From: Candidatus Poseidoniaceae archaeon
GTDB lineage: Archaea > Thermoplasmatota > Poseidoniia > Poseidoniales > Poseidoniaceae
Assembly: GCA_028353405.1 (NCBI GenBank)
Contig: JAOMOG010000001.1
Location: 24,717-88,716 of the forward strand
Reading direction: 5' to 3'
DNA: 64,000 nucleotides
This document shows, one piece after another, positions 1 to 64,000 of the stretch. The position numbers and the translations under genes were made by a program. The first letter of the stretch is position 1; each line of letters begins with the position of its first letter. Below the pieces are notes generated by a model. It made no database searches. It worked only from the letters and a program-made list of their open reading frames with translations, and was not told the origin of the DNA.

Positions 1-82
1 TACCAGCAATACCTCCAGTTGCACCGAGTAACCCAGCAGCCAACCAAGGACGCTGACGAACCCACTGCGATAGGAGAGGCAT
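1..82 (-). CDS. 5' end of an ORF running off the window (MPLLSQWVRQRPWLAAGLLGATGGIAG...), function unknown
   Basis: ATG at 82-80 (minus) stays open to the window edge. The N-terminus is Gly/Ala-rich and hydrophobic, and the ORF lies directly downstream of the HxlR-type regulator on the same strand. A + strand frame is also open from position 1 to TAA 109-111, so the call is ambiguous. Confidence 0.25.
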   Translation of the reverse strand, partial: MPLLSQWVRQRPWLAAGLLGATGGIAG

Positions 83-139
83 ACATCCGGGTTGGACTCT
101 TCCCTTCTTAATCCATTGGAGTATTGTTCAAACAATAAA

Positions 140-598
140 TCAGTTTTCACTGCGAACAGAATTCTTTTGAATTTTCAAGTGAGCTACTAATGGTGAAAGC
201 AATCTTCCACAAGTTCGTCCATGTTCTGATAGAATGTATGAGACACGGATTGGTGGCCCTTCATCCACTTCGCGAATAACCAATCCTTCTTCGACCAGGA
301 AACGCAATTTATCACTTAATGTTCTAGAAGATATGCCGGATAGCATCCCTTTCATTTCATTGAATCTACGAGGTCCTGCAATGTATAGAGTTGAAAGTAT
401 TTCGATTGTCCAGCGAGAACCAAATACGTGTAATGCTTCAACTGCTGCTTGAACTTCCCAAGTTGTATCCCATGGTCCTTTGTTGGAATGATTTGCAAAA
501 ATATCTCTAATGTTACTACCGCTTTTTATTGTTTTATCAATATGGTTTTGAACAGCCTCAAAGGAGTCTTTTGGTATAGTGAGTGCAGGTTCTGGCAT
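140..598 (-). CDS. HxlR-family winged-helix transcriptional regulator
   Basis: HxlR-type core 'FGSRWTIEILSTLYIAGPRRFNEMKGMLSGISSRTLSDKLRFLVEEGLVIREVDEGPPIRVSYILSEHGR'. The track start at 610 is TTG; the first ATG (MPEPALT) is at 598. Confidence 0.8.
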   Translation of the reverse strand: MPEPALTIPKDSFEAVQNHIDKTIKSGSNIRDIFANHSNKGPWDTTWEVQAAVEALHVFGSRWTIEILSTLYIAGPRRFNEMKGMLSGISSRTLSDKLRFLVEEGLVIREVDEGPPIRVSYILSEHGRTCGRLLSPLVAHLKIQKNSVRSEN

Positions 599-750
599 AG
601 TTGTCCCCAAACAGCCGGTTAGCCAGAACTACTTAATTTCTTTTCTACACCGAGTAGGAGATTGGTTACCGATTGTTATTGGCGTGATTGATAATTTGAA
701 TTACAAATTAAACAAAAGTGAACAAATCCGACTTATCCTTCAAAGAGGGG

Positions 751-1932
751 ATGGTGCTACGGGTTGTTATGGTCAAGTCGGTTATACTCGCTCGTGGAGG
801 TGTGCTTGGCCGTAACACAGGCTTAGGTGGAGCACATCACAATTTGTTAGTTGCTCTCAGAAATGGTGACATCCAAGGTTACCAACTGGGAGCTACATGC
901 GAGTATGATTTAGCAATGAAAACAAATCCAGTCAAGCGTTTATTGATGCGCTGGTGGTCACATCCAAGAGTTGTAAAAAGATTCGTAAATTCATCCGCAA
1001 CTTCTGGCAATTGTGATGTTTTACATATTACTGATCAAGAACAGGCACATTTAGTTCCAAAAAACTGTAAAGTTCCAGTAGTGGTAACAGTTCATGATTT
1101 ATTTCATTTATTTCCTAAACAAGTTAAAATCGGTAAAGAAACAATACAAGTGGGTGAGGCAAAGCCACCAAGTTATCGCTCAAGAGATTTGAATAAACTA
1201 AAAAGTGGATTGATGAGAGCAGATCTGTTAGTTTGTGATTCAAGAGCAACTCTATCTGATTGTAAAAAATATTTTCCAAATGTCAAAAGCATCTGCGTTC
1301 CGCTTGGACTTGACATCGATGCCTTTGCAAATTTCGCCCAAACAGATTCACAGGTAATGGGTCCAGCACAAAATTTGCCCGAAGGTTGTAATCTCCTAAT
1401 CGTCGGCAGCCATGACCCGAGAAAAAGATTGAAATTCATCTGTGAGGTATTGGGCGGGTTGGACGATTCAATAAAAAATGAAATTCATATTCATCATGTC
1501 GGTAATGCTGAATGCCCATATGGTGGCCCATCTACACATCAACTAGCAAAACAAAACAATGTTCAAAATTGGTATGGAGTTGGAACAAATCTCAGTCATC
1601 AAGAACTGATGTGGATGCGCATCAAATCAGATGCACTATTATTTCCTTCAGGCAGTGAAGGGTTTGGCTATCCGCCTCTAGAATCAATGGCTTGTGGAAC
1701 AAAAGTTCTCTGTTCGAATCTTGCTAGCCACAATGAACTGATGCCTGATAATTCTTGTATTGCGGCTGATGATGTCGCTGCATGGAGAAAGGCGATTGTT
1801 GAAATTCATTCACAATGGAAGCAATCCGACGGACCGATTGCTGCAGATCAAGAATTGATTCAACATTCACGTAATTTCAGCATGAGTGCCTTCAATGAAA
1901 GAATGGCTGAAGCCTATTCAATGATGGAATGA
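751..1932 (+). CDS. Glycosyltransferase, GT4/GT1-fold family
   Basis: C-terminal GT-B signature 'FPSGSEGFGYPPLESMACGTKVLCS' (E-x7-E type). ATG at 751 is preceded by AGAGGGG; the track start 718 is GTG. Confidence 0.8.
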   Translation: MVLRVVMVKSVILARGGVLGRNTGLGGAHHNLLVALRNGDIQGYQLGATCEYDLAMKTNPVKRLLMRWWSHPRVVKRFVNSSATSGNCDVLHITDQEQAHLVPKNCKVPVVVTVHDLFHLFPKQVKIGKETIQVGEAKPPSYRSRDLNKLKSGLMRADLLVCDSRATLSDCKKYFPNVKSICVPLGLDIDAFANFAQTDSQVMGPAQNLPEGCNLLIVGSHDPRKRLKFICEVLGGLDDSIKNEIHIHHVGNAECPYGGPSTHQLAKQNNVQNWYGVGTNLSHQELMWMRIKSDALLFPSGSEGFGYPPLESMACGTKVLCSNLASHNELMPDNSCIAADDVAAWRKAIVEIHSQWKQSDGPIAADQELIQHSRNFSMSAFNERMAEAYSMME

Positions 1933-1994
1933 CAACAACTGGCTTGAATAATTAGAGCGATTTGTTCTTGAACAGGTGGTTAGTGGGCGGTAAT

Positions 1995-4064
1995 ATGCAA
2001 CCTATTCAGAGTGTGGCAATTGTCGGTGCAGGAAATATGGGGTCTGGGATTGCGCAAAAAACGGCGCAAGAGGAATTCGATGTCCAAATGGTTGACAGAG
2101 AGCAACAATGGGTTGACAGAGGACAAGATATTATTGCAACTTTTCTCGATGAGGCTGTAGAACGCCGAATCTTTAGAGAAGCACAGGTTGAAGCGATAAA
2201 AGGTAGAATCACTGGCGTTGTCGGTGTTGAAAATACTGCAACAGATACTGATTTGGTAATAGAAGCAGTGTTCGAAGATTTTGATGTTAAAACAGCGGTT
2301 TTTGAAACATTGAATTCCGCCTGTGGCGACAATACAATATTCGCATCCAATACTTCTTCATTATCGGTAAATGAGTTGGCAAAATCATCTGGAAGAGCGG
2401 ATAAATTCGTAGGACTCCACTTCTTTTTCCATCCTGCAAAAAATCGTCTTATAGAAGTAATTCCTGCAAAATCATCATCTGCTCAAACCATTGAAAAAGT
2501 TGTTCAATACTGTAAGATGTTAGGCAAAGTTGTCATCGTCTGTGCAGACCGTCCCGGCTTCGTAGTCAACCGTTTCTTCGTACCATGGCTAAATGAGGCT
2601 TGTTTACTATTAGAGGAAGGAATTGCATCTTCAGCTCAAATTGATGCGATTTCTCGTAAAGCATTCTCAATTGGATTAGGTCCGTTTGGATTAATGAATT
2701 TAACAGGTCCACCGATCGCATTACATTCAACAGATTATTTGTCTGAACAATTAAACACTCCTCGTTATCATGGTGCTCAAAATCTAAGAGATTTGGTAGC
2801 AGAAAATAATATGTGGGAGATTTCTCAAGATGAACAATATGATGAATCTCAATATAAAATAGTTTCAGAACGATTACTCGGAGTTGTTTTCGGAGTGGCT
2901 GCGCAAATAGTTGACGAGGAAATCTGTTCCATGGAAGACGTTGACCGCGGTGCAAAGGTAGGGCTTCGTTGGGCTCGTGGCCCATTTGAATTAATGAATA
3001 AGGTCGGTCTTGAAAATGCCCACAGAATGGCCAACCAGTATGCTGAATTGGCTAATGGTGGTTGGGATGTACCAGAAAACCTTAGCAACCAAGGAAATGC
3101 AGATTGGAATTTCAAGGTTGTAGATACTTCAATCGACAATGGTGTTGCTACGATTACGATTAATCGTCCAGAAGCAATGAATGCTCTAAATGAGACGGTA
3201 ATGGCTCAATTGGGCAGTGCATTGGATGACGTTAATTCAGATTCTTCTGTGTCAACCATAGTGCTAGATGGCGCTGGTAAGGCCTTTGTTGCAGGAGCAG
3301 ATGTCAAGTTCTTCGTTGACAAAATCCGTGCTGATTCAATCAGTGATATTTACGACTTCACAGCATTCGGACATCAAGTTCTAGACAAATTGGAATCTTC
3401 TTCAAAGACGACGATTGCATTGACTACGGGTTTAGCCCTTGGTGGTGGCTTAGAACTTGCACTCGCTTGTGATTATCGAGTTGGTACTCGCAGAACACAA
3501 TTCAGATTCCCTGAGACTTCAATCGGAATCTACCCCGGCTTAGGTGGTTCACAAAGGCCAGCAAGAATTTGCGGTATTCCTATTGCTAGGTGGGCTGTTT
3601 TGGCAGGAAATTTCATGGATGCAAAAACAGCTAGTGATTTGGGAATGATCACCCATTTGGTTGATGTTGCAGCAGTAGATGATACTGTATTACAGATTTC
3701 AAATCAAGGAAAACCAGCCAATAAGTATCCTGGTCAAGCAGCAAACCTTCAATCACCAGTTGTTCAATTCGCTAATAATTTCTTTACAGATTCCAATATG
3801 TCGGACATAATGAAAGGAGTTTGCCCACAAGGTTTTGATGTTGAAGACAAATTGGTTGCTCGTCAAATGAAGAGTTTGAAATTCACAGCTCCAATCGCTT
3901 TATCAAAAGCCAGTGAATTGATAGATGCGACTTCTTCAACTGATCTTTCAGCAGGGCTTGCTCTAGAATTAGCAGGGCTTAACGATATATTTTCAACAGC
4001 GGATTCATTAGAAGGTTTGAGCGCTCTAATAGAAGGAAGAAGACCTACTTATTCAAATCAATAA
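1995..4064 (+). CDS. Fused 3-hydroxyacyl-CoA dehydrogenase (N-terminal) / enoyl-CoA hydratase (C-terminal)
   Basis: NAD-binding 'VAIVGAGNMGSGIAQ' and the HACD core sit at the N-terminus. A crotonase fold ('ATITINRPEAMNALN', 'LTTGLALGGGLELALACDYR') sits at the C-terminus. The HACD-then-ECH order is the arrangement known from archaeal fusion enzymes. ATG at 1995 is the likely start. Confidence 0.9.
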   Translation: MQPIQSVAIVGAGNMGSGIAQKTAQEEFDVQMVDREQQWVDRGQDIIATFLDEAVERRIFREAQVEAIKGRITGVVGVENTATDTDLVIEAVFEDFDVKTAVFETLNSACGDNTIFASNTSSLSVNELAKSSGRADKFVGLHFFFHPAKNRLIEVIPAKSSSAQTIEKVVQYCKMLGKVVIVCADRPGFVVNRFFVPWLNEACLLLEEGIASSAQIDAISRKAFSIGLGPFGLMNLTGPPIALHSTDYLSEQLNTPRYHGAQNLRDLVAENNMWEISQDEQYDESQYKIVSERLLGVVFGVAAQIVDEEICSMEDVDRGAKVGLRWARGPFELMNKVGLENAHRMANQYAELANGGWDVPENLSNQGNADWNFKVVDTSIDNGVATITINRPEAMNALNETVMAQLGSALDDVNSDSSVSTIVLDGAGKAFVAGADVKFFVDKIRADSISDIYDFTAFGHQVLDKLESSSKTTIALTTGLALGGGLELALACDYRVGTRRTQFRFPETSIGIYPGLGGSQRPARICGIPIARWAVLAGNFMDAKTASDLGMITHLVDVAAVDDTVLQISNQGKPANKYPGQAANLQSPVVQFANNFFTDSNMSDIMKGVCPQGFDVEDKLVARQMKSLKFTAPIALSKASELIDATSSTDLSAGLALELAGLNDIFSTADSLEGLSALIEGRRPTYSNQ

Positions 4065-4082
4065 TCCATTGATTAAGAAAAC

Positions 4083-4319
4083 TCAAACCCACTTGCCTTG
4101 AATTGCAAGCATTCCAGTGATCAGAGCATGAACATCAATTTCTTCACCACTTTCACTAGCAAATCTGAGTCTGTTTTTGATTGCATCAATCAATTGTTCA
4201 TCAACTTCTTCATCACTAATGAAGCGAATGAATTCTTCAATGGTTTTGCCTCTGCCTAATGCAATTGCTAAACGTGCTTTTTGCTCTTCGTCCTCGTCTT
4301 TAGGGTTTCTAACACTCAT
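4083..4319 (-). CDS. 78-aa acidic protein, third gene of the E1-like/JAMM cassette; function unknown
   Basis: Its ATG overlaps the upstream stop as ATGA (4316-4319). The sequence is acidic and reads as helix-prone. The C-terminus is 'AIQGKWV', with no GG end. Confidence 0.55.
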   Translation of the reverse strand: MSVRNPKDEDEEQKARLAIALGRGKTIEEFIRFISDEEVDEQLIDAIKNRLRFASESGEEIDVHALITGMLAIQGKWV

Positions 4320-4867
4320 ACAATCACTTCACTGTTCTCTATTATTTGTTGATACCATTCATCCCATGGAGTGACTGGTTCATCACTCCAACTTGACAAA
4401 GGTCCACTTGCATTAATTGTATTAGGGGCGTCGTAATCTTCATTGAAAGCGAGGTTGATTGCGACCTTTGGACCTGGTGCGCCAAGTACGATTGCTTGAC
4501 GAAGGATTCCACTTCCAATCGCTAAACTATTGGTGTCGGTAGCACTCCAGTAAGCAGCAAATCCTGGATGAGTATGAACCCATGTTTTGAAGGGCATTCT
4601 AGCACCAACTGGAGGTTTCAGTGGTACTCTGCCAGAAGTTCCCCAGTCAATGAATACCTCATCATCTGCATCGATAAGAACTGATGTCTCAAGACCTGCT
4701 AACAATGATATTGCATAAACCGCATCCCATCTTCCAGCCAAAGCACTATTGCTTTGGAAATCGAGCAAAAGGGGCGAATTAACTTGCTTATTTTCAGCAA
4801 GATCACAGATCTGTTCCCATGTTTCCCTATCTTCACACAATTGTTCAATTTCTGGAATATAAATCAT
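4316..4867 (-). CDS. JAB/MPN (JAMM) metalloprotease-like protein
   Basis: Exact JAMM motif H-x-H-x7-S-x2-D in 'WVHTHPGFAAYWSATD'. ATGA overlaps occur at both ends. GGAGGTG lies 5 nt upstream of its ATG, inside the upstream gene. Confidence 0.8.
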   Translation of the reverse strand: MIYIPEIEQLCEDRETWEQICDLAENKQVNSPLLLDFQSNSALAGRWDAVYAISLLAGLETSVLIDADDEVFIDWGTSGRVPLKPPVGARMPFKTWVHTHPGFAAYWSATDTNSLAIGSGILRQAIVLGAPGPKVAINLAFNEDYDAPNTINASGPLSSWSDEPVTPWDEWYQQIIENSEVIV

Positions 4868-5502
4868 TCATTCACCTCCGGAAAATGCATTTGACCATAG
4901 GTTATACTGGCCATACTCTGTACTGGTGTAGGTTTGCCACGTAATTGCTGTAGAGCCCACTGTGCACCGAAAGCAGCAGCGTTGAGGAAGCCGAATTCCA
5001 GATTCCCTGATTCAAGAGCGCCTTCATGTTGGCATGATTTGGCAGGATGATCTGGAGTCATAGCTTCAACCAATGCATTTTGACTATCGCTTGTCATTAC
5101 TAGGTGACCATCGCCGCCACAGCGTAAATCAGCCCAAGGAACTTGCAACTGGTGAATCAAGCGCCTTGGTTCAGGTCTATCGACGCAAACTATGACCAAA
5201 TCAGCACCCTTTAGTTGCTCTGAGTAACGTAAGTCCTCTGCGATTGCTCTAACGGTTACACTTGATTCGCCGTTAGTAATGTGGCGTTGAGCTAAAGCGT
5301 CAACCTTTGCTTCACCAATGTCGTTGCTGCTAAATCTTTGATGTCCTAAATTGGTTGCTTCAACCAAGTCTCCATCCATGATTATTATTTGACAATTAAT
5401 TCCTATTCTTCTCAGTGCAGGGGTTAAGACATCAACAAGTGTAGAACCTATTCCTCCAGCACCGATAATCAGTAGTGTTTTGCTATCCGCAATTTCCTTC
5501 AT
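4864..5502 (-). CDS. Minimal E1-like (ThiF/MoeB/UbaA superfamily) adenylyltransferase
   Basis: Rossmann 'LLIIGAGGIGS', 'MDGDLVEATNLGHQRF', 'GEAKVDAL' and 'VIVCVDRPEPRR' match the E1/ThiF adenylation-domain signature. The protein is only 212 aa, with no CxxC pairs and no rhodanese. Confidence 0.75.
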   Translation of the reverse strand: MKEIADSKTLLIIGAGGIGSTLVDVLTPALRRIGINCQIIIMDGDLVEATNLGHQRFSSNDIGEAKVDALAQRHITNGESSVTVRAIAEDLRYSEQLKGADLVIVCVDRPEPRRLIHQLQVPWADLRCGGDGHLVMTSDSQNALVEAMTPDHPAKSCQHEGALESGNLEFGFLNAAAFGAQWALQQLRGKPTPVQSMASITYGQMHFPEVNE

Positions 5503-5558
5503 ACAATATTAATCGATTGAGGACATATAAAGAATTGAACATGATAGCAATGTCTCGG

Positions 5559-6917
5559 TTACTGAGCACTCTTGATACATTCTAAGAGCAAGTTTTCAAG
5601 CGCATTCATTTGAACATCGATTGTGAAATTATTTTCAACATATTTGCGACCAGTTTTAGCCCATGATTTACGAGTATCTTCATCTTGGGATAAGCGATAA
5701 GCCTCCCCCCACAATTCATAATCTTCTCGTGAAATTAACATTCCACAATCAGCATTCTTCATCGTGTAATGGAATCCGCCTTCGTCAACCATCAATGCTG
5801 GAATACCAATTGCCATCGCCTCTAATGGAGTCAACCCGAACGGTTCGCCATGTGCGTGGCTAACCATGGCCACAGAGCCTCTAATCACGGCTCTAAGCGC
5901 TGATTGACTTAGTCGTGGCATACAATAAACATCAACACTCAAGGAACTTCCATGAGCTAGTATTTTCTCTTTATCACCCGTTTCTCCACCACCGATTTGA
6001 AGCAATGAAAGTCCTGTTCCTTGCAAAGATTGAACCGTCTCCCATGCACCTTTTACAAAGGATAATTTACCAATAGTTACAACATATTGATCCGGTAATT
6101 TATCTGCTTTAGATAGATTCTTTTCAGCTCTAATAAGCGCTTGTTGAATTTCATCAACAGCATCTTTCTCATCAGAATCTGCAAGTTGTGGCCATAAATC
6201 CCAATCCAAAACATGCATTAAATGCGTGGCTTCAAGCAATTGACCCTTGCTATTGCGGCGTGGAGCAGAACCATTGCTCTTGTTTTCATCACAAGCCAAA
6301 TCGTAAATCTCCCTCAATTGTTTTTGAATCCACATTGAATTTCCAGAAATAGCCGAACCCTTCATCGCAGTTAATCGGCGAACTAGCTTTTGGTCAACTC
6401 TACGCTGTTTTGCAAAAATCATATTGGTTAGCCACATTGATCTTTTTAATTTACCATCCAAGTGTCGATGAAGCACATCTTCATACAACCAGCGCGGTGG
6501 TTCAAGACAATGATAGTGCAATCCTTTACCAGTGAGAGTGTTATCAGAAACTGAATTTAGAATTTCTAATGTTCCGCGGCAAACTGAAAAGTGTACAGCA
6601 TCATATTGTGACCAATCTATTTTCATATTTTTCCATTGTCTCGTGGCTGCAGAACTTTGCCCTGCGGTAATCTCAGTGATTGCACCTTGGGGCCAGGAGA
6701 AAGACTTCTTGGGCTGTATTATTTCAATATCACAATCACCTAACAATTCCTTTGCTTGTTGCGGAAATTGAAGGGTTGCGAGACTGACTTGCCATCTATT
6801 GGAGGCATGGCGAAGTAATTGCAATAATTCTCGTTCAGCTCCACCTAGAGTATTGAAAGAACCTCTAACAATCAAAACGCGCAAAGGAGAATCAGCAACA
6901 TCAGACTCCTCAGCCAT
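5559..6917 (-). CDS. Glycosyltransferase, GT4/GT1-fold family
   Basis: 'SHAHGEPFGLTPLEAMAIGIPALMVDEGG' is a GT-B C-terminal signature. Confidence 0.8.
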   Translation of the reverse strand: MAEESDVADSPLRVLIVRGSFNTLGGAERELLQLLRHASNRWQVSLATLQFPQQAKELLGDCDIEIIQPKKSFSWPQGAITEITAGQSSAATRQWKNMKIDWSQYDAVHFSVCRGTLEILNSVSDNTLTGKGLHYHCLEPPRWLYEDVLHRHLDGKLKRSMWLTNMIFAKQRRVDQKLVRRLTAMKGSAISGNSMWIQKQLREIYDLACDENKSNGSAPRRNSKGQLLEATHLMHVLDWDLWPQLADSDEKDAVDEIQQALIRAEKNLSKADKLPDQYVVTIGKLSFVKGAWETVQSLQGTGLSLLQIGGGETGDKEKILAHGSSLSVDVYCMPRLSQSALRAVIRGSVAMVSHAHGEPFGLTPLEAMAIGIPALMVDEGGFHYTMKNADCGMLISREDYELWGEAYRLSQDEDTRKSWAKTGRKYVENNFTIDVQMNALENLLLECIKSAQ

Positions 6918-7032
6918 ACTGTGCTGTCATGACTTACAACCTTAATTTGAACCCATAAAAGGGTAAATTTATGCTATATCTCTGGTAACTTTTACGCGGC
7001 GAATTGAAAAGAGATAAGCCGCAGGGCAAAAC

Positions 7033-8097
7033 ATGACCGGCAAGGTAGCGATGATTACTGGTGTAACTGGGCAAGATGGTTCTTACCTAGCGGAATTGCT
7101 ATTGGAAAAGGGATACAATGTCTATGGATTCGTCCGCAGAGTTTCCCAACCAACTGTAGGACGCAACCTCATCAACCATCTGATGAGCAATGAAAAGTTT
7201 CACTTAATCAATGGAGATTTGACTGATCAAAGTTCTATTGACAATGCGGTAACTGCTTGTCAACCAGACGAGTTCTACAATCTTGGTGCTATGTCATTCG
7301 TTCCTGAATCATGGCGCTCACCGATGATGACCGCTGATATTACTGGTCTTGGTGCTCTACGATGTTTGGAAGCGATTCGTAAGAACGCACCAGATTGCCG
7401 ATATTACCAAGCTGGTTCAAGTGAACAATTTGGTAAAGTGCACGAAGTCCCTCAAACTGAAGAAACCCCATTCCACCCACGTTCACCATATGGTTGTGCT
7501 AAGGTATTTGCCTTTGAAATCACTCGTAACTACCGTGAATCATACGATATGTTTGCTTGTACTGGAATTCTCTTCAACCACGAAAGCCCACGTCGTGGAC
7601 TAGAATTCGTAACCCGTAAGGTGACAATGACCGCAGCACGTATCGCCCATGGATTTGATGAAAATCTATGGATTGGTAATGTTGAAGCAAAGCGCGATTG
7701 GGGATTTGCTGGAGATTATGTTGAGATGCAATGGAGAATGTTACAACAAGATGTACCATTTGATTACGTTGTTGCAACCGGAAGAACTCACAGTGTCAAA
7801 GATATGATCAACCTTGCATTCTCTCACGTTGGAATGATTTTGACTTGGTCAGGAGAAGGCGTTGATGTCATCGCTACAGACCAAAACGATGTAGTCCGTG
7901 TTAGAACTAATCCGAAATTCTTCCGCCCTGCTGAAGTTGATTTACTGATTGGCGACCCAGCTCTCTCTCGCAAGGAATTAGGTTGGGTTCCTAAGACCTC
8001 ATTTGAGGAATTGGTCGCTATGATGGTCGATTCTGATATGGCAATTGTAGAAGAAGCGGTCAAGGGCGGTTATGCACCACCGATTCCACCTGAGTGA
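7033..8097 (+). CDS. gmd: GDP-mannose 4,6-dehydratase
   Basis: N-terminus 'VAMITGVTGQDGSYLAELLLEKGYNVYG', plus 'YYQAGSSEQFG', 'SPYGCAKV' and 'GILFNHESPRRG'. These are classic Gmd/SDR motifs. Confidence 0.93.
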   Translation: MTGKVAMITGVTGQDGSYLAELLLEKGYNVYGFVRRVSQPTVGRNLINHLMSNEKFHLINGDLTDQSSIDNAVTACQPDEFYNLGAMSFVPESWRSPMMTADITGLGALRCLEAIRKNAPDCRYYQAGSSEQFGKVHEVPQTEETPFHPRSPYGCAKVFAFEITRNYRESYDMFACTGILFNHESPRRGLEFVTRKVTMTAARIAHGFDENLWIGNVEAKRDWGFAGDYVEMQWRMLQQDVPFDYVVATGRTHSVKDMINLAFSHVGMILTWSGEGVDVIATDQNDVVRVRTNPKFFRPAEVDLLIGDPALSRKELGWVPKTSFEELVAMMVDSDMAIVEEAVKGGYAPPIPPE

Positions 8098-8116
8098 AAT
8101 TACGGAGTGAGTTATA

Positions 8117-8731
8117 GTGGCAACAGAACAGTTGCCAATTTTGTATTCTTTTAGGCGCTGTCCTTATGCGATGAGAGCTCGTATGGCAATCGTTAGACAA
8201 GGCTTCAAAGTTGAGCATAGAGAAGTAATTCTACGTGATAGACCATCGCATATGATGCAGATTTCTCCCAAAGGTACAGTGCCTATCTTGTTATTACCTA
8301 ATGGAACAGTCATCGAGGAAAGCCTTGAGATTATGCAACATGTTCGCGATTGGCAACCAAGTGAAGAGGAATTGAGTTGGATTGAAAGAAATGATCTTGA
8401 ATTTAAACATCACTTGGACCGTTACAAATATCCCAATCGTTATGAGGATATTGATGTGATAGAGCAAAGAAATGCAGCAGTAAACTACCTTGACGATTTA
8501 GATACAAATCTCCAGTTGCTTGAACAAAATACAAATCTGAACGATTCATTATTCCCATTTGTGCGCCAATTTGCTAACCATGATAGAGAATGGTTTGATG
8601 CTCAACCCTGGACAAACCTTCACAATTGGCTATCCAAGAATCTTGCTAGTGCCGAATTCAAAACTTGTATGAATAAAAATAAGCAATGGCAACAAGGAGA
8701 TGATGTCATTCATTTCCCGCACTCGTTGTAA
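8117..8731 (+). CDS. Glutathione S-transferase-like (thioredoxin-fold N-domain) protein
   Basis: 'LYSFRRCPYAMRARMAI...KGTVPILLLPNGTVIEESLEIM' is a GST N-terminal pattern. GTG start is preceded by GGAGTGA. Confidence 0.6.
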   Translation: MATEQLPILYSFRRCPYAMRARMAIVRQGFKVEHREVILRDRPSHMMQISPKGTVPILLLPNGTVIEESLEIMQHVRDWQPSEEELSWIERNDLEFKHHLDRYKYPNRYEDIDVIEQRNAAVNYLDDLDTNLQLLEQNTNLNDSLFPFVRQFANHDREWFDAQPWTNLHNWLSKNLASAEFKTCMNKNKQWQQGDDVIHFPHSL

Positions 8732-8819
8732 GTTCGTTCAAAATCACAAAACGTTTTGCGCAATTTTACAAAATTTGTGTCGTGACAAATACTATATTAG
8801 ATTGTAAGAAAGCCATGTT

Positions 8820-10838
8820 GTGGACAGATATTTATCCGTAATTATTGTGTCCATTATTTTGGTCTTATTTCCTTCTTTTGCCCAATTTACTAATGCAACT
8901 GAATCAGTAAATGAATCATCAACAACGAATGATAGTATTTTGTTAACAGACCAGTTCAATTATTCAATAGATTGGGATGAAGGAATGTTATACGGATGGG
9001 TTGGGGAATCTTATGCAGGATGTATCGGGCAATCACAAATTTATTGTTTGAAAATCACCGATAATACAGGTGAATTATATAGAATTGATTTTGAAGTAAT
9101 CAAAATCAATGAAGGCAAAAATCAAATCATTTCAAATGTTTCAGTACATTATGCTGGTACTAATCAAAGATATGAGTTACTGAGTAGTAATATTGGATTT
9201 AATATTATCACCACAGAAGTAAACGAATTTGTAAATTTAATAATTCCTCATACATTTGGATTTAGTGACGGCATTTATTATAACGGGGAAGAGATACAAG
9301 GTACTTCACAAGATTTAATTGCAGATAATACAAATGGTATGTTCAGGGTCATGTTCGATAGTTTTGGAGAACAAATGCAAATCCAACAAATATCAAGTGT
9401 TTCAATGATTAGATTAGCAGATATGTATAACGTTTCAACTCCTGCACAAATCTCAGCTAGATATTCAGTTCTCAATGATATTTCATTTTTAGAAAATAAA
9501 ATTTATATTCACTCTTGTAGTGCGAATAATTGCCAATATAATGCTTCCATTTCATCAATTTTGGAGAAAGGTAATAACCTCTCATTTCTTTCATTGAATA
9601 GTGACTTTAGCACTTCTTTAATTTTTTCTATTCAATCATCAGGGTATTATATAACCAAAATAGTTCCAACGGAATTATATTCAAATGAAGATGACTCAAT
9701 CGTTTTTACTTTTGGTTCAGGGACATACTTCCAGTTTGAAGCTGTAAATAATTATAGTCATTCCTTTTCCAATCTAAATTTTAGTGGTTCACCTGTCCAT
9801 TGTTCACAATTTTGTATAATGAAAGTATCGAGTTCTCTTGATGTGGACTGGGCATTTTCAATGACATCCGAGAGAATATATCATTCCACTTCAAAATCGA
9901 TTTTGGCACAAAATCCCAAAGGAGATTATTTGGTATATTTGAATAGAGGAATAAACGGTTATGGGATTCATGATTTAAAGCAAAACCAAACAACTTATTT
10001 CGATCCACAATCTAGTCTCAATAACCATTGCAGCTCAGCATTTCTATTGATTAAGAATGATGGTTCATTCGGAAATGCTTTTTGTTATGAAGAGGGAAGT
10101 GGGAACAACCAGAATATGGATGCGTTCGATATAATTTGGAAAGGAGATTTATTATCAATTGGAGTTCATTCTTCAGCCCCTGAAGTTCAAGCTTCCACTC
10201 CTGAACATACTTTTGACACAAGTTGCCACGTCGCATTATATGATACTTCAAACTATAACAATGTCACACTTTTGAATGAATCTGGTTGCCTTGGCCATTA
10301 TGTTCCTGGTAAAAAATCTGTAATTGGTCCTCAAAATGAAACTTATGAGTTCTCAATTTATACCAATTTAACCTATAATGATAATGAAGAATTGGTCTTC
10401 TATTATGTTTTAGAAAAAGATAAACCTGCGGTCAATTTTTCACAATGGCTCAATTATCAGCCTCCTGTTGATGAAAATGAAGACCAGACAAATAACTCAG
10501 GCGAAAATAATTCTAACTCCAACAATACAAATTCAAATAATTCTGGTTCAGAAGGAAATAATTCAAACAATTCGAATAATTCAAATAATGAAAGCGGTCA
10601 AAATGAACTAGAAAATAATACAAATCAACAAGATTTGGATAACAATTCCAGTAATTCTTCACAAGATAACGAAGGTCTCAACAACTCATCCAACAACAAC
10701 GAAAAGCCAAGCGAGGGTGCTGAAGGAGATGAAATCCTATTTTCAAGCCAATTGAAAATATACTTAACGGCCGGTCTTTTGATGTTTTTAGTCTATTTGT
10801 TAACAACAACAATTTATTCAAATAAATTTGATAAATGA
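8820..10838 (+). CDS. Secreted, C-terminally membrane-anchored surface (glyco)protein with an Asn/Ser-rich stalk
   Basis: N-terminal signal 'VIIVSIILVLFPSFAQF', many N-x-S/T sequons, an N/S low-complexity linker and a C-terminal TM 'IYLTAGLLMFLVYLLTTTIY'. Confidence 0.7.
   Translation: MDRYLSVIIVSIILVLFPSFAQFTNATESVNESSTTNDSILLTDQFNYSIDWDEGMLYGWVGESYAGCIGQSQIYCLKITDNTGELYRIDFEVIKINEGKNQIISNVSVHYAGTNQRYELLSSNIGFNIITTEVNEFVNLIIPHTFGFSDGIYYNGEEIQGTSQDLIADNTNGMFRVMFDSFGEQMQIQQISSVSMIRLADMYNVSTPAQISARYSVLNDISFLENKIYIHSCSANNCQYNASISSILEKGNNLSFLSLNSDFSTSLIFSIQSSGYYITKIVPTELYSNEDDSIVFTFGSGTYFQFEAVNNYSHSFSNLNFSGSPVHCSQFCIMKVSSSLDVDWAFSMTSERIYHSTSKSILAQNPKGDYLVYLNRGINGYGIHDLKQNQTTYFDPQSSLNNHCSSAFLLIKNDGSFGNAFCYEEGSGNNQNMDAFDIIWKGDLLSIGVHSSAPEVQASTPEHTFDTSCHVALYDTSNYNNVTLLNESGCLGHYVPGKKSVIGPQNETYEFSIYTNLTYNDNEELVFYYVLEKDKPAVNFSQWLNYQPPVDENEDQTNNSGENNSNSNNTNSNNSGSEGNNSNNSNNSNNESGQNELENNTNQQDLDNNSSNSSQDNEGLNNSSNNNEKPSEGAEGDEILFSSQLKIYLTAGLLMFLVYLLTTTIYSNKFDK
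10485..10705 (+). repeat. Coding low-complexity Asn/Ser-rich tract (stalk/linker)
   Basis: Encodes 'NNSGENNSNSNNTNSNNSGSEGNNSNNSNNSNNESGQNELENNTNQQDLDNNSSNSSQDNEGLNNSSNNNE'. Confidence 0.85.
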
Positions 10839-10938
10839 TACTCAAAATCGGTATTGATTTTCATGTAATTTTGCTTTGTTGAGCAGTATTTAATGGCACA
10901 GTAAACCGTTCTTCAAACTGTAAAGTCCGTAGGAAAAA

Positions 10939-11940
10939 TCAGTTGATAACCGTCAAGTGCTTGACCGAAGGTGCGATTCCCAAATCATCCGGGAAGAATT
11001 TGGTAGCGATCGGAATTTGCATTGGTGACATTTCAGTGCCAACCAAAGCTACTCGACTAGGTTTTGAATCGGAGAGAATCTTTCTTCCGGTTAATGGAGC
11101 GATTTTATTGCTGAAATTCATGATATCCTCATGACTTGGCATATTCTCAGCGGCCAAGTTCTCCCTACTATGCCCAACGTAGACATAGCCCTTATTTTCA
11201 ATGAAATCTGGGTCAGCCCGCAAATCAAGTTTTGCAAATTCTTCGATATTCTTATCAGACATATTGATGCCCTTCATCAATGTATGACGGCAAACGATTC
11301 TAGTATCTAATGACGGCAATAGGTCGATGGTTTCCTCGAATTTATCCCATGCATTTGTATTCCATTTTGGCTTGCATACAGCATCAAAAATCTCCTTATT
11401 CGGAGCATCGACTGAAACATATAGTTGAGTCGGTAAAACGTCGAGATTTTCGATCACCTTAGGTAGGGTTCCATTGGTCACCAACATCGTTGTCATTCCG
11501 TGCTCGTGACATAATTCCATATATTCACTAAGGCGTGTGTATAGAGTAGGTTCTCCATTGAGAGAGATAGCAACATGCTTTGGATTTTGAGCAGATAACC
11601 ATCTTTCCTTTGGAACTTTATCATTTCCTTTGAATCCAGATAATAATCGTCGTTGTGCACGTACTGATTCATACAACATGTCAAGTGGGTCCTGGTCAGA
11701 AAGTTCTAGCGAATCCATATGCGGTTCTCTCCAGCAGTAAGTGCAAGCGAGATTGCATTGATCTACCACTGGTGACATTTGCATGCAACTGTGGCTAGCA
11801 ACTCCGTAAAATTTTCCTTTGTAGCATTGGCGATCTCTAAGTAGAGATTCTTTGGTCCAATGGCAGATTTTGACACCACCATGTTCTCCAACAATGTGGT
11901 AACGTTGTTTCTGTAACTTTGCTTTGAGTGCTAAATCCAT
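10939..11940 (-). CDS. taw1: tRNA 4-demethylwyosine synthase (radical SAM, Taw1/TYW1 family)
   Basis: 'QRYHIVGEHGGVKICHWTKESLLRDRQCYKGKFYGVASHSCMQMSPVVDQCNLACTYCWR' shows the TYW1 N-terminal Cys cluster plus a radical-SAM CxxxCxxC-type motif. The first ATG is at 11940; the track start is TTG. Confidence 0.85.
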   Translation of the reverse strand: MDLALKAKLQKQRYHIVGEHGGVKICHWTKESLLRDRQCYKGKFYGVASHSCMQMSPVVDQCNLACTYCWREPHMDSLELSDQDPLDMLYESVRAQRRLLSGFKGNDKVPKERWLSAQNPKHVAISLNGEPTLYTRLSEYMELCHEHGMTTMLVTNGTLPKVIENLDVLPTQLYVSVDAPNKEIFDAVCKPKWNTNAWDKFEETIDLLPSLDTRIVCRHTLMKGINMSDKNIEEFAKLDLRADPDFIENKGYVYVGHSRENLAAENMPSHEDIMNFSNKIAPLTGRKILSDSKPSRVALVGTEMSPMQIPIATKFFPDDLGIAPSVKHLTVIN

Positions 11941-12066
11941 CGGTTTCACTTCCTCAGCCGATTTTCCACTGTCGAGAAGCAAATGCGACTCTGTTAGGAA
12001 CTGGCTCGGATAACCGATGCTAATGCTAACCCCGTTTCAACTTCGCGATTAGAAAAAACCCTGCAA

Positions 12067-14154
12067 TCACTTGTTTAACATAGGTAAAAATGCATTTGCA
12101 GCCTTTTCAGCAGCATTTGCAACATCATCTAAGCGTTGAAGGATTCTATACATGTGCATAGCGGCAAGTGGCTTGTCATCACCTTCTGAGAACACATAGG
12201 CAGCAGCTGTACTTTCGCATTCATCAGCCTTATGTTCAAGAATATTGACTTGCATAATCAAATCATTGAGAACAGCCATTTGCATTGGAGCAAATCCGGA
12301 TTGAGTTAATACATTTAGTTGATCCACTGCTTTAGAATATTTCTCAACAGTCTTGTGAACTGCTTCAGCCATTATTTTTAGATTATCTCTTGCTTGGTCA
12401 TCTACCATCAATTCTCTAAAGGAGATTTGTTCTGCAACATTTTGTGCATAATCTGCAATTCTATCTTGGCGTGAAAGCATATGCAAAAATGTATCACGTC
12501 CGATTGCAATTCTTACACCAGTTCCGATATGATTGCGTAGGTCTGTTTTGATATTATCAGCGTCTAATTCAGCAGAGATGGTCGCTTTGATGTGTTTGCT
12601 TGCATCCTTGCCTTGTGATGCTACTGTTACAGCGGTTAGCATGTGTGTAACAGTCTTCTCAACGGACTTTGCATGCTCATAGAACATGTCAAACGGTGTT
12701 GAGTCAAGTGTCTCAAATGGTGTTTCCATCAAGATGTCTTTGCTTTCTTCCTTGTCAGGGCGCATTACAACCGCTAGAGTTATTGCGATTGCAGACAATG
12801 TCACTATTGCAACATTGATTGGGCTACCAGCGAATAGGATTACGAAAAGAACAGCACCAGCGGCAGAGATTGGTAGACTTGCTACCCAACTAGCAGCAAT
12901 CTTTCCAAATACTCTGAAATCGACAGCACCTGCACCACCTGCAAGTCCAACTCCAACTACAGCGCCAACTAAAGTGTGGGTTGTTGAAATCGGAACAGCC
13001 AGGAATGGCATTGAGAAAATTAGCACTGTTGTTGCAGCACCAAATTCAGCAGCGAAACCCCTTGAAGGAGTAATGTGAGTAATTTTCTTGCCGATAGTAT
13101 CCATTACTTTGTAGCCCCATGTTGCCACACCGACTGTGATACCAATACCACCTATTAGCAAGAGGAATAGAGGTACTCCGACGTTTCCGTCGGTCAATGT
13201 ACCTGTTGTAGAAGTTGCAATATCATAAATCGCTGCCATCGGTCCAATTGCATTCGCAACATCATTTGCACCGTGTGCGAATGCAACATAACATGCAGTG
13301 ATTATCTGTAGCCAAATGAAGACGTGTTCAACACCTGCCATTCCTTCTTCTTTGAATTGATAACGCTTTAGTACACCCCATAGGATCAAACTTGCTAACA
13401 TTCCAATCGCCAGAGCAACTACTAGACTGTTAATTGGAATCCATGCTCCATCTGCGAATGGGTTGAAAGTGGTACCTTCCTTTGCTGGTAACCAAGTCTC
13501 TTTGTTAATGTAGCCTGCATTATCTAGGTTTGAATAAAATCCTTTCAGTGCTTTGAATTGGAATGCGAGGCCCAAAACAAAAAATGTAGGTAAAGCAAGA
13601 ATTGGTGCTAACTTTTTGGTTTGTAAAAATGGGTCTTCACTATTGAAGATTAGTCGCTTGATTACAAAGAATGAAACGAAAGCAAGAATTCCTCCTAATA
13701 ATGGTGAAGCAATCCAACTCAATACAATTTCTATTACCTTATCCCAGTTCACAGAAGAAGGTTGGATGTATAATCCCATTCCGATTACGCCACCGACAAT
13801 ACTGTGTGTGGTAGAAACAGGCATACCAAATCTTGTTGCGATTGTTAGCCAAATAGCAGCAGCCAATAACGCTGCCATAAATCCATACATCAATTTCTGG
13901 CTTAACTCCTCTGTGAAACCAACATCTCCAAAATCAAGAACTCCCTTTCTGATCGTTTCAGTTACATGACTTCCAAAGAAAACGGCACCAGTAAATTCGA
14001 ATACTGCGGCAACGATAATCGCACGACGTAGAGTCAATGCGCCCGAACCAACCGAAGTTCCCATTGCATTTGCAACATCGTTTGCACCAATGTTCCAGGC
14101 CATATACGCACAGACAAGAAAAGCAGTTCCGAGTAGTATGGTGGTTGGTTCCAT
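12067..14154 (-). CDS. PiT-family inorganic phosphate transporter fused to a C-terminal DUF47/PhoU-like domain
   Basis: Duplicated 'GANDVANA(M/I)G' PiT signatures lie in a polytopic membrane part. About 200 C-terminal soluble residues carry DUF47-like features ('LSRQDRIADYAQ', 'LEHKADECES'). Confidence 0.85.
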   Translation of the reverse strand: MEPTTILLGTAFLVCAYMAWNIGANDVANAMGTSVGSGALTLRRAIIVAAVFEFTGAVFFGSHVTETIRKGVLDFGDVGFTEELSQKLMYGFMAALLAAAIWLTIATRFGMPVSTTHSIVGGVIGMGLYIQPSSVNWDKVIEIVLSWIASPLLGGILAFVSFFVIKRLIFNSEDPFLQTKKLAPILALPTFFVLGLAFQFKALKGFYSNLDNAGYINKETWLPAKEGTTFNPFADGAWIPINSLVVALAIGMLASLILWGVLKRYQFKEEGMAGVEHVFIWLQIITACYVAFAHGANDVANAIGPMAAIYDIATSTTGTLTDGNVGVPLFLLLIGGIGITVGVATWGYKVMDTIGKKITHITPSRGFAAEFGAATTVLIFSMPFLAVPISTTHTLVGAVVGVGLAGGAGAVDFRVFGKIAASWVASLPISAAGAVLFVILFAGSPINVAIVTLSAIAITLAVVMRPDKEESKDILMETPFETLDSTPFDMFYEHAKSVEKTVTHMLTAVTVASQGKDASKHIKATISAELDADNIKTDLRNHIGTGVRIAIGRDTFLHMLSRQDRIADYAQNVAEQISFRELMVDDQARDNLKIMAEAVHKTVEKYSKAVDQLNVLTQSGFAPMQMAVLNDLIMQVNILEHKADECESTAAAYVFSEGDDKPLAAMHMYRILQRLDDVANAAEKAANAFLPMLNK

Positions 14155-14230
14155 GTGCCACTCTAGTTGCTATCGGTATATATTGAACAGTATAGGTAAT
14201 CTATATAGGTCAATATATATTGGTGAGTTT
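14155..14230. promoter_or_regulatory. Divergent promoter region between the PiT-DUF47 and AbrB-PhoU genes
   Basis: 76-bp AT-rich spacer with several TATA-like elements (GGTATATATTG, TCTATATAGG). It also has the 12-bp palindrome CAATATATATTG at 14211-14222. Confidence 0.4.
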
Positions 14231-15277
14231 ATGGCTGAAGGTGCAGGTGGTTATGAGGTTCGCAAAGTGCAACTTACGGGCGGGGCAACTTATACAATTA
14301 GCCTTCCAAAAGCATGGGTTATTGAGAACGCTGTTAATGCCAAAGATTCCCTTAGAATCGATTGGAGGCCGAGTGGCGCTTTGAGAATCACTCCCCTCGA
14401 CATGGCTGAAAACAAGTATCAAAGAGTGGTATTGAGTTGTAAAGAAATTCACATTGGAAGTTTACACGATCATCTAATGGGTGCATATATTTCAGGAGCT
14501 GATGAAATAATCATTACCGCCTTTCAAAATAATAACAAAAAGCACCAGGCCGAAATAAGACGCTTTTTGAAAAACACACGAGGATTTGAGATAATAGACG
14601 AAGAAGATGGTACAATGCGAATGGTTTGTTTAATGAATAGTGGAGAAATGCCACTGTATGCAAGTTTGAATAGAATGTATTCACAACTGGTTTCATTGAT
14701 GAGAGATATCCTAGCGGTTTTTGATGGAGAGAATATCGAACTGATTGAAGATGTAGCAGAACGTGAAGCCGATGTTGATGCAATGTTATATCTGGTCGAG
14801 CGGCAAGTAAGAGTTGCATTAGATTCTCATTTGGTCGCCTCGTCATTGAAAGTTAGCAGACATCAAGCACTTGAATACTCCAATTTAGCCAAAAGCCTTG
14901 AGCGAATGATGGACCATGCATTTCAGATCGGTAACTACCTTTTAGAATTCGAAATGCCAAAACTATCATTGGAATCAACTCCTCTAAGTGCAATCCCTCG
15001 ATGGCTAGATGCTTTGAAGGAATTGATGATAAATATCCGAACCCGAGAATCCCCCCGCATAGAAGCAGCTCGTAACGAATTAAAGCAATCCCAGAAAATT
15101 CTCGAGTCGCATGAGGAGATATTGATGAAAAGTAACAAAAAGGCCGGTACTATTCTGTTTGAATTTAAGTTATCTGAATCACTTAGGCGTCAATGTGCTT
15201 ATGCGAGCGATTTTGGAGAGATTCTACTCAATTTGAAAGTTAATGATGAAATGTCATCTCGTAGAACAAATGAATAA
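14231..15277 (+). CDS. phoU: Archaeal-type phosphate uptake regulator (AbrB/SpoVT-like N-domain + PhoU domains)
   Basis: 'VRKVQLTGGATYTISLPKAWV' is AbrB-like, followed by PhoU-type helical repeats. The ATG at 14231 is used. The track's 14090 start overlaps the divergent PiT gene. Confidence 0.8.
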   Translation: MAEGAGGYEVRKVQLTGGATYTISLPKAWVIENAVNAKDSLRIDWRPSGALRITPLDMAENKYQRVVLSCKEIHIGSLHDHLMGAYISGADEIIITAFQNNNKKHQAEIRRFLKNTRGFEIIDEEDGTMRMVCLMNSGEMPLYASLNRMYSQLVSLMRDILAVFDGENIELIEDVAEREADVDAMLYLVERQVRVALDSHLVASSLKVSRHQALEYSNLAKSLERMMDHAFQIGNYLLEFEMPKLSLESTPLSAIPRWLDALKELMINIRTRESPRIEAARNELKQSQKILESHEEILMKSNKKAGTILFEFKLSESLRRQCAYASDFGEILLNLKVNDEMSSRRTNE

Positions 15278-15279
15278 TA

Positions 15280-15295
15280 GTGTTTTTAAAAACAC
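15280..15295. terminator. Perfect 16-bp palindrome GTGTTTTTAAAAACAC immediately after the phoU stop
   Basis: It starts 3 nt after TAA 15275-15277 and is T/A-run rich. This is compatible with a transcription end signal. Confidence 0.35.
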
Positions 15296-15552
15296 CTACT
15301 TTTATATTTACACCTGCGTGTTACTAACTTTACCACCTCCTAATATAGGGGTCGCTTTACAATTAACACTACAGGGATGTTTAAGACAAACCCGGAGAGA
15401 TTGAAATGGATATTGAACTAGAAACATATGTTGAGCAAATAATGAACGCACAGAAAGTGACAAACGGAATCAAGTTATTTTCCTGGCTTGACATTTTCAA
15501 AAGAAACCAAAGTTAGAGCCTTCACCACCTTTGATTAAGGAACAGAACTGGT

Positions 15553-18500
15553 TCATTTATTTTTGACCCATTGTCCACTAGACTGGTCTCGATAGAACCT
15601 GTTACTACTTCCAGCTGGGAACTCAATCCATTCCTTGCCATCTTCCTCCATCACTCCACGCGTCGCATATTGCGGTGCTTCGGTCTTAGGTTGTGTAAGG
15701 TCCTCGGACGACTTTTTCCGATTTAGAAGGAACCCGCCTAACAACAATATGACGAGGAGAACGCCTCCAATTGTTGCCCATTTAATTATTGAAGATCCAC
15801 CACCTTCTTCAAATCCTAAACTGGATTGTCTTTGACCTTCCGAACATCCTACCTGATTTGAGAATTCATCCTCTGGAGTTTTTGCACACTCATCAAGAAT
15901 ATCGACAATTCCATCATTGTCAGAGTCCCGTTGCCAACTTGAACATCCATCCGGTGAAACTTCTGGGTTAGAAGTGTCTGGGCAGGAATCATATGGATTG
16001 AAAACTCCATCCCCATCATCATCTCGTTGATTCCATGAACAACCATATGTATCAACTGTAGTATTACTTTCAGTATTGGGGCAAATATCGATTTGTGTAC
16101 AATTTGAAGGACCAGACGATGGAGCATTAGTGTTGCAAACCGTATCAGAATCAGAATCAACTTGTAAATCAGAACACCCGAAATTATCAACAGTTGAATT
16201 GATTTCAGTTGAGGAGCAAACATCCCAGTAATCATTCACAAAATCCCCATCGCTGTCACGTTGTGTTTCACCACAACCTACTGAATCAGCAACTTCACCG
16301 AGACTTGTGTCAGGGCAAATATCTATGCTGTTTTGTACCGAATCTAAATCATCGTCTTGCTGTTCCCAACTACATCCCGTGCTATCGACAACCTTGCCAG
16401 ATGGTGTGCTTGGGCAGGAATCTTTTCCGACACAACCCGATGGACCTGCACTTTGTGCATCTTCATTGCATACGCCGTCAAAATCCTCGTCCACCTGTTG
16501 GTCTGAGCATCCGGATTCATCAACAAGCATGCCAATACCAATCGGTGTATTAATACACAAATCTTGACCGTTCAGAACGTCATCCTCATCATCGTCTTTT
16601 TGCCCCCAACTACAACCGGTTTCGTCAGCGCTTTCATTCAAAATTGTATTTGAGCAAAGGTCTGAAGTGTCGACTATTCCATCGCCATCCGAATCAGGTG
16701 ACCAAAGGTAGTATCCTTCCTCATGGTAATCATTCTCATCATCAACATGCGCAATAAACGAAGTTTGACCTGGGGAAAAGATAGGGTTTCCGATTGAAGT
16801 ATTGACGACTTGAGGGGGCATGGCCAGTTCCAAACTTCCGCTACCATCAACGTAGTATGTTTGCATTGATGAATTATAATGCCAATCACCGTCGATTAGT
16901 GTTCTATTGACCGGCATCACATAGAGAAGGTCACTGCTTCTTGAAAATTCGAGAGAGAGCGAAAATGGCCTCGAATAGTAGTAGCCGTCATCTTCATCAA
17001 ATGAGATCATTGATTGAAATACAAATGAATCCATCGAGTAAACATGAATGCTTTCCTCCGAATATGCATAGAGATTGTCACCGTCCGGCGATAAAAGAAG
17101 GTTATCGGCTCCTTCTATCGACCTACTTTGGAGCATGTATCCATCGTTAACATCCCACAGATTCAGTGATCGGGTCGTGAGGCCTATCAATGAAGTTCCA
17201 TCATGAGTGAAGACAAGGTCTCGCGAATTGTGGTCTTCATCCTCAAACGCCACGACATGGTTGGTCAGGTCAATCACCAATGTACTCCTAGAATAACTGC
17301 TACTGGAATACTTTGACACAGCAAGCCGGGTCCCATCCGGGCTCAAGGCAGAATATCGGAGAGAAGAGCAGTCGGCACTCACAGTATAAATTGACGAGAG
17401 AATGTCGTCAATTGTGTCCCAAAGATAGTAACCACATTCTGAATCCCCCCAGTAATTGCTTTCCCAAATGACCAACAAGTCTACGCCATTTGGCATCCAC
17501 AGAAACTCTCTAACATATTGGCTTTCGTTTTCAAATAGATGCTCCCGAACAGACGCAAATGTATCATCAACGAGTCTGATACCTTCGTTTTCCTTCATCG
17601 CTGCATGTTCTCCGGCAGGGGACCATTGAAGCGAATTTGAAACCAACTCATCAAGTGGTTCTGAAGACATGACCCAAGAGAGTACATTTGGACAGACTGT
17701 CACGTCAAAGAGTGGGCAATTATCCTGTGCGTCCACAAGGCCATCTCCATCAACATCACGTTGATTACTGCTGCAGCCATAGATGTTGCTAAATTCAGTC
17801 AGAAGTGTCCCTGGACATATGTCATCGGAGTCGGAGACTCCGTCTCCATCCGTATCTTGCAACTGTGACGGGGAACATCCATTGCTGCCTGCAACATCAC
17901 TTGTTTTGGTTCTCGGACAGATATCATCTCGGTCATTGATTCCATCCAAGTCTGTATCCTTTTGACTCGGAGCACAGCCTTTGGCATCGGCGTTTTCATC
18001 TTCTGAAGTAGAGGGGCAGAAGTCCTGAACATCGGCGACGCCGTCAGAATCCTCATCGGGACTCCAACTGGAGAGGAAGTTATCATAACAGGTCTCGCTG
18101 GCTACAATAATTTCCTCATCTTCAGAAGAAAATACAATTTGTAAGGGGCCGTAGCCCCAAGAACAACCCTGATCTTGAGAATCAAATGATGTTTGTTCCT
18201 GCCATGTGCTTGTGGAAAGGATTCGGTATTCTTCATTGTAATAATACACGATGGAATCACCCTCACTTGAAAAAGTGGCTTCTGCTGATTCATATGGAGA
18301 TGCAAATATTTCGCTGTAATCGGATGTTGAGTATACTGACATTTCGTAGTACTCGTTCATCAGTAGCATTGAACCATCAGAATTACTTGAGATTGGTCCT
18401 CCATACCCTTGAGAGAGTGTGAAACTACGCTTCATCACCCATTGATACCCAACAAATGGTATGTTCTCAAATTCGTATTCATTTCCCGTACCATCATTGT

Positions 18501-19182
18501 TCACATACCACAAAATATCTTCAGTAGGGTGGTGGGCAACCCATGATGCGGTCGAGGTTGTTCCGGTGACTTCTTCCCATTCAGGGCCCTCAAACATTTT
18601 ATCCGCGTCGCCCCCGGTTGTGAATACAATTCGTTCACCATCACTAGACCATGTGGCAGCGTAAATACCAACATAATTGCCATTACTTGGCGTTACATCA
18701 CCTGAGAACACTTGTTCCCAATCTGAGGTTTGATAAATTTCAAAATACATTCCTGAATACACCACGAGATATTCTCCATTGGGTGAGAAAAGAATGTTTT
18801 CAACCAAAATATTTGTTTCAACCGTTTCGAGCAAAACATTCCAATCCGAGTGCATATATACGCTAAAAGAGTAGTCTGCGCATTCTGAAAGAACGAGATA
18901 ATCGTTGTAATCGTCGACTGCGAACACAGTGGCGTAATAGTAGCAATATTCGAGTGTTTGCTGACGGGCCACCGCCCAATCGCCTTCATACACCTCGCCT
19001 CTTCCAGAAGATTCTACTGATTCGAATCCGTTCAGTGTGACTTCTGTTGAGGGTTGAAGTGGAGCTATGCAGAGAAGCATAAGGATTGAAAGAAAGGATG
19101 CTAAAAACAAATCTTTCCTCGCTTCAAATAAGTCTGAGATGGCGATGTAGCGTTTCCGAGGGGCACACCTCTCTTCAGCCAT
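15553..19182 (-). CDS. Giant surface protein: beta-propeller-like region + thrombospondin type-3-like Ca-binding repeats, C-terminal TM anchor and cytoplasmic tail
   Basis: Repeated D-x-D-x-D-G-x-x-D...CP modules ('DTDGDGVSDSDDICP', 'DVDGDGLVDAQDNCP', 'DSDNDGIVDILDECA'). TM 'WATIGGVLLVILLLGGFLL' is followed by a roughly 60-aa tail. Confidence 0.8.
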   Translation of the reverse strand: MAEERCAPRKRYIAISDLFEARKDLFLASFLSILMLLCIAPLQPSTEVTLNGFESVESSGRGEVYEGDWAVARQQTLEYCYYYATVFAVDDYNDYLVLSECADYSFSVYMHSDWNVLLETVETNILVENILFSPNGEYLVVYSGMYFEIYQTSDWEQVFSGDVTPSNGNYVGIYAATWSSDGERIVFTTGGDADKMFEGPEWEEVTGTTSTASWVAHHPTEDILWYVNNDGTGNEYEFENIPFVGYQWVMKRSFTLSQGYGGPISSNSDGSMLLMNEYYEMSVYSTSDYSEIFASPYESAEATFSSEGDSIVYYYNEEYRILSTSTWQEQTSFDSQDQGCSWGYGPLQIVFSSEDEEIIVASETCYDNFLSSWSPDEDSDGVADVQDFCPSTSEDENADAKGCAPSQKDTDLDGINDRDDICPRTKTSDVAGSNGCSPSQLQDTDGDGVSDSDDICPGTLLTEFSNIYGCSSNQRDVDGDGLVDAQDNCPLFDVTVCPNVLSWVMSSEPLDELVSNSLQWSPAGEHAAMKENEGIRLVDDTFASVREHLFENESQYVREFLWMPNGVDLLVIWESNYWGDSECGYYLWDTIDDILSSIYTVSADCSSLRYSALSPDGTRLAVSKYSSSSYSRSTLVIDLTNHVVAFEDEDHNSRDLVFTHDGTSLIGLTTRSLNLWDVNDGYMLQSRSIEGADNLLLSPDGDNLYAYSEESIHVYSMDSFVFQSMISFDEDDGYYYSRPFSLSLEFSRSSDLLYVMPVNRTLIDGDWHYNSSMQTYYVDGSGSLELAMPPQVVNTSIGNPIFSPGQTSFIAHVDDENDYHEEGYYLWSPDSDGDGIVDTSDLCSNTILNESADETGCSWGQKDDDEDDVLNGQDLCINTPIGIGMLVDESGCSDQQVDEDFDGVCNEDAQSAGPSGCVGKDSCPSTPSGKVVDSTGCSWEQQDDDLDSVQNSIDICPDTSLGEVADSVGCGETQRDSDGDFVNDYWDVCSSTEINSTVDNFGCSDLQVDSDSDTVCNTNAPSSGPSNCTQIDICPNTESNTTVDTYGCSWNQRDDDGDGVFNPYDSCPDTSNPEVSPDGCSSWQRDSDNDGIVDILDECAKTPEDEFSNQVGCSEGQRQSSLGFEEGGGSSIIKWATIGGVLLVILLLGGFLLNRKKSSEDLTQPKTEAPQYATRGVMEEDGKEWIEFPAGSSNRFYRDQSSGQWVKNK

Positions 19183-19415
19183 GATGCTTTTAAGATGGAT
19201 TTTGCTTTAATCATTGCTCCGGTAATACAAATTAAGGCCTTCTTTTCAATCGCTCAATCATATCTCTTTTTTTTTAACACGCCCACAGTATTCCTTGATA
19301 TATCAGTGGCAAACCGATATCTTTTAGTGGGTGTTTATCATTGGGCTGTGGCAACTTTTTGACACGAACATAAACAGTGATTTATTAACCACTCAGTTAA
19401 GGATTTTTGGTTGCT

Positions 19416-20141
19416 ATGCTAGTTGTTGATGATTTGAAGAAGGGATTCGGCTCTGGTAGCAGCCGTTTAGAGGTGCTGAAAGGAGTATCCATGGAAATGA
19501 AGCCTGGTGAATTAGTTGCTCTAATGGGTCCTTCTGGTTGTGGAAAATCAACCCTCCTCAATATCATTGGCGGATTATTGCCTGCGGAGAGTGGTGAAAT
19601 CATTCTCAAGGGTAGAAAATATGGATTGAAAAATCCTTCAAATGTTGTTGATGTTAGGCGCGAATATGTTGGATGGATTTTTCAAGACTTTCATCTTCTC
19701 GACAATCTTTCTGCAATAGATAATGTGGCAATGGCACTTGAGTTATCTGGAATGTCATCTTTAGAGGCTGAAGAAGCTGCACGCATTGCATTAGTGAAAG
19801 TCGGACTTGAAGATAGAATGGAGCACATTCCAGATCAACTATCTGGCGGTCAGCAGCAACGCGTTGCTATCGCTAGGGCAATTGCTGGTAACCGGCCTTT
19901 GCTTCTTGCTGATGAACCAACAGGGAATTTAGATATTGCCAGTGGTAAAGATGTATTACAATTATTCAAAGATCTTTGTCATGATAAAGAAAACCCAATT
20001 TCTATTCTAATGGTTACGCACGACCCGAACCTTGCATCAAATGCAGACAGAATGTTATTACTAACAGATGGGATGACTAAAGCATCCGATATTCGTTCTG
20101 CTTGGGGCTTGGATGAAGATGAAGGAGGCGAAGAAGAATGA
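19416..20141 (+). CDS. ABC transporter ATP-binding protein (MacB/LolD-like)
   Basis: Walker A 'GPSGCGKST', signature '[14 protein letters not shown]' and Walker B 'LLLADEPT'. The stop overlaps the permease start (ATGA at 20138-20141). Confidence 0.9.
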   Translation: MLVVDDLKKGFGSGSSRLEVLKGVSMEMKPGELVALMGPSGCGKSTLLNIIGGLLPAESGEIILKGRKYGLKNPSNVVDVRREYVGWIFQDFHLLDNLSAIDNVAMALELSGMSSLEAEEAARIALVKVGLEDRMEHIPDQLSGGQQQRVAIARAIAGNRPLLLADEPTGNLDIASGKDVLQLFKDLCHDKENPISILMVTHDPNLASNADRMLLLTDGMTKASDIRSAWGLDEDEGGEEE

Positions 20142-23100
20142 CCAAAGCAGATATTTCTTTGCAGTTGGAATCTTCTGACTTTGCACCTTCACAGAGTTTG
20201 CCTAAGCGAATTATGCACAAAGTAACTGAAACTCCTGGAAAACTTCGTCTTGCTGGTTTGAGTGCTTGGCGTGGTAAGGAACGAGGTTTAGCAGTTATTG
20301 CGGGTGTTTTCCTTGCTTCTCTTGTCATCACCACCGTTCTTTCGTACGGCGTTGGTCTTTCCCAACTTTTCTTTGAAGAATCTCTCAAAAACGAGCCATT
20401 CGATGCCAAAATAGAATTTGCTCGAACCCCTGTAGAAAATTCTACCGGTTGGTCGAACAATACCAGCACAATGACGAGTGTGTGCGACGAGTTGATGGAG
20501 GAATTCACCGAATTCAGTGATTGTACTCTTGTCTTAGGACGTCAAGGTATTCACAGTGGGGGCTTTTTCAATCAAGAATTTGTTGTTGCTCAGCCTCTTG
20601 AAATGGTAGCGATTACCGATGATGCAAACCCATATTGGGGCAACGTTACGTTTGATTATCCAGAACTTGGCGACGCAGGTCCACCAATTTCCAACATGCG
20701 TTCGGTTCGCTTTTTAGGACCTGAAGCCTTTGATGGTGAATTTGCTGACAGATTAGGTGAGAACATCATAGCAGGAATGGGAGAGTGGCCATCACCAGAA
20801 AATGTCAGTGCTCAACGCGGTGTCATTCTCCCTTCGACCGTTGCTTCAGAAGCAAAAGCCAATGTTGGTGATGTCCTTGACTCTCTCTCATTCCATTATG
20901 TCGTTGATGAATCGACGCTGTTCGAAGGGACGGTTACCAATGAAAACTGCGACGGTGAAGTAACTCCTGAGCAGAATGAAATGGTGTACTGTCGGATGGA
21001 AATGACAGCGACCAATTTGACGGTTCTTGGAATCTATGACCCATGGGATTTCGGTAACCCGACACTTGGCCCAAACCCAATATTCACGACTTGGGAAGTT
21101 CTTGATGAAACCCAACGAGCAACATTGATCAATAATGACCACATGTACCTCGGTGTCACCATTGACCAAGGGCAATTGCCAACAACATCTACTGCAGATG
21201 CAGCAGAATGGCTTGAAGACCTTGGAACTCGCGTACAGGCTGGAAATTACACCGATGAAGGAATTGAACTGTATTACACTGATATCGTCAGTGGAACCAT
21301 TCTTTTCCTCAATATTTTCTTAGGTCTGATTCAAATCTTCGATTACATCATCATGATTCCAATTGTTATTCTTTCAATTTCGGTATTAATCTATGGATTA
21401 GTGCTTTCCCTGGAACAACGACGTAGAGAAGTCAGTATACATCGCGTAATAGGTGCGGATGCCACAAGCCTACAAAGTATGGTGCTGTTAGAATTGTTCG
21501 TCATGTCTTCTGTAGCCTGGTTGGTAGGATATCTTCTAGCCTTATTTGCAGTCCCAATCGTTCTTTCAGCAGTAGGGTTCATGGAATTTAGAACCGGCGA
21601 CTTTGATGTAAATCCGAGTTTGAGTATCGGTGCAACCATTTTCACTGCAGTAACAACTCTCGGTCTTGCTATGCTATTCGGCCGCAGCCGTGCCCGTGAT
21701 TTCATAGAGCTTGAAATCGAAGAAGGAGTGCGAAAAACTTCAGCCAAAACAGAACCAAAACGCTGGCTTCACTGGCTTGCGTTCCTATTTGGAATGGTCG
21801 CAGTTACCGACACATGGCTCGAAATTAATGTTAATGAAGATGGTCTTGTTTCCAATTTCTTCATTGAAGGACTGCTTGGGATTTTTGGTCCGTTTGCACT
21901 TTGGATAGGTGGAGCACTTCTTCTCGGTAGAATTGGCGCCAAAGGTCCACAGATAATGCAACTAATATTCGGTCGAACATCTCTGTTAAAGGATGTAAAA
22001 CGTGGTCTCAAAGGTTCAGGTTCAACAGAATCTGTAAACCGACTTGCTGTTATTATGCTACTTACTCTTTCAATTGTCACACTCGCAGCAGTTCAAGGCT
22101 ATACGGGAACATTGGTTGATGAGAAGACCACAGATGCAACCGTTGGTTCTGATTTAAAAATCACTCTTGAGCAGAATTATAACGAATCAGAATTATTATC
22201 TTTAATCTCACTCTTTGCTGATGCTGATGTTACAGCCTCAGCAACAACCGTGCCGAGTCTTTTCTTAGAAGATTCAACTGGAGGAGATAAATTGCAAACA
22301 TGGGTCGTGCTTGATGGGAATGAAGACATTCTTCGATGGAGTGAACAATCTATTCCAGGGACATCAATCGACGCAACAATGACTGCTTATCGCAACGGTG
22401 GTTTTACCGCTGGAGAAGATGCTGCTTATTCACTGGATATTGCAGGCTCTGGGCGAGGAGATGAAAATCGTCTTGAAGATGTGTTGTTGAAACCGACAGA
22501 CGCAAAATCCGAAGAACTCTCCTTCACCTGGGAAAAATTGAGTTTTAATTTCTCATCTGGCGGTGCAACTGAAAACGATCCAATGGCTCTCTTTTTAGCA
22601 TATTCTTCGCTCATGGAAGGTGATTGGTCTGGATTAAATCTATCCAACCAAGATCTGAGTGGGCGTGACTTTGGTCCTGTTGATTTGAGCGGTACTGACC
22701 TCTCTAATACCAATCTAGCAGGTGCAAATCTTTCTCAAGCCTTGTTTTATGATACAAACTTAGACGGCGCAGACCTTTCTGGTGCGGACCTTACTGACGC
22801 TGTGATTGTCAATTTCATGAGTGGGTCAATGCAAGGTGCCAATTTCATTGGAGCGGATTTGACAGGTGTCTTCGGAATCGCAGATCTTTCAAGTGCAAAT
22901 CTCGGTAATGCTACTTGTCCAGACGGAACTTCGGCCGAAGAGACTAGCTGTTCATCAGGACTTTCTCAAATTCCACCAGCACTTGCAGCCCCACTGTTCT
23001 TGGCAGATACGAATGTAAAAATTGTCATCACACCTTACCAATCCAGTATGTATTACATGGGTGTTCATGAATATATCCCTGGTGTCAGTTCAGTTGCTAT

Positions 23101-23761
23101 GGATTCGTCATTGATTATCGGTGAATCCTCTTGGGAATCCTTTGTCGGTGCTGATGCAGTAACAAACCATACATCCACGACTTGGATTGTTGATGTTCAA
23201 GGATTAAGTGGTGATTCTCTAGAAGCCCTTGCATCAACTATGTCTGCAGACTTTAGAGTCTCCAGTGTTTTGGACTGGTCAAGTTCACACAAGAGTGTTG
23301 AGCGAGACGGAGGGCTTATCTTTGGAACGCCAGGTCTGCTTTCATTACAATTCGTTGTGGCTAGTATTGCCGCTGTCGCTTCAAGTTTCGTGTTTTTATC
23401 ATTGGTATTGAGTCAACGCCAGAAAGAATTGGCAGTCCTCCAAGCGATTGGGGCATCTCCAAACCAAATCATTCGGTTGGTGTTGTTCGAGATTCTTTCC
23501 ATCGTCATGGTTTCAATGGCACTTGGTATTGGTCTTGGAATAGGAGTGGCACTTTCATTCAACGGTTTCTTTGACATATTTGGATTCATATTCCAAATTT
23601 TCGGTGGCTCATCAACATCTATTGAACGAACCTTGGTCTATCCATGGTATCAATTGTTACTTGTGTCATTATCTGTATTTGCTGCAGTTGTTATTGCATT
23701 ATTGGTGACAACTCGTAAATCCTTGAAATCTGACTTAGCCAGTGTGCTGAAGGGGGAGTGA
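20138..23761 (+). CDS. Very large double-FtsX-domain ABC permease with big extracytoplasmic inserts
   Basis: Two FtsX-type TM modules ('LSLEQRRREVSIHRVIGA...', 'LVLSQRQKELAVLQAIGAS...') are separated by long hydrophilic regions, one containing pentapeptide repeats. Confidence 0.8.
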   Translation: MTKADISLQLESSDFAPSQSLPKRIMHKVTETPGKLRLAGLSAWRGKERGLAVIAGVFLASLVITTVLSYGVGLSQLFFEESLKNEPFDAKIEFARTPVENSTGWSNNTSTMTSVCDELMEEFTEFSDCTLVLGRQGIHSGGFFNQEFVVAQPLEMVAITDDANPYWGNVTFDYPELGDAGPPISNMRSVRFLGPEAFDGEFADRLGENIIAGMGEWPSPENVSAQRGVILPSTVASEAKANVGDVLDSLSFHYVVDESTLFEGTVTNENCDGEVTPEQNEMVYCRMEMTATNLTVLGIYDPWDFGNPTLGPNPIFTTWEVLDETQRATLINNDHMYLGVTIDQGQLPTTSTADAAEWLEDLGTRVQAGNYTDEGIELYYTDIVSGTILFLNIFLGLIQIFDYIIMIPIVILSISVLIYGLVLSLEQRRREVSIHRVIGADATSLQSMVLLELFVMSSVAWLVGYLLALFAVPIVLSAVGFMEFRTGDFDVNPSLSIGATIFTAVTTLGLAMLFGRSRARDFIELEIEEGVRKTSAKTEPKRWLHWLAFLFGMVAVTDTWLEINVNEDGLVSNFFIEGLLGIFGPFALWIGGALLLGRIGAKGPQIMQLIFGRTSLLKDVKRGLKGSGSTESVNRLAVIMLLTLSIVTLAAVQGYTGTLVDEKTTDATVGSDLKITLEQNYNESELLSLISLFADADVTASATTVPSLFLEDSTGGDKLQTWVVLDGNEDILRWSEQSIPGTSIDATMTAYRNGGFTAGEDAAYSLDIAGSGRGDENRLEDVLLKPTDAKSEELSFTWEKLSFNFSSGGATENDPMALFLAYSSLMEGDWSGLNLSNQDLSGRDFGPVDLSGTDLSNTNLAGANLSQALFYDTNLDGADLSGADLTDAVIVNFMSGSMQGANFIGADLTGVFGIADLSSANLGNATCPDGTSAEETSCSSGLSQIPPALAAPLFLADTNVKIVITPYQSSMYYMGVHEYIPGVSSVAMDSSLIIGESSWESFVGADAVTNHTSTTWIVDVQGLSGDSLEALASTMSADFRVSSVLDWSSSHKSVERDGGLIFGTPGLLSLQFVVASIAAVASSFVFLSLVLSQRQKELAVLQAIGASPNQIIRLVLFEILSIVMVSMALGIGLGIGVALSFNGFFDIFGFIFQIFGGSSTSIERTLVYPWYQLLLVSLSVFAAVVIALLVTTRKSLKSDLASVLKGE
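22630..22925 (+). repeat. Pentapeptide-repeat block encoded inside the FtsX permease
   Basis: 'LNLSNQDLSGRDFGPVDLSGTDLSNTNLAGANLSQALFYDTNLDGADLSGADLTDAVIV...GANFIGADLTGVFGIADLSSANLGNA' fits the A(D/N)LxX periodicity. Confidence 0.8.
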
Positions 23762-23763
23762 AG

Positions 23764-24738
23764 ATGAAAGAAAGTATATTGCAAGCATCCGGGCTTTACC
23801 ACGTCTATGAATCAAAGGCTGAAGATGGTAATGTAGTTGCTTTACGTGGACTACACCTTGACATGAAAGAAGGTGAAGCAATAGCAGTTGTTGGTCCATC
23901 AGGTTCAGGTAAATCCACTTTGATGAAGTGCCTTGGTGGTTTGATGAAAGCCAGCGCAGGCTCGGTATCATTAGCCGGAAAGAACATGACTAGGCTGACA
24001 GGAAAGGAATTGGTGAAACTACGTCAAAAGACAGTATCATTCATCTTCCAAGAAGGTAATTTATTGCCGAATCTGAATGCTAGAGATAATGTTGCACAAC
24101 CATTACGTCACCAAGGAGTATCCTCTCGTAAGTCCTTGAAATTAGCAGATTCTATGTTGGATCGTCTCGGCATCCTTCCTAGGGCCTATGCACTACCAAA
24201 GATGCTCAGTGGTGGAGAGCAACAACGAGTTGCTATTGCACGTGCTCTGATTACTAACCCACGACTTATTTTTGCAGACGAGCCAACAGGAGCACTCGAT
24301 CCAGTAACTAGTCGGGAAGTTCTTGCTATGTTCAAAGATTTACATCAAAACGAAGGGGTTTCATTCTTTATTGTAACACATTCAAAGGAAGTAGCATCAT
24401 TTGCAAATCGTTCTTTAGAATTACGAGATGGTCGCTTTGTCGCAGAACACGGTGATGATGTTGATGTTGAAGATTTGAGTAAGGATAGAGAATTGATTAT
24501 TGATGAAACTGGTACAGTTACTCTACCTCCAGACTTACTGGTGAAACTTGGTGGAGCTGGTCGTTATACTGTTGGAGATGTCAGTAGTGGATCTCTTAAA
24601 TTACAAGGAGAAGCGATTGAATCGATGGGTAAAATGGAACTTGCTAGTGCATGCCCAGCATGCAAGCATGATTACGCTGATAGCGAAGACCAATTATGCC
24701 CATCTTGTGGTTCAAGCCGACCGATGGTTGAGGTTTAG
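23764..24738 (+). CDS. Second ABC ATP-binding protein with a C-terminal extension ending in a zinc ribbon
   Basis: 'GPSGSGKST', '[14 protein letters not shown]' and 'IFADEPT'. The extra roughly 100 aa end in '[20 protein letters not shown]'. The ATG is preceded by GGGGGAG; an alternative GTG at 23758 overlaps the permease stop. Confidence 0.85.
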
Positions 24739-24740
24739 AA

Positions 24741-25028
24741 ATGAAAAGATTTGTAACTGTTTTAGGATATTTAGAAGGACTTTCTTTCTTAATTTTACTA
24801 GGATATGCCATGCCTATGAAGTACTTGTTTGACGACCCTGCTCCAGTATCATTAGTTGGTGCAATACATGGTTTTTTGTTTGTAGCATATATTGCAGTAT
24901 TGTTTTTCGGCATTGGAAAACACTGGACCAGCCGAGCCTTGATACACGGATTTGCAGCAGCGGTATTACCAGCAGGGCCATTTATCTTCAACAATAGGTT
25001 AGACTCTGGAGAGTATAAATTACAATGA
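24741..25028 (+). CDS. Small membrane protein, DUF3817-like
   Basis: 'LEGLSFLILLGYAMPMKYLFDDPAPVSLVGAIHGFLFVAYI' resembles the DUF3817 pattern. Confidence 0.55.
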   Translation: MKRFVTVLGYLEGLSFLILLGYAMPMKYLFDDPAPVSLVGAIHGFLFVAYIAVLFFGIGKHWTSRALIHGFAAAVLPAGPFIFNNRLDSGEYKLQ

Positions 25029-25388
25029 TTATACTTTAACGCCTTCAGGCCAAAGCACAAGAATCAATGTTTTCCCCCGAGTTCTTGGGGTGTGAGTTGT
25101 ATTTCTATCCATCCAAACTAGCGATCCAGTAGGATAAGTTCCACTCTCATCCCATACTTCTCCTTCAAGAACGAGGTAACACTCTCCACCAGGATGAGTA
25201 TGGGGCATGAAAGCATCTACCTCAACTTCAGAATCTGCTTCATACAGTACAAGTGAACAAGCATCTTCTCTGTGAAGTCTTCCAAGACGAACACCAGTTC
25301 CGAAATCTTTCCACTTTACATTTTCATTGAGCCACTCTCTATCGATGTTAAATCCGAGCCAATTAGCCATGTCGTGGGTGAAGACCAT
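25029..25388 (-). CDS. Cupin-domain protein
   Basis: 'HTHPGGECYLVLEGEVWDESGTYPTGSLVWMDRNTTHTP' carries cupin motifs 1 and 2. Confidence 0.7.
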   Translation of the reverse strand: MVFTHDMANWLGFNIDREWLNENVKWKDFGTGVRLGRLHREDACSLVLYEADSEVEVDAFMPHTHPGGECYLVLEGEVWDESGTYPTGSLVWMDRNTTHTPRTRGKTLILVLWPEGVKV

Positions 25389-25456
25389 GTATTGCGGACA
25401 TAGCGCCAGCGATTGAAGTTTGCTTTTTTTTTGTCTTTTGCCAACATTGAATAACT

Positions 25457-25475
25457 AGGGGGTTCAGTACCCCCT
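25457..25475 (+). promoter_or_regulatory. Perfect G5/C5 hairpin or palindromic operator AGGGGG-TTCAGTA-CCCCCT, 10 nt upstream of the wHTH gene
   Basis: A 6-bp perfect inverted repeat stands out in AT-rich intergenic DNA. The same ACCCCCT 7-mer recurs at 25841 and 61778. Confidence 0.45.
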
Positions 25476-25484
25476 GATACTAAG

Positions 25485-25829
25485 ATGCGTAAACAACGAG
25501 ACCTCCCTGTTACAATTTATCGGATTTTGCTATACCTTTCTAGAATGAGGGAGTCATCACCAGAAACAAGAAGGCAAGTTAGAATTGAAAGAGCCGTTTG
25601 TATAGATCGCAAAGAAGTAAGAGAATTCATGATAAAGTTGGAAAATGGAGGCCTAGTGGCCAGCGAGGACACAGGTAATGTAGGTAGAGGGGGCCATCCA
25701 ATAGTGACTTGGAATATTACTGAGGCTGGTAAAATGTGGCGTTCCGACATTGGTCGTTTTATTCAACTCGGGCAAAGAATGGAGATGTATCCAGAAGAGT
25801 TCTTCTATCTACCTTCTGATGCAATTTAG
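25485..25829 (+). CDS. Small winged-helix (MarR/ArsR-like) DNA-binding protein
   Basis: 'VTIYRILLYLSR...IDRKEVREFMIKLENGGLVASEDTGNVGRGGHPIVTWNITEAG' shows a helix-turn-helix plus wing pattern. Confidence 0.55.
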   Translation: MRKQRDLPVTIYRILLYLSRMRESSPETRRQVRIERAVCIDRKEVREFMIKLENGGLVASEDTGNVGRGGHPIVTWNITEAGKMWRSDIGRFIQLGQRMEMYPEEFFYLPSDAI

Positions 25830-25894
25830 AGGGTTAATTTACCCCCTATGACTTACTACTTCGCATTATATGCATTACCCCCATAGGATTGTTC

Positions 25895-26170
25895 ATGGCG
25901 GGTAAAAAAGGAGTTGACAAAGTATCAACTGGATTAACATCTCTAATCGATGAGTTCACTAGTTCAATAAAAGAACTAGTAAATGCTGGAGAAGAGACTG
26001 TAATTCATCTTGCAGTAGGCGGAGGGCGAGTAATCAGTGCTCTGGTTGATGCAACAGGATCGGTCACCAAAATAGGAATAGAAACAGCTGAAAATGTGGT
26101 TGGTTCTGTTGCAGGTGGAGTTTTACGCGTTGTAAAGAAAACAGATGAAGATAAGGAGGAAAAAGAATGA
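25895..26170 (+). CDS. Small Gly/Val-rich amphipathic protein with an acidic tail, unknown function
   Basis: A TATA-like ATTATATG element is centred about 27 nt upstream of ATG 25895, consistent with a leaderless transcript. The stop overlaps the next start (ATGA). Confidence 0.5.
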   Translation: MAGKKGVDKVSTGLTSLIDEFTSSIKELVNAGEETVIHLAVGGGRVISALVDATGSVTKIGIETAENVVGSVAGGVLRVVKKTDEDKEEKE

Positions 26171-26355
26171 TTGGAAGATTATTGACAGGAGGCGTTATGG
26201 CGATGGCTGGAGGATACCTAATAGGTGTTGCTCATAGTAGTTATCGACATTATTACAATAGATATGCAGCAGATGAAGATCTAAGACAAAGAGGTTCTAT
26301 TCAGGAAGTTTTTGTTGTTGGTGAAACTAAGAAACCTGGGAGGGGGAAGAAGTGA
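26167..26355 (+). CDS. 62-aa single-TM micro-protein
   Basis: AAGGAGGA SD lies upstream. TM 'LLTGGVMAMAGGYLIGVA' is followed by a basic tail. The stop overlaps the next start (GTGA). Confidence 0.5.
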   Translation: MIGRLLTGGVMAMAGGYLIGVAHSSYRHYYNRYAADEDLRQRGSIQEVFVVGETKKPGRGKK

Positions 26356-26537
26356 TACCAATACTTGCTGGATATGGAATTGCTATTGCACTAGGAACTG
26401 CATACGCGGTTTCACAGGGTGCTTCTGCTGGAACAGGTTATGCTGTTGGAAGAAAAGTTGGGCGTGTAGTTTGTGAAAAACTCGATGTGTTTGAAGGACG
26501 AGCAAAAGAATTCATCACACTACCTGTAAATGAATAA
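26352..26537 (+). CDS. 61-aa single-TM micro-protein
   Basis: GGGAGGGGG SD lies upstream of GTG 26352. TM 'IPILAGYGIAIALGTAYAV'. Confidence 0.45.
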   Translation: MIPILAGYGIAIALGTAYAVSQGASAGTGYAVGRKVGRVVCEKLDVFEGRAKEFITLPVNE

Positions 26538-26744
26538 GTAAAGGTGAAGACATGTCAAATATAGTCCCAACTATCAAATGGGTATTCATGTCTTTTTTAC
26601 ATTCCTTTATTCCGCTTTTTGCTTCTTGAGCGATCCATTATATGTAATGTATAAATGGTATTATCCATTATTTGCAAAACCTACAAAATGAATACTGCAT
26701 AGAGAATGTTAATGACATAGAATTGAAACGTAGGGTTGGTTGGT

Positions 26745-27677
26745 ATGTTCGGACTTGATGACATTGCCAATTTTGATTTTCCAGGATGGTTAATGGCGAG
26801 TGTATTTTCGATACATAATCCGTTTGCAGTATATCTTTGGCTAGTTGTTGGTGTGGTAATTTTAAGATTCACATTCATTATCATTCCACTCGTGAAATTA
26901 CTCAGTTTATTTAAAGGCGAGAGAAGTACGATTTTCACAGCTTTTTTTGATTTGAGGAAACTTAATTCGTCGGCCTTTAAGCCTTTAGAGCAATATATGA
27001 TATTTGAAACCTCGAGAATGATAATCCCGGGTTTTATTGCGATGTTATTGAGATTGGCAATCGGTGAATCACCACATTACGAATGGAGTTTTACCCAACT
27101 ACTAGTAGTTCTTCCTTCAATTTGCTTGTGGGTTTTATACAATATCATTGACATAAAAATTAGTAATAACACGATAGAAACAGCGACAAATCGTCTTGCT
27201 CCAACATTAACTGTTCGGGCGAAACCCCGCATTAAACCCGCTTCTATTGTTTCAGGAATCTTTTCAGGAATTGTAAAATTTAGAAAACAAGCGGAGGATG
27301 TGAGAAATATTGAGCCCGGTGAAAAATCTGAACCCTACAAAATGAACATTGAAAAGATGCGCGTAAGTTCAAATTATGATTCGGCTGATGGAATTGAAAT
27401 TGAAAGTAAGTCTATTGATAATGAAGCAGTGATTCACAACTCCAAGGAACTAGCAAAAAAAGCACAAACCATTGCTAGCAATCTGTTAGTCGATGGAAAA
27501 AGAGCTGCAATTGCGGCCGCTGGTAAAACAGCAAAATCATTTGATGACAAGTTGTCAAATCAAATAAAATCCGCATTTGAAATAGAATCAAAAATGAAAC
27601 GCATGTTTGTTTTGGATCTGTTAAATTCGTTGGGACCATTAATAATAATCTACACAATACTACCGTTTACAATCTGA
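26745..27677 (+). CDS. Polytopic membrane protein, unknown function (N-terminal TM bundle, Lys/Ala-rich soluble region, terminal TM)
   Basis: Hydrophobic segments at the N-terminus. The hydrophilic 'KELAKKAQTIASNLLVDGKRAAIAAAGKTAKS' region is followed by a last TM 'LGPLIIIYTILPFTI'. Confidence 0.6.
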   Translation: MFGLDDIANFDFPGWLMASVFSIHNPFAVYLWLVVGVVILRFTFIIIPLVKLLSLFKGERSTIFTAFFDLRKLNSSAFKPLEQYMIFETSRMIIPGFIAMLLRLAIGESPHYEWSFTQLLVVLPSICLWVLYNIIDIKISNNTIETATNRLAPTLTVRAKPRIKPASIVSGIFSGIVKFRKQAEDVRNIEPGEKSEPYKMNIEKMRVSSNYDSADGIEIESKSIDNEAVIHNSKELAKKAQTIASNLLVDGKRAAIAAAGKTAKSFDDKLSNQIKSAFEIESKMKRMFVLDLLNSLGPLIIIYTILPFTI

Positions 27678-27689
27678 TGAGGGAATCAA

Positions 27690-28442
27690 ATGTCCGAACT
27701 AACTTTAATCCAACTATGCGTAATTACGGTTTCGTGTTCAATCATTCCCCGCGGCATTATTTCGGTGATGAAAATTGCTGAAATGCTTTCAAATATTAAA
27801 AAAGAAATTTTTTCCCCTGAAGGCAAAGGTTCTATTCTCAAAGAATTTTGTAAACAAGAACTTGTATTGATTTTTCTATCAATAAGTTCACTTATGTTAG
27901 TTTCTCAATTAGAGACACTTGATCCAGGATACTATACAATACTTCCAGATGAATTCAAAGTATTAACACTATTAGTCCTAGGTAGTTGGTGTTTATTTGA
28001 ACTCATTTTGACATTAAAGTTATATCAAAAACTAGATACAATAACGAATCCCAAAAATGCTTTACTATCAGTAATGGAGCAATCTGTCACACCTGCAATG
28101 AAAATGGCAATGAAGGTACAAGGTGGACCCAAGAAAGCAGTAATAAGAGCAGCAAAAATGGGTGTAGTAAAAATAACACAAAAGAAATTATCAGAAAACG
28201 AGGACGCCGAACCGAGTGCAGCATCTAATATCGCATTGAAAGCAGTTAATGTTGCTGAAACGATTCTGACTCTCCCCGAAAAAATAATTGATAAGGGAAT
28301 GGAACTGACCAAAAAATATCAAGAATCAAAAGCGAAAAAGTTAGAAAAATATCCAGAAAGAAGTGTCAAAACAACATTGTTACTGATTTGTTGGTCAATT
28401 TTACCTGTAGCCTATATCGTTTTGTTGTCCTATGCACTTTGA
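27690..28442 (+). CDS. Polytopic membrane protein with the same overall build as the preceding ORF
   Basis: GAGGGA SD. N-terminal TMs, a Lys/Ala-rich 'AMKMAMKVQGGPKKAVIRAAKMGVVK' region and a terminal TM 'LLLICWSILPVAYIVLLSYAL'. Confidence 0.6.
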   Translation: MSELTLIQLCVITVSCSIIPRGIISVMKIAEMLSNIKKEIFSPEGKGSILKEFCKQELVLIFLSISSLMLVSQLETLDPGYYTILPDEFKVLTLLVLGSWCLFELILTLKLYQKLDTITNPKNALLSVMEQSVTPAMKMAMKVQGGPKKAVIRAAKMGVVKITQKKLSENEDAEPSAASNIALKAVNVAETILTLPEKIIDKGMELTKKYQESKAKKLEKYPERSVKTTLLLICWSILPVAYIVLLSYAL

Positions 28443-28508
28443 TTGAATGCGATATTAGCCGCCATGTTGAAGAATTGCCGGCGCTGACCCATGAACAGAG
28501 GGGATACG

Positions 28509-29225
28509 ATGTCACTACTCATTCTGATGCGCCACGGTCAATCAATGTGGAACGCAGCCAAGTTATTCACAGGATGGGTTGATGTTCCATTAACCAATGT
28601 TGGAATCGATGAAGCTATCCAAGGTGGCAAAGATATCGCTCACCTGGAAATTGACGAAGTTCATACTTCAACTCTAATCCGAGCGCAAATGACCGCAATG
28701 ATCGCACTAGCCCAGCACAATGGTGGTAAAACTCCTGTATTCCAATATACTCAACCAGAAGGTGGAGTTGAAAATGTTTCACAAAATGAGGCAAGAATGA
28801 TTCAATGGGCTCAAATCAACGGTGATCAGTCTTCCAACAACATTCTACCTATTTTTGTTTCATGGCAATTAAATGAAAGAATGTATGGTGATTTACAAGG
28901 ACTCAATAAAGACGATACTCGTCAGAAATATGGTGATGAACAAGTTCACATTTGGAGACGTTCATTTGACGTACCACCTCCGAATGGCGAATCTCTTGAA
29001 TTAACTGCAGAACGAACACTACCTTATCTTAAACAATCCATTATTCCTTCTTTACAATCTGGAAAAAATGTATTCGTTGCAGCTCATGGTAACTCACTAA
29101 GAAGTATTATTATGTCTCTTGAAGGATTAAGCCGTGAACAAGTTCTATCATTAGAAGTTCCAACAGGAAGTCCAATCGTATACGAATTTAGCGATGATCA
29201 ATGGAATCGATTACAATCATTCTAG
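28509..29225 (+). CDS. gpmA: 2,3-bisphosphoglycerate-dependent phosphoglycerate mutase
   Basis: 'LLILMRHGQSMWNAAKLFTGWVDVPLT' (RHG motif), 'ERMYGDLQGLNK' and 'VAAHGNSLR'. Confidence 0.9.
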   Translation: MSLLILMRHGQSMWNAAKLFTGWVDVPLTNVGIDEAIQGGKDIAHLEIDEVHTSTLIRAQMTAMIALAQHNGGKTPVFQYTQPEGGVENVSQNEARMIQWAQINGDQSSNNILPIFVSWQLNERMYGDLQGLNKDDTRQKYGDEQVHIWRRSFDVPPPNGESLELTAERTLPYLKQSIIPSLQSGKNVFVAAHGNSLRSIIMSLEGLSREQVLSLEVPTGSPIVYEFSDDQWNRLQSF

Positions 29226-29246
29226 AGAATTGCGATAGGTGAGAAT

Positions 29247-29783
29247 ATGGTAAAGTCTCTACCTAAAGTAAAAAGAAATCTACTCATCGTAGTATTGCTA
29301 TGTTCACCTTGGTTTGCTTGCCAAGTTTGGATTCAGGTTTCTGCACCGAACGAAGCTTGGACTTCGATGCCAACCTGTCCTACCGATTCACAGAACTGCG
29401 TTCATTTAGGAGGAGGCACTTCACAATACAGAATTCCAACAAATATGAGTTCTGAATTACAATCGAATGCTACAACAGTTTGGTTATCGTTGCTTGAGTG
29501 GGTAGATTCTAATGATATAGAAACTCTGCACAAAGAAACTAATGGCACATCCGATTATTATGTTCATTTAGTCCAGAGGACCACATTTTTTAGGTTCCCT
29601 GACGACTTAGTGGTACGAATTACTCAGAATGAAACTGGCGATACAAGTCAAGCATTATCTGGTTCAGTAATAGAAATTCATTCACAAAGTCGTTTAGGAA
29701 CATATGATTCAGGTGAAAATACTCGTCGCTTGGAATTGCTTCATAGTCACTTGAGTGATGCTGAATCAGTTTGGGATTATTAG
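29247..29783 (+). CDS. Secreted DUF1499-like protein
   Basis: Signal-like N-terminus. 'RFPDDLVVRI...IEIHSQSRLGTYDSGENTRRLELL' resembles the DUF1499 core. Confidence 0.5.
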   Translation: MVKSLPKVKRNLLIVVLLCSPWFACQVWIQVSAPNEAWTSMPTCPTDSQNCVHLGGGTSQYRIPTNMSSELQSNATTVWLSLLEWVDSNDIETLHKETNGTSDYYVHLVQRTTFFRFPDDLVVRITQNETGDTSQALSGSVIEIHSQSRLGTYDSGENTRRLELLHSHLSDAESVWDY

Positions 29784-30409
29784 AGTTCAGCAGAGATTAT
29801 AACAACCATCACAATAAGTGGTAATATTATTGCTACTAAATTGGCTATGAGTGCAGATTTCACTTTCTCTGCTTCTGGGTGACCTGGTTCAGTAGCTCCA
29901 ATGTTTAATTTAGTCGCCATACTGATTGCTCCAACTAAACTGATTAGCCAACATATGCCAGGGCCCATGAATCCAAAAATCGTAGAGACGATGCCCATTA
30001 TTAGCCAATCTTTTGCATATATTTTCTTGTATGATCTCGCATGTTGCACAGGGATGTTGAATGGAGAAGCACCTTGACTCATTTGCGGATTAACAGTCCC
30101 CATCATTACTGGTTGAGGTGGTTGGTACATCACTTGAGGCCGAGGTTGTGGAGGTTGAGTTGTCACCTGCGGCTGAGGTTGTGGAGGTTGAGTTGTCACC
30201 TGCGGCTGAGGTTGTGGAGGTTGTTTTGTCACCTGTGGCTGAAAAGGGACCTCAGTTGCAGCAGGCCCAACATCACCTTGTACTACACTATCCTGAATAT
30301 TCACGGTAATATTCTGTATCACTGTTTGAGGCGGAGCTTCACCCCAAGGAGAATTTGCTACAGGAACATCGTCATCTGCTGGTTGCACAACTACGGCTAT
30401 GCGTATCAA
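29780..30409 (-). CDS. Membrane protein with an N-terminal Pro/Gln-rich tandem repeat and a C-terminal two-TM domain
   Basis: 'QVTKQPPQPQPQVTTQPPQPQPQVTTQPPQPRPQVMYQPPQP' is followed by TMs 'LIMGIVSTIFGFMGPGICWLISLVGAI' and 'LIANLVAIILPLIVMVVII'. Confidence 0.7.
   Translation of the reverse strand: MIRIAVVVQPADDDVPVANSPWGEAPPQTVIQNITVNIQDSVVQGDVGPAATEVPFQPQVTKQPPQPQPQVTTQPPQPQPQVTTQPPQPRPQVMYQPPQPVMMGTVNPQMSQGASPFNIPVQHARSYKKIYAKDWLIMGIVSTIFGFMGPGICWLISLVGAISMATKLNIGATEPGHPEAEKVKSALIANLVAIILPLIVMVVIISAEL
30142..30240. repeat. 33-bp coding tandem repeat, 3 copies (two identical, third with 3 mismatches), plus a degenerate copy upstream
   Basis: gaggttgtggaggttgagttgtcacctgcggct occurs at 30142-30174 and 30175-30207. 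A variant copy lies at 30208-30240. Confidence 0.95.
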
Positions 30410-30534
30410 ACTTAAATTATTCTCCGCTCATTGGAATAAAACTTCTTTTCATCAAATGATTTTAAATGCCTTTAGCGCTTAATCACAACAGACGGACTAC
30501 ATGGCCTCGGCTCAAATCCGGTTTGGTGGAAAAT

Positions 30535-30933
30535 ATGGCAAATAGAAAAGACAATCCTAATGAATACAAATTTGGTCGCAACCACCGCCTCAAAGTGAAG
30601 AAAGGTAAGGGCAAAGTAAACAACCAAAATCATAGAACAATGAGTTCATTTGGTTCAAATAATTATGGCAACGATAATAATTACAAGCAAATTGATTTGC
30701 ATAATAATGCTTTACATCAAGCCAAGGATAGAATTAAAGATGAATTAAGAGATGCATATTCAGATTCCTTGCCTGGAGTCAAATTCATCCACGGTAATAA
30801 TAATGGAACTGCAATAAGAGATTGGTTGCGTAGTGAATCATTCCTACAATTCATTTCCAGCAAAAAAATGACTGCTAATCCGTGGTATAATAGTGACGGA
30901 GTTACTAATGTTTCATTTGGAATAAAGAATTGA
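30535..30933 (+). CDS. Smr-domain-like protein with a basic/Asn-rich N-terminal region
   Basis: 'IDLHNNALHQAKDRIKDELRDA...VKFIHGNNNGTAIRDWLRS' parallels the Smr pattern LDLHG...IIHGKGxG...wL. Confidence 0.5.
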   Translation: MANRKDNPNEYKFGRNHRLKVKKGKGKVNNQNHRTMSSFGSNNYGNDNNYKQIDLHNNALHQAKDRIKDELRDAYSDSLPGVKFIHGNNNGTAIRDWLRSESFLQFISSKKMTANPWYNSDGVTNVSFGIKN

Positions 30934-30937
30934 ATTT

Positions 30938-31633
30938 TTATTCATCATAAGCCTGCCAATCATCTTGACCAGGTTCTCTATACCACCAATAGCCATCTTC
31001 ATCTTCAAACCATTCGACACCATTTTCATCAATAGAATAGCCTTCTTCCTCCTCCTCTTCATCTGGATTCACAAGACCAGACTCTTCAGCGAATTTCTTT
31101 TTGATATCACCGATATCATCTTCAGCACCTGCAAACACTCGATGCTCAGTACGGATTTCTGACTGATGGTCTCCAGCAGCTATTGCCTCATCGGATTCTG
31201 CGTAGAATTCATCGGTCATACGCGCTTTAAAATCATCAAATTCATCACGTCCATAACTTCCAACAAATTCTTCACCGCTAGCAGTCATCAAGTCATCAAG
31301 ATTCTTTCTCTTACCACGCTTTAATTCCGGAGCATCGGGAACGTCACCAGCATAAAACGCATCCTCTTCTTCAGAGATTTTAGGAAAAGTTCTACCATTA
31401 GGATCAACTTCCTCAATCGCTTCAATAATTAGGTCATGTTCCTCTTCATCAATGTTTTCTTCTTTGAAATTTTGACCGACGATTTGGACTAGTTTTTTGA
31501 GATGCTTTGCGAGTTTCGTTTCATTCCCACTGTTTTCTTTGACGAGCTTCTCAACCTGTTTGAGTAACCTTTCGTACGGGCTTCCGGTTATCGCCCCGAA
31601 AATCCGCCCAAGACCCCCCTTCTTCTTCGCCAT
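30938..31633 (-). CDS. Highly acidic soluble protein with a WW-like C-terminal Trp motif, unknown function
   Basis: ATG at 31633 (MAKKKGGLGRIF). Long D/E-rich sequence ends in 'GVEWFEDEDGYWWYREPGQDDWQAYDE'. Confidence 0.65.
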   Translation of the reverse strand: MAKKKGGLGRIFGAITGSPYERLLKQVEKLVKENSGNETKLAKHLKKLVQIVGQNFKEENIDEEEHDLIIEAIEEVDPNGRTFPKISEEEDAFYAGDVPDAPELKRGKRKNLDDLMTASGEEFVGSYGRDEFDDFKARMTDEFYAESDEAIAAGDHQSEIRTEHRVFAGAEDDIGDIKKKFAEESGLVNPDEEEEEEGYSIDENGVEWFEDEDGYWWYREPGQDDWQAYDE

Positions 31634-31731
31634 GTGACAGCCTTTGCCAAACACCCTCTTCAAAGATTCCGCTAAAGTGTTTGAAGATAACCGCCCTTAT
31701 CATCTGTGAGGGATTGGCCAAACTGAGCGAG

Positions 31732-32460
31732 ATGGTTGAACAGTGGCTTGTAGATTTGATGGCATCTTATAATGCTGAATCTTTAGCCAAAAAAGAGCAA
31801 TATAGCGCGCAGGTGCATATGCGGGGGCATTTGTTTGAAGAACTGGTCTGGTGGGCACTGCAGGCTTTACCCGATGAGATCTTAGTTGGATTAGATGTTG
31901 ATTCCAAGTCAGCGAATAGACTTGACGTTGAAACCAAATATCGTAGTTTTAGTCATCGACGGAATTTATTTCAGGGCCAAGGATACATAATTAATGAAGC
32001 TAGAATTGTTAATCGCGGAGATTCATATTCAGTTCATCACCTTCCTGAAGAATGGACTGATGGACTTTTCTCAGGAGATAGAGGTTCGAGGGCTGGAAGA
32101 TTTACTCATTGGTTGCATACACATCCAAATGCTCCAGCAATCCCTAGTAATGCTGATGCTGATGCGGCTCAAGAGACAAATGGGGTCGACATGATTCTTG
32201 GTTTAAGATTCAGCCCCGAAGGCCCACTTCCTTGGTTTGATGATGTTGAAGGTCAAAGAAGAACAATGGGTGATGCTGCAAAGGTAGTAAAGAAATCAGG
32301 CAAGAAAAGGCGCTCTTTTTTTGCAAGAAATAGTCTACCAGTACTCGGGGTAGCACCGAGCGGGCATAAAATTCATGAATTACAATTAATTGCATTTCAC
32401 AAATCAGGTGTGGGAATAAATGTGATATTGGTAGATGAAGAGGGATATCCAATTGAATAA
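31732..32460 (+). CDS. JAB/MPN (JAMM) domain protein, second in the window
   Basis: Complete JAMM set: upstream 'ALPDEILVGL' (E) and 'HWLHTHPNAPAIPSNAD' (H-x-H-x7-S-x2-D). It is divergent from the acidic protein gene. Confidence 0.75.
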   Translation: MVEQWLVDLMASYNAESLAKKEQYSAQVHMRGHLFEELVWWALQALPDEILVGLDVDSKSANRLDVETKYRSFSHRRNLFQGQGYIINEARIVNRGDSYSVHHLPEEWTDGLFSGDRGSRAGRFTHWLHTHPNAPAIPSNADADAAQETNGVDMILGLRFSPEGPLPWFDDVEGQRRTMGDAAKVVKKSGKKRRSFFARNSLPVLGVAPSGHKIHELQLIAFHKSGVGINVILVDEEGYPIE

Positions 32461-32504
32461 TAATAAAAATTGTATTTTCTGCAAACACAATATTACAATA
32501 ACAA

Positions 32505-32888
32505 ATGCACACTCGGAAGTTCATGCACCCATCCTACAACGTCTTAGGTACAAAATTAGAACTTTGTTCAAATGACCCAGTAACAGGCTGGTTTAGAGAT
32601 GGTTGCTGTAACACAGACGATAACGACAGAGGCCTACACACAGTATGTTGTGTCTTGACGGAAGAGTTTCTAGAATTTGCAAAGTTGCGAGGAAATGACT
32701 TGATCACACCTGCTCCACAGTTTGGTTTTCCTGGATTGAAAGCAGGTGACCAATGGTGTGTTTGCGCTCAAACTTGGCATGATGCATGTGAAGAAGGAGT
32801 CGCATGTCCAGTAGTTTTAGAAGCAACACATGAAGAAACACTGCAAATTACAACAATTCAATTGCTTGAGCAGTATGCACACAAGTGA
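32505..32888 (+). CDS. DUF2237-family Cys-rich protein
   Basis: 'CSNDPVTGWFRDGCCNTDDNDRGLHTVCCVLTEEFLEF...GDQWCVCAQTW' is the typical DUF2237 pattern. Confidence 0.7.
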   Translation: MHTRKFMHPSYNVLGTKLELCSNDPVTGWFRDGCCNTDDNDRGLHTVCCVLTEEFLEFAKLRGNDLITPAPQFGFPGLKAGDQWCVCAQTWHDACEEGVACPVVLEATHEETLQITTIQLLEQYAHK

Positions 32889-32900
32889 AGTGGTGATATC

Positions 32901-33233
32901 ATGAAAGAATTATCAGACAAGCAATGTATTCCGTGCAAGGGCGGAGTGCCGCCATTATCTGCCTCTGAAATGGCTCCATTGCTTATTCAACTAAATCCAG
33001 ATTGGCAAATAGTGGATGGTCATCATCTATTCCGTGTATGGAGTTTTGATGATTTTGAGAGTGCATTACAATTCACAAATGATGCTGGTGCAATATGTGA
33101 ACAGGAAGGTCATCATGCGAATTTTGAATTGTCATGGGGTCGAGTCAGTGCTCAAATTTGGACCCATAAAATTGATGCTTTAGTGGAAGCAGATTTCATC
33201 CTCGCAGCAAAATTCGATACGTTGACGAATTAG
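32901..33233 (+). CDS. Pterin-4-alpha-carbinolamine dehydratase (PCD/DCoH)
   Basis: 'CIPCKGGVPPLS...FDDFESALQFTNDAGAICEQEGHHANFELSWGRVSAQIWTHKIDALVEADFILAAKFD' matches the PCD fold signature (HHP/HHA ... TH). Confidence 0.8.
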   Translation: MKELSDKQCIPCKGGVPPLSASEMAPLLIQLNPDWQIVDGHHLFRVWSFDDFESALQFTNDAGAICEQEGHHANFELSWGRVSAQIWTHKIDALVEADFILAAKFDTLTN

Positions 33234-33243
33234 AAAATCGATT

Positions 33244-33594
33244 TCATGGCCAAAACTCAAGGCTTGGCAAATCAAATTTGATGATTCCTTCATCTGCTCC
33301 AATGCTTAGCATCTTGTCGTTGGCTCTTTGTTCACTCGACATCGCAATGATCTTGTTTGGTCGTTTATCCTCTCCACGCTTGACAGCATCGTTGAGTGCG
33401 ACTAATACATCATATCCACGAGTTGGTGGCATGAAGTGGTCAAGCAACAATACATCTGGTGAAAATTGTTTTATTTTTTCTAAGAAATCTGTTGATGTCC
33501 AATACTGTACAAATTCAATATTGGTCATGTCAATAGAACCGCTGATGAGTAGGGCTTCAATGTCATATCCGTCTTCAAAGGCAAGAACTTTCAT
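33244..33594 (-). CDS. Stand-alone CheY-like response-regulator receiver domain
   Basis: 'MKVLAFEDGYD...DVLLLDHFMPPTRGYDVLVAL...IIAMSS' has the acidic pocket and the phospho-acceptor Asp context. Confidence 0.75.
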   Translation of the reverse strand: MKVLAFEDGYDIEALLISGSIDMTNIEFVQYWTSTDFLEKIKQFSPDVLLLDHFMPPTRGYDVLVALNDAVKRGEDKRPNKIIAMSSEQRANDKMLSIGADEGIIKFDLPSLEFWP

Positions 33595-33614
33595 TTTGCC
33601 CTCTCCACAATCAC

Positions 33615-35669
33615 TCATGGAATTGGTTGCTGGTCCCACCAGTGCGGTGCTTCAAACCAATTCTCATGCCCTTCTTCTCTGTCTATTAATGGTAGGCTGA
33701 AAGTGGATGTATCATCCATATTCACAGTGATTCCGATGGCAGCACAAGGGCTTGGCAGATAATCTTCACCACTTTCAGTTAATTCAACTCTAATTTCATG
33801 TCCTACTGGAAGAATTACATCCATTGGATTAAACTCCATCTTCATTTGATATTCAACTAATGGAATGACAGGTTTTGCATCATATCCACCATCACGATAT
33901 CGTAAATCCATTGTAGCATGTCCAAGACGTAAATTGGATGTATCATCATACATTGTGGCAAATACTTGTCCACCATTACATGTTCCTGCTCTAACTCCAA
34001 GATGCAGTGTTGGTAATCCTGAGATGTGTATTTCATCATCAAATGCTGCAATCGTGAAACTAGCAGAAGATGTTGTACTAACCCTATTTCCTTGGCTTTG
34101 AGCATTGTCTAGAGTAATTTGTTGCCATTCTAAATCCTGAGGAGGCCACGTATCTTCAACATGCCATCTTCCATCATTAGTTTGCATTTGTACCATCGGT
34201 TTAGGTTCTAGGCCTATGTCCTTGAGGTAATAATTGAACCAAGCATATAATTCAACAGCCCAATCCATTCTACTCATATTTGGATAAGCTTCTGCACCAT
34301 ATCCACTTCCTAAATCACCGTGTCGATCTGGTTGGTCTGGGTAATTGTGACCCCATTGTCCTGAAATTGCACGGGCATTTATTCCAGCATCTATCAATTT
34401 CTGATATGTTGGATATGCGTGATAGGGGTCAACATTCCAATCCTGCATACCCCATACCAAATATACTGAACCGCGATAGTTTTCCAAGACATCTGGTAGA
34501 TGCCTTCTCTCTTCCCAATAGTCATTCCATTCTGCCCCACCAAATTCGGCAAAGCCCCAAGTCGATAGAGGGTTCAAAGGACCAATTACATCATCGGAAC
34601 ACATTCTCATATCATCTGTTGTCGGGTCGCTGGTTGCTCCTTGGTAAGCGATATCATAGCCCATTGCTCTGGCTTCACTGGAACCATTTCTATAGAACAT
34701 TTCTTGAACTCCGATAGAACCAGAAATTGGAACAATAGTTTTCAAATATTCAGATGGTTGTTGTGCAGCTTCCCAGTTTGTTGTACCAGCATATGATTTG
34801 CCCATGAGCCCAACATTACCATTTGACCACTCTTGGATTCCTAACCATTCAACAACAGCTTGAATCCCAGTTTGTTCTCCGAGACCCTTGACATCTTGGC
34901 AATGTGTTGATTGTCCAGTTCCAAAAGTAGAGGCTTGAGCAAGAGCATAACCATGAGGAACAAATGTATCGTAAACCCATTTTCCAACTCCTCCATCTGG
35001 AACGGTATTAGGTGAGGAATCATCACCGATTCCAGGCATTCCTTCTCCACCGAAGTCGTAGTAAGGGTGTATGGTTAGAATGACGGGTACTTCTGTGCCG
35101 TCAGGAACATCTGGCAGCCAAAGAGAGACATGCATAACCGGTGCTTCAGGGAAACCAATATCCTGTTCACTCGCAGGTAAATCAACTGTAATGAAATGTT
35201 CAGTATATGGCAATGCTTCATATGTTCCATTGACTGGAAGTTGCGCCCTTAGTGTATCCATTGGTAGGTCCATTTTGTAGCGTAAATTCAATGGAGTATT
35301 CCACCAATCTCCGGAAAAATCATCTTCGCTTGAATTTTGAATTACAGCATCGCCAATTGTCATTGCCAGCATCAAAAATACTATTGAAATCGCTACAGTC
35401 ATTGCAGTAGGAATAGTTAATTGGCGGTGAGAAGTATTTTGTTCCAACAACAAACCAGCATCATTCGATGATTTGTCAGACAAATTACCGACTGCCACAC
35501 CAGGAATCGCAGGCAAAGCGGGTAGTTCGAAAAGTTCAGCCTCAAGGACTGAATCATCGGCCACATCACCAATTGCCATGTAAAGGCCAGCGGTCTCCCT
35601 CTCAAGAGGATAGCGCCTTACAGATTCTAAAATTATTGCTTTCCATTCATTCATTATGCAAGAAAGCAT
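33615..35669 (-). CDS. Membrane-anchored S15 / CocE-NonD family X-Pro dipeptidyl-peptidase-like hydrolase
   Basis: Nucleophile elbow 'GLMGKSYAGTTNW' (GxSYxG), an N-terminal TM 'AMTVAISIVFLMLAMTIG' and a C-terminal beta-sandwich-like region. The start is uncertain; the track start overlaps the upstream gene by 23 nt. Confidence 0.7.
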   Translation of the reverse strand: MLSCIMNEWKAIILESVRRYPLERETAGLYMAIGDVADDSVLEAELFELPALPAIPGVAVGNLSDKSSNDAGLLLEQNTSHRQLTIPTAMTVAISIVFLMLAMTIGDAVIQNSSEDDFSGDWWNTPLNLRYKMDLPMDTLRAQLPVNGTYEALPYTEHFITVDLPASEQDIGFPEAPVMHVSLWLPDVPDGTEVPVILTIHPYYDFGGEGMPGIGDDSSPNTVPDGGVGKWVYDTFVPHGYALAQASTFGTGQSTHCQDVKGLGEQTGIQAVVEWLGIQEWSNGNVGLMGKSYAGTTNWEAAQQPSEYLKTIVPISGSIGVQEMFYRNGSSEARAMGYDIAYQGATSDPTTDDMRMCSDDVIGPLNPLSTWGFAEFGGAEWNDYWEERRHLPDVLENYRGSVYLVWGMQDWNVDPYHAYPTYQKLIDAGINARAISGQWGHNYPDQPDRHGDLGSGYGAEAYPNMSRMDWAVELYAWFNYYLKDIGLEPKPMVQMQTNDGRWHVEDTWPPQDLEWQQITLDNAQSQGNRVSTTSSASFTIAAFDDEIHISGLPTLHLGVRAGTCNGGQVFATMYDDTSNLRLGHATMDLRYRDGGYDAKPVIPLVEYQMKMEFNPMDVILPVGHEIRVELTESGEDYLPSPCAAIGITVNMDDTSTFSLPLIDREEGHENWFEAPHWWDQQPIP

Positions 35670-36624
35670 CCAAAATAAATTCTTCTTGATTGAGTAACTT
35701 TGGAGTTTCTACCGCAGCATAAATCATTATGAAAATTGTAACAGGTATAGCGATTAATATCCCGAGGCCAACAGTAGTCCCCAAAGCCTTAGCCCAGAAA
35801 CTTGTTTCTTCAACTTCTGGCACATAATCACCCCAAAGAACTCCCAGTGGATCTGCAACTCCGACCATTTTTATTGAATCAATTTTTGCTTGATAAACAG
35901 GTCTTCCCGCAGAGGATGCAGGATTTTGAATATCCTCTTCACCGGTAGGATCATCTGAGGTTGGGGTGGCTGCAATGGCTGTAATGTGGGACATGCCATC
36001 GCGAACGATGCCAAATGTTGCATAACCCTCATCATCTCTATTTTCAGGGTCTAAGTTATGTGCTTCTGTCTCTGCAATATACCATTGTGCATCAGCAGAA
36101 TCAGGGTCTAACGAACGAGCCATGCCAATAGCACCATCAACATGCGATAGGTTCTCATTATGTTCTAATGGAATTGTTTCACCGGTACCACCTTCTCCAC
36201 ATTGCAAAGAAGTGATTGGATACACTCCTATTGCTTTGCACTCAGGGTCTCCCGATTGAGTTACGAAATCATCTATGACCCTGTGAAAGAATATTCCATC
36301 ATAGAGGCCCATTTCAATATGCTCAATCATGTTTTGAGTTGTGATCGGAGCCCATTGCTCAAATAATTCCAAGGTCACCACACCTTCCACTCGGTCTTCA
36401 AAATGACCTGGCATATACGAGACTTCAATTTCAAAAACAGCATTGCCATAATAGGAATCGTTCATCGGAGTATCTTCTTCAACAGGTCCATCGGTCCATG
36501 TGCTTGGGTCTATGCCGACACTCCTCCAACTAGGTTGCTCTTCAGCATCAACAATTGCCATGATTGGAAGGCTAGAAAATAGTAGCAAATTGAGAGTGAC
36601 CAGTATCACCCAACGCCCAACCAT
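35647..36624 (-). CDS. Secreted, membrane-anchored cyclophilin-type peptidyl-prolyl isomerase
   Basis: 'YDGIFFHRVIDDFVTQSGDP' and 'GAIGMARS..PDSADAQWYI'. It has a signal peptide and a C-terminal TM. Confidence 0.85.
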   Translation of the reverse strand: MVGRWVILVTLNLLLFSSLPIMAIVDAEEQPSWRSVGIDPSTWTDGPVEEDTPMNDSYYGNAVFEIEVSYMPGHFEDRVEGVVTLELFEQWAPITTQNMIEHIEMGLYDGIFFHRVIDDFVTQSGDPECKAIGVYPITSLQCGEGGTGETIPLEHNENLSHVDGAIGMARSLDPDSADAQWYIAETEAHNLDPENRDDEGYATFGIVRDGMSHITAIAATPTSDDPTGEEDIQNPASSAGRPVYQAKIDSIKMVGVADPLGVLWGDYVPEVEETSFWAKALGTTVGLGILIAIPVTIFIMIYAAVETPKLLNQEEFILDAFLHNE

Positions 36625-36715
36625 GTCATGCTGAAACTATCTTCCCTCAAGAATGGTGCGGTTAATGTGCTATGCTTCCAATAGAATCATATGTGCAGAG
36701 AAAATATTTGAAATC

Positions 36716-37114
36716 ATGACAGAAGGTATCGAAGTCAAACCAGATCTGCTAAAATTTGCTAAGTTTTCAACAATTTTGGTAATTGTATTAACTTTAGGAC
36801 AAGCCTCAACTGGGTTATCAAGTTCCTATGGTTATGATGTAGCAGCCTCTCATACTTATGCAGCTCAATTAGGCCTTGTCGCCTGTATTGCAATAGTCGC
36901 TTTAGTAATAATGTCAAAGAGCGAAAATAAGAAACTCAAAGGCATGTCATTCGGACTCGCCACCATATGGATCATACAATATGGATTAGGGGAAATGTTT
37001 TCTGAAATGGCTTGGATTAGTTTGATTCATGCAGTTATAGCAATGGCAATTTTTGGCCATGCACTTGCTCTAATGAGAGTTATTGCTGCGGAACACGCTA
37101 TTCACAGCGAGTAA
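36716..37114 (+). CDS. Small four-TM membrane protein, unknown function
   Basis: Hydrophobic segments throughout. ATG at 36716. Confidence 0.5.
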   Translation: MTEGIEVKPDLLKFAKFSTILVIVLTLGQASTGLSSSYGYDVAASHTYAAQLGLVACIAIVALVIMSKSENKKLKGMSFGLATIWIIQYGLGEMFSEMAWISLIHAVIAMAIFGHALALMRVIAAEHAIHSE

Positions 37115-38297
37115 ATTCAACATCCAAAACAACGTGTCTTACCCTTGGTGAAAACCACTTGACCTTTTCCAAGTGCTTTACTTCAAGATTGTAATTACGC
37201 TTTAATTCCTCTAAGTATTGCTGCAATAAGGACATAGTAGAATCAATCCACTGTTCTATTTTTTCTTCATCCACATTCATATGAATATGCAATATTCCCC
37301 CTTTTTCTTTTAGACAAGCAATTGCTAATTTCCAAACAGATTGCGAACTTGGTAATAATCCCAAATGACATCTGTCTGCAACACCTTCTAATTTAGGCAT
37401 AGTAAGAGCATTATTTCCTTTGTGAATTATCAATCTATCAGCTACATTATTTGCCTTTGCACCCCATTTTAATGCGGATATTGAATGTTGATTTAATTCA
37501 CAAGCATGAACCAATTCCGCCTCTCCACGAACTAGCATAGGGAGTGTGTAATAGCCAATACCTGCATAACAGTCAACGATAGTTTCTCCTTTCAGATCTA
37601 TATTTCCAATACGGTGCCTTTCAGTTACATTTCCAGATGAATACATCACCTTGCAAGCATCAAAGCCGAATTTAACACCAAAATCTAATAATTCTACCCA
37701 TGACGAATCTCCAAGTAATAATTGTGCTTGCGATGAACGAATTATATCATCACTAACATGCTTCTGTTTTCCAATCCGTTCAACCTTTAGAGCCTCAGCA
37801 ACATATTTCCACAATGATAATTGATTCTCTTGAGAAATGATTGAGGTCCATTTCTCACCACTAAAAGCTGTTTCAGGCAGAAGGATAAGGTCTCCTAATT
37901 TCTCCCATTTTGTGGGTAATTCAGATAATAATTCTACAATCACCTTTTCTCTCGATTGTAGAGGTAAAAAGTCATCATCAACGAGGTTTGTTTCAAGCCA
38001 CTTTGTAATAGATGCGCGCAATCTTGCATGAGGTTCAACCGAAGGAGGACTTGAGGCTGTATTGATCTTCTCAATTCGGATCTCAATTCTTTGATTATTG
38101 TCATAAATCATTATTTCATCTTCTGTTGGAGGACAGTTTTCATTGATTGGAATTGCCAAAAAACCGTTTTCTAAATCCTTTGGTTGCTTTTCAGAATCTA
38201 GCCATTTTTTTTCCTTTAAGAAAAGGTAAATGGCCTCTCCATGGACCTTTGATACGACAATTGAAGGTGAAAATTCTATGCCTCCACCACCTACCAT
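37098..38297 (-). CDS. taw2: tRNA wybutosine-synthesizing protein 2-like (Taw2/TYW2; Trm5 superfamily class I MTase fold)
   Basis: 'IVDCYAGIGYYTLPMLV', 'ADRCHLGLLPSSQ' and 'GGILHIHMNV' mirror TYW2/TRMT12-type motifs (GLIPSS, GGxLHIH). Confidence 0.7.
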   Translation of the reverse strand: MVGGGGIEFSPSIVVSKVHGEAIYLFLKEKKWLDSEKQPKDLENGFLAIPINENCPPTEDEIMIYDNNQRIEIRIEKINTASSPPSVEPHARLRASITKWLETNLVDDDFLPLQSREKVIVELLSELPTKWEKLGDLILLPETAFSGEKWTSIISQENQLSLWKYVAEALKVERIGKQKHVSDDIIRSSQAQLLLGDSSWVELLDFGVKFGFDACKVMYSSGNVTERHRIGNIDLKGETIVDCYAGIGYYTLPMLVRGEAELVHACELNQHSISALKWGAKANNVADRLIIHKGNNALTMPKLEGVADRCHLGLLPSSQSVWKLAIACLKEKGGILHIHMNVDEEKIEQWIDSTMSLLQQYLEELKRNYNLEVKHLEKVKWFSPRVRHVVLDVEFTRCE

Positions 38298-38350
38298 AAG
38301 CAAACCTGTGAGGGGTAACTGCTTTCAATGTCTTGGAACATAATAAGTAC

Positions 38351-41300
38351 ATGGCGGAGCCGGAACGGTATAGCATGTACTCAAAAAGACGCACTTCGAT
38401 TCTATTGATCGGATGTTTTTTAATTCAATTATTTGTTCCATTTGCTTCAGCAGCAGGTATGACCACTTGTACTGCAAATAGTGGAACGTGTGACGACTAT
38501 TCAAGTGCCCAAGATGGCACAGAAAATCAGCAAGATTGGGTCGAAGGAGTATATGTATTTGATTTGGAAAGCACTTCTTCGTTACAAATTGAATTAACAT
38601 GGGCGATTAGAGAGTTTAATAGAAGTGCACTTGGATTTGATGACCCAACATTAAATGCAGCTTTAGCAGCAGATGGATTAGATCCTCAGGACGGTGCTCC
38701 AGCAGATTTAATTCGTACTTATTTCAATGAAAACACAGCAGGTCCGGGAACTCCTACCGTGGGTCAGAAGTTGAAAGTGGAAGTAAATGATGCAGTTGAA
38801 GAAGCACTTCAATCTGGGTTTGGAACAGTTTCATCAATGACAACTGATTATGTTTCTACATATACAGAAGCGAGCGTAACCACCGATTGTTCCGAAGACC
38901 CAAATACTGATGCTTTAAGCGAAGGAGCAAGTGAAAACAATGTCTTTGAGCCACCGATTTGCTTCAGTACTACGGCTACAGTACAATTATCCGATTCATC
39001 GTTTAACCTAATTCCAAATCCGGACTTAGATTTGGAAAGAGCCTATCAAGGACTACTAGTAATGGGTTCAAAAGTAACCACCAGTTTTGAATTAACTGCA
39101 CAGCCTGGACATAAAGCAGTCTTTGCAATTAATCCTCCAGAATATGCTACAATAGATGCAGTAGACTCTAATGGAACTAAGGTTGCATACGCTGGCCCAC
39201 CTGCATTTTGGGCAGGACAATGGTCAATGGACAACCGTGCAGCCCCAATTGGTGGCTCTTCGATTCAGCAACCAATTACAATGACCTTGGCGCATAGAGG
39301 TAGCGTACAAACACCTACAGTTGATATCGATCCAACAGAAAAGGCTCTTGATATTAAGTTGACATTAGATGTGCGTGATGAATCAAGTGCAACGCTTGAT
39401 TTTGTTGTAGCATTACATTATTTGGATGATGATACACTCGAAGATTGGGGACTTTCCATGGTTGCTGCAGCCGACCATGCAGAAGTTCCGGTAATCACGT
39501 CAGATGGTATTAGATTAGCATATCACAATGGATTAGTGAATTTGAGCGGAGTCACTGAACAATTTCCGATAAGCAGTATAGCAGATGGAATATCTAGTGC
39601 AATAGAGGGAATGGACTCGATTCAAATGAATGAAATGTATTGGGTCTCAGAATCGGTTTCAGATGGGTTAGGGGAGCCAACGGGGGGTCTAAACTACTCC
39701 CATACTAGCGGTTGTTCTGAAACAGCTGGAGCGGGTCAAACTCTGTATTATTGTATCCAAGGTGGAAATGCGATGGATGGCAGCCATCCAATATATCTGC
39801 GAACTACATCGCAACCATTTTCAATGAGACTTTTAGACATAATCGATGCTTACGTAAGTGACCCAACAAAACAAAGTGTACTCGATGTAGTGACAGAGAA
39901 TGATTTGCGTGCGTTGATGAATACTGGATTTGGTATTGAGACATCCTTATCAGCAGATTTCTTGTCTGCAGTATTACCAGAAGATTTGCCTCCAAGTGAA
40001 TTGACATTGGAAATTATTTTACCAACTTGGATTCAAACTATGGAGGGCACAGACAGGATAATCTTAACCGATACCATTTCTGGAAATGATGAAACTAATG
40101 TTTCATTTACAGGTACAGATCCATTCGATTGGAGGCATGACATAACAAATGCAGATGGTGATATAATTTGTACAAGCCAGCAACCAACTTGCATTGGCAC
40201 TTCACTATTGATAGATGCGACTCAATTGAATATCCATGAGTGGAAGCAAGCAATTTCATTTGAGTTTGCACTTGAGGCGGAAATGGCAATTCACCGAATT
40301 GGGATACCCCAAGCGCGAATGGATGATGCTTCAGGTTCAACTAAAGTCACCTTAGAAGCACTTCCAAGCGATTTAGTTCGCCTTGGGCTAAGCATCTCTG
40401 AAAGAATGGATGAACCTTATACAATTAGCGACATTAGTCTTTGTGATTCAAACACTATGCAGTTAGAGGTCTGTGATGAATCTCTTGATTTGGTTTTCAC
40501 TCCTTTGGGAATAGAAACATTCGTTTCTTCCTATGGAGAATTAATAACGCAATTTATTCGTCAAAACTTAGAACAGAAACTTACTGAAGAAGGAACAGGT
40601 TCACCATTTGGGAAGGTCGACATGTCTGCCTTTTCTATCAAGACTACAATTTCCGGGCTCGGTGGTTATGCTGGAGAAATGAGTGATGTTACGGGTATAA
40701 CCTTTACAGTTGAAATACCAAGAGTCAAATTCATGCTTGATTTACAAACTCCATTAGGAGAAATTGCAGATGGGAACACAGAGAATATAAAATTGGATTT
40801 GATAACTTCACAAATGAATAGTGCAATAATGATGCCACTTGCAACTGCAGCAAGTTCATTGACAAAAGGCCTAGTTAACGGAATCTTTGCTAGTGACGGA
40901 ATTACTCTACCAGATACCTCAACAGATACCCAAAAAATTGACACAGGACTAGTCAATACTACAATCAATGATGAATTCCAACTCTCCATGTCTGGCCCAA
41001 TAACAGTCATACTCCCTAAAGGATTGAGTTTTGTTGATGCTACTTCAACCGCAGGCAATTTAGAAATCACGGAAACAGATGGACGACAAAAAATAGTCTA
41101 CACTATTCCGCCAGGTGAATTTGAAGATACAATTTCGTTTAGATTCAATATTTCGTGGATGTATATTTTCATGCAATTCTGGATTTATCCAATGACCTTC
41201 TTATTGATATTATTCCTAATCGGCCGTAAGATCAATAAGCGCCGCAAGAGAAAGAAGGGTGCTAAAAAGGCAAAGAAATCCCGCGATGCAGCAGAAATGA

Positions 41301-41455
41301 AAGGCACACTCGGTGATGATGAATTTGCTGATTTAGCAGGCTTCCATAGTCCAGCAATCCATGGAGATCAGGAGATATTCCAAACCTTCAATGAGAATCT
41401 AGATTTAGATAGTAAACCCTTATCTTACGTGGATGACGATGGAAAATTTAGTTGA
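38351..41455 (+). CDS. Large secreted surface protein with a C-terminal TM anchor and a poly-basic juxtamembrane stretch
   Basis: Signal-like 'ILLIGCFLIQLFVPFASAAG', TM 'FWIYPMTFLLILFLIG' and then 'RKINKRRKRKKGAKKAKKSR'. I recognise no domain. The first ATG is at 38351; the track start 38333 is TTG. Confidence 0.65.
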   Translation: MAEPERYSMYSKRRTSILLIGCFLIQLFVPFASAAGMTTCTANSGTCDDYSSAQDGTENQQDWVEGVYVFDLESTSSLQIELTWAIREFNRSALGFDDPTLNAALAADGLDPQDGAPADLIRTYFNENTAGPGTPTVGQKLKVEVNDAVEEALQSGFGTVSSMTTDYVSTYTEASVTTDCSEDPNTDALSEGASENNVFEPPICFSTTATVQLSDSSFNLIPNPDLDLERAYQGLLVMGSKVTTSFELTAQPGHKAVFAINPPEYATIDAVDSNGTKVAYAGPPAFWAGQWSMDNRAAPIGGSSIQQPITMTLAHRGSVQTPTVDIDPTEKALDIKLTLDVRDESSATLDFVVALHYLDDDTLEDWGLSMVAAADHAEVPVITSDGIRLAYHNGLVNLSGVTEQFPISSIADGISSAIEGMDSIQMNEMYWVSESVSDGLGEPTGGLNYSHTSGCSETAGAGQTLYYCIQGGNAMDGSHPIYLRTTSQPFSMRLLDIIDAYVSDPTKQSVLDVVTENDLRALMNTGFGIETSLSADFLSAVLPEDLPPSELTLEIILPTWIQTMEGTDRIILTDTISGNDETNVSFTGTDPFDWRHDITNADGDIICTSQQPTCIGTSLLIDATQLNIHEWKQAISFEFALEAEMAIHRIGIPQARMDDASGSTKVTLEALPSDLVRLGLSISERMDEPYTISDISLCDSNTMQLEVCDESLDLVFTPLGIETFVSSYGELITQFIRQNLEQKLTEEGTGSPFGKVDMSAFSIKTTISGLGGYAGEMSDVTGITFTVEIPRVKFMLDLQTPLGEIADGNTENIKLDLITSQMNSAIMMPLATAASSLTKGLVNGIFASDGITLPDTSTDTQKIDTGLVNTTINDEFQLSMSGPITVILPKGLSFVDATSTAGNLEITETDGRQKIVYTIPPGEFEDTISFRFNISWMYIFMQFWIYPMTFLLILFLIGRKINKRRKRKKGAKKAKKSRDAAEMKGTLGDDEFADLAGFHSPAIHGDQEIFQTFNENLDLDSKPLSYVDDDGKFS

Positions 41456-43178
41456 GTTGTAAAACTTGATGAATTCTTTTTGCTAAGGAATTACCAATGC
41501 CTGGAACCGTTTGTAATTGCTCAACGCTAGCATGAATAATTTCTTGTCTGCCACCAAAATGTCTCAATAGTGCTTGCATTTTTTTCGCACCCAAACCATC
41601 TACTTGTGTTAGTGGGTCACTCAACCGCGCCCTCCCTCTTCTCTTACGGTGATAGGTATTGACAAAACGATGAGATTCATCACGAGCGTGAACCATCACT
41701 CTACCCATTCTGTCTAAGACGAGTGGTTGCTGGTCTAATCTGTGAATTGTTTCTTCCTTTTTAGCCAACGCGGCAACAGGAAATAAGCCTAATACTTGGC
41801 TTTCTTCTAGCATCTTTGTAATGGTTGAAAGATGAGTTTGTCCACCATCAAGTAATAACAGATCAGGCCATTCATCTTGCCTTTTTAGCCAACGCTTTAC
41901 TACTTCCCGCATCATTCTCAAATCATCCATAGCATCACCCTTGACGATGTATTTACGGTATTCTTTCTTAGCAGGCCTGCCATTTCTCAAAACAACGCTA
42001 ACTCCTACTCTTTCATCACCCATCAATTGAGCCATATCAAAACAAACGATATGATCAAGTCTATCCAAGCCCAGTATTTTTGCACCATCATCTGCAGCAC
42101 GTTGCTCTAGAGAACCGCTTGCTTTTGCTGAAATCCGAGTCAATTGGATTTCTGAATTTTGCCGAGCGAGGTTTGCTAATGTAGCCAAATCCCCTCTGCT
42201 TGGAGTTCGGACATCAACTTTAGTCCCTCTTCGTTCATCTAACCATTTTTGTGTTACATCAAGAATAGGAGTCGGAGTTAGTAGCAATCGCGGAGGCTTA
42301 CGATTTTGATAGTGTTCTGAAATAAACAAATCCACTGATTCACCAACATCACCACGGAAAATAAGTGGCCACACCTCCTGTCCTTTGATCACGCCTTCAT
42401 CTGCATGTAAAACTACAACTGCAGCCAACTCCCCTTCACTCGAGATTCCAATTGCATCACAATCTCTGTAGACTTTACTCGAGACAACATGTTGCTTAGT
42501 TGTAGCATGAACCGCTCGAATCAAATCACGTTTTACGGCAGCCCCTTCAAAATCCATATCTTCACTTTTTGCATCCATCTCACTAGCTAATTCTTGCAGT
42601 AAAGAATTCGCATCTCCATCAAGAACTCGGCGAGCAGCAGTAACGGAATCAGAATACCCCGAAGCATCAATACAGGGACCTGAACAGAGCCCAATATGCA
42701 TAGATAGGCACCCTTGAGGTAACAATTCTTTACAATCTCTAATGCCAAACTGTTGTCTCAATAATTGCATTACCTGCTTTGCAGCGCCAGCATTGGGTAA
42801 TGGTCCCCAACGTTGGCCTTTTTGCGGCGGATTACGAGTGTACAGTATACGAGGAATTTCATGATCGGTCAGTACTAAAAATGGATATGATTTATCATCC
42901 TTTAATCTTGAATTATATCGAGGCTTATGTTGTCTTATCAATTGTCTTTCAAGAACTAGAGCCTCTTGGGGTGTATTGGTAACAATACATTCTATATCAT
43001 CGGCAGCATCTACCAATTTTGGTATCATTGCACGGTCGGGATTGGTTGCAAAATAACTACGTATGCGTTGATTTAATTTTGTTGCCTTTCCAACATATAG
43101 TACCCTACCTTCCGAGTTTTTGAAAAGGTAAACACCCGGTTTTTTTGGAAGTTTTACTGTTGCTAAGTCAACTCCCAT
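41448..43178 (-). CDS. uvrC: Excinuclease ABC subunit C
   Basis: GIY-YIG 'GVYLFKNSEGRVLYVGKATKLNQRIRSYF', a UVR region, an endonuclease domain and a C-terminal (HhH)2 'LQTVPGIGNSLAKRI'. Confidence 0.92.
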   Translation of the reverse strand: MGVDLATVKLPKKPGVYLFKNSEGRVLYVGKATKLNQRIRSYFATNPDRAMIPKLVDAADDIECIVTNTPQEALVLERQLIRQHKPRYNSRLKDDKSYPFLVLTDHEIPRILYTRNPPQKGQRWGPLPNAGAAKQVMQLLRQQFGIRDCKELLPQGCLSMHIGLCSGPCIDASGYSDSVTAARRVLDGDANSLLQELASEMDAKSEDMDFEGAAVKRDLIRAVHATTKQHVVSSKVYRDCDAIGISSEGELAAVVVLHADEGVIKGQEVWPLIFRGDVGESVDLFISEHYQNRKPPRLLLTPTPILDVTQKWLDERRGTKVDVRTPSRGDLATLANLARQNSEIQLTRISAKASGSLEQRAADDGAKILGLDRLDHIVCFDMAQLMGDERVGVSVVLRNGRPAKKEYRKYIVKGDAMDDLRMMREVVKRWLKRQDEWPDLLLLDGGQTHLSTITKMLEESQVLGLFPVAALAKKEETIHRLDQQPLVLDRMGRVMVHARDESHRFVNTYHRKRRGRARLSDPLTQVDGLGAKKMQALLRHFGGRQEIIHASVEQLQTVPGIGNSLAKRIHQVLQLN

Positions 43179-43420
43179 ATCAATTGGTTATAGGGTGCTC
43201 ACTCAAAAGCAAATCGTCAATATTTACTGATTTTCGCTTTGGACGGGAAGGGGGATGATTATTCAACGAACAGTATCTATCATAATTCGGAGGGAGAGCA
43301 ATTAGGTCAACAGGCGAGGTCAAAATTCTAAGATGGCTGGGACAATTCACTCCAGCCCTTGAATCTGCTTGGGATGTTACAAGAGAAATTTCACTTCCCG
43401 GAATAGCAGAGGCCTTAGGG

Positions 43421-45523
43421 GTGGTTCGCTCATCGCTCAATATTCCATTAAAAAGTCTCCAAAAAGATGAATTGGTAGTGATGAGAACTGCCCATGTTAT
43501 TGGTGGAGGGTCACGTAGGAGATCTGTATTTCATCTCACAATAAGCGGTAGAGAGTTACTTCAACAACTAATAGATGATGGATTGGCTGAATCGCCGCTA
43601 AAAAAGGTTCAAAAACGAAAAAAAGCAGGTCAAATAATAGGTTCTGCCCCATCATTGAAACCACTATTTGGTAGAGATGAATTGTTAACGGTAATAGCCG
43701 AAGAGATGTCCAATTCCGGTTCACTTGTAATCAGCGGATTACCTGGAATTGGAAAAACATCATTGGTTAGAACGGCGCTTGATGAAATGGCGTTAAAGGG
43801 CTTTGATATTCACTGGGCGAGTTCTGGTGAATTTACAGATATTGGAAATTTGCTAACACAATGGGAGATTTCTGTTGATGGAGTTGAAGTCAGCGACCTT
43901 GATGCAGTTATCTCATTATTGAATAATAAAAAGCGAGTATTATTTATCGACGATATTCATATGATTCATCCTAGGCACATTGACGCAATCGAAAAGGTAT
44001 CATGTGCACTTGTAAACTCGGATGCAAAGATTCTCTTGGCGGGTAGAGAGCCGATGCCATTCGGTCATGATCTAACAAAAATAAAAATACCGTCTTTGCC
44101 AATCAGTGATGCTACAAATTTACTTGGGGATGAGATTGAACAACAACAAAAAGAGGAGATTGCCAAGAGATTAGGAGGCCATCCTCTCGCCTTATTATTG
44201 TATGATGAAGAAGCTGGATTACCAGAACAGGGTGCGGATGTCCAACAATATGTTGAGGAAGTTGTTTTAGCACATTTGGATGATGAATTACGTGATGATT
44301 TAGATCAATTGGTGATACTTCCAATGCCGGTAATGGCGACAAGCGCTCCGAATAGTGAGAGTATTGGATTGTTTGACGAATATGCTCTTTTACGTTGGAC
44401 TAAGAATGATGAGAAAATGGAAGTACAACATTTAGTTAGAAATGTGAGACGCTCATTGCTTGATGAAAAGACGCTGATAGAATTGCATAAGAAGGCGATT
44501 TTACATTGGCAGCAGAGTGCTAATAGCGATAAAGAAAAAGTAGTATTATTGTATCATCGGGTCGCTGCAGAAGATGAAAATTTGAAGTTCCATTTTGAGA
44601 GAGAAATAGAGGCTTTATTGCCAACTCAAAGTGCAGCTGTTTCAGTTATTTTACAAGAAGCATTGAACATCTATCACGATGATGTTGATCTGCACTATAT
44701 GGCTGCTCACGTTGCGATTCAAAGAGGTGAGTCCGAGCATGCAGAGAAACATTTACAACATTTGATAGATGATTCAAGGGGTGCAGAAATAGCCCTCTCT
44801 ATTTCATTGCAACAAGGTAGAATCTCCGAGGCGGATGAATTGATTAGAGATGGGCTGGAACTGGCTGATCCAGAAGAAAAAACCCGCCTCGCTATCGCTG
44901 CTGCAAGCCGTTGCCTAGATGATAGAATTGATGCAGCACATAATCCAGATATTACTAAACAAATCAAGCAATTATTGAAACATATTACGATGCCGAAGCA
45001 ACCTGAAAAACGTACTGCCGTATTGATCTCAATGTCGATAATAAAGCATTCAGTGGCATTATTGGATAATAATTTTAAAGATGCTACTGAAATTCGAAAA
45101 ACCCTTTCTGAAATAGGCGGTATTGACAATGGAATACTATTGGCATTAGAAATTAAAGCACAGTTAGCCGAAACGAAAAGAAATCTAAAAAACCTTGAGA
45201 AGGTAATTGAACTCGCAGATAATGCTATTGAAAAGCAACCCTCAAAACTACATTCAGATGCTTTGAGAATGAGTATTGTTGAATCACTAGTGGAACTTGA
45301 TATGGCTCATGCGGAGAATATTTTCAATGACATTTCACCTCCACAAAAGAGCCATATTATCTCTGCCCAAAAACGTTTGAATGCGCGATGGTGGACGATG
45401 AAATCTATTCTCAACCCAGCGATGACAATCGTTGCTTTGCGTGAAGCGATATCATTGAATAAATCGACAGGTTGCCACCATGCAGCAAAACAATTGACTG
45501 CAAGATTGCACAAATTACTTTGA
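43421..45523 (+). CDS. wHTH + P-loop NTPase (STAND/Arch_ATPase-like) + helical-repeat protein; the true N-terminus probably lies upstream of 43421
   Basis: 'LFGRDELLTVIAEEMSNSGSLVISGLPGIGKTSL' (Walker A) and 'RVLFIDDIHM' (Walker B), with a long alpha-helical C-terminus. The wHTH continues in frame upstream to 43286 without a canonical start codon. Confidence 0.7.
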   Translation: MVRSSLNIPLKSLQKDELVVMRTAHVIGGGSRRRSVFHLTISGRELLQQLIDDGLAESPLKKVQKRKKAGQIIGSAPSLKPLFGRDELLTVIAEEMSNSGSLVISGLPGIGKTSLVRTALDEMALKGFDIHWASSGEFTDIGNLLTQWEISVDGVEVSDLDAVISLLNNKKRVLFIDDIHMIHPRHIDAIEKVSCALVNSDAKILLAGREPMPFGHDLTKIKIPSLPISDATNLLGDEIEQQQKEEIAKRLGGHPLALLLYDEEAGLPEQGADVQQYVEEVVLAHLDDELRDDLDQLVILPMPVMATSAPNSESIGLFDEYALLRWTKNDEKMEVQHLVRNVRRSLLDEKTLIELHKKAILHWQQSANSDKEKVVLLYHRVAAEDENLKFHFEREIEALLPTQSAAVSVILQEALNIYHDDVDLHYMAAHVAIQRGESEHAEKHLQHLIDDSRGAEIALSISLQQGRISEADELIRDGLELADPEEKTRLAIAAASRCLDDRIDAAHNPDITKQIKQLLKHITMPKQPEKRTAVLISMSIIKHSVALLDNNFKDATEIRKTLSEIGGIDNGILLALEIKAQLAETKRNLKNLEKVIELADNAIEKQPSKLHSDALRMSIVESLVELDMAHAENIFNDISPPQKSHIISAQKRLNARWWTMKSILNPAMTIVALREAISLNKSTGCHHAAKQLTARLHKLL

Positions 45524-45757
45524 TTACAATTCTGCACCGAGAAGAGTTTTTGTATCTGCAATTCCTTCTATTGGGCGTATCTCTTCTACAATACACCGTG
45601 TAAGAGAGAATTCATCATCAGATTGGATTCGGGCAATGATGTCATATTCACCGAATAACATCCAGCGAGAAGTAACTAACTCTATTCCATCAAGTTTGTC
45701 TCGAACATCTTGCTCTTTTCCAGGTATAGTCGTAATTAATACAAATCCAATAGCCAT
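45524..45757 (-). CDS. Stand-alone Lrp/AsnC ligand-binding (RAM) domain protein
   Basis: 'FVLITTIPGKEQDVRDKLDGIELVTSRWMLFGEYDIIARIQSDD...IEGIADTKTLL'. Confidence 0.75.
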   Translation of the reverse strand: MAIGFVLITTIPGKEQDVRDKLDGIELVTSRWMLFGEYDIIARIQSDDEFSLTRCIVEEIRPIEGIADTKTLLGAEL

Positions 45758-45766
45758 ATTATCACC

Positions 45767-46018
45767 TCAGTTCTCCACTGCAATCAAAGTTTGAGTTTCG
45801 CGAACACCTTTGATTTGACGAAATTCTCCCATCAACATTGAAGTTAGATTTTTTGCTGAATCTGCAGAGACACGAATTAGCATGTCAAACTCGCCATATA
45901 GTGCATGAACTTCTGCAACATTAGCATGATTGGTAAGTGCAAGATATACTTCTCTCTCGCACGATGGCTCGGTCTTGAACAGAACAAATGCTTCGGGCAC
46001 AAATCTTCCACCGACCAC
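45767..46018 (-). CDS. Stand-alone Lrp/AsnC ligand-binding (RAM) domain protein (tandem paralog)
   Basis: 'AFVLFKTEPSCEREVYLALTNHANVAEVHALYGEFDMLIRVSADS...IKGVRETQTLI'. GTG start. Confidence 0.7.
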   Translation of the reverse strand: MVGGRFVPEAFVLFKTEPSCEREVYLALTNHANVAEVHALYGEFDMLIRVSADSAKNLTSMLMGEFRQIKGVRETQTLIAVEN

Positions 46019-46119
46019 TTGGTCTTATTGATTGCTCTTTGTTGAATTGTAATTTTGGATGATTATTTTGATATCAACAAAGGGAACTATTGAAATGCTA
46101 TTTCATCCGGACTAGTAGC

Positions 46120-49100
46120 ATGTTACATGCAAGTCGGGCACAGAGTATCGTTTTTGCAGTACTATTGATGCTGTTAGCCACTCCATTTTCATCGATGCTT
46201 AACAACACTGATTATTCCCAATCAAATTTTACTGACGAGTCTTCAGAACAAGTTTCAGCTAGGGCGCAAACCACTTGGTCGGGAACTCAAACTTTGACTT
46301 CATCGTACACAATTTCAGTGCAAGATGAATTAATTATCAGTGCATGTACAATAATTAAGATGGATGATAATGTTCGTATTTATGTGGATGGCCGTCTAAC
46401 CATAGAAGGAACAAATGCGTGCCCTGTTACAATGTCGGCTAACAGTTTAGGTGATCATGAAGGGATCCAATTCAATAGCAGTTCGACGGGTAGAGGCTCG
46501 GTTATTGACAATTTAACCATTGAAGATGCATTATATGGAATCACTATGTTTGGTGGAAACCCAATCATTCACAATTTGACAATAGTCAATCCAGACCGGG
46601 TTGGGATTGACATGTTCAATAATGCAGCACCTCAAATTTATGATTTATTTATTAATCAAGCAGGAAGAGATTTGCCATGGCAAAGCGATTGGAGATTTGG
46701 TTTGGGAGTTTCAGTCGGTGCAGGTTCAACTCCGATTATAATCGGAGCCCACTTCAGTGATATTCTGACAAGAGGCATCAACGTCTGGGGGGCAGCAGGA
46801 GGTATCTTTAGAAATATCACAATGGATAATGTTTCAGGTTCAAGTTGGGTAATGGCCGCTGGAGTATGGGTAGAGGATAGCGTACCTCTGTTAACCGATA
46901 TTACAATTGACAAATCAGATAATGGAATTGTCATTAGGCATGTGGATGATTCTGGCAATACCAGAGCGGTTGTGAAGAGGGCTGACATCTCTAATTCCAT
47001 GTATAGAGGGGTATATGTGGATAAGCAAAACCATACTAATTTCACAAATTATGAAACTGCAGATTTTACTGATTTAACCGTTACTGGAACTGGAGGACCT
47101 GGCGCACTGACCGGCAATATTGCTTATGCTGCGATAGAGGTTAATGCTACAGGTGCATGGTTTGAGAATACATTAGTAGACCAATCTACAACAGTAGGTG
47201 TTCGCTTATATTTCGTTGATTCTTCAACAACATTCCAAGATTTAGTAATTCGTGATTCGGGGGATACGGGTCAAGGACCGCATGATTCAGGCCTTGCAAT
47301 ACGTTCTTCATATTTCGCACCCACCTTCGATGGTTTGGAGATTTCAGGTTCATCAGGTTCTGCAATATATTCTAGTTCAGGTGGTGCAATGCAAGGAAGT
47401 GATTGGTATTTACACAATAATTCCAAACAAGGTTTGTTCATAGATTCTGCAACAGTCGTAGTTGAAGACATGGTGCTTGAAAACAATTCTTTCGCAGGCG
47501 CACACGTTCATGATTCTCGTTATGTCACACTGCAGAATGTAACTAGTCAATACAATGGAATCGCTGGAAGTGCAAGTAACCCTCAACAAACTGCAGGTTT
47601 AGTATTCACAAAAGCCAATGATATTGAATCAGTTTCAGGAGATGTGCGCTGTAGGGATTGTGATTCCTCTAACAATCAAGGCTCGGGAATCCATGTAGAA
47701 GATTCAGTAGACCTTTGGCTTGAAAACATCCATGTATTCGATAATAACGATTCATATGACCCAGTATTCATTGACAATGGAGGATTAACAATAGGACAGC
47801 AAGGTGGACAATTCCATCTTATAAATATTCAAATTGATACAGAAAGAAGTGGTCCTCAAAGCGGCCCTGCTCTGTATATTGAGCAAGCGGCTGGTGAGAT
47901 AGACATGCTTTCAATGAGTGGAAATCACACAGGTATTTATTGGAACGCCGACCATAATGGCAATCGTCTATCAAGTCTTAGTCGAAGTTATTTATCAGGT
48001 TCAGGTTGTTTGGATTTGAGTGATCATCCGAGCCTTTCCGGAATTGGTAATGTCATAACAAACGATTGTACAGGCTCGATAACAATGACCAATTCACAAG
48101 TAAATTGGTCTGGATTGACAGATTCCTCAGGTACAACAATTCTAACACTTGATTCCACTTCAGATCTGCATTTACATCAACCAAATAATGTTGCAATAGC
48201 ACAAGCAGTAATGGCTACTGGCGCAACAATTGACGAAGCATGGGACATGACTATTTGGGTATTAAACAATAATTCCAATGGTATTCCAAATGCATATGTA
48301 AATCTAACATTTGATCAGTTTGAGCCTTCAATCGATGAATATACAAATGACTTAGGGACTCTTTTCTTACCCGATTTCATTAGTCGTCGTTGGTCAAGCG
48401 TTGGAGTCAGCGCAGCAACAGTAGTGACCATAGAATGTGCTTATGATAGCATTAGTAATAGCACAAGTGTGACTTTAGATAGTGATAAAATAGCACCATG
48501 CATGCTTCCATTGGATAATCAAGCGCCATTCTTAATTTGGTCTACTCCAGAGGATAGTTCTGTTTATCCTTCACAAGGCGGGGTATTTTTCAATGCCTCC
48601 GACTCTTGGGACCTTGATGATGACGAGCTAACTTTTTCGTGGACAAGTGATCTAGATGGAGATGTTTTGGCATCATGCACAGGGCCGGGCAATCCTTTCA
48701 ATCCTAACAAGGGATTTGCATTCACTGCAAATTCTAACGGTGCCTGGGGCTGCAGTCTCTCAGATGGCATTCACACTATTACTTTGGAAATATGCGATGA
48801 CGCTGGCCATTGTGTAAGTGAACAGAGAGTAATTGAATTATCTAATCAAGCACCAGTAATTGTCTTTGATGTCACTCCCGGATTGACACCTTGGTCGGAA
48901 CTTGTAATTCCTCGGACCCAAAATGTTCTCTTCAACCTCACTGGAACTTTTGATCCAGAAGGCGATTCGCTGATTTGTTGGATTGAGCGTTCGTATCAAA
49001 ATGATGGCGTAGGCCAACAAAGCGGTTGTCCTACAGAGGTTTGGATAAACTTTTCAATGGCTGAAACAGTTCCTTCAACTTTTAACTTGGAAATCTACGC

Positions 49101-50982
49101 CTATGATGGTATTAATATCCCTCCATCTGAGTATATTATTCCAGTAGAATTGTACAATGAAGTTCCAGAACCTGAGTTCACATTAACTCGTCTTGGAAAT
49201 GCCAGTGAAGATGAAGTCACACTCGATGGTACTGCTACCATCGACCCAGAAGGTGACACCCTCGAAATCGAATACTGGTCGAACCTTGACGGACAACTAT
49301 CGTGGAACAATACCGAGGCAGGTAAAGTGTGGACCGGTTTCCTTTCACGAGGCATCCACTCTATAGAAATGAGAGTTGTCGATGACCGTCCTGAACATAT
49401 TAATTCAACGAGAGTAACTACTATGCTTGTTGACGTTGAAAACTCACTTCCACGTTCAGTTATCGATACGCCACTTGATTCATTAACATATGATTCATCA
49501 GAATTGATTTGGTTTTCTGCAAATGGTTCGGGTGATTTCGACTCATGGTGTGGTACTTTCCCAGATGGTGATTGGTACTGTGCTGATAATCAGCCTGCAG
49601 CAGGTTCAGAATTCCTAGTAGTAACATGGGAGAGTGATATCGATGGAAGACTTACTCCTGAAGGTGAGGATTGGTTGATTTTTGATGGTCGATTAAGTGC
49701 AGCAACGCACAATATTACTTTGAGCGTAGATGATGGAATACATTCTCCACAACTAATGACAATAGTTGTTGAAGTCACCCAATCAGCACCTGTACTAGGC
49801 TTGGTCACTCCAAGTGATGGGGATATGCTAAAGTCATCCGAAGTTGTCAATTGGGATGCTAAACAATCAGTAGATTATGATGGAGATGAGTTCGTAATGT
49901 CGGTTCGCAGTAATTTGCTTGACGACCCGATTCTAGAAGATGTAGATCCATTTGTAACTCATACGACCATGCTTCCATCCGGAACTCATACGATAGAGAT
50001 TACATTAACCGATTCCACAGATAGAACGAGAACAGAATTTATCACTTTGACAGTAAATCAATCAGATCCACAAGCCGTGCTGATTAGCCCTGAAAACCGA
50101 TTATCAATCGCTGCAGGCAATTCGATTTTACTAGAGGAAGAATCAACCGATGCAGATGATGATATGGTCACTCGTGAATGGAGATATTGGGCACCTGGTG
50201 CAACTTGGCCAGAAGTAATTTCAACCAATTCATTAGACACTTATTCCCTACCACCGGGAGAGCATCATCTATCACTCTATGTTGAAGATTCTAGAGGTGG
50301 ATGGGATGAAATACACGTAAATGTCACTATACAGTCTAGTTTGCCAAAATTAGATGCTAATTCTTTGATAATATCACCAGCATCATTAACGGCTGGAGTT
50401 AAAACCGAATTTAGTGTTTCAATCGTAATGGTAGATGAAGACGGAACAACTGATAATGTCAGAGCAACATTGACTCATGGAATACAATTCTGGGAAATCA
50501 ATATGTCATATTCAGGAGCGGATAATATCTGGGTTGGTACAGTTGAACTTACTGCAAACGATGTCGGTAGGCCTAATTTGAAAGTAATTGCCACCGATGG
50601 TGATAGTGTGGATGCGTCGTTTGATGAAGTCTCTAAAACGATAGTAGTAAGTGCAGGACAAGAAGATGTTAGAGTGATGACATTTGTAATCGCAGCAACC
50701 ACTTTGGTAGTTGTGTTTGGATTAATTGGATTCATAGCTAGTGCACGTCGTAAAAAGATTGCAGAATTAGACATGATCGAATCATGGGATGCCTTTGGGA
50801 AAAATAAGAAAACCACATCGACCCAATCTGATACTGAAAAAGCAGTACCTAAATTGGAAAGCGGATTAACTGATAGTGCCCATGAAGTAGAAGCAGAGGA
50901 AGCAGCAATTCCAGACATTGAAGAAGCCATGCTTGAACAGGAACCAAAACCAAAGGTTGAACTTGATTGGGACAATATTTGA
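46120..50982 (+). CDS. Giant surface protein: parallel beta-helix (PbH1/CASH-like) region + multiple PKD/Ig-like modules, C-terminal TM anchor and acidic tail
   Basis: Signal 'IVFAVLLMLLATPFSS'. Repeated 'N..I....GI' beta-helix rungs. 'DPEGD(S/T)L..(W/Y)' PKD-like modules. TM 'VMTFVIAATTLVVVFGLIGFIA'. Confidence 0.8.
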   Translation: MLHASRAQSIVFAVLLMLLATPFSSMLNNTDYSQSNFTDESSEQVSARAQTTWSGTQTLTSSYTISVQDELIISACTIIKMDDNVRIYVDGRLTIEGTNACPVTMSANSLGDHEGIQFNSSSTGRGSVIDNLTIEDALYGITMFGGNPIIHNLTIVNPDRVGIDMFNNAAPQIYDLFINQAGRDLPWQSDWRFGLGVSVGAGSTPIIIGAHFSDILTRGINVWGAAGGIFRNITMDNVSGSSWVMAAGVWVEDSVPLLTDITIDKSDNGIVIRHVDDSGNTRAVVKRADISNSMYRGVYVDKQNHTNFTNYETADFTDLTVTGTGGPGALTGNIAYAAIEVNATGAWFENTLVDQSTTVGVRLYFVDSSTTFQDLVIRDSGDTGQGPHDSGLAIRSSYFAPTFDGLEISGSSGSAIYSSSGGAMQGSDWYLHNNSKQGLFIDSATVVVEDMVLENNSFAGAHVHDSRYVTLQNVTSQYNGIAGSASNPQQTAGLVFTKANDIESVSGDVRCRDCDSSNNQGSGIHVEDSVDLWLENIHVFDNNDSYDPVFIDNGGLTIGQQGGQFHLINIQIDTERSGPQSGPALYIEQAAGEIDMLSMSGNHTGIYWNADHNGNRLSSLSRSYLSGSGCLDLSDHPSLSGIGNVITNDCTGSITMTNSQVNWSGLTDSSGTTILTLDSTSDLHLHQPNNVAIAQAVMATGATIDEAWDMTIWVLNNNSNGIPNAYVNLTFDQFEPSIDEYTNDLGTLFLPDFISRRWSSVGVSAATVVTIECAYDSISNSTSVTLDSDKIAPCMLPLDNQAPFLIWSTPEDSSVYPSQGGVFFNASDSWDLDDDELTFSWTSDLDGDVLASCTGPGNPFNPNKGFAFTANSNGAWGCSLSDGIHTITLEICDDAGHCVSEQRVIELSNQAPVIVFDVTPGLTPWSELVIPRTQNVLFNLTGTFDPEGDSLICWIERSYQNDGVGQQSGCPTEVWINFSMAETVPSTFNLEIYAYDGINIPPSEYIIPVELYNEVPEPEFTLTRLGNASEDEVTLDGTATIDPEGDTLEIEYWSNLDGQLSWNNTEAGKVWTGFLSRGIHSIEMRVVDDRPEHINSTRVTTMLVDVENSLPRSVIDTPLDSLTYDSSELIWFSANGSGDFDSWCGTFPDGDWYCADNQPAAGSEFLVVTWESDIDGRLTPEGEDWLIFDGRLSAATHNITLSVDDGIHSPQLMTIVVEVTQSAPVLGLVTPSDGDMLKSSEVVNWDAKQSVDYDGDEFVMSVRSNLLDDPILEDVDPFVTHTTMLPSGTHTIEITLTDSTDRTRTEFITLTVNQSDPQAVLISPENRLSIAAGNSILLEEESTDADDDMVTREWRYWAPGATWPEVISTNSLDTYSLPPGEHHLSLYVEDSRGGWDEIHVNVTIQSSLPKLDANSLIISPASLTAGVKTEFSVSIVMVDEDGTTDNVRATLTHGIQFWEINMSYSGADNIWVGTVELTANDVGRPNLKVIATDGDSVDASFDEVSKTIVVSAGQEDVRVMTFVIAATTLVVVFGLIGFIASARRKKIAELDMIESWDAFGKNKKTTSTQSDTEKAVPKLESGLTDSAHEVEAEEAAIPDIEEAMLEQEPKPKVELDWDNI

Positions 50983-51084
50983 AAACTATCTGCAAATACA
51001 ATGGTAAATCATTCGATTCAATTTAAATTAAAAATTAAGTTACAATGAAAACGGGCAAATCATTATTTCGTATTTGTATTTGGT

Positions 51085-51714
51085 ATGTGCATGGTAGAGA
51101 TTCTATGCCCCCATTGTGCTGAAGAAGTAGAGGTTGAACCAGAAAATGGTTCGGTTTTTGAATGTCCACATTGTGCTTCTGATTTTCAATTTGATTCAAC
51201 TCCAACAATTGAAGTTGATTACTCCGACAAATTTTGGGGGCTCGCCTTGGATACATCATATCCCGAGCATTGCTTGGATTACATTGCGCAAGTCGATGGC
51301 GAATTACCACAAAACCGCTTGATTGAAGTCAGCACGAACTCCCTTTCTTCTATAGGGTGGGTTGTATGTATGCTGATTAGCGTTCTCGCAATTCCTGTTG
51401 TAGTCATATGGATTCTTTCTCACGTCATAAAAAACTCAAAAAGTGAATATCAGCATTTTTTTGGGGTCCAACGTTGGCGCCATTATCTCGATCCCTCGGA
51501 GAAAGCAATCATCACCATTACAGATTACAAAAACGGTTCATTTCCGACGCAAGTGGCTTACTTAGAAGGGTCGCTGATGATTTCAAAGACTACCGGCAAT
51601 CTGGATAGTGGGCCGTTCTATAATCTCGAATTAAATTTGAAACAAAGCTTATGTTTTGGTGACAAAGAACTCGCCGAAAACTGTCGTGAGAATATCAGAA
51701 CTGCATTGCAGTAA
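51085..51714 (+). CDS. Zinc-ribbon + TM protein, unknown function
   Basis: 'CPHCAEEVEVEPENGSVFECPHCAS' is followed by TM 'IGWVVCMLISVLAIPVVVIWILS'. Confidence 0.55.
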   Translation: MCMVEILCPHCAEEVEVEPENGSVFECPHCASDFQFDSTPTIEVDYSDKFWGLALDTSYPEHCLDYIAQVDGELPQNRLIEVSTNSLSSIGWVVCMLISVLAIPVVVIWILSHVIKNSKSEYQHFFGVQRWRHYLDPSEKAIITITDYKNGSFPTQVAYLEGSLMISKTTGNLDSGPFYNLELNLKQSLCFGDKELAENCRENIRTALQ

Positions 51715-51781
51715 TCAAGATACAATTTTTCCGAGGGAACATCTGGCGAGAAAGGGAAGTGCTCGTACCGGAATTTAAAAC

Positions 51782-53041
51782 TCACAATAGTGAGCGATAA
51801 ATTGCTTCATAATCAGCTGCATTATGGTCATATGTATATTTGGATAAAACACGCTCTCGTCCAAGTTGTGCTTGACGAACTCTGCCCTCAGGGTCGTCTA
51901 AGGCAGCATTAACAGACCTTGCTAAATCACTTGGATTACCACATTCAAATAATCGTCCTACGGTTTCATCAATCATCTCAGTTAATGGTGCTTGATCAAC
52001 GGTTACAACTGGTGTTCCACTGGCTAATGATTCAAGAGGAATCAATCCCTGACCTTCATAATAACTTGGATAAACAACTAAATCAGCACTTCTGAAATGT
52101 TGTGCAAGATTCTCAAATGACATTCCACCTTTGATGAAAACAGCATGACCAACACCTAGTTTTTTCGCTTGCTTAAGCAGTGTTTTTCTCATATGCCCCC
52201 TTCCGATAATACACAGCCTCGCACCTGGATGTTTTGCAAGTATTTCTGGCATTGAGCGCAATAATGTAAGATGCCCTTTTCGGGCAACTAGGCGGCCTAC
52301 TGCCAATAATAGTGGAGTAGTCTTACTCGGTCTTCCGGACAGAGAATCTTCGTCCGCTGCATCGTATTCTTGACGTAATTTTTCATGGTCTAATTGCTCA
52401 TCTTCGTCATCATGGTTTAGTGGCCTAAACACAAGGTGATCAACACCGTAAAGAATTGTTTCACAGCGCCAATCTTCTTTCGGATTATACCAGCGCTTGA
52501 ATTCTTCTTTAGTCGAATTACTTATTGCAACAGATACTGATGATTCAAGAATTCCAGCCTTTTCATATCTGGCATACCAAGACCCAGTTGTTAGTATTGC
52601 CAAGTCGTTTGGATTCTTCCAAGTCGCCGCCTCGCGATGCTTTGCAGCAAGTTTCATTCCTTCTTTTTCACCGATCCATGAACCGTTTAATGCAGAAACT
52701 ACTGGTGCAATATTGTTTTCAACAAACCGATATTCCTTTCTTGTCCAAGAAACAAGCGGAAGCAATGTGTGCACAATATCGACCTTTTCTATTTTGTTTA
52801 AACGAGTTAATGCTTTCAATGCGTGCTTTCCATAAGAACGAGTAAATGCCATTGGCAACTTTAACCAAGGTACTTCAATTATTGCAACTCCTTGCTGAAC
52901 GGGTGCGATACCGCTATGTTTTCTTGTAATAATTGTAATTTTATGTCCTAATGATGCTAAATGCCCAGCGAGATGGAATACTACAGAGCCAATACCTCCC
53001 CATCTGGGAGGGTATTCACCTGATATCATCGCTATGTGCAT
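51782..53041 (-). CDS. Glycosyltransferase, GT4 family
   Basis: N-terminus 'MHIAMISGEYPPRWGGIGSV' and C-terminus 'PSYYEGQGLIPLESLASGTPVV'. Confidence 0.85.
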   Translation of the reverse strand: MHIAMISGEYPPRWGGIGSVVFHLAGHLASLGHKITIITRKHSGIAPVQQGVAIIEVPWLKLPMAFTRSYGKHALKALTRLNKIEKVDIVHTLLPLVSWTRKEYRFVENNIAPVVSALNGSWIGEKEGMKLAAKHREAATWKNPNDLAILTTGSWYARYEKAGILESSVSVAISNSTKEEFKRWYNPKEDWRCETILYGVDHLVFRPLNHDDEDEQLDHEKLRQEYDAADEDSLSGRPSKTTPLLLAVGRLVARKGHLTLLRSMPEILAKHPGARLCIIGRGHMRKTLLKQAKKLGVGHAVFIKGGMSFENLAQHFRSADLVVYPSYYEGQGLIPLESLASGTPVVTVDQAPLTEMIDETVGRLFECGNPSDLARSVNAALDDPEGRVRQAQLGRERVLSKYTYDHNAADYEAIYRSLL

Positions 53042-53148
53042 CAACCCTTCCACAATTGTTTAGCGTTTCAATATCACCTATCCAAGATTGCCTATCTAGC
53101 ATATTATCTCTCCAATGCCTTCAAGGGGTTTGCTCTTGTGGGCAGTAT

Positions 53149-53925
53149 ATGAGCGAAGTTCTACCAGTGACTGTAACTGTAATTCTTCCTACCCGCAATG
53201 AAGAAGAGGCACTTGGTCCAACAGTTGATGCAATCCCAAGAGGTTGGTGCAAAGATTTGGAGATAATGATAGTTGATGGTAACTCAACTGATCGAACTAG
53301 AGAAATTGGCTTAGAAAAAGGAATCAGAGTCCATTTAGAAGATAGAAAGGGATATGGTCGAGCATATAGAACTGGTTTTGACATAGCTTCTAACGAAATC
53401 ATTGTCACAATGGATGCAGATTGTACCTATCCAGCAGAAGTTGTCCCACAATTGGTAAAGAGATTACTTGATGATGAGTTGGACTTCATCTCATGTGATC
53501 GTTTGAGCCTAGCAGAAGATGGTTCAATGTCAGGACTACATGGTTTTGGAAATTGGGGATTATCATTCACAGCCCGAATGTTATTCGGTTATGGCCTAAA
53601 GGATTCACAAACTGGAATGTGGGTATTCCGAAAGTCCATTTTCAATGATGACAGAATGAGGCCAACCAATGATGGTATGCCACTATCAGAGGAAATCAAA
53701 ATCCTTGCTCGTAGATATCTCGGAAAACAAAAGGCCATTGAGATTTCAGTACCTTATCGGCCTAGAGTCGGCGAAGCGGAAATTCATACATGGGGAGATG
53801 GTTGGAAAAATTTTAAATTTTTATTCGCTCGCCGTTTAGGAATAAACAGGACATTGACACCATGGGGCGGTAGAGATTCAAATCCAGATTCATTAAAGGG
53901 CGATTTACCAGAACAAAAATCCTAA
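53149..53925 (+). CDS. GT2-family glycosyltransferase (dolichyl-phosphate sugar synthase-like)
   Basis: 'VTVILPTRNEEEAL', 'IVDGNSTDRT' and 'VTMDADCTYP' (DxD). The ATG at 53149 is used; the track start 52951 overlaps the divergent GT4 gene. Confidence 0.85.
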   Translation: MSEVLPVTVTVILPTRNEEEALGPTVDAIPRGWCKDLEIMIVDGNSTDRTREIGLEKGIRVHLEDRKGYGRAYRTGFDIASNEIIVTMDADCTYPAEVVPQLVKRLLDDELDFISCDRLSLAEDGSMSGLHGFGNWGLSFTARMLFGYGLKDSQTGMWVFRKSIFNDDRMRPTNDGMPLSEEIKILARRYLGKQKAIEISVPYRPRVGEAEIHTWGDGWKNFKFLFARRLGINRTLTPWGGRDSNPDSLKGDLPEQKS

Positions 53926-53961
53926 GCATAGAACCAAAGGTAAGCGGCGCGAGCCTCATTC

Positions 53962-55704
53962 ATGTCAGAAGAGGGCATAGATGCTGTGCTGGTTGGGACT
54001 CTCAATCCAGAAACAGAAAGTCCAAGCAATGAATTGAATATTGCATTAGGTTCTACAGTTGCAATTTCATTCATATTTTTATTACTCGCTGCGATATTAG
54101 GTCCTGCTTTAACGACAGGAGATAAGGCGAATGATGTTGATGAATCCGAATTTCAAGGAGAACAAGTTTACTTTACTTGGAATGAGCCTGAATACATGCC
54201 ACGTCATGACGAATGTATAGATCCTGATAACGGCCAAGATGCTGGTTACGAAGGCTACGGAATCGGATATGAACCAAGTCTTTCAATCGACAGTCAAGGA
54301 AACTTATTCGTAACTGCGCACAAAGATTTGCGCTGGGGTGGAGAAACAAATCCATTTGCACCTTTGATTGGGGGCGAACTCGGCTCATGGTATGCTTGCG
54401 AGGATGGAGAAATGACCAGTTGGGATTATTGGGCTTCATGGTTTTGGATCTCAAATGATAACGGTGAAACATGGAGTCATGGTGACAATTTCAATCCAAC
54501 TCCTGGAAACTTAGCAAATTCAGTAGCTGGCACATTTACTGGCGCAGGTTCAGAGTGTCTCGGTGATGAAGGTGATATTGCTGTTGATGCAAACGATGTT
54601 GTGTACTATCTTGACACTACTTTAGAAGACAATTGGTGGCATATGTTTGAAGACGGCGGCAACACCTACATCTCTCCAAGCGTTTGCGAGCGAATGAATA
54701 CAATGGCAGCCGATGACCGACCTTGGGTTGCTGCCCAAGGCGACGGTATTATTCATTATCTCGGGAATTCAGGTGCTTCTCCTCCCGAATGTACAGGAGA
54801 TTTCGGGAGATATTGGTATTACCATTCAGAGACAGGACGCGCTCCATTTTCACAATGCTACTCAATGCCTGGAGGCTGGTCAACTCTTTCTAGCCAAAAC
54901 AACGGTCCCTATGTCTTTGTAGCACAAGAAGATGCAGATTCAGATTCAGGAACAGTACATGTTAGAGTGAGCGATGACTATGGTAGAGGAACAGGTCCAG
55001 GGCCAAGTGACGGTTCTTGGGCAGCTCCATTTGATGTTGGTCCAAGAGAAGGAAATTGTCCAGAAGGTTATCCAGTGGTCAACAACAACGAAGGCGGTAT
55101 GGTCGTTGTTACTTGGGCAGATTGTCCAAATGGCAACACCGGTGCTTGGGAAATGCGTGTAGCAGTTTCATACGATAACGGAACTAATTGGTCATCATGG
55201 AACGCCACAGCATTTGACCGAGGAATAAACATGTATCCTTTCGTTTCAATCACCGAAGACCAAGTGGTAAGTCTTGCTTTCTATGGCTTGGATTTCGACC
55301 AAAACAATAGTGAAGATGGCTATGTTGCTGGAAAAGATTGGTTCCTCTATGCAGGTGCTTTGAAAGAACCGCAAGAAGGCGATGTATGGGATTTCAGAAT
55401 CGTCGATCCTACTCCACTTCACACCGTAACTGCCTATGAGGAAAGTAGCGGTGATACACACGCTTTACACGACTTCTTTGAGACAGTAATGTCACCAGAT
55501 GGTTCTTGGATGGGTATTGCCTACCAAGAAAATATAGGACTACATCCGTTTGAAGAAAACGAAGAACAACGCTACATTAAATTCGTTCGAGGAGACATGT
55601 CTGCTAGCCACAGTATCATCTCCAATACAGAATCAAATAATATCGAAATGCCATTTTTGAACCCTTGCGATATTATTGCTAGCGTTAGGCCTGATTTATG
55701 TTGA
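53962..55704 (+). CDS. N-terminally anchored BNR/Asp-box (sialidase-fold-like) protein
   Basis: TM 'VAISFIFLLLAAILGPAL'. Asp-boxes 'SNDNGETWS' and 'SYDNGTNWS' (S-x-D-x-G-x-T-W). Confidence 0.7.
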   Translation: MSEEGIDAVLVGTLNPETESPSNELNIALGSTVAISFIFLLLAAILGPALTTGDKANDVDESEFQGEQVYFTWNEPEYMPRHDECIDPDNGQDAGYEGYGIGYEPSLSIDSQGNLFVTAHKDLRWGGETNPFAPLIGGELGSWYACEDGEMTSWDYWASWFWISNDNGETWSHGDNFNPTPGNLANSVAGTFTGAGSECLGDEGDIAVDANDVVYYLDTTLEDNWWHMFEDGGNTYISPSVCERMNTMAADDRPWVAAQGDGIIHYLGNSGASPPECTGDFGRYWYYHSETGRAPFSQCYSMPGGWSTLSSQNNGPYVFVAQEDADSDSGTVHVRVSDDYGRGTGPGPSDGSWAAPFDVGPREGNCPEGYPVVNNNEGGMVVVTWADCPNGNTGAWEMRVAVSYDNGTNWSSWNATAFDRGINMYPFVSITEDQVVSLAFYGLDFDQNNSEDGYVAGKDWFLYAGALKEPQEGDVWDFRIVDPTPLHTVTAYEESSGDTHALHDFFETVMSPDGSWMGIAYQENIGLHPFEENEEQRYIKFVRGDMSASHSIISNTESNNIEMPFLNPCDIIASVRPDLC

Positions 55705-55713
55705 GGTTTTAGT

Positions 55714-56193
55714 ATGAATAAAATTGAAAAACGCTGGCTTAATCAACAATTTCCAGAATTCCAAATGTCTGATGAAGACGGTGAACTGGTTTCCAACACT
55801 TCTCTTATTGGAAAATGGAGTGTAATCTTTTTCTATCCGAAAAATGAAACACCAGGCTGCACTATTCAAGCGATGACATTTGCCCAATATCATGATGCCT
55901 TTGTTGCATTTAATTGCCAAGTACTTGGAATCTCTTCAGGAACTCAACAATCCCATAAACAGTTCCAATGTAATTCTAATCTACCTTACTCTTTACTTGT
56001 TGACAAGAAGTCAGCATTGCGCCACAATATGGAATTAGGAAAAACGCTTGGAAGAATTCCAAAAAGAGTTACATTCATCACCGATGAAATGGGCGTTATT
56101 CGTTATGTTTTTGATTCACAATTTGCGGTAAAAACACATGCTGCTAAGGCTCTATCATTTCTAAAAACAAACTCAAACAATTATCAATTATGA
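55714..56193 (+). CDS. bcp: Peroxiredoxin, Bcp/AhpC-TSA family
   Basis: 'WSVIFFYPKNETPGCTIQAMTF' contains the peroxidatic Cys in the PxxxTxxC context. Confidence 0.85.
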   Translation: MNKIEKRWLNQQFPEFQMSDEDGELVSNTSLIGKWSVIFFYPKNETPGCTIQAMTFAQYHDAFVAFNCQVLGISSGTQQSHKQFQCNSNLPYSLLVDKKSALRHNMELGKTLGRIPKRVTFITDEMGVIRYVFDSQFAVKTHAAKALSFLKTNSNNYQL

Positions 56194-56227
56194 AGTGATT
56201 GTACTTATTTCTCATATATTCTGAAGC

Positions 56228-56266
56228 GGGGGGGCAATTGATAGGTAGCCCCTCCTATGGAGGGGC
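56228..56266 (+). promoter_or_regulatory. G7 run + perfect hairpin GCCCCTCC-TAT-GGAGGGGC abutting the start codon (candidate SD-sequestering switch)
   Basis: 8-bp perfect arms at 56248-56266. The right arm contains the GGAGG SD 3 nt before ATG 56267. The upstream GGGGGGG (56228-56234) can alternatively pair with CCCCUCC using one G-U. Confidence 0.45.
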
Positions 56267-58870
56267 ATGCTGGCAAGACGGGTAATGGCTCTCGGCTTGG
56301 CCGCGATGTTACTCAGTATTTTCCCAGTGGTCACTGCAGATGACACATTACAGGCTGCTTCACCCCTTTCAGATGGCGTTTCAACAAACGGCTATGTTTG
56401 TTATGACGATGGCTGCTCACCTAATGATGAAATCGATTGGTGGAAGTTAACTGCTTTCAAAGGAGATATCGTCCAAATTGGATTTACTGGTTCAATGAAT
56501 AATGGTAACTGGTTGTGTATAAATGACGGTTGGGAAGCAGACTTTTCCTTACATGATTCATCGGGATCACAAATCGCTAGTCAAGCGATGAGCGATACTG
56601 GCTCATCGGCTTCTCTTACCACAACTATGCCAGCTGCAGGAATGGTCTATGTCAAAATTAAAGGTAAAGATAGCTGGTGTAATGATGGAGTAGATTATAC
56701 ATTGAATCCATCTATTGACAAAGCAAATAGAGATACAGATGAGGATGGATTCATCGATAATGATGATGATTGTGTAGATTTGGTCGGAGCTTCGACCAAT
56801 GACCGTAATGGATGCACTGATACAGATGGGGATGGATGGTCAGACCCAGATTCTGGATGGGGTGTACAAAATGGTGCAGATGCTTTTGCTATTGACCCAA
56901 CACAATGGTTAGATACAGATAATGACGGCTATGGTGATAATTTCGAAGGACATGAAGGAGATCATTGTCCCTACAGTCGAGGCTATTCTAATCTAGACCG
57001 ATTCGGTTGTTTAGATTCAGATGGCGATGGTTTTTCTGATGAAGACCCCGGCGCATTGAATGGTCTCAGTGCTTGGCATGCACACCCTATAGGCTCGGCA
57101 GATGCCTTCGCTTACGATAATTCACAATGGAATGATACCGATGCTGATGGCTTTGGAGATAATTGGCATGATGAATCATGGAATCTTTCTCGAGCACAAT
57201 GGGGCATTGGTCAATGGTTGTTCAATACAACCACACCAGATGCTTGTCCCTTCATCACAGGAAGTTCAAATCAAGACCGCTACGGATGTCCGGATAACGA
57301 TGCTGATGGCTGGTCAAATGGTGATGAAAATTGGACAATAATGAATGGTTCAGATGCATTTGTTGATGAGCCAACTCAATGGAGCGATAGAGATTTTGAC
57401 GGATGGGGAGACAATCACTCTGAAGGTGCAAAATTAGTCGATGATTTTTCAGATAACCCAACTCAATGGCGTGATACCGATGGGGATGGATGGGGAGATA
57501 ACGGGACTTACGGAGCCACCCAAATAGATGATTTCCCATTCGTGAACTCACAATATAGAGATACAGATGGTGATGGTTACGGTGATAATTTCACTGGCTT
57601 TGAAGGAGATGTCTGTGTTTATTCAACAGCAGAAGAAGTAGAATCTGGTTGGATTTCACACTTTGACCGACGTGGTTGTAAGGATTCTGACATGGATGGA
57701 TATTCTGACCCATCGAGCGATTGGATTTCCCATCCAGCGGGCTTTGCCGATGCTTTCCCTGATGACCGTTCTCAATGGTTTGATAGTGATGATGACGAGT
57801 TTGGTGACAACTTGGAGTTCTTTGATGGCCAGTCATGGAGAGAAGCGTTTAGAGGCGATTCTTGCCCCACTACAGAAGGCTCCTCCACAATGGATCGATG
57901 GGGTTGCCCTGATTATGATGGAGATGGCTGGTCTGACCCGACTGTTCATTGGTTAGCAAGTCCTGGTGGAAGTGCAGATTCTTGGCCATATGATGACACG
58001 CAATGGCATGATATTGATGGCGACAACAGAGGTGACAATCCTCTTGGAACAACCGCTGATGCCTGTGTTGATTCAGCGGGAACTTCTCTAGGTCCAAGCG
58101 TAGGTGGAGATAGATGGGGTTGCCCTGACACCGATGGCGATGGTTGGTCTGATTTAGGCGATGCTTTCATCCATGAACCAACACAATGGAGAGATTCTGA
58201 TGGTGATGGATATGGCGATGAAGAATTTGGAAATCGTGGTGATGCTTGCCCAGATACCAGAGGCACCTCCCTGCTCGACCGATTAGGTTGCCGAGATACC
58301 GATGGTGATGGATGGAGTGATCCTACTGATAATTGGAAAGCACATCCACTTGGTCAAGCAGATGCATTCCCTACAGAAGCATTACAATGGAAAGATAGCG
58401 ATGGTGATGGCTTTGGTGATGTTCCATTAGGCGCACTACGAGATGATTGCCCAGAAGTTTATGGCTTGTCAAAGAAAGATGTACAAGGTTGTCCAGATAG
58501 CAATAGAGACGGCTGGTCAAATGAATATGGTGAATATGCTGCGGCTATAGCAATAATGGGCGAAGACCCTGCAGCATCTTGGATGACATATCTAGTCATT
58601 GGGTTTGGATTTATTATCGGTGCAGCAGCAGCTCTAACCGTACGCATTAGTAGAGATAAACTCGAAGAGGAAGAAGCCTTCTTCAATACTAAGATGACAG
58701 ATGATGAGGTTTTATCAATTGCACAAAGTGAACAAAATACTGGTGAAGGTTTAGATTCATTAGATGGAATGATCCCATTATCCGAATTACCAACATTGCC
58801 ACCACTCAACCCTGATGGAACATTACCAGATTTGCCTATGCCAAGTTTCGGAGGTGAAAACGATGCGTGA
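56267..58870 (+). CDS. Surface protein: PPC-like N-domain + many Ca-binding D-x-D-x-D-G (TSP3-like) repeats, C-terminal TM anchor
   Basis: 'DEIDWWKLTAFKGDIVQIGF' is pre-peptidase-C-terminal-like. About 45-aa units 'GC.D.DGDGWSD...ADAF..D.TQW.D.DGDGYGDN' repeat many times. TM 'LVIGFGFIIGAAAALTV'. Confidence 0.8.
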   Translation: MLARRVMALGLAAMLLSIFPVVTADDTLQAASPLSDGVSTNGYVCYDDGCSPNDEIDWWKLTAFKGDIVQIGFTGSMNNGNWLCINDGWEADFSLHDSSGSQIASQAMSDTGSSASLTTTMPAAGMVYVKIKGKDSWCNDGVDYTLNPSIDKANRDTDEDGFIDNDDDCVDLVGASTNDRNGCTDTDGDGWSDPDSGWGVQNGADAFAIDPTQWLDTDNDGYGDNFEGHEGDHCPYSRGYSNLDRFGCLDSDGDGFSDEDPGALNGLSAWHAHPIGSADAFAYDNSQWNDTDADGFGDNWHDESWNLSRAQWGIGQWLFNTTTPDACPFITGSSNQDRYGCPDNDADGWSNGDENWTIMNGSDAFVDEPTQWSDRDFDGWGDNHSEGAKLVDDFSDNPTQWRDTDGDGWGDNGTYGATQIDDFPFVNSQYRDTDGDGYGDNFTGFEGDVCVYSTAEEVESGWISHFDRRGCKDSDMDGYSDPSSDWISHPAGFADAFPDDRSQWFDSDDDEFGDNLEFFDGQSWREAFRGDSCPTTEGSSTMDRWGCPDYDGDGWSDPTVHWLASPGGSADSWPYDDTQWHDIDGDNRGDNPLGTTADACVDSAGTSLGPSVGGDRWGCPDTDGDGWSDLGDAFIHEPTQWRDSDGDGYGDEEFGNRGDACPDTRGTSLLDRLGCRDTDGDGWSDPTDNWKAHPLGQADAFPTEALQWKDSDGDGFGDVPLGALRDDCPEVYGLSKKDVQGCPDSNRDGWSNEYGEYAAAIAIMGEDPAASWMTYLVIGFGFIIGAAAALTVRISRDKLEEEEAFFNTKMTDDEVLSIAQSEQNTGEGLDSLDGMIPLSELPTLPPLNPDGTLPDLPMPSFGGENDA

Positions 58871-60179
58871 TTCAAAGTTTACATTGATGATAATTACCAT
58901 CTTATTCATAACTCTGCTTTCACCGCAAAATAGCAGTATCGTGAGTGCTGAAGAATCTGCTTCACAAGAGGAATTGTTACTGGAAGAAGGCATTACATTG
59001 GTAGCATTAAGAAATGACACATTAGATCTTAATCAAGATGGTGAGACAGACGCTATCCGGGTTGTAGTAATGGTCAATACTAGCAGAGAATGGATCGATA
59101 TGGAATTAAGAGTACTGGGTGATTACAAAGACAAACAAGTAATTGAAAGTGTCACCTTATCCTTCACAGGACAAACCAATGCTAGTATCATGTATGATGC
59201 GTGGTCTAGTGGCGAACATAGCCTTTCACTACAATTTGTTAATGCGGATGGCAATGTTATCACAACTCACCAACTCCCAACCTATTCCTTAATTCCTGCA
59301 TTAAAAACACCTAGAATAAACTTGCAACTAAGTGCACCGCCCTGGATAGAAACAGGTGATGAATGCCTCCTAGAGAGGAATTTTTCTGATGAAACAGGAC
59401 CTCGTTATGATGCCATAGGGACGAGAACTTTTACAGGTGCACCATTTACTGTTTTAGATGATCAAACAACATTAGATTGTTCACATTGGCCTGCTGGAGA
59501 TTATCAATTAAAGGAGTCATATAGGAATGGTTTGGGACAGACTGCAGAATCATGGCTCAACTTGACGATTCACAATAAAGAAGCGCCTAGGTTTTCTTTA
59601 GAAGCAAATGGGAATTACAATTCAACAGACATACCTTGTGAAATAATTATGGTGGCCAATATGGTTGTTGTTGATTTTGATGAGTTCGAAAAGGTTTGGA
59701 GAATACAAGGTTCAATAATTCCACAAGCAAATGGAAGTGAATTTGATTGTTCAGTGCTACCTGCTGGAGTACATTTGATTTCCCTTGAAGTGATAAATAA
59801 TGAAAAGATTTCAACCATTGAAGGAATCAATTTAGTGCGATTACCGGGTGATAATTTATCCGCTGAAGAAGAAAAATCTCTACCTTCCCGTTCCAAGGGT
59901 GAGCAAACCCCTACAGAATCAGTCGGTTGGTTTTCAATTGGCGCTTTAGGACTGATTGTTAGTGCATTGGTATACCTCATACTCGTACGCGTCCAAGACG
60001 GGCCAGAGATGCGAGAACTTCCAAACCTTGGCCCTGAGCCACAGATTTTAGCTGATGGGTCCCCAGATCCAGAAGGGTTGCCAACAACGACAGACGATGA
60101 TGGCGTTTTGTGGAGGCAAAACGAGGACGGAGCGATGGATTGGTGGGACCAAGAAATGCGAGTTTGGCATAGGTGGTGA
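58863..60179 (+). CDS. Secreted, C-terminally anchored protein with a WW-like cytoplasmic tail motif
   Basis: Its ATG overlaps the upstream stop (ATGCGTGA). Signal 'LMIITILFITLLSP', TM 'WFSIGALGLIVSALVYLILV' and tail '...DDDGVLWRQNEDGAMDWWDQEMRVWHRW'. Confidence 0.7.
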   Translation: MRDSKFTLMIITILFITLLSPQNSSIVSAEESASQEELLLEEGITLVALRNDTLDLNQDGETDAIRVVVMVNTSREWIDMELRVLGDYKDKQVIESVTLSFTGQTNASIMYDAWSSGEHSLSLQFVNADGNVITTHQLPTYSLIPALKTPRINLQLSAPPWIETGDECLLERNFSDETGPRYDAIGTRTFTGAPFTVLDDQTTLDCSHWPAGDYQLKESYRNGLGQTAESWLNLTIHNKEAPRFSLEANGNYNSTDIPCEIIMVANMVVVDFDEFEKVWRIQGSIIPQANGSEFDCSVLPAGVHLISLEVINNEKISTIEGINLVRLPGDNLSAEEEKSLPSRSKGEQTPTESVGWFSIGALGLIVSALVYLILVRVQDGPEMRELPNLGPEPQILADGSPDPEGLPTTTDDDGVLWRQNEDGAMDWWDQEMRVWHRW

Positions 60180-60183
60180 ACAT

Positions 60184-61053
60184 TTGATAGAACAATTGTT
60201 CGATGATCCTATTCAATTTATCATATATGCAGTTGCCTCAATAGTAGCAATTGTAATACTGTGGCTGAGTTTTATTTGGGTAACAAAAATAAGACCTCGG
60301 AAACCCAAAATAGAGGCGGATTGGCGCTCAGATTGTGAGTTTCACGGCGAAGCAATAATCGATGGTACAAAAATTACATTTAAAAATGTTAGAGATTTTT
60401 TCTGGCGTACCACAAAAGACTTTGATGCTAATTGGGTAGATGAGATTACAGTAGATTCCGAAGAGATTAAGGATATATGGTTCGTAGTGGACCAGTTTCA
60501 TTCAATCAAAGGTTTAGCTCATACTTTGGTAACCTTTGAATTTAATGATGGTGTTTGTCTATCATTTTCATTTGAAACTCGTAGAGTTGTTGGCCAAAGA
60601 TATCATCCATGGGATGGATTATGGCGTGCTTATGAATTGTATCTATTAGTTGGGCTAGAGAGCGATGTTATGGGGCTTCGCACCAATGGTAGAAAGAATA
60701 TAGATTACATGTTTAGAGCGATTACCCCTCCAGGAAAAGATAAGAAAATGCTCTTCGGTCTTGCACAGAAGCTAAACACGTTAGGTAAAAAGCCAGAATT
60801 TTATAATTCATTATTTACTACTTGTAATACCTCAATAGTCAGTTTAGTTAACAAAGTAACACCTGGCAGAATACCATTTACTTGGAGAAATTTACTTCCG
60901 GGATATACTCCAAGAGCCGCCTATAAACTTGGATTGATTGAAGATTGGGGAGGTTTTGATCAAACGATAGAGGCCTCCAGAATTGACTTGGTTGCTCAAA
61001 AATGGGATGGAGAAGGAACATATTCTGAAATGCTTAGGAAACATTTACCATAA
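60184..61053 (+). CDS. DUF4105 (Lnb N-terminal domain-like) membrane protein
   Basis: TM 'FIIYAVASIVAIVILWLSFIWV' is followed by 'ITFKNVRDFFWRT...WFVVDQFHSIKGLAHTLVTFEF.DG.CLSFSFETRRVVGQRY...YELYLLVGLESD', as in DUF4105. There is no in-frame ATG near the N-terminus; TTG at 60184 lies just after the upstream stop. Confidence 0.6.
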   Translation: MIEQLFDDPIQFIIYAVASIVAIVILWLSFIWVTKIRPRKPKIEADWRSDCEFHGEAIIDGTKITFKNVRDFFWRTTKDFDANWVDEITVDSEEIKDIWFVVDQFHSIKGLAHTLVTFEFNDGVCLSFSFETRRVVGQRYHPWDGLWRAYELYLLVGLESDVMGLRTNGRKNIDYMFRAITPPGKDKKMLFGLAQKLNTLGKKPEFYNSLFTTCNTSIVSLVNKVTPGRIPFTWRNLLPGYTPRAAYKLGLIEDWGGFDQTIEASRIDLVAQKWDGEGTYSEMLRKHLP

Positions 61054-61058
61054 TCATT

Positions 61059-61691
61059 TCAACGTTCTATCAATATTAATAGATGGCCTTCAAGGTGAGA
61101 GATTTTTATTTCCCCTCCTATAGATTCGTTATGTAATCCATTGGTTCCAGGCAATAATTCTTCATTGTTTAATGTCCACTTTACTCCACTGAGTGCCACT
61201 CCCTTAACAGTGCCAATTGCAAATAATGAAATATTCTTTCCTTTTTCTATAGAATTCAATACTAGGCCTTCACTAGGGACTAATCTTGCAGTCCAATTGT
61301 CAAGGTGAAGGATTGCATTTGACTCCTGCTCACATAGAGAAAAATAGGCACCAATTTGATGGTCTAATCTTCCGCCTTCTATTCCTATAACATCAATTTT
61401 TGTTGCACCTAAGTTATTGCAATAATCTATGGCTTTGGCCAAATCATTTGACTCTTGATCTAGTATAGGAATTATTGCAATCCCTAATTGTTCAAGTTGC
61501 GATATGCTCATTTCTTGTGGAATCGAATCTAAGTCACCAACAATGAAGTCGGGAATAATGTCATTTTGCAATAATTGTACTATTGCTCCATCGCAAGCGA
61601 TTACGATGTCAGAACAATCAACTAATGGTTTCCAAATCGCTTGATTAGGCCATGTGCCATTGGCCGCGATGAGGACATTCTTAGCCTGCAT
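61059..61691 (-). CDS. Thiamine pyrophosphokinase (TPK)
   Basis: 'IACDGA...IIPDFIVGDLDSI', 'DQESNDLAKAI', 'VIGIEGGRLDHQIG' and 'GVKWTLNNEEL' line up with the bacterial/eukaryotic TPK catalytic and thiamine-binding domains. ATG at 61691. Confidence 0.8.
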   Translation of the reverse strand: MQAKNVLIAANGTWPNQAIWKPLVDCSDIVIACDGAIVQLLQNDIIPDFIVGDLDSIPQEMSISQLEQLGIAIIPILDQESNDLAKAIDYCNNLGATKIDVIGIEGGRLDHQIGAYFSLCEQESNAILHLDNWTARLVPSEGLVLNSIEKGKNISLFAIGTVKGVALSGVKWTLNNEELLPGTNGLHNESIGGEIKISHLEGHLLILIER

Positions 61692-61775
61692 GAAATAGCC
61701 CAAACTCTCTTCATTGTCAAATACACCGCATAAATAATTTAGCACAAAATAATTCTGTTTTGCAATTATCTCACA

Positions 61776-61794
61776 TGACCCCCTATGGGGGTCA
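61776..61794 (+). promoter_or_regulatory. Perfect palindrome TGACCCCC-TAT-GGGGGTCA in the divergent region upstream of the FG-GAP gene
   Basis: 8-bp perfect arms. It shares the ACCCCCT core with 25469 and 25841. It is followed by two further palindromes (61814-61832 and 61835-61844) before ATG 61847. Confidence 0.45.
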
Positions 61795-61846
61795 AACTAA
61801 TCATTTAGCGAGAAGCGTTTAGAAGTAACGCTGTCGTCATGACGCT

Positions 61847-64000
61847 ATGTCGGGTGCGGGTAGCAAGGCTTTACCAATAAAATCAATGCTCCTAGCGTTC
61901 TTTTTCCTTGCCCAAATATTGACTCCGATTCTTTCAAATATAGCAGTTGAACAAGAAATATTGCAACCGGAAGAGGTGGTAATGAACACTTCCCTAGTAC
62001 CATTTTCTAATGGCTATGGTCACGACTTTGCAGACACTGTAATTGATTTTGACGGACTTCAGGGTGCTACTGTTAGAAGTGAATCTGCATTGGATGTTTG
62101 GAGAAGTGAAGTGCTGTACTCTCAACCACTATTGGCAAACATGGCCAATGAAACTCCAGGAACGCCAGACCTCGTTGTCACTGGACGAGAGAAGTTGAAC
62201 TTCTGTTGGTCAACACTTGAGGGTAATATTCGTGTTGCTGGGCGCTATTTAAATGGTAATTGGGATGAGTCATTAGTCGATACAGTGGCACCTGTAACTA
62301 ATCAATCCACATTAGTTGATTGTGCGATTTCGGTGACAAATAACGGCAGATATCAGTTATTATATGTAGACGGTAATGATCTCAAAATGGCAAGAATTGC
62401 GTACGAGTCTCCACCTTATATCTCACAAACTTGGCATACAAGAACAATAATTGAAGATGCTAATGTGACGAACTTAGAACTTTCAAACACTCTGAATGAC
62501 TTAGAATGGGGATTGTTTAGAAATACGGATGGCCAATTATGGCAGGTAAGTTACACTGGCACTAGATGGCAGACAACGTTGATGGACAATGGCCCAGTTG
62601 GCGAAGATTTTGAATTAATGATTGATTCAAATGATATTATTCACATTTTGTACACCTTGCCGTCAGATGGCGAAGTGCGCCTTATTAGAATTGAAAATGG
62701 TGTCCAAGACAATCGCGTCTTAGCTCGTGATAGTAATCTTGGCCAAATGATTGGAATGGGATTAGATTCAAACTTATACGAGCAAATAGCGACTTCTATC
62801 GTCGATGGCGACAATACTACAGTGCAACTCCTTCGTTCACTTTCTGGACAGGATGATGGTCGGATCGACACACAAGCAAATTGGGTACTTTCAGGAGCCA
62901 CTGACGTTGCTGAAGGAGATTTATTAGTAGGTGATTTCAATGCTGATGGGTTTGATGATTTTGCTTACAACAACCCTTATGCTAATAGTAATGGATTGAT
63001 TGAAAACGGTCAAGCGACCATATATTTTGGTGCGTCTACAGGGCCAAATACAACTCAAGCAGACATCATTATCAATGGAGAATCCTCAGAAGATAGATTG
63101 TCATCAGGTATTGCAGTTGGGGATTATAACGGCGATGGTTATGATGATTTAGCATTGGGTATTCCCGGATTTGATGCACTAGGTAATGACAGCGATGATC
63201 ATGGTAAAGTAGAGATTTACCTTGGAAATTCCAATGGCCTTAGCAATACCACTTGGTGGAATCAAAGCGGTGCTGCTGGTGATGCATTAGGTTGGAAATT
63301 AGAATCCATTAATGATGGCGACTTTGATGGCGACTTTGAATTAGCAGCAGTTTCAAAGAATTGGTCTGAAGTAGTTACTGAAGTAAAAAATAATACGGGT
63401 CAGGTTAGTATTTTCTTAGGAAGTTCAGCATCACCAACCCTTGATAGAAATATTAGCCAAAGTAAGAATGGTAATTTATTCGGCAGAGCATTAGCAAGTG
63501 GAGGTGACCTTAACGGTGATGGATTTGCTGATTTGGCAATCGCTAATACAGATTCAGAATTAAGCCCTACAGGTTATTCTTCAATCGAGGTTTTCTATGG
63601 GTCATTATCAGGATATAATGGTACACCAGATGTATATGTTGAATCACTAGACCCAGGTCGATTGATGGGTTGGCAAATTGAAATTATTGCGGATATAAAT
63701 GGTGATGGCTTTGACGAATTAGCATTCTCTGAAATATTCAATAGTACATCATCTTACCAAGCGGGTAAAGTTTGGATGTACCATGGTTCGGCTAATGGCA
63801 TTGGTGGTCTTCCTAGTTATACCATAGAAGGAGATTCTCCAAATGATAGAATGGGTTACGCATTACGTAGTGCTGGCGATGTTAACGAGGATGGATTCAA
63901 TGATATGTTCATTGTCGAAGATGGGGCATTAAGGGATGGTAAAGTCAAACTATTCTTAGGTTCAGCATCAGGATTGAGAAGCGATGTACAAACTATTGTC
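61847..64000 (+). CDS. Secreted FG-GAP/VCBS (integrin-alpha-like) repeat protein, 3'-truncated by the window end
   Basis: It is absent from the supplied ORF track because no stop is reached. I translated 718 codons by hand without finding a stop. Signal 'MLLAFFFLAQILTPIL'. Repeats 'VGDFNADGFDDFA', 'VGDYNGDGYDDLALG', 'GGDLNGDGFADLAIA', 'IADINGDGFDELAF' and 'AGDVNEDGFNDMF' are each preceded by G-x-V-x-hydrophobic-(F/Y/H)-x-G. Confidence 0.85.
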   Translation, partial: MSGAGSKALPIKSMLLAFFFLAQILTPILSNIAVEQEILQPEEVVMNTSLVPFSNGYGHDFADTVIDFDGLQGATVRSESALDVWRSEVLYSQPLLANMANETPGTPDLVVTGREKLNFCWSTLEGNIRVAGRYLNGNWDESLVDTVAPVTNQSTLVDCAISVTNNGRYQLLYVDGNDLKMARIAYESPPYISQTWHTRTIIEDANVTNLELSNTLNDLEWGLFRNTDGQLWQVSYTGTRWQTTLMDNGPVGEDFELMIDSNDIIHILYTLPSDGEVRLIRIENGVQDNRVLARDSNLGQMIGMGLDSNLYEQIATSIVDGDNTTVQLLRSLSGQDDGRIDTQANWVLSGATDVAEGDLLVGDFNADGFDDFAYNNPYANSNGLIENGQATIYFGASTGPNTTQADIIINGESSEDRLSSGIAVGDYNGDGYDDLALGIPGFDALGNDSDDHGKVEIYLGNSNGLSNTTWWNQSGAAGDALGWKLESINDGDFDGDFELAAVSKNWSEVVTEVKNNTGQVSIFLGSSASPTLDRNISQSKNGNLFGRALASGGDLNGDGFADLAIANTDSELSPTGYSSIEVFYGSLSGYNGTPDVYVESLDPGRLMGWQIEIIADINGDGFDELAFSEIFNSTSSYQAGKVWMYHGSANGIGGLPSYTIEGDSPNDRMGYALRSAGDVNEDGFNDMFIVEDGALRDGKVKLFLGSASGLRSDVQTIV

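What the first reader, a model, noticed from the sequence alone, without database searches (positions are those of the whole stretch)
4083..5502. Self-contained minimal E1-like + JAMM + 78-aa protein cassette with no E2, cyclase or GG-ended Ubl
Three minus-strand ORFs are fused into one translational unit by ATGA stop/start overlaps at 4864-4867 and 4316-4319. GGAGGTG lies 5 nt before the JAMM start. The cassette has its own TATA-like element (reverse complement of 5524-5532 reads CTTTATATG) centred about 26 nt upstream of the first ATG at 5502. That suggests an independent, probably leaderless transcript, separate from the upstream glycosyltransferase. ORF1 (212 aa) carries the E1/ThiF/MoeB adenylation signature (GAGGIGS; DGDLVEATNLGHQRF; GEAKVDAL; VCVDRPEPRR). 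It is stripped down, with no CxxC zinc pairs, no rhodanese and no evident catalytic-Cys insertion. ORF2 (183 aa) has a perfect JAMM motif (HTHPGFAAYWSATD). ORF3 is acidic and does not read as a beta-grasp protein. E1+JAB pairing is the hallmark of Ubl conjugation/deconjugation or sulfur-carrier modules (archaeal UbaA/SAMP/JAMM1, CBASS Cap2/Cap3, Bil/Bub, PRTRC, CysO-Mec+, QbsCDE). This three-gene architecture matches none of the versions I know. It sits between sugar-modification and beta-oxidation genes rather than cofactor genes.
Basis: partly seen in the sequence, partly recalled or inferred. Interest (0 to 1): 0.8.

Follow-up and report, generated by a model that had tools for sequence, protein, structure and literature searches.

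The report
Ubiquitin-like activation module, modifier gene missing
Three tightly coupled genes in a marine Group II archaeon encode the activating enzyme, the trimming protease and a small helical helper of a previously undescribed ubiquitin-like tagging system; the tag protein itself is encoded next to these genes in relatives and in their viruses, but not here.

Summary
Three minus-strand ORFs (212, 183 and 78 aa) overlap by ATGA. They form a leaderless, SD-coupled operon under purifying selection, and the triad is present in almost every Poseidoniaceae locus examined. ORF1 is a ThiF/E1-like adenylating enzyme but not a UbaA, MoeB or ThiF ortholog. Its invariant Cys157 aligns with E. coli ThiF Cys184. 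ORF2 is a divergent JAMM protease with an intact catalytic set. ORF3 is a four-helix protein, not a beta-grasp.

The cassette is not self-contained. Relatives fuse E1 and JAMM into one protein, and those fusions are always preceded by a ~70-aa protein ending in GG plus 0-2 residues. In Thalassarchaeaceae (MGIIb) this GG protein shares an operon with E1, JAMM and a true ORF3 homolog. Magrovirus-like viral contigs carry GG protein, E1 and JAMM but no ORF3. So ORF3 is an accessory protein, not the modifier.

Neither the 64-kb window nor any MGIIa locus (+-6 kb) encodes the GG protein. It is most likely unlinked.

Verdict: a new, E2-less variant of prokaryotic Ubl systems, found in abundant ocean archaea and their viruses. 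Function is inferred, not shown.

The parts
5524..5532 (-). TATA-like promoter element (CTTTATATG) centred 26 nt upstream of the E1 start codon, implying a leaderless first cistron
   Evidence: Sequence read. CAATTCTTTATATG is conserved in close relatives while its flanks diverge. TATA-like motifs pile up at -30..-21 across 73 distinct upstream regions, and only 4/75 E1 starts have an SD-like motif.
4864..5502 (-). ORF1: 212-aa minimal ThiF/E1-like adenylating enzyme (GAGGIGS P-loop, NLGHQR, VDRPEPRR; invariant Cys157 in TPDH..xSCQ; no CxxC zinc motif, no rhodanese, no E2 domain)
   Evidence: Pfam ThiF 1.6e-20. NCBIfam equivalogs all below cut-off. hhalign to E. coli ThiF gives 95.6% probability, with Cys157 aligned to ThiF Cys184. 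By profile, the best solved relative is MccB, over residues 3-109 only. Invariant residues.
4873..4879 (-). GGAGGTG Shine-Dalgarno-like element inside the 3' end of ORF1, 5 nt before the JAMM start
   Evidence: An SD-like 5-mer lies within -16..-3 of the JAMM start in 78/85 related loci.
4316..4867 (-). ORF2: 183-aa divergent JAMM/MPN+ metalloprotease (E60, H98-x-H100, S108, D111), with an N-terminal three-helix extension
   Evidence: The catalytic set is invariant in 36 family members. AF2 pLDDT 90.7, pTM 0.87. Foldseek top hits are all JAMM isopeptidases (Sst2/AMSH, CsRpn11, PfJAMM1, AF2198, BubCD), probability 0.95-0.99, TM 0.35-0.53. Pfam Prok-JAB scores only 14.5 bits, below its cut-off.
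4083..4319 (-). ORF3: 78-aa acidic four-helix accessory protein (invariant R4, P6, D8, G22, A54; C-terminus fixed in register as ...W-[A/V/I])
   Evidence: AF2 gives four helices, pLDDT 72, with no fold or family match. 72 distinct homologs show a conserved C-terminal register. dN/dS 0.05-0.13. A true homolog coexists with the GG-Ubl in MGIIb operons.
4864..4867 (-). ATGA stop/start overlap coupling ORF1 to ORF2
   Evidence: A 4-nt overlap occurs in 71/85 loci, and a 1-nt overlap in 8 more.
4316..4319 (-). ATGA stop/start overlap coupling ORF2 to ORF3
   Evidence: A 4-nt overlap occurs in 74/80 loci.

Best explanation
The cassette is the chromosomal enzyme core of a ubiquitin-like (Ubl) protein system specific to Poseidoniales. 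It works without an E2.

Proposed mechanism (all steps inferred, none shown):
1. ORF1 adenylates the C-terminal Gly-Gly carboxylate of a ~70-aa Ubl. It probably then holds the Ubl covalently on Cys157, the equivalent of ThiF Cys184.
2. The JAMM protease (ORF2) removes the 1-2 residues that follow GG in the Ubl precursor, and it reverses conjugates.
3. ORF3 is a small helical subunit made in fixed ratio with the JAMM enzyme by translational coupling. It acts as a regulator, adaptor or docking partner, not as the modifier.

The three genes are transcribed from their own TATA box as a leaderless mRNA. In this MGIIa genome the Ubl gene is not in the cassette and is presumed to lie elsewhere on the chromosome. 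The downstream chemistry could be E1-driven conjugation to lysines, as in archaeal SAMPylation, or sulfur-carrier chemistry. I favour conjugation.
For: Domain identities:
- ThiF fold with a complete nucleotide-binding signature.
- Intact, invariant JAMM catalytic set and a JAMM fold.

Functional coupling of E1 and JAMM:
- Two relatives (P0284, P0298) fuse E1 and JAMM into one ~405-aa protein that keeps this clade's own motifs.
- The overlaps are conserved across 80+ loci.

Link to a GG-Ubl:
- Every fusion locus with upstream sequence has a GG+1-2 protein directly upstream.
- All 35 distinct Ubls in the first set and all 80 in the viral set end in GG plus 0-2 residues.
- In Thalassarchaeaceae chromosomes the Ubl heads the same operon as E1-JAMM-ORF3, and the ORF3 there is a true homolog (hhalign 98.8%).
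- 76 of 80 Ubl-bearing viral contigs also carry E1 and JAMM on the same strand.

Other support:
- Cys157 is invariant, is kept even in the viral ThiF, and aligns with ThiF Cys184.
- An archaeal JAMM enzyme is known to trim a Ub precursor exactly after Gly-Gly (CsRpn11, PMC6043591).
- Operon signals are conserved and all three genes are under purifying selection.
Against: - No Ubl-family member is detectable in the 64-kb window or within +-6 kb of the triad in any MGIIa locus, even at E<=10. I could not search whole MGIIa genomes.
- The beta-grasp fold of the Ubl family is not demonstrated. It gives no Pfam hit. hhalign to ThiS gives E=1.4e-3 at only 18% probability. PDB sequence hits are noise.
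- No biochemical data exist for any member.
- The JAMM fold matches have modest TM-scores (0.35-0.53), and Pfam Prok-JAB is below its cut-off.
- The role of ORF3 is unknown.
- Homology between ORF3 and the helical proteins beside the fusions is not shown (hhalign 0.8%).
Confidence: 0.6

Rival explanations
1. Sulfur-carrier module. The E1-like enzyme adenylates a ThiS/MoaD-like carrier and, through Cys157, forms an acyl-disulfide or thiocarboxylate that donates sulfur to a cofactor, a tRNA or a small molecule. The JAMM enzyme unmasks the GG terminus, as Mec+ and QbsD do.
For: - Cys157 aligns with ThiF Cys184.
- The best NCBIfam hits are ThiF models.
- The Ubl family aligns end to end with ThiS, with GG in register, though weakly. 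Isolated members hit thiS and SAMP1 models.
- There is no E2.
Against: - None of the four contexts examined (MGIIa, MGIIb, fusion-type, viral) shows a sulfurtransferase, rhodanese, cysteine synthase or cofactor or thiolation gene.
- In viruses the module sits in the replicative gene block.
- The conserved partners (ORF3, X, Y) match no metabolic family.
Confidence: 0.17
2. ORF3 itself is the modifier or substrate. The E1-like enzyme would adenylate the fixed ...W-A C-terminus of this helical protein, giving a non-beta-grasp modifier analogous to CD-NTase tails in CBASS or to Pup. The JAMM enzyme would process or release it.
For: - The ORF3 C-terminus is fixed in register and ends in a small aliphatic residue in 72/72 homologs, with Trp at -2 in 62/72.
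- ORF3 is tightly coupled in translation to the JAMM gene.
- No Ubl lies nearby in MGIIa.
- By profile, the closest solved relative of ORF1 is MccB, which adenylates a peptide C-terminus.
Against: - ORF3 coexists in one operon with a bona fide GG-ended protein in MGIIb.
- Viral versions keep Ubl, E1 and JAMM but have no ORF3.
- One MGIIa lineage (L003/L004) lacks ORF3 but keeps E1 and JAMM.
- ORF1 lacks the N-terminal peptide-clamp region of MccB; the alignment covers only the Rossmann half.
Confidence: 0.08
3. Virus-conflict module. The host triad has no Ubl of its own and acts on the GG-Ubl brought in by magroviruses, either activating, mis-conjugating or stripping it. Alternatively it is an antiviral system related to Bil or CBASS Cap2/Cap3.
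For: - Magrovirus-like contigs encode homologous Ubl, E1 and JAMM.
- MGIIa loci lack a nearby Ubl.
- The triad evolves faster than its housekeeping neighbours: about 55-60% identity against 75-88%.
- PADLOC Cap2 models hit ORF1.
Against: - The triad sits in conserved core synteny across ~199 GTDB loci, not in a variable island.
- There is no effector gene.
- The PADLOC hits cover only the generic Rossmann part, and JAMM and ORF3 hit nothing.
- Viral E1 and JAMM are the most distant group (about 26-31% identity), so there is no sign of recent exchange.
Confidence: 0.1
4. ORF1 is simply the genome's ordinary UbaA/MoeB/ThiF, serving SAMP/MoaD/ThiS partners encoded elsewhere. The JAMM gene is its HvJAMM1-like partner.
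For: - It belongs to the ThiF family.
- In archaea, SAMPs are commonly unlinked from UbaA (own knowledge; PMC2948915 appeared).
Against: - NCBIfam UbaA scores 33.8 bits against a cut-off of 450, MoeB 34.3 against 266, and ThiF 58.6 against 275.
- There is no CxxC zinc motif.
- The C-terminal half is clade-specific, with no PDB match.
- The JAMM clade has only 147 representatives among 1.84 billion proteins.
- The clade has its own dedicated Ubl family.
Confidence: 0.04

Closest known systems
Archaeal SAMP / UbaA / JAMM1 system (Haloferax, Pyrococcus)
   Same: Archaeal and E2-independent. An E1-like adenylating enzyme works with a JAMM/MPN+ protease and a small GG-ended modifier that may be encoded away from the enzymes. 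PfJAMM1 is among the structural matches of ORF2.
   Different: - ORF1 is not a UbaA ortholog (33.8 bits against a cut-off of 450).
- It is about 60 residues shorter and lacks the CxxC zinc site.
- The JAMM enzyme has an extra N-terminal helical region and falls below the Prok-JAB threshold.
- The Ubl family matches no SAMP, ThiS or MoaD model at significance.
- There is an extra helical subunit, ORF3, plus facultative X and Y proteins.
Caldiarchaeum subterraneum Ub operon (CsUb, E1, E2, RING E3, CsRpn11)
   Same: An archaeal operon in which a JAMM enzyme trims a Ub precursor exactly after Gly-Gly and also deconjugates it (PMC6043591). CsRpn11 is a top structural and sequence match of ORF2.
   Different: No E2 or RING E3 is detectable here. 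The E1 is a minimal single-domain ThiF-like protein. The Ubl is not recognisably ubiquitin-like by sequence.
Bacterial Bil (BilABCD) and Bub operons, and the type 6d/6e neighbourhoods of Iyer et al. 2006
   Same: Ubl, E1 and a JAB deubiquitinase lie in one operon. Iyer et al. also note a 'rapidly diverging alpha-helical protein' in the 6d operons (PMC1779556). BubCD is among the Foldseek hits.
   Different: Those systems have an E2-like protein with a catalytic Cys, which is a defining part. None is found here: the E2 test on the X domain was negative, and the window lacks X altogether. Those systems are bacterial, sit in defence islands, and belong to different E1 and JAB subfamilies.
CBASS Cap2/Cap3
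   Same: E1-type adenylation paired with a JAB protease. ORF1's best PADLOC hits are Cap2 models.
   Different: Cap2 is an E2-E1 fusion of about 600 aa that acts on the CD-NTase C-terminus. There is no E2 domain, CD-NTase or effector here. The hits cover only residues 6-119, and ORF2 hits no Cap3 model.
ThiF-ThiS, and JAB-processed sulfur carriers (CysO/Mec+, QbsCDE)
   Same: A minimal single-domain E1. Cys157 is equivalent to ThiF Cys184. A GG-ended carrier carries a C-terminal extension that a JAB enzyme removes.
   Different: No thiazole, cysteine or siderophore biosynthesis genes occur in any context. ThiF equivalog scores are far below cut-off. The zinc site is absent. The module is also present in virus replicative gene blocks.

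Membership tests
ThiF/MoeB/E1 superfamily (PF00899) | Rossmann-type nucleotide-binding fold with a GxGxxG loop and a score above the Pfam gathering threshold | tested here: met
   73.7 bits against a cut-off of 28.1. GAGGIG is invariant. hhalign to E. coli ThiF gives 95.6% probability.
UbaA / MoeB / ThiF orthologs (NCBIfam equivalogs) | Score at or above the curated equivalog cut-off | tested here: not met
   ThiF 58.6 against 275.25; UbaA 33.8 against 450; MoeB 34.3 against 266.
UbaA / MoeB / ThiF orthologs | Two CxxC pairs forming the structural zinc site | tested here: not met
   ORF1 and its family have no CxxC. The ThiF CYRC region aligns to LVEAMTPDH.
E1-type enzymes with a covalent intermediate | A conserved cysteine in the crossover region after the adenylation core | tested here: met
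   Cys157 is invariant in 19/19 sequences, is kept in fusion and viral forms, and aligns with ThiF Cys184. Whether it is catalytic was not tested.
JAMM/MPN+ metalloproteases | Catalytic motif E...HxH-x7-S-xx-D | tested here: met
   E60, H98, H100, S108 and D111 are invariant in 36 sequences.
JAMM/MPN+ metalloproteases | JAB/MPN fold | tested here: met
   AF2 pLDDT 90.7. The 21 best Foldseek PDB hits are JAMM/MPN proteins, most with probability 0.95-0.99. TM-scores are only 0.35-0.53 and E-values about 1e-2.
Pfam Prok-JAB (PF14464) | Score at or above the gathering threshold | tested here: not met
   14.5 bits against a cut-off of 25, and only residues 97-115 match.
Ubl conjugation or carrier systems in general | A small protein with a C-terminal Gly-Gly, free or masked, encoded with the enzymes | tested here: inconclusive
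   Not met in the window or in MGIIa loci. Met in fusion-type, MGIIb and viral relatives. Whole MGIIa genomes could not be searched.
Ubl conjugation or carrier systems in general | Beta-grasp fold of the modifier | tested here: inconclusive
   No Pfam hit. hhalign to ThiS gives E=1.4e-3 at 18% probability.
Bil / Bub / CBASS Cap2 type systems | An E2-like (UBC) domain with a catalytic Cys, separate or fused to the E1 | tested here: not met
   ORF1 is a single 212-aa domain. The window has no X-domain hit. The X domain of relatives shows no UBC similarity.
CBASS type II | An adjacent CD-NTase and effector | tested here: not met
   The neighbours are a GT4 glycosyltransferase, a FadB-like enzyme, GDP-mannose dehydratase and HxlR.
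PRTRC system | PRTRC_ThiF equivalog score and ParB-related/PRTRC A-E neighbours | tested here: not met
   58.1 bits against a cut-off of 144.75. No such neighbours.
MccB/PaaA-type peptide-modifying E1-like enzymes | An N-terminal peptide-clamp domain ahead of the adenylation domain | tested here: not met
   The ORF1 P-loop starts at residue 14. The MccB match covers ORF1 residues 3-109 against MccB residues 111-216 only.

The most novel reading that the evidence does not exclude
MGIIa cells truly lack their own Ubl for this module. In that case the conserved E1-JAMM-ORF3 triad would act in trans on the Gly-Gly protein encoded by infecting magroviruses, making this a host-virus contest fought over a ubiquitin-like tag. 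Alternatively, ORF3 would be a new alpha-helical modifier activated by an E1-like enzyme.
Probability: 0.12. Interest if true: 0.85.

Novelty: new variant of a known kind. Interest (0 to 1): 0.6.

Why it matters
[quoted passage not shown] None of the MGII or magrovirus papers I found and checked in the searched library mentions a ubiquitin-like system.

The evidence points to a compact Ubl system without a detectable E2. Its parts are a GG-ended protein, a minimal E1, a JAMM protease, a helical subunit, and optional X and Y proteins. It is conserved across both MGII families, and a version without the helical subunit is found in hundreds of magrovirus-like contigs.

This matters for three reasons:
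- It adds an archaeal and archaeal-virus branch to the growing set of prokaryotic ubiquitin-like pathways.
- It offers a very small E1 (212 aa, no zinc site) for mechanistic study.
- It raises a testable question about whether tagging plays a part in MGII-virus interactions.

For annotation, it gives names and roles to three 'hypothetical' or 'ThiF family' genes that recur in every Poseidoniaceae genome.

Tried and rejected
- The upstream glycosyltransferase as part of the unit. Rejected: it is absent in about 15 loci, and L001 has a transporter there instead.
- The extra genes after ORF3 in L001 and L070 as one shared fourth component. They are not homologous to each other. The L070-type gene later proved to carry the X domain.
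- Longer JAMM homologs (248-286 aa) as natural JAMM-ORF3 fusions. They are loop insertions, not fusions.
- A deep ORF3 alignment including locus-derived sequences for AF2.
- GG-ended small ORFs in the window and in all MGII flanks. Only antisense shadow ORFs turned up.
- The X domain as an E2/UBC domain. There is no support from a PDB profile search, hhalign against UBE2D2, or PADLOC.
- Homology between ORF3 and the helical proteins beside the fusions. Not demonstrated.
- The viral JAMM in GenBank phage records. No match.
- The C-terminal half of ORF1 alone against PDB. No meaningful hit.
- A viral scan with the full Ubl alignment failed for lack of a conserved stretch. It was repeated with viral Ubls only.
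So whole MGIIa genomes could not be searched for it.
Full report
**Observation.**

The ATGA overlaps lie at 4864-4867 and 4316-4319. GGAGGTG (4873-4879) lies 5 nt before the second ATG. CTTTATATG (reverse complement of 5524-5532) is centred 26 nt upstream of the first ATG.

By near-identity to L007 and L008 (96-99% at protein level), the window comes from a Poseidoniaceae (MGIIa) genome.

**What the three proteins are.**

*ORF1.*
- It passes the Pfam ThiF threshold (73.7 bits against 28.1).
- It fails every NCBIfam equivalog: ThiF 58.6 against 275, PRTRC_ThiF 58.1 against 145, UbaA 33.8 against 450, MoeB 34.3 against 266.
- PADLOC Cap2 models hit only its Rossmann part.
- In a family alignment the P-loop, NLGHQ and VDRPEPRR are invariant, and so is Cys157 in a clade-specific TPDH..xSCQ motif.
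- Profile-profile alignment to E. coli ThiF (95.6% probability) places Cys157 on ThiF Cys184. From my own knowledge, that is the residue that forms the ThiF-ThiS acyl-disulfide.
- The ThiF CxxC region has no counterpart.
- Its best solved relative by profile is MccB, over residues 3-109 only. The C-terminal half has no PDB match.

*ORF2.*
- It reaches only 14.5 bits on Prok-JAB.
- E60, H98, H100, S108 and D111 are invariant in 36 homologs.
- A confident AF2 model (pLDDT 90.7) retrieves only JAMM isopeptidases at the top: Sst2/AMSH, CsRpn11, PfJAMM1, AF2198 and BubCD. Probabilities are 0.95-0.99 and TM-scores 0.35-0.53.

*ORF3.*
- It is predicted as four helices (pLDDT 72).
- It has no family or fold match.

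**Is the triad a conserved unit?**

The JAMM family was found at 199 places in GTDB species-representative genomes. The 80 best are all titled as Poseidoniales-type MAGs.

Across 86 loci the order E1-JAMM-ORF3 holds everywhere except L003/L004, which lack ORF3. ORF3 in L085/L086 was missed by tblastn but is present.
- 4-nt overlaps occur at 71/85 E1/JAMM junctions and 74/80 JAMM/ORF3 junctions.
- ORF3 is held at 78-79 aa.
- The whole neighbourhood is syntenic, so adjacency alone is weak evidence.
- The upstream GT is missing in about 15 loci, and flanks differ in L001 and L092, while the triad persists.

dN/dS is 0.05-0.22 for all three genes.

TATA-like motifs concentrate at -30..-21 from the E1 start codon. 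SD-like motifs precede JAMM (78/85) and ORF3 (63/78) but not E1 (4/75).

**The decisive context.**

A filter-free profile search of 1.84 billion representatives found only 147 JAMM relatives. Two of them (P0284, P0298, about 405 aa) are E1-JAMM fusions that keep the clade's motifs.

In their loci the fusion is preceded by a small protein ending in ...SLQGGH or ...PLVGGSC. It is followed by an 85-86-aa helical protein.

A metagenome scan and two viral scans extended this:
- Every fusion locus with upstream sequence has the GG protein.
- All 35 distinct members in the first set and all 80 in the viral set end in an invariant GG plus 0-2 residues. They also share an N[ED]TGH motif.

In Thalassarchaeaceae (MGIIb) chromosomes (label), the operon reads Ubl-X-Y-E1-(small variable gene)-JAMM-ORF3-Z. 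The ORF3 there is a true homolog (98.8% probability). Hence ORF3 coexists with the Ubl and is not its substitute.

Syntenic MGIIb loci L105 and L107 lack Ubl-X-Y, so that part is facultative or mobile.

**Viruses.**

330 IMG/VR contigs, many about 90-100 kb, encode a JAMM relative, and 185 encode the Ubl.
- E1 accompanies JAMM in all 66 loci that have enough upstream sequence.
- Ubl, E1 and JAMM lie on one strand in 76 of 80 Ubl-bearing loci, with the Ubl 2.3-6.5 kb upstream of E1.
- None has ORF3.
- Neighbouring genes are a class II RNR, a Cpn60 chaperonin and an RFC-like clamp loader. This matches the replicative block described for magroviruses (PMC5434244).
- Viral E1 and JAMM are the most distant group, at about 26-31% identity to cellular forms, against 38-46% among cellular E1 groups.

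**What is missing here.**

Neither the window nor any MGIIa locus (+-6 kb) has a Ubl-family hit, even at E<=10. The window also has no second ThiF of this clade and no X domain.

The X C-terminal domain has invariant Gly, Cys-Ile, Asp and Asn-Asp positions. It recurs in four settings:
- after ORF3 in 12 MGIIa loci, including the closed genome CM001443.1;
- in MGIIb;
- beside the fusions;
- in 137 of 160 viral loci.

An E2 assignment for it found no support.

**Interpretation.**

Shown:
- the domain identities;
- operon structure and selective constraint;
- E1-JAMM fusion in relatives;
- systematic association of the clade with a GG-ended small protein;
- coexistence of ORF3 with that protein.

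Inferred:
- adenylation of the GG terminus by ORF1;
- a covalent intermediate on Cys157;
- trimming and deconjugation by ORF2, with precedent in CsRpn11 cleaving exactly after Gly-Gly (PMC6043591);
- an accessory role for ORF3;
- an unlinked Ubl gene in MGIIa.

Conjugation and sulfur transfer cannot be told apart from sequence. I favour conjugation because no sulfur-metabolism partners appear in any context and because the module occurs in viruses.

The beta-grasp fold of the Ubl is only weakly supported.

**Comparison and novelty.**

It works most like the E2-less archaeal SAMP/UbaA/JAMM1 system, and like JAB-processed carriers. It fails the membership tests for UbaA/MoeB/ThiF orthologs, PRTRC, Cap2/Cap3, Bil/Bub (no E2) and MccB (no peptide clamp).

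The MGII and magrovirus papers that the searches returned and I checked contain no mention of a Ubl, ThiF or JAB system.

I rate it a new variant of a known kind. Interest is moderate to high because of the organisms' abundance, the viral counterpart, and the unusual helical and X/Y partners. The rating is tempered by the lack of any functional data and by the unresolved location of the Ubl in MGIIa.

Noticed in passing
L175-L335 (IMG/VR contigs), e.g. L181:880-1086 (Ubl), 7288-7899 (E1), 7839-8633 (JAMM): Magrovirus-like viral contigs carry a GG-ended Ubl, a ~185-aa ThiF-like E1, a JAMM protein with a long N-terminal extension and usually an X-domain protein. These lie within the replicative gene block (RNR, Cpn60, RFC-like). 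The magrovirus papers I checked do not mention this.
   Followed up: partly
L070:6778-7743 (closed MG-II chromosome CM001443.1); also L014, L016, L017, L021, L030, L033, L035, L047, L073, L075, L077: A ~320-aa gene directly after ORF3 in a subset of MGIIa genomes carries the same C-terminal 'X domain' (invariant Cys-Ile, Asp, Asn-Asp) that lies between the Ubl and E1 in MGIIb and in viral contigs. It matches no known family. It is absent from this window's lineage.
   Followed up: partly
L336:5133-5534 (Thalassarchaeaceae MAG GCA_030749175.1): Here the Ubl gene continues for 56 residues past ...LVGG (133 aa in total), instead of the usual 0-2 residues. This is either a long precursor extension or an assembly frameshift.
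   Followed up: no
L003:6001-6591 and L004:5043-5633: One MGIIa lineage has E1 and a JAMM protein with a 13-residue longer C-terminus that overlaps the convergent FadB-like gene. It has no ORF3, so ORF3 is dispensable in at least one lineage.
   Followed up: partly
L336:8148-8354, L338:1542-1946, L340:1302-1505, L106:6657-6860: MGIIb operons carry a variable small gene (67-134 aa) inserted between E1 and JAMM. It matches no profile that I tested.
   Followed up: no
P0097, P0103, P0104, P0105 (JAMM homologs, 248-286 aa): Some JAMM family members carry 60-100-residue insertions in the variable loop after the conserved Asn138. The catalytic core is intact.
   Followed up: no
window 8820-10838 (+): A 672-aa ORF has an Asn/Ser-rich low-complexity C-terminal region and a hydrophobic tail. 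It lies in the window's lowest-GC stretch (0.343 against about 0.41 elsewhere). It may be a variable surface protein.
   Followed up: no
L033/L043 (both CASIAW01...) and L056/L067 (both JAYYDY01...): Two MAGs each contain two diverged copies of the whole triad locus on different contigs. This is more likely mixed strains in the bins than true paralogy.
   Followed up: no
L087:2998-3978, L096:3524-4513 and the convergent 563-713-aa genes: Fusion-type loci (GC 54-63%, contigs all under 17 kb) are flanked by a protein with a TFIIB-like zinc ribbon, and in L090/L104 by a C5 DNA methyltransferase. This hints at a mobile element or provirus in another marine Thermoplasmatota lineage.
   Followed up: no
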